A DNA stretch of 63,701 nucleotides, filler included, from Octopus bimaculoides (taxonomy: Eukaryota): the NCBI RefSeq assembly GCF_001194135.2. It is 4 parts of 4 records of this genome, joined end to end, with 100 filler letters (N's around TTAATTAATTAA, not from the genome) between each part and the next. Parts side by side here need not be neighbours in the genome. Positions count along the whole stretch, not along the records: positions 1 to 26,877 come from NC_069008.1; 3 more parts are not named here. One strand, written 5' to 3'. Positions within the stretch are counted from its first letter, which is position 1. Every line of letters starts with the position of its first letter. Below, piece after piece: positions 1 to 63,701 of the stretch. The position numbers and the translations under genes were made by a program. The notes under the pieces are model-generated. The model had not been told where the DNA came from. It saw nothing but the letters and a program-made list of their open reading frames with translations, and ran no database searches.

Positions 1-110
1 ACATATATATATATATATATATATAGATATTAATGTTTATTTTTATGTCAAGTAGCAATAAAAACAATCTCACATGAAACTCTAAATTTTTTTTATAGGT
101 TCCATCTATT

Positions 111-327
111 ATCCTTTACTTGTTTCAGTTGTTAGACTGTGGCCATGCTGGGGCACCACCTTGAAGAATTTTTCATTGAATGAATCAACCCCAGTACTTT
201 TTTTTTTTTATTTGAAGCCTGTTACTTATTCTGTCAGCCTCTTTTGTTGTCCTGCTATGTTACAGGGATATAAACACACCAACACCGGTTGTCATGCAGT
301 GGTGGGGGGACAGATACAGGTATAAAG

Positions 328-355
<28 letters not shown>
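111..355. mobile_element. Dispersed SINE-like repeat
   Basis: cttttacttgtttcagt...ggccatgctgg...aaacacaccaacaccggtt; also at about 30838-31050 and 56489-56670. Confidence 0.65.
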
Positions 356-358
<3 letters not shown>

Positions 359-959
359 TATCTACGCAAAATTTCAGGCCTGTGCCTGTAATAGAAAAGA
401 TTCTTATCTGCCACATAAAATGGCAAGATAAGGTATGAAATGTTTAGTAAAATGCGATATTTCGTGTATTGAAAGTTTGTGGATTGGCAAGATATATTCT
501 AAGGCAAGATTCCATGGTAAAGGAAGACCTGTCCTTAGGTCTACAGATAAGTTGAAGCAATCATTCAAGTGTTTACAACTTAATTTGACATCTTCGATTG
601 ATCTGACTGTCTAGATTGATGTGAGTGGTGTGAAATGTGTTACGATGCCTCTAATTGAAGAAACAGAACAACCAAAGAATTAGATCCTGCAATCAACAGA
701 CACATTTGTCCAATCCCACTCAGAATCAATATCATTATTGTCCCCCCTTGGCACCTTTATAACAAAAGCCGTTCTTGGACTGAAATTCCATTGACATCTG
801 CATCCATCGCAAATATATGCAGCTTCTTTTTTTAAATTTTCGATCCTTTTTCTTTTTTAACTTTGGCAAACACAAAATACATTGACATCGACAGGAGCGA
901 CCTCCATCATTATTATTATTAAATGTCTAATTGCTTTGTGTCTTTTCTTCCCCCAACAG

Positions 960-1058
960 GTTGTTAAACTGAAGCAAGTTGAACACACATTAAATGAAAA
1001 ACGAATCTTGCAAGCAGTTTCTTTTCCCTTTCTCGTCAGTCTTGAATATCATTATAAG
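960..1058 (+). CDS. PRKACA: PKA catalytic subunit exon (vertebrate exon 4 equivalent): [33 protein letters not shown]
   Basis: Flanked by cag| and |gtaagt; 99 nt, phase 0-0; near-identical to the PKA-C alphaC region. Upstream exons (N-terminus, Gly-rich loop) are not in the window. Confidence 0.97.
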
Positions 1059-1084
1059 GTAAGTTTTAAGCAATAGAGGTGTGT

Positions 1085-1121
1085 GTGTGCATATACATAT
1101 ACATATATGTATGTATGTATG

Positions 1122-1219
<98 letters not shown>

Positions 1220-1220
1220 T
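1085..1220. repeat. (TA)n/(CA)n microsatellite, representative of dozens across the window
   Basis: Directly visible; (TA)n, (CA)n, (TTA)n, (CT)n and (TAGA)n arrays generate most of the track ORFs. Confidence 0.95.
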
Positions 1221-1405
1221 ATCATCATAATCATTTAACGCTCAACTGGTTAAGGTCAAACAACTGACAAGCAAGTCTCATGGTATTAAGCAGAATATTT
1301 GCTGTAGCCCATCTTTTTATACCAAGACAAAACAATGTACATGATAGCGCTTGCAATCAATTAAGACCAGAACCCATGAGAGCCACTGCCTGGTACTGCA
1401 TCAGG

Positions 1406-1447
<42 letters not shown>

Positions 1448-1623
1448 TCTTTTTATCTCAGGTCTTGTTGTGATTCCTGAAGTCTTGCACCCGTAGCGGG
1501 CTTGCTGCCTGCAGCCTCTCGTACCACGCTATCCTTTTTCTTTTTCGACTATCTAATAACTTTCCTGATTATTCTGAATGTTGTTATTATTGATGTTATT
1601 ATTGTTGTCGTTGTTGTTTGCAG

Positions 1624-1706
1624 GACAATTCCAATCTTTATATGGTTCTAGAGTTTGTGACTGGCGGAGAGATGTTTTCTCACCTGAGACGGATAGGAAG
1701 GTTTAG
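1624..1706 (+). CDS. PRKACA: PKA-C exon 5 equivalent: [27 protein letters not shown](S)
   Basis: ttgcag| and |gtgagt; 83 nt, phase 0-2; hinge region. Not in the ORF track; translated by hand. Confidence 0.97.
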
Positions 1707-2164
1707 GTGAGTAACAAACCTCAGTCCTTAATTCTTTTGAGTAACATAGCACCCCACCCACTCTCCTAGGATTTGGTCAGGTCTGGTCCTTAAAAGACTT
1801 TGTTGATTTTGTTTGAAATTTGCCCTCTACCCTCCCTCCTGCCAATATAGGGATATTTTTAAAGTGCTATTGTGTCTAATGTATTAGAGTGGGTCATACT
1901 GCTAATATAACACACACATTGGTTATATTTCATTTCAGTTTAGGTAACTTGTTAATCAATTGGTTTGTCCAAAGTTCTTTCATCACAGCCTGTAATGATG
2001 ACAATGTGACCCCCCCCCCCATACACCTTCTTTGTGCTAACATACACTCCTTCTGTGTTGTTCTATATTCTGGATCAGAGTACAACTCTCCCAAAGGACG
2101 ACAACATTAGCTTGTTCAACACAGGATTCACATCAAGAAACATGTGAAACAACAGCAAAAATTG

Positions 2165-2241
<77 letters not shown>

Positions 2242-3477
2242 TAGGCTGTTGTTCTTTAAGCCTTGGTGACTCCAAAGCGCTTCCATGAATGCCACATATT
2301 ATTAATGGTAGCTGATAGCACAAGGAGTTCTATTCCCCGCACTCATTCTGATGTAAAAATATCTTCAACACTTCCCCCTCCTTGTAAATCCGGTGTCAGT
2401 GGGTAATGTGGGTAGGGCTGAGAGTGTTTGGGGCCTCATTTAGTGGATGTGTTGGGTTGTAGAAGTGGGGCTACTTTGGTTCATAAACTGGGGGCTACAG
2501 TGCTGGTTTTACTTCATTGGAAATTTGGAAGTAAAACGTTTGTTTTAATGTAATTTCATATATATATATATACATACATAAATATATATGTATATATTCA
2601 TCCATCTATCTATATATTTATTTATATGTATGTATATACACATGTATGTATAAATGTCAAATGTGTTTTCAATTTTATTTTGCAATGAATTTTGTGATTT
2701 GACTTAAGTGTTAGTTTAAAGCTCTCTAGGTACACACACAAAGCAAATTATAGGGGCAGGATAGGAACCCTTTAGGTTATAGTCATTAACTGTTCCCTAA
2801 TTACTTGATGTCCTCTATTAATTATAAAGTAGGGAGGGGGTAGTATTTTGAAAGTGTCACTGGCATGAGGGGTTCAAGCTGTGGTCTCTCACGTGAAGGA
2901 CATTAATGTTGTGGGCCAGGTTTGTTGAATCCCTTTTTGTCTGTGATGCTGCCTTGCACCTAACACCTTGGATGACTTAGCTATAATACACACACATACG
3001 CACACACACAATTCCATGTGGCCCTTTTTTGCTCCTGTCTCGATATGCCAGTAATTGTAAGAAGAAAGGTGTTGGTGTTGGAAGGTTCACCTGTCCTTTA
3101 ATGTAATTAGGAAACCAGGTGAGAAATAAAAGATTAGTGGGGGATGAAGGTTATCTTTGACCAATCAGCATTGACTTGTCTCACTTGGAAGGTACTTCTT
3201 TGTCTAGGGACATCAGGTCACATGACCTGTTACCATTGAGCCACAACAGGGTCCACTGACTTTTATGTGGGGTATCTTTATAGAAAGGGACACTTTTTTC
3301 TGTCTGTACCACTACAGCCATGGTTGCCATGGTGTAGCTTTATCATAGAGGGCAGCATCAGTCAGACATCCTGGCAACTTCACCACAATCAGTATTTGAC
3401 CCCAGGGTATTACTGGTACATGATTCGGTTTGGGAAACAAAACTGAAGAAGGAATCAAGGGCTAATCAACTGATCGA

Positions 3478-3745
3478 GAAGGCGTATGGCTTAGTGGTTA
3501 AGGCATTCAGCTAACAATCGTAAGGTTGCGAGTTCATTTCCAGGCAGCACATTGTGACCTTGAGCAAGACACTTTATTTCACTTTATTTCCAGCCGCACT
3601 CAGTTGGCAAAAATTAGTTGTTCCTGTAATTCACAAGGGTAGGCCTTATCACATTCTGTGTCATGTTGAGTCTCCTTGAGGATTACATTAATGGTACACT
3701 TGTCTCTGGAGTACTCAACCACTTGCATGTGCAAGCTGTTCTGCT
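3478..3745 (+). mobile_element. tRNA-derived SINE
   Basis: A-box-like tggcttagtggt, B-box-like gagttcatttcc, then ccttgagcaagacacttt core; no complete cloverleaf. Confidence 0.65.
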
Positions 3746-4005
3746 GATCGGAAGAGCCAAACCTGCCTGGCCTGCTAATCAACTGATCGGTTAATCTATA
3801 CAACAGATCAATGTTATAGATCAATAGTGAATGCCATAACTGGGAGCATCAAGTTCCATTGATTCACCTCTCTTCCCCCCACTTATGAAGTTCTATCAGT
3901 AACTATGACCCCTTCCTCCTCAGGGGTCACCTCACACTAGATGTTCAGGTCAGGGTGTAGGAGAGGTTTGTTGTTGTATAACTTGTTTCATTTCTTCTGC
4001 TTCAG

Positions 4006-4132
4006 TGAACCTCACTCCAGATTTTATGCGGCTCAAATCGTGTTGGCATTTGAGTATCTGCACTACTTGGATATCATTTACAGAGATTTAAAACCTGAGA
4101 ATTTGCTTATTGATTCATCTGGTTACTTGAAA
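4006..4132 (+). CDS. PRKACA: PKA-C exon 6A: (S)[42 protein letters not shown]
   Basis: ttcag| and |gtaagt; 127 nt, phase 2-0; contains the YRDLKPEN catalytic loop. Confidence 0.96.
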
Positions 4133-4567
4133 GTAAGTAAAGCCAGCAGTTGTTGGCAGACTTGAAAGTTTTGTAGAGCAAGATGAAGAGGAGGAGGAGG
4201 AGGAGGAAGAAGAAGAACGAAAAGAAGGAAAAGCAAAAAATGATGTCGATTGATTTCTTTCTCAGAATTGTTTTAAACCATAACAAATAGCAGACCCCCT
4301 AAAGTCTTGTTCTCCCATCGATCCCTTGCTTTTCAATATACAATTTCTTTCCCCCTTACCCTACCTTTATCATTTCATTCCCCAATAATTCATATGTCTC
4401 CTCTCCTGACCCCCTTTCTACCACTGCACTGTAAATTAAATCCCACCACTTCCACTTGTCAGTTTTTATTTGGTCAGGTGTGTGTGTGTGTGTGAGAGAC
4501 AGCAGAGGTCATCACAGACAACTCAAGTTTGGTCAACAATAGAAGACTGTGGATTGCTTGAGCTATA

Positions 4568-4759
4568 ACTGTGTTGTATCAGCGATTAGCTCTAATACGT
4601 CTGTGGATTTGGTGTGGATCGGGTATTAACTAGGATACATCTCTTAATCTAATGTGCATCAGGGATTCACTATAATACATCTGCTGATCTGGTGTGGATC
4701 AGGGATCAACTATGACACATCTGTTGATCTGTTGTGGATCAGGGATCAGCTACAATCCA
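4568..4759. repeat. About 40-bp tandem repeat, 4-5 diverged units
   Basis: Consensus atctggtgtggatcagggatcaactatgacacatctgttg. Confidence 0.8.
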
Positions 4760-5072
4760 GTTCTTTTCCCATTCAGTTTAATCCCGAGATACGCTCCCTT
4801 CCAACCCTTAAAATACTTTATGTAATATTTTCTGAAATGAATTAATCCAAGATTATCCTAATCCTGTGTTTAGACCAATTCTGAGAAATGATGATGCCTG
4901 CATCATTTTATTTTCTTCTTTTTTATTTAATCATTATTTTCTTGTTTTTTTCTTTCTTTTTCACAGCTGTTCAACCTTGTGCGACCGAATGTGACTTTGC
5001 TGTTACCTGGTCTTTTTGTTGTTTGTCTCTATCATCGTAACCCATTTGCCCTTTTGCCCTTTTTCTCTACAG

Positions 5073-5199
5073 TGAGCCGCATTCCCGATTCTATGCCGCA
5101 CAAATCGTGTTGGTGTTGGAATATTTACATCACTTGGATATAATGTATCGCGACCTCAAACCTGAGAACTTGCTCATAGACTATCTGGGCTATTTGAAG
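5073..5199 (+). CDS. PRKACA: PKA-C exon 6B (alternative copy): (S)[42 protein letters not shown]
   Basis: ctctacag| and |gtattg; same length (127 nt) and phases as 6A; open frame with intact YRDLKPEN; 36/42 aa identical to 6A. Confidence 0.94.
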
Positions 5200-5926
5200 G
5201 TATTGTGTCTCACCTCGCTCTCATCTTGTCATGGGGATGCTTCTTAGGACACCCGCCACAGCGCCCACCACCCAAGAAAAAAAAAAAATAAGCAAAGACA
5301 GTAGCAGCAGCTACTATCTTTCTCTCTCTCTCTCTATCTATCTATCTATATATACGCATATGTGTGTATATACATACATGTATATATATCTATATGAACA
5401 TATATATATCTATATGAACATATATATATCTATATGAACATATATATATATATGTATGTATAATGTATTTCTACATACATTCATGTGTGTGTATATAGCC
5501 TGCATCTCTGCAATACACCCGCACAAAATGGTGGGATTTTTGCATTTCATGCTTTCACGTCGTTGCCATGGTGATGGGGCTCCAACATTCAATTAGCAAA
5601 TTGAATCTCTTTTCCTTCTTTTTTTCTCCCTTTTATATTTTTTTCCCCCTTTTTTAATTACATCTGTTCATCTCTCATATATATAAATATATATATATGC
5701 ACCTCCATGTTACCCTTTTTAAAATCTTTAAACATTCCATTCTTTGTCTCCCCCCCACTCCTAAACCAGTCAATATTCACTGAACAGTTCTTCCCCCACC
5801 CCCAGTTCATTTCACGCTTCTCTGCATCGCTGAACTCACATGCATACTATACACACACCACACATTATATAATGTGTGTTTGTATGTATATATTTATGCG
5901 TATGTATGTGTGTATATATATGTGTA

Positions 5927-6010
<84 letters not shown>

Positions 6011-6460
6011 CACACACACATACACACTGAATAATTCTTTTTGCTATGATTTCATGTTTTTCTTCTTCTTTTTAACATACGTGGGTTTTTTCTCAGGTTT
6101 CTCTCTCTCTCTCTCTCACTCTCTCTTTCTCTGGTGTTGTTTTTTTTTCCTAACCCCTAAATTGGTCCTTAAACTGTTCATAATTTGTTGTCTTCTTTTC
6201 CATATGTTAACAGCTTCTTCATGTATAAACCTTCTCTCTCTCTCTCTCTCTCCTCATACACATACTTTGACTCTATATACACCCACCACCACCATCACAC
6301 ACAGTACCTGGCGTTGTCGTTGTCGTCGTCGTCAAGGTCTTCTGATCTCTTTGTTTTTCCAACTGCAAACACTCCTCCTGTGTTAATAAAATTTGTGTCA
6401 AGTCATGATGTGGTTTCCATTCATATCACTGTCTACCACCAACTGTTATTATTTTTATGA

Positions 6461-6678
6461 AGGTGATGAGTTGGCAGAATCGTTAGCGTGCTAGACAAAA
6501 TGCTTAGCGCTATTTTGCCTATCGCTACGTTCTGAGTTCAAATTGCGCCAACGTCAACTTTACCTTTCATCCTTTTGGGCTCGATAAAATAAATACCAGT
6601 TGAAGACTGGAGTTGAGTTGATGTCATCGACAAGTCTCCCTCCCCTAAATTGGCTACCCTTGTGGCAAAATTTGAAAC

Positions 6679-6717
<39 letters not shown>

Positions 6718-6920
6718 GGCAGTGAACTGCTTGAATAATTAACATGTCAGATAAAACGCCTTGTGGTATTTTGTCCAGCTTTTTTACATTCTGAGCTCAA
6801 ACCCTGTTGTGGTTAACTTTGCTTTCCATCTTTTCAGGGTCAGTAGAATGAGTACCAGTTAAGTACTGGAGTCGATGTAATCAACTTAACTCCTCCCTTT
6901 GTGCCAAAATTTAAAGCCAT
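6461..6920 (+). mobile_element. Two tandem copies of a tRNA-head SINE with (TTA)n tails
   Basis: ggcagaatcgttagc...ttctgagttcaaat...ctttcatcctttt...gtaccagt; related copies at about 11409-11600, 23395-23650 and 40349-40560. Confidence 0.7.
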
Positions 6921-8199
6921 TGTTATTATTATGAATTTTTCTTCTTCATTCTTCATTTTGTTTCCCTTTCTTGCTGAGTGCCTTCCCAACACCTAGGGCA
7001 AAGAACCTTTTTGTATACATTTGTAGGCCATTGAAATAAACACACCAGATTGTTCATTTACAAAATCAAATAAGGTTATGTAGAAAAAAATTGTTTACAT
7101 GGAAGGTAATCATTCTCACAGCAACAATACATGTTAACCCATAAATAAAATCATTGGACAGGTCAATTCCATCAGTGTTGTCTGTTTTGTGTTGAGGTCA
7201 GCTTTCACCATTCCATGTCTTCCTTAGACTCCCTTTTTCCACATGTTCCATCCCACAGCACTTCTTTATATAAAACTTGACATTTTCCCATGTGTACCAC
7301 ATGTCTGTATCAGCTCAGTTCTCTCTCTCTCTCTCTCTCTCGCACATTTCATCTCATTCCTCTTCTGCTCAGTTTTTTTTCTCTCATCTCATCTCTGCTT
7401 CATTGTTCATTCACATCAACATTACACATCCAGTGAAGCATGTGCTCGCTTCATTTTTGTTTTATCCCAGCCTCCACATTTCCCCAGCATTCAGTTTGCT
7501 CCCATTGCAGAATCGCACATCAGACACAAACCTTGTACAATCTGCCCCTGGACCTTAAATCTTTCTGTTGCCAACAGAGGTGAAAGTTGCCTGAACTTTT
7601 TCCAGTTTGTTCTTACTCTAGCTGCTGTGATTTTGCAGAAATATCTTCCATCTGCTAATTAAGTTACCTAGGCAACAGAAACTATCAACTGTGTTTGTAG
7701 AGATTTCTGAGTATTTGAAACAATATGTACATATGTGTGTGTGATTATTCGGTTTTATTTCAAGATTTCTTGCCATTAGAGAAAGAGCCAGTTTCTAACC
7801 CAAATCCAAGGCTTATATGTATGTCCGTACATATGTATGTGTGCGTGTGTGTGTGTGTGTGTGTGTGGTGGGTGGGTTATAGAATGAGTTGAGCATCAGG
7901 CAGAAGGCTATGTGATTTTTAGTTAACTCCCTTTATTTAAATCTCACTCATTTTGCTCATTGTTGTGAATCAGTGTAGTTGATTAAAGACTGCCCCAGCA
8001 AGGCCACAGTCAGTCATAGAATAAAAGGTTAGTCTTGTCTCTGTTGAACTTATGTTTGGCAAAATTTCCCTGGTTCAACTAATTGAGGCTTCAAACTGAA
8101 AATCCTGAATGAAAAAAGTGAACCTGAATTGAGAAGATGTTGCCCCAGCTTCGCTGAGGCCTGATGGCAGGCTAAATCTCTGGTTTCTAATTATGTATC

Positions 8200-8760
8200 T
8201 CATTAGTAAAGTACCTGTCTTATTACTAAACTGTAACTCGTTAGTCATGTAGTGTTCTTTAGTAAATTAGTTGTCTCATTTCTAAACTGCTTTGTTACTA
8301 AACTGTGTCATGATGTTTATAATCCAACTGTCTCATTAGTAAACTGTAACTCATTAGTCAATTAACTGTGACGTGTTAATTAAAGTGTGTCTCGTTAGTA
8401 AACTGTAGCTCATTAGTCAATTAAGTGTGACTTGTTAATTAAAATGTGTCTCGTTAGTAAACTGTAGCTCATTAGGCAATTAACTGTGACTTGTTAACTA
8501 AAGTGTTTCTCGTTAGTAAACGAGGTTTCATTAGTGAACCAGCTTGCCTCATGACAAAACTGTCTCATTAGTATCTTAGATATGACTTCTTATAAATTAT
8601 CTCATTAGTAAACAGTATCTCGTTAGTAAACAAGCTGTCTTTCATAAGTGAACTAGTTTGTCTCATTTACTAATCTAGCTGAACCTCGTTACTAAGATGA
8701 TCTCAATTGTTAATAATTTAACTGTGCCTCGTTAATGAACTAACTCTGTCCTAACGACAC
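8200..8760. repeat. Degenerate tandem repeat built on ctc(a/g)ttagtaaac
   Basis: More than 10 recurrences, with about 59-bp higher-order units around 8330-8530. Confidence 0.75.
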
Positions 8761-9025
8761 CACCAGTCCCGTCCACAATGATTGTTGCTGCTTCATTAAT
8801 TAGCTTGTCACATTCTGTTGCAACTTCCCTTATTACTATTAGTCGTTAATAAACGATGCTAACACCATTGCTGATGGCTGTTGTTGTTGTTGTTGTATGC
8901 TTTGTGTAGTGGCCTTCATTCCCCTCCCATCCACCCTGCCACTGCATCACATCCTCCCCCCCCATTCTACTTGCGTTAAGTGCTTTAACATCTCCAAAGC
9001 TTTATTATTAATATTATTAATATTA

Positions 9026-9059
<34 letters not shown>

Positions 9060-10024
9060 TTTCTTTGTTAATATATTTTTTTTGAATGCTGATCATTATT
9101 TCTTGTTTCTGATGTTTCTTTGGATAATTAACCTGCTGTTTAATCACAGAATGTGTGTGTGTGTATGTGTGTGTGTGTGTGTGCGCGCGCCTGTGCATGT
9201 GCTCACACACACACACACACACACACTTGACTTGAATGTTTTAATCACTGAATTTAATCATGAAAACTGCTGCTATTCCAGCAGGGCCAGGTTATGTCGG
9301 TTGGCGAAATATTATATAACAACAATAATGAAATGATTGTGTGTAGTCCTCAGGTGCACCACAACTCATCAAAGGTGTATATACAGGACGGAGAATTATG
9401 TATAAAAGTCAGGAAAGTGAACAGTGTATGAGTCTAGGTTCTAAATCATGTCACACCAATCTATTTTGTAAGTTTTGAGTTTTTGTGGTTGTGGGACAGA
9501 TGGAGGTACAGGATGCTTCCCCACCACCACCACCACCACCAAGTGGCCATCAACTTTTGTATAGATATATATCCAGGCAGAGGGATGGAAGGGACAACTG
9601 ACAGCAAAGGCAACACCCTCCCCTTCCACCATTTTAAATCTGTGACAACATTTACACATTGATTGGACGGGTCTTGTCAAGCACCCTTTTACACACTGCA
9701 GTTGTTTGTCATCATCTTCATGAGGTTCAGCTTCATCACTTCATTCTATGTCTACCTTGGTCTCCATCTTCTGTAGGTTCCATCCACTCATTAAATGCTC
9801 ACCACTTCTTTCTACAAACCAACATAACCACACACATGTCACATGGTCACAGCAGCGCAGTCTTCTTTCTTGCGCATTACATCTCTCTGTGTATATATGG
9901 GTTATGTGTAAATGCATGTTTGTGTGTGTATATATATATATAAACACATACACACTCACACACACATATGTATATACACACACAAGTACACAAACGCATG
10001 TGCATATCTATGTATATCTATATA

Positions 10025-10055
<31 letters not shown>

Positions 10056-10942
10056 GTATGTATATTATCATTTAACGTCCATTGTCCATGCTGGCATGGG
10101 TTGGACGGTTTGACCAAGGCTGCACCAGACTCCAGTCTGACTTGGCATGGTTTTCTACGGCTGGATGCCCTTCCTAACATGCCAACCACTCCTAGAGTTG
10201 TAAATAGATTTATTTCCTTAGACAGGGTTTGAGCCATCTCTCTTGTTGACCACTTTGACACTGACATTGTTCCAAGATCAGACCTGTCCTGGGGTTACAC
10301 ACACACACAGAGTGAAACAGGGGACCCTTGAGTGCAAGAGAAAAGGGATCATGAGATGACATATTCTTTCATTAACGAACATGAGCAATAATAATTAGGG
10401 AACCCAATGTAAACTGTTAATTAGACCATAAAATGTTTAATTAATATCTGCTAATTAACATATCAGAAATGATTACAATGATTAATTGTTAACATTTCGA
10501 AGTCGGTCAACTGATGAATCCAGGACAGTGTTTAACACCGAGATGGCTGCAATGTGGTTACTTCGTATAGTACAAGCAATAGCAGCCAAATCTCTTCAAA
10601 TCTCACTTGGGACATGCTGGCTAACGTGGTCCTTGCTTTCTTGTCTGTAAGAAAATGATTGGATGGTCATGGTAGGAATACTTCTCATTGCAGGACAAGG
10701 ATTGACCTGGGGCTAAATGACAATCACGCTTAAAACTGACCGATCCTGACCACCTCTGGACATTGTCATTACAATGTTGTGTTAACCCCACTGCTTCACC
10801 ATAGCAACGCAAAGGTGGTGGGGGGAGTATGTTTTTCTCACCTGAAATGTCACAAGGTCATTTCACTGTACTGACCACCACCACCGTCACCACCATCACC
10901 ACAAACTGTATTTTTAGGACAAACCACCAAAGCATTACTCTG

Positions 10943-10973
<31 letters not shown>

Positions 10974-11244
10974 TCTCTCTCTGTCACTGCTGAGAAAAGG
11001 ACCAACCAATCACTGCACCTTTTATATTTCTTTTGTATTTATGTTCCTTTGTTTTTGGTTAAATTTTTTTTTTCTTTCTGTAAAAATATTTTTTGTTTGT
11101 TTGAATTGAAATTAAATTCATTGAAGGGATTTGCAGGGAAGGGATAGGGTTTCTGTCGAGGATTTATGGTGTAAAAAGAATAATAATAATAATAATAATA
11201 ATAACAATAATGATTATTATTATTATTATCATCCTTATTATTAC

Positions 11245-11409
<165 letters not shown>

Positions 11410-11601
11410 GGGTGGCAAGCTGTCAGAATCGTTAGCATGCTGGACGAAATGCTTAATGTTCTGAGTTCAAATTCTGCTGAGGTTGGCTTTGTCTTTTTAT
11501 CCTTTCAGGGTCAATAAATTAAGTACCAGTCAAGTACTGGGGTCAACTTACACCCACCCTCCCTACAAGTTTTAGGCCTTGTGCCTCCGATAGAAAGGAT
11601 T

Positions 11602-11648
<47 letters not shown>

Positions 11649-11814
11649 TATTATTATTGTTAAGGTGGTGAGCTGGCAGAATTGTTTGCATAGAATGTTT
11701 GACAGTATTTTGTCCATCTTTGCCAAAGCTCACTTTGCCTTTCATCAAAACCACCATCTTACATTCATGAGTCCAGCATCCTGACCACTCGGCCATGTGC
11801 CTCTACATTTAATG

Positions 11815-11858
<44 letters not shown>

Positions 11859-11880
11859 CTTGTATATATATATGTGTGTG

Positions 11881-11918
<38 letters not shown>

Positions 11919-53772: not shown

Positions 53773-54936
53773 CTGAAATGGTAGTCATTAAATATTTTAA
53801 AACGCTAGAAAATTTCAAGATGTATAAATTTTAAGCTTTCAACTTTAGAATAATACATAGGATTTAAAATAAAGTATAAAAATTAATACATCACATTTTT
53901 TTTTTTATGCATTTCAAGATATTAGGGAAAGAATAACAATTTCACTAAAAACCAAAATTCTTTGTCATCAAAAGGTTTATTGGGAAATTCTTGATTTATC
54001 ATTCAGTTCAATCCGGGATGTAGAAATATATCACTATGTTTCTTGCCTTCTTTGGTTTCATATAGATTAACCCTTTTGTTCTGAACCTACCTGTAGACCC
54101 TCAAAAAACAATTTTGTTATTACCAAACTGCTCATACCATGTGGGAAATTGTATGCATGAACCTTGATTTTATTTACTGCTGTGAGAACAGTGCTCACTG
54201 ATTTATGTCTACCAACCAATTTATTTGCAACCAGATGTTGCCCATGGATTATAGAGTATTGTAAACATGTTAGGTATAACTTTTTCAGTAAGCTGATGAA
54301 GCCACAATGACACCCTACTATCAATGGTGTCCCATCAAATACAAAATATTGATTCATCTTTTATATCTGTTTCTAGTTGTCTTACCAATAATAGCTCTTG
54401 GATCAAAGGTTAATCTTTGATGTAACAAACAAAACATTTTTATTGCTTAGCAAAGGGGACTTATCTAAATGTAAGCTAAGTATGTTGCACAATATATCTT
54501 TAATGTTATAGTATTCCACATTTCTGAAACATCTGTGATATGCATTTTTAGAGAAAAGACTACACACTTCTACTTCTTAATTTTCACAATTAAATCCCAC
54601 AAAAGAAAAAAAATGGAGATAAAAATTCCAGTTTATGCATGATATTTTCTTTTTACAAAATTTTTCGCTGTAAGAATACAGATAAATTATAGAATACCAC
54701 CCTTTACAAATGGTATTCAAAAAGCTACATTGGTAAGTTGATAAATGAAAAAGAAGCGTTTTATGCAACCAATCTAAATTCATGATTGTTTTAGAATAAA
54801 ATTGTGGAGCGTAATTCAGTTAGCAATATAGTAACAAAGGGTAAAGAAAGCAGATAACTTTCTTTAAAGTAAATTTGAGCTATGTTTACATCAAATTAAC
54901 ATTAAAAAAGGCAAATAACAAAATTATTAAGTATTT

Positions 54937-55500
54937 GTATGCTGTCAACTTAATGTGACAGTCCCCTGAAGGGAATAGTACTACTGTTGATTAGACCTAG
55001 GAAGCTGCACCGCTTCCTGTCGGCCTTGACACATTTCCCGTGTCCTTGTGTTTACAAGGGGAGACAAGTACCTCCACCCAGCTAAGCCTGCATCCAGAGA
55101 CATGTTACTGAGTCTTTGCTCGTCATCAGTCTGGAGTAGCATGACCTGCTAGTTGAAGATGCCTCTCAAGCTCTTGTAAACATAATTCTAGTGGAATACA
55201 TTTCTAAATCTCTGAAAGAGATTTATGCAGTAATGATACGATGAAGTAGTTGTATGCTGTCAATTTAATGTGACAGTCCCCTGAAGGGAATAATACTATT
55301 GTTGGTTAGACCTAGGAAGCTTATGTTTACAAGGGGGAGAAACAGGAAATGTGTCAAGGCCGACAAGAAGCAGTGCAGCTTCCTAGGTCTAACCAACAGT
55401 AGTATTATTCCCTTCAGAGGACTGTCACATTAAGCTGACAGAATACAACTACATCGTATCACTACTGCATAGATCTCTCTGAGAGATTTAGAAATGTATT
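54937..55500. repeat. Compound direct + inverted repeat in eIF4G intron
   Basis: 55195-55320 is the reverse complement of 55378-55500; 54937-55038 is the reverse complement of about 55345-55447. Confidence 0.88.
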
Positions 55501-56781
55501 ATTTCTAAATAAAATTATTGATTTGTAAGTTTGATACAAGCATACAATTTCTGATGAAGGGTAGTAAATTTAAAAGAAACCATACATGCTTGATACTTGT
55601 CTTATAACACTAAAAGATAAAGTCAATTTGATATGTACAGGATTTAAACTCAGCTATGTATAGGAATTTATATAAGCAATCTGCAAATCAGCTTTAAATT
55701 TCTCTTGATCATATCTGCCTTATTAAGAGCTCTGTAATTTACAGATTTTATGCGCAATTGTTGACAACTACTCTGTGTTGTCAAAAAGCTGTTTAAAATC
55801 AAGGTGCTACATTTCACTCTTGTAGAACATTTCAATATTTGCCAAAACAGAACTGCCAATCAGGTAAATGTAAAAGTTACAATAAAAAAGACAAAACCAA
55901 TGCATTACTTTCAAATCAACATCGCTATAAAAGCTTTTGCAAGAGATCTACAAAGAAACAATGTACATCTCACAAGAACAATTATATGTAACACAATAAT
56001 TATCTGAAGAACTAATGTAAAGATAAAATTAAGCCTAATGAGATTAATTAGAAACGAAAAGAAAAAGATTTGACAACTCCCAAACAAGTGGGAATAAACA
56101 GCCATTAAAAATTTGGTGTTTATAATAATATATCACATACCAAACTGAAGAACTAATTCAGCGAAATACATTTCCATCTGTCTTGTAGTCATGAAATAGC
56201 AATGTACAAATATTTGAACATCAACAGAAGAGACAGAAGCAATACTCATAGCACATTACAATGTTATGGCTCTGACTGCTACACAGAGGAAGCGATACGT
56301 TCCAACATCACTTCATTGTGAAGATAGCACTATGAAGGCATAGAAATGATTCTGGTATCAACAATTTTACTATCCTCATCCAGGAGGGAAGGGGTGCAGG
56401 GAACCTATATGTAAATGAAAATACCTTGGGAGATGAAGACAACAAGGTAATCATATTCAATATAGCATGCCTAAAAGAAGGCCGCTTACTATCTTTTATC
56501 TTTTACTTGTTTCAGTCATTAGATTGCAGCCATGCTGAGAGTGCCTTGAAGAATTTTTAGTCAAATAAATCAACTCCAGTATTCAATTTTTTTCTTAAGC
56601 CTGGCACATCTATCAGTGTCTTTTGCTAAACCATTAAGTTACAGGGGGTGTAAACACACCAACACTAGTTGTTCCACTCTCAAGGCTATAGTAGAATAAC
56701 TTGGCCTAGGTGCCGTGTAGTGGCACTGAACCTGGAACCAGGTAGTAAGGAAAGTTCTTACCACGCAGCCCCACCTGCACC

Positions 56782-56858
<77 letters not shown>

Positions 56859-59800
56859 ATATACACACACAAGCTTCATATATACACATGTACATTCATT
56901 TATAATGATACACACTCCCTTTCACTTACGTTCATTTGTCCATGTTAAACAATTAGTATTGAGCCATTGTTTTACAAAATGGAGACCCATCAGTTTTTCA
57001 ATTAACTTATCTCACATCTTTGAATGTGTTGAACTCGCAAACAATTTGTTGACAAGGTACAGTAAGATTTCATAAGCATTTTCACACACAACTTCATATA
57101 GTAGCCATCTATAAAATTCACCCCAGCTTTCAGTAGAAGACAACTGTCCAAGGTATCTCACAGTAGAACTGAACCAAACAGAGCAATTCAAAATGTGCAT
57201 CTACTGACAATTCAAACCAAAACCTTTATCAAGTCAAACACCTATACCCCAGGTATTACTTTAGAAGAACACTAAAAACTAAATCACCGAATGCAATAAG
57301 ATGAAACTATTGGGGGGGGGGGGGAGAATAAAACCCACAGATCATTTCAAATATCGCTCAAATTTATAAAAACTAATGTAAAAGGTATTACATGAGAAAA
57401 GTAATTACAGTTTTTTAATTAAAACATTTCACATGAAGTAACCCATTTTTGGGACAGATTAATCTACCCATTTTTATTTTATTGACATATAATAACTGGT
57501 ACCTCTGAAATAAAACAACTAGTTGACTTGTGCTTCAGAACTTGATGCAATCATGACTGAAGAGTCATGTAATTTCTAGCAGCCTTGACGTTAGGTGCAG
57601 CTTTTTATTCTTCAGAAAATATAAGCCTAGTTTAGCATTCATTTCCAAAACATAACCTATCACTTCTGCATTCAAAATTTGCTACAATGTGTAACCTCCT
57701 TTGTCAATATTTAAACAGTTAACTTGAAAAGCATCTATGACTTCTTTGTTGATGCTGATAGACTTATCTGTATGCTATGATTGTAATATTTCTTGAAATA
57801 CTCAAAGCAATCACCATACCAAAAAGTTCTCATTTTCAACAAGATAACCTTTTTTTTTCTTGTGAAGCAGATTAATATATAGCAGGTCATGCATCAGCAT
57901 AACTTGCAAAGTCTTTTCATATGTTTTAATTAACTATTCCTAGTTGATTTTGTAACAACTAAAGATGTTACATTTTGAGCACACAATTTGAATTTTCCAG
58001 CATATTAGAAGAGATGTTTGTCTGCAATCAACAACTTTTACCTTCACCTCAGTTTGCCATTACTGATTAAGCAAGAGGGATCAATAAAAGACTACCCTTT
58101 TAATTATTGTAACAGCTCATTTCCATAAGTTAATTCTTAGTTATATCCAATGATGACTTTGGCAATTTGATAACTCTTACAAAAGAATGTTATGCAGTGA
58201 AGTGTATTTCTTTACATCACCAGTTTCTGTGCTAAGAGAAAACAATACTCTTTGCAGTTCTGCTGAAGACCCTATGTAAACAGGCAAAAGCATGGCTGTA
58301 TGGCAGGGGTCAGAGAACTTTTTAACCAATCTTTCCCAAAATATATTTATTTACACAGATGTTACCTCATTGATTTGAAAAGAAAATCTTAGATTCTTTG
58401 AAGTCAAAAGGTTTACTGAATCTATTTATATAGAAAATACAATTATAAATATAAAAAGCAATAAAATAAATTAATATCCTCATTATGAAATAAAAGGATT
58501 TTTCTAGACTTCAGGTTTTGGAGAAACATTTAATTTTTGTTACAATTACATCAAAATTGGGGCATTTTGATGCCATAGTAATTTGGATAGTCTTTGGGGT
58601 CCAATCAATTTTGTTAAAGGGTGGAATTGAATAAGCACTTAAATCCACTTAAAGCAAAAACATGTCAAAAAGTAGGGTCAAGGTAGGTAATAGACAACTG
58701 ACAAATAATACCCTATTTAGTCACTTGACAATGCTTTAGCAACCAAATTGCATGTAGTTCAAAATGGCATGACATCTACACATACCCATTACATTGGACA
58801 GATGCAGTGTTGCCTACCCACAAGAATTTCATTTTCACCCTACTTGGGGTAATTTACCCTGGTTTGCCAACACCTGTTGCATGGTAAGAAGCTTGCTTCT
58901 CAACCATGTAGTCCTAGGTTCAGTCTCATTGTGCAGAACGTTGGATATGTCTTCTCATATAGCCCTGGGCCAACCAAAGCATGTTTTGAATATGTATATA
59001 CGTGTGTGCACGTGCGTTCCCCCCAACCCACCCCATCAGACAAATAAGCAGTTCAGCAAAGAGACCATTAGAATAAGTATTAGGTTTAAAAATATGTACT
59101 GGAGCCAGTTCAACTAAAAAATTTCTATGAGCAACAGACTGCTACAAATGTTAAGTGTCCAGAATAATGTGCTTCAATGTGTGGTTTATACTATTTTCAA
59201 TTGCCTCTTCATGTTATTCATACCTGTATATTATGTGCATGCATATATATATATATACACATCAGAAAGAGGGGGGGGGAACAGATAGACATTAGAAATC
59301 TGCAGAAAACAAAAAAAAAGCAATCTTTAACTATTTTAAAACTGCTTTCAAAAGTGACAACTCTTGCTGACGACAGTACCATCAGTCAATAGGAAATAAA
59401 TATGAAGGGAAAGTGACTACAATTAATATTTGCATACCAGGTAAAAATGCCTATAACTGAGAGCATTTCACAAAAACCAAAACACCATGAATGGAATAAT
59501 TGTAAACGAACAAAATGCAATTTTCAGAATAAACAAATATTGTCTGCAAGGCAGTAATAAATGGGCTATAAAAACTGTAAAAAGAAAGAAAAAAAACATT
59601 GAAATGGTATTTATTTTGATAAACAGCAATAACCTGAAACAAAGATAATCCAGAAACAATTCAATCTATATATGAGAAAGAGAGTTGTAAGATAGATATA
59701 CTTTTTCCAAACAAGAAAATGCTCTCAAGCTAATTGAATTGTAATAAGTCCAATTATCTGAAACACCTTGTGTTCAGGTCAAAATCAACTGAGTAATTTT

Positions 59801-60344
59801 ACAGTGAACACTTATTTTGATTTTATATCAGCTTTCCATCAGCAAACTGTACAAAGACAAGGAAATTTTAAAATCCATTTCTTCCTAACTAACTACATGT
59901 GAATGATAACACACAATTTGTGTAAACCTTTGCTTACAATAGTTCTATGGGTAGTGTAGTTCAGACAAATATGATAGACTGACACGCAGTTAGTTGAAAG
60001 GGTAAAAATGTTAAGAATATAGTGTGAGTTCTGAACTATTTACTGAATTTCAATGGTTAAAATGCAATGTGACCAGCTGCAATTCCATTTCAATGCAACA
60101 GAGAGCAGGCTCTTTTTAATAACTGCAGTGGCATAAAAGGAAAATGCCAATTTGCAAAGCAGTAACCTTTTCAATTCAGCTTATCCCAAAAATAATCATC
60201 ACAACTGCAATAAGAATGCCAAAACCAGAAGAAAACTTTACAGTGGATGGTCATTTAAATGACTTTCCAATATGTATTTTGTGACATAACATTATGCAGA
60301 GTGGGATGATTTTATAACTTTCATGAAAAATGTAACACTTTCAT

Positions 60345-60831
60345 AACTAACCCGGCCGTAGCTGGCCCAAAAATGTTTTGGTTCATAAGACCAACCCAGC
60401 CGAGAGTACCCATTGTTATTTAAATGTAAATTTAAACCCAAATCTCGTTAGTACATTCGTTAAAACATGTGATTTTACTTTGCAAACAGTTGAGTTATTG
60501 TATCTGACATTGTTTGGCATGATATTTGAACTCAGTGAACTTTGGAAGATTTTTTTCCACATTTTTTGCGGCGTTAATTTTTTTCAACTTTGAAGATGAA
60601 GAGAAGTTTCATGCTATCAAACAGTGATTCCGAATTTGAAGGTTTTTCAACAGAATAGAATGAATGAGCTACAAAAGCACGTGGTGAACGATAATGAATT
60701 GGATATTTCTTTATCCGAAACCGAAAGCGGCGACATTGACAGTGATGATGATTTTACACCAGAATGGAGTAAAAAATTTTTTTAATATTTTTATTAACAA
60801 TTTTTCTGAGGAGACAGGGTCTACCCATAGT
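60345..60831 (+). mobile_element. Second copy of the piggyBac-like family, cut by the gap
   Basis: Colinear similarity to 44690-45190; encodes MKRSFMLSNSDSEFEGFS. Confidence 0.55.
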
Positions 60832-60931
60832 NNNNNNNNNNNNNNNNNNNNNNNNNNNNNNNNNNNNNNNNNNNNTTAATTAATTAANNNNNNNNNNNNN
60901 NNNNNNNNNNNNNNNNNNNNNNNNNNNNNNN
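60832..60931. other. Artificial scaffold-join spacer
   Basis: 44 N + TTAATTAATTAA (60876-60887) + 44 N. Confidence 0.92.
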
Positions 60932-61032
60932 GACCATTGGTTAAGTTCTTCAATTCAAGATCGTAAGCTTGTGGTTTCGATTCCTGGCCCTCAATAATTC
61001 TAGTATGCCTCGGAAAGATAATTTTATATGTA

Positions 61033-61306
61033 TTGGTTGTTTTTTCGTACATTCTCCCACATATAATACACGCTCACGTGGTCGCACCAGCTAATTCTGT
61101 CTCCACTCATCAAACACGAACTTCTGGATTCTACCTTCTTTCATTCCGTGTTTTCCTCCTTGTTTTCTCCGTATTCTTTCTGTTGAAGAGCGTAGCTCGA
61201 AACGTTAAAGAATTTTTGTATTCCCGAGCCTCAAACTAATACCTCCTTTTGGTGTTTACACCCCCTGTCCTCGTCTATTGTTGTATTTTTTCGTACATTC
61301 TCCCAT
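61033..61306. mobile_element. Dispersed repeat with terminal direct repeats, possibly Penelope-derived
   Basis: ttttttcgtacattctccc occurs at both ends; internal tgaagagcgtagctcgaaacg. Confidence 0.35.
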
Positions 61307-61340
61307 ATATATGCATATATATATGTATGTATGTCTATGA

Positions 61341-61378
<38 letters not shown>

Positions 61379-62041
61379 GCATATACATATATATATATAC
61401 ATATATATTATATATATAAACATACTTATACACACACACACACTTATATATATATGTATATATATAATGAAGAATTAAATGGTATAATTATCTCCTTATA
61501 CAGCACAACTAAATAGCGCTCTAATAGAGTTTCATGAATATAAAGCCAGGAAAGAGAAAGCGAATTCCAAAGGTCAGTGTTCATATTCACTAAATATGTT
61601 TCAAAGTATCGGACAATTCCACAGTATACATAGTTTCATTCTTGTACATAAGATATATGAAAATTTATAAATATATAGAAATACATAATTGTACTTGCGA
61701 GTGTGTACGTCCATATTAAAATCAATGAGGATATTAAAATGTGTGGAGATGAATGTATAGCTGTAATCCAAGTAGATGAGAAAGTTGGTATAAAATAATT
61801 TTAAAAGGACTCTTGAACTGGTGCCAAGTCTGACGGCCGGTTCGAGAAGATACAGTTTGGTATGGGCGAGTTAAATCCAACCTTAACAATCATCTCTATT
61901 TCTGTCATCAGAGTTAATCTCAAGGATTTATAAAATTGTTATTTGAAGCTTAAAGTTTTATGCAGCATGAGAAATTTAAGAATTTTAAAAAATTGAATGT
62001 TGTGTCGGAACTTACTGTTCAAGCGGATATGTGTCATCTCC

Positions 62042-62112
<71 letters not shown>

Positions 62113-63701
62113 CATTTTTATAGCAACTAATCGACTCCACAAAATGTAACTACTGACCTCATATGAGCTGCCAACAGTGAGGATCTTTTCTTCACAAGAC
62201 TGTAGTCTGTAACACCACCCTCACTCAGTTAGATGGGACACTACACAAGAAAAGCAACACATAGTTTCAAGGGATGTTATACACAGCAAATGCAATCCTT
62301 CCGCTGCAGTGGTAGGGAAAAATCTGCTTACGTATGCTTCTTTATCTTGAGACTCCGTGACCCTAGAAGTAATCCACCAATCTGCACTATTCATCAACAG
62401 GAGGAATTAACTATTGTTGCCACCAGAGGTAAAATCTATAAATGAACATGAAGATATTGATCCTTCAGATTTATTACCATGTGAATATTAATCTCTGAAA
62501 GATAATCCTGCAAACATGTTGATCATCCTGCATCAGATGTAACCCGACAACATCAAAAATTGTGGCACATAAAGACTGATGCCGTTGTCTTAAGGCTACA
62601 TTGTCTTCATCCTGGGGTCCCGCGCCAAATTTCCAAAATATAGTGCGCAGTACCCAGTTCAATGACTGATATGGCTGGATACAACTATATTGCAGCCTAC
62701 CGCCAATGTCACAATAGCACCTTACCAATGTCCTGTCCGCTCACCTATAAATGATGAGAAAAAAAACCCATTGTGAGTTTCACAGTGTTGTCACCGAGTG
62801 ATCTGAACTAACCAATACAAGCGTAACATTTCGATTTATCTGTTGCCTCCCCTTCTTCTTCCAATAAATGACGAGATGCCACGTAATATCTCATCATAGG
62901 GAGATGAATCAAAATGTTATTAAATATGTATGTAATATCCACTTCTTGATTGCCACTTTTTTCAATCGCTAGTAAATATTTTTGTGTTTGTATGTAAAGA
63001 TAGATTGGTATGTATATTGAAAGATATATTCATAGATACATAGATAGATCGATAGATGAATAGATAACTGTTCGTGTTACAGGATAAATGTCTGTGTAAA
63101 AATATGTGTGAGAGAGAAAAGAGAAACACACTGAGAAATAATATGCAGACATATACAAATATTTGTTTATATATTTTTGTATGCTGTAAATGTTTTGTAG
63201 TCTGTAACATATATGTATATTTAAGGTGTTTGCTTGCATTCATATAAGAACATCGTACTCACACAAAACCACACACAAACTGAGACTCATACACAGACAA
63301 ACAAACACATATATCAATATGTGATTCTGTGTATGCTTACGTGGGTTAGGTTTTTCACTATTAATGAACAGTCTCAGAAATTGTTATCAATTACGATAGA
63401 GTACGTGAGACAAGAATTCACAGCAGACTATATGTCAATGCCAATGTGTATTTTCTTCATCCCGTGGGTCCCTCAAATCACGCAAGCATTGATGACCTCA
63501 CAAAATCCACATAAATAGACTTGGTTATGAGCATTTATCATACAGTGCCCCCCAAATGATCACTTGAACTCTATAACACGCACGCACACACATACGCGGG
63601 AGTATACCTGTGTATGTAAGACAAAAAAGTATGTGCAAGCATGAATGCGTACACGCAATCACAACCGCATATATAAAGATGTTCCTATATATATATATAT
63701 A

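Follow-up and report, generated by a model that had tools for sequence, protein, structure and literature searches.

Two alternative copies of exon 6 in the Octopus bimaculoides PKA-C gene and their correspondence to the Aplysia PKA cassettes

Results and Discussion

The octopus PKA-C gene carries a tandem pair of exon 6 copies

The stretch of DNA analyzed here (hereafter the window) comprises 63,701 nucleotides, filler included, of the Octopus bimaculoides assembly GCF_001194135.2, and carries on its plus strand the equivalents of vertebrate exons 4 to 10 of the PKA-C gene. As this gene spans 123.7 kb in GCA_001194135.2, the window covers its 3' part only. Exons were mapped with human PKA C-alpha as a tblastn query, followed by inspection of splice sites, which placed the coding exons and the intron between the two copies of exon 6 as follows.

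960-1058, plus strand: exon 4, 99 nt (tblastn and AG/GT)
1624-1706, plus strand: exon 5, 83 nt, whose final AG forms the first 2 bases of a Ser codon completed by 6A or 6B (tblastn and AG/GT)
4006-4132, plus strand: exon 6A, 127 nt, the ancestral-type copy, with donor AAA/GTAAGT; present in RefSeq isoforms X1 and X7
4133-5072, plus strand: inter-copy intron, 940 nt
5073-5199, plus strand: exon 6B, 127 nt, the derived copy, starting with TGA and ending at the weaker donor AAG/GTATTG
14836-14931, plus strand: exon 7, 96 nt, behind a 9.6-kb intron, with an acceptor shared by 6A or 6B (tblastn and AG/GT)
15533-15655, plus strand: exon 8, 123 nt (tblastn and AG/GT)
15980-16144, plus strand: exon 9, 165 nt (tblastn and AG/GT)
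17955-18080, plus strand: exon 10, the last coding exon, carrying the stop codon (tblastn; upstream AG only)

AG and GT flank every exon, the terminal exon having the upstream AG alone. Exons 6A and 6B matched human PKA C-alpha at tblastn E values of 1e-20 and 2e-18, respectively, a similarity far beyond chance, and no third copy of exon 6 was found in the piece (tblastn, E<=10). The product containing 6B is 100% identical to O. bimaculoides PKA-C isoform X2 over all 272 residues, and the PKA-C translation aligns without gaps to residues 79-350 of chain E in 1CTP, a solved PKA C-alpha (phmmer E = 5e-169). An intact YRDLKPEN, the other core motifs (DFG and APE), the C-terminal FxxF tail (...EFADF) and near-full identity to PKA C-alpha identify the product as a PKA catalytic subunit. 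Exons 4 to 9 measure 99, 83, 127, 96, 123 and 165 nt, which we take to be the lengths of the same exons in vertebrate PRKACA and PRKACB, and the octopus gene is like its vertebrate counterparts both in these lengths and in the gapless protein alignment. It differs from them in what it varies: vertebrates have a single exon 6 and diversified the kinase through gene duplication and alternative first exons, whereas the octopus varies an internal exon of the catalytic core. The lengths of exons 2-10 and their intron phases are kept across bilaterians, and the PKA-C gene structure of molluscs was unknown as of 2013 (PMC3625193); the octopus exon lengths show this conserved bilaterian structure.

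The two copies encode one core segment with six replacements

A preliminary description of this DNA had placed two 127-nt exons with the same phases, canonical splice sites and an intact YRDLKPEN at these positions, and both the coordinates and the AG/GT sites were reproduced here. A pyrimidine tract and AG lie directly upstream of each copy and GT directly downstream, and each copy is entered in phase 2 (exon-5 AG plus the first base of the copy encoding Ser) and left in phase 0. At the nucleotide level, 6A and 6B are 72% identical, and at the amino acid level 86%. A script counted 35 nucleotide differences, with 14 of the 42 codons identical, 22 differing synonymously and 6 replaced (A>V, F>L, Y>H, I>M, S>Y and S>L from 6A to 6B), in exact agreement with the earlier hand count. 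Synonymous sites are saturated between the octopus copies at a dN of ~0.09, which bears out the purifying selection that had been proposed for both of them.

The reading frame separates the possible transcripts sharply. Splicing of 5-6A-7 or 5-6B-7, through the partner sites 1706 and 14836 named previously and recovered in our tblastn-based map, leaves an open 819-nt CDS. Joint inclusion of 6A and 6B gives a 946-nt CDS in which the first 6B codon is a TGA stop at the 6A/6B junction, and a 5-7 splice that skips exon 6 runs into a stop after 1 codon, so that, as anticipated, inclusion of both copies or of neither breaks the frame and is nonproductive. The same description had noted that 6B is absent from the ORF track and easily missed by annotation. 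Its absence from the track was confirmed (6B lies in a 46-aa ORF, under the default listing threshold, and 6A in a 74-aa ORF), but annotation did not miss it: RefSeq holds 6B forms of the protein, XP_014777148.1 and XP_014777154.1.

Exon 6 corresponds to residues 140-181 of mature PKA C, a segment that covers helix alphaE, strand beta6, the catalytic loop YRDLKPEN and strands beta7-beta8. The variable positions are 153, 154 and 159 in helix alphaE, 163 in the strand ahead of YRD, and 176 and 177. In an AlphaFold2 model of protein P0006, which is of low confidence (mean pLDDT 46.7) and of which the secondary-structure string alone was used, positions 153, 154 and 159 are helical and 176 and 177 fall in an inter-strand loop. 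The gapless alignment to solved PKA C-alpha, the secondary structure of this low-confidence model and the known PKA fold all agree with the earlier suggestion that the copies differ in helix alphaE and in the beta7-beta8 loop. Judged from the exons, the gene is predicted to encode two otherwise identical kinases that differ at residues 153, 154, 159, 163, 176 and 177.

The octopus exons correspond to the Aplysia cassettes

To place the pair among animals, PKA-C loci were scanned for exons of the form AG-127 nt-GT that encode YRDLKPEN, with the following results.

Octopus sinensis (cephalopod, L003): exon 6 starts at 39382 and 40497
Sepia pharaonis (cephalopod, L005): exon 6 starts at 67259 and 67742
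Aplysia californica (gastropod, L001): exon 6 starts at 52201 (A) and 53170 (B), with A 842 nt upstream of B
Capitella teleta (annelid, L002): exon 6 starts at 8209, 8447 and 8980
Watersipora subatra (bryozoan, L004): exon 6 starts at 18199 and 18733
Branchiostoma lanceolatum (amphioxus, L008): a single copy of exon 6
Homarus americanus (lobster, L009): a single copy of exon 6

The preliminary description had cited as established that two PKA catalytic subunits of Aplysia arise by alternative splicing of this same segment, and had added that 6B closely resembles one Aplysia form. The cDNA-derived Aplysia protein CAA45014 carries the B-type segment that had been named, and substitution of the genomic A exon into CAA45014 reproduces CAA45015 residue for residue, the two proteins differing by exactly this exon. 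This swap and the title of a paper by Beushausen et al. (1988, Neuron 1:853; cited in PMC9531652), which attributes the Aplysia PKA catalytic isoforms to alternative cassettes, jointly confirm the established part of the earlier argument. A second title, that of Beushausen et al. (1992, PNAS 89:1641), indicates that exon choice in Aplysia is combined with different N termini. Exon choice in the octopus likewise pairs with alternative N termini (isoforms X1 and X2 versus X7 and X8), a feature that the two animals share as far as the Aplysia title goes. The two systems are also alike in the gene, in the 42-codon segment concerned and in the genomic order of A then B, and their B exons agree at all but 2 of 42 residues, octopus B standing 2 residues from Aplysia B and 6 from octopus A and grouping with the former. 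They differ in the A exon, which in the octopus lies 8 residues from Aplysia A and is far nearer than the gastropod A to the ancestral, arthropod-like exon. We are confident that 6A and 6B form a mutually exclusive pair orthologous to the Aplysia switch.

The Aplysia PKA-C forms were reportedly found by Cheley and Bayley in 1991 to differ biochemically, in kinetics or in their interaction with the regulatory subunit. By analogy, exchange of 6A for 6B probably has a subtle effect of the same kind on the octopus kinase.

Splice sites, conserved intron segments and a proposed basis of exclusive choice

The 6A donor, AAA/GTAAGT, is invariant in the six species and has 7 of 9 matches to the U1-complementary consensus, while the 6B donors of these species (AAG/GTATTG, GTATGG, GTATGA or GTAGTA) have 5-6 of 9. 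A pyrimidine-rich stretch precedes 6B in the inter-copy intron, which contains a 40-nt tandem repeat of 4.2 units at 4578-4746 and measures 940 nt in the octopus, the corresponding introns of the other species spanning 356-988 nt. The two octopuses, at 89% identity overall, are too close for footprinting. Between octopus and cuttlefish the introns are mostly unalignable, the exceptions being short exon-adjacent stretches and two segments downstream of 6B.

5200-5262, plus strand: conserved intron segment adjoining the 6B donor, with the G-run CATGGGGATGC (blastn and nhmmer, against Sepia L005 67869-67930)
5499-5593, plus strand: conserved intronic block of 95 nt, ~300 nt past the end of 6B, with almost no change between Octopus and Sepia

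The 95-nt block shows 89% identity between octopus and Sepia over 101 nt (blastn; nhmmer E = 4e-28), was not found by nhmmer in Aplysia, Capitella or Watersipora and has no Rfam match; an Rfam scan of 3800-5800 returned only sub-threshold, microsatellite-like miRNA models at 5344-5500. As the conserved blocks are cephalopod-specific in sequence, they cannot be the ancestral mechanism, and it is our conjecture that the 95-nt block is a candidate splicing-regulatory element.

For the mechanism itself, we lean toward a combination of reading frame, nonsense-mediated decay and splice-site competition. Exclusivity would be enforced mainly by the reading frame: aberrant mRNAs that contain both 6A and 6B, or that lack exon 6, would be truncated and presumably cleared by nonsense-mediated decay, as their stop codons suggest. 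Exon choice would then be a competition between the strong, invariant 6A donor GTAAGT and the weaker 6B donor, the latter helped by trans-acting factors, which in cephalopods may bind the conserved intron downstream of 6B (5200-5262 and 5499-5593). Like other exon pairs separated by frame and nonsense-mediated decay, 6A and 6B are adjacent and homologous, have an equal length that is not a multiple of 3 and the same phases, and yield a stop on double inclusion; compared with such pairs in general they are unusually old and well conserved, and in 5 of 6 species the stop (TGA) is the codon with which the second copy opens.

The alternative that exclusivity is imposed by base-pairing between docking and selector RNA elements, as in Drosophila Dscam exon 6 or 14-3-3 xi, draws on a real likeness, given that those genes too have tandem homologous alternative exons with a conserved intronic element nearby and that in some clusters docking sites lie, as the 95-nt block does, downstream of the last variable exon. 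We nevertheless consider such a mechanism unlikely for 6A and 6B. In three cephalopods, duplexes of the block with 6A or 6B themselves, or with their flanks, were no better than with shuffled sequence (|z|<1), a coarse test with 80-nt flanks in which no complementary selectors were detected; self-folding of the block was no better than that of shuffles (z = 0.4), and neither strand improved on this; and a search of five species for inverted repeats conserved in position gave none. The block is also absent from the non-cephalopod loci searched, PKA-C has only 2-3 variants, and with two 127-nt exons the frame alone removes both the double and the null products. Two apparent signals were set aside in the course of this search. 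Duplexes of the block with the whole upstream region were dominated by low-complexity sequence, and the minimum free energy fold from 6B to the block, with z about -8 in the two octopuses and z = -1.2 in Sepia, owed its octopus signal to a TA/TG microsatellite.

The pair probably predates the divergence of molluscs, annelids and bryozoans

In every tandem set of exon 6 copies the A type precedes the B type, including Capitella, where a divergent extra copy (8209-8335) is followed by A and then by B. The switch, which the preliminary description had taken to be a conserved molluscan one, is not limited to molluscs, as the A-then-B pair is also present in the annelid and bryozoan genomes. B-type exons occur in proteins of a chiton, Haliotis, pulmonates, many bivalves, Owenia, Lottia and Lamellibrachia, the last two of these, Lottia and Lamellibrachia, having come from a profile search with B-type proteins that brought in no further phylum. 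Lingula isoform X5 is an A-type protein, the Tubulanus exon is intermediate (TFEYLHHFDII), and the 59-residue B-exon region used as a protein query returned short fragments only. The lobster locus may in addition contain a second exon 5, and it shows an alternative last exon of divergent sequence. One amphioxus gene model (P0007) has a duplicated exon-7-like segment, which the amphioxus locus analyzed here did not bear out.

In an exon tree of the kind that had been called for (neighbor joining on 42 exon peptides and 42 columns, 500 bootstraps), the B exons form a clade of their own in 379 of 500 replicates (76%), a support that is moderate because there are only 42 columns. Leu154 and Met163 occur in all B exons and in none of the non-B exons among the 42 peptides sampled, and the same four substitutions, V153, L154, H159 and M163, are found in molluscs, annelids and bryozoans. 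Within each species, A and B have saturated synonymous sites (pS 0.8-1.0) and a dN of 0.07-0.18. Comparison of orthologues from different phyla gives 1-3 residue differences for B but 5-8 for A. Only 2 residues separate octopus 6A from the one exon 6 of the lobster, so that A is the ancestral type, with B as the derived and more constrained copy.

Taken together, these comparisons of exons indicate that the pair is orthologous to the cassettes of Aplysia and already existed when molluscs, annelids and bryozoans separated; one duplication before that divergence would be the simplest reading. We regard it as very improbable that exon 6 was instead duplicated independently in the three phyla, with the B signature arising by convergence. 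Duplications do recur in this gene, as the third exon 6 of Capitella and the possible second exon 5 and divergent last exon of the lobster attest, and the bootstrap of the B clade is just 76%, but independent events would have to account for the order of A then B in every genome, for a uniform asymmetry of donors (GTAAGT versus GTAKKR) and for V153, L154, H159 and M163 in all three phyla, two of them, L154 and M163, absent from the non-B exons sampled.

Products with one copy or the other are on record

Products with a single copy of exon 6 are on record for both kinds in octopus, cuttlefish, Aplysia, bryozoan and annelid. The O. bimaculoides RefSeq model proteins contain 6A in XP_014777146.1 (X1) and XP_014777153.1 (X7) and 6B in X2 and X8, the accessions given above in that order; X7 and X8 are 351 residues long, and isoform X2 with 6A swapped in equals XP_014777146.1 in an exact-sequence look-up. 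For Sepia pharaonis, a B-type protein of 351 residues is encoded intron-free in the Logan contigs L006 and L007 (SRR30931880 and SRR30931881). Exons 5, 6B and 7 are directly abutted in L006, each an exact nucleotide match to the genomic locus, and L007 contains the exact Sepia 6B exon, the exon that was checked there; spliced 5-6B-7 transcripts thus exist in the cuttlefish. The A-type Sepia protein is likewise on record from sequencing-run assemblies, and both isoforms are present as CAE1178607 and CAE1178602. Two annotated proteins of Owenia fusiformis (P0076 and P0141), each of 351 residues and encoded on one contig, differ only at residues 142-178; RefSeq isoforms X1 and X2 of Watersipora subatra are A and B, respectively; and Aplysia is represented by cDNA-derived proteins of both kinds. 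Three bivalve gene models erroneously join A and then B.

Were 6B a silent or decaying pseudo-exon, only 6A would be used and the RefSeq 6B isoforms would be prediction artefacts. The 6B isoforms of the octopus are indeed RefSeq models, and in O. sinensis the examined cluster contains just the 6A protein, the genomic 6B copy having one replacement (P>L). Yet 6B retains an intact frame and AG/GT sites and stands 1-3 residues from annelid and bryozoan B exons despite saturated synonymous sites, and near-invariant residues over saturated synonymous sites are incompatible with neutral decay for >500 Myr. The spliced 5-6B-7 transcripts of Sepia and the B exon in cDNA-derived proteins of Aplysia and Lymnaea add to the case, and we see hardly any room for a silent 6B; RefSeq models and strong purifying selection point to its use in O. 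bimaculoides. Steric hindrance and U2/U12 incompatibility, both classical sources of exclusivity in two-exon clusters, have a negligible probability here, as an inter-copy intron of 940 nt (356-988 nt elsewhere) far exceeds the ~60-nt limit and excludes the former, and all four sites are of the U2-type GT-AG, with no 6B donor fitting the U12 GTATCCTT consensus, which excludes the latter.

Conclusions

The 6A/6B switch of the octopus PKA-C gene is real and the earlier interpretation of it is supported, but the switch is already known, because its Aplysia counterpart was published in 1988 and RefSeq has for years listed the two octopus isoforms. What this analysis adds is the lophotrochozoan age of the pair, the unusually constrained derived B copy and the cephalopod-specific conserved intronic block. 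On the lophotrochozoan depth of the exon pair we found no paper in a literature that was covered incompletely. We give an even chance to a wider reading in which the pair is more than 500 Myr old, with 3 copies in Capitella and no such pair in the arthropod and chordate loci sampled, in which the near-invariance of B would imply a specific partner or property of the B core in lophotrochozoans, and in which the 95-nt block may control the choice of exon in cephalopods.

Work on synaptic plasticity in the model animal Aplysia has PKA as its central kinase, and the other molluscs in which learning is studied are the cephalopods. With the same two kinase cores predicted in the octopus, the Aplysia biochemistry would be transferable, and quantification of octopus PKA-C transcripts or proteins must separate 6A from 6B. 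Three phyla or more appear to have kept a choice between exons of the catalytic core since roughly Cambrian times, and the derived copy is the more tightly constrained of the two, which argues that the two cores are not interchangeable, and the six variable positions offer a clean comparative system for what the B core does differently.

Intron and downstream sequence around the alternative exons

Two conserved stretches lie in the octopus PKA-C intron downstream of exon 6B (5073-5199), and a repeat lies in the intron between 6A and 6B:

5200-5262, second conserved stretch of about 60 nt, directly 3' of the 6B donor
5499-5593, conserved intronic block of 95 nt, some 300 nt 3' of exon 6B
4578-4746, tandem repeat within the 6A-6B intron (40-nt unit, 4.2 copies, 75% matches)

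The 95-nt block is almost unchanged from Octopus to Sepia, within intron sequence that is otherwise unalignable between the two. It is absent from non-cephalopods and has no match in Rfam, and neither self-structure nor a pairing partner was found when these were sought. Across the repeat region, O. sinensis is 84-100% identical in 50-nt windows.

Downstream of the last coding exon (17955-18080), no notable open reading frame was found between 18081 and 26877. Five assembly gaps, flanked by TA/TG/CT microsatellites, fall in this region:

18208-18570, N run
18976-19084, N run
20535-20551, N run
23000-23293, N run
25045-25447, N run

Exon-6 copies in gene models and annelids

The A/B pair is wrongly treated in several deposited gene models. 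Three bivalve models (P0003, P0004, and P0005) string A and B together, fully or partly, and the model from the cuttlefish Acanthosepion pharaonis (P0011) carries four extra residues, GYLK, after 6A, apparently a remnant of the end of 6B.

The locus of the annelid Capitella teleta (L002) holds a further copy:

L002 8209-8335, third, divergent exon-6 copy of 42 residues, separated by 111 nt from the A copy downstream of it

Its frame and AG/GT sites are intact; a search of the protein collection with this copy joined to one N terminus found no such protein. The cDNA-derived protein of Perinereis (P0045) has a further unusual exon 6, different again.

Other possibly variable exons of PKA-C

In the gene model of the amphioxus Branchiostoma lanceolatum (P0007), an exon-7-like stretch of 24 residues occurs twice, which may be an artefact of assembly or modeling because the genomic locus of this species (L008) has just one copy of exon 7. 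The PKA-C locus of the lobster Homarus americanus (L009) has a single exon 6 and two other segments:

L009 523-582, second, partial exon-5-like segment, upstream
L009 10889-11011, second, divergent last-exon-like segment (37% identity)

Judged from these segments, PKA-C exons besides exon 6 may have been duplicated in arthropods. In octopus, a 14-residue insert, FPYKLSKGKRPNFQ, sits between ...DHPSH and NTACLDDF in isoforms P0006, P0122, and P0123 and is missing from the 351-residue forms (isoforms X7 and X8). The presence of this insert in some isoforms and its absence from others suggest that the octopus PKA-C gene has an additional small cassette exon in its 5' region, upstream of the window.
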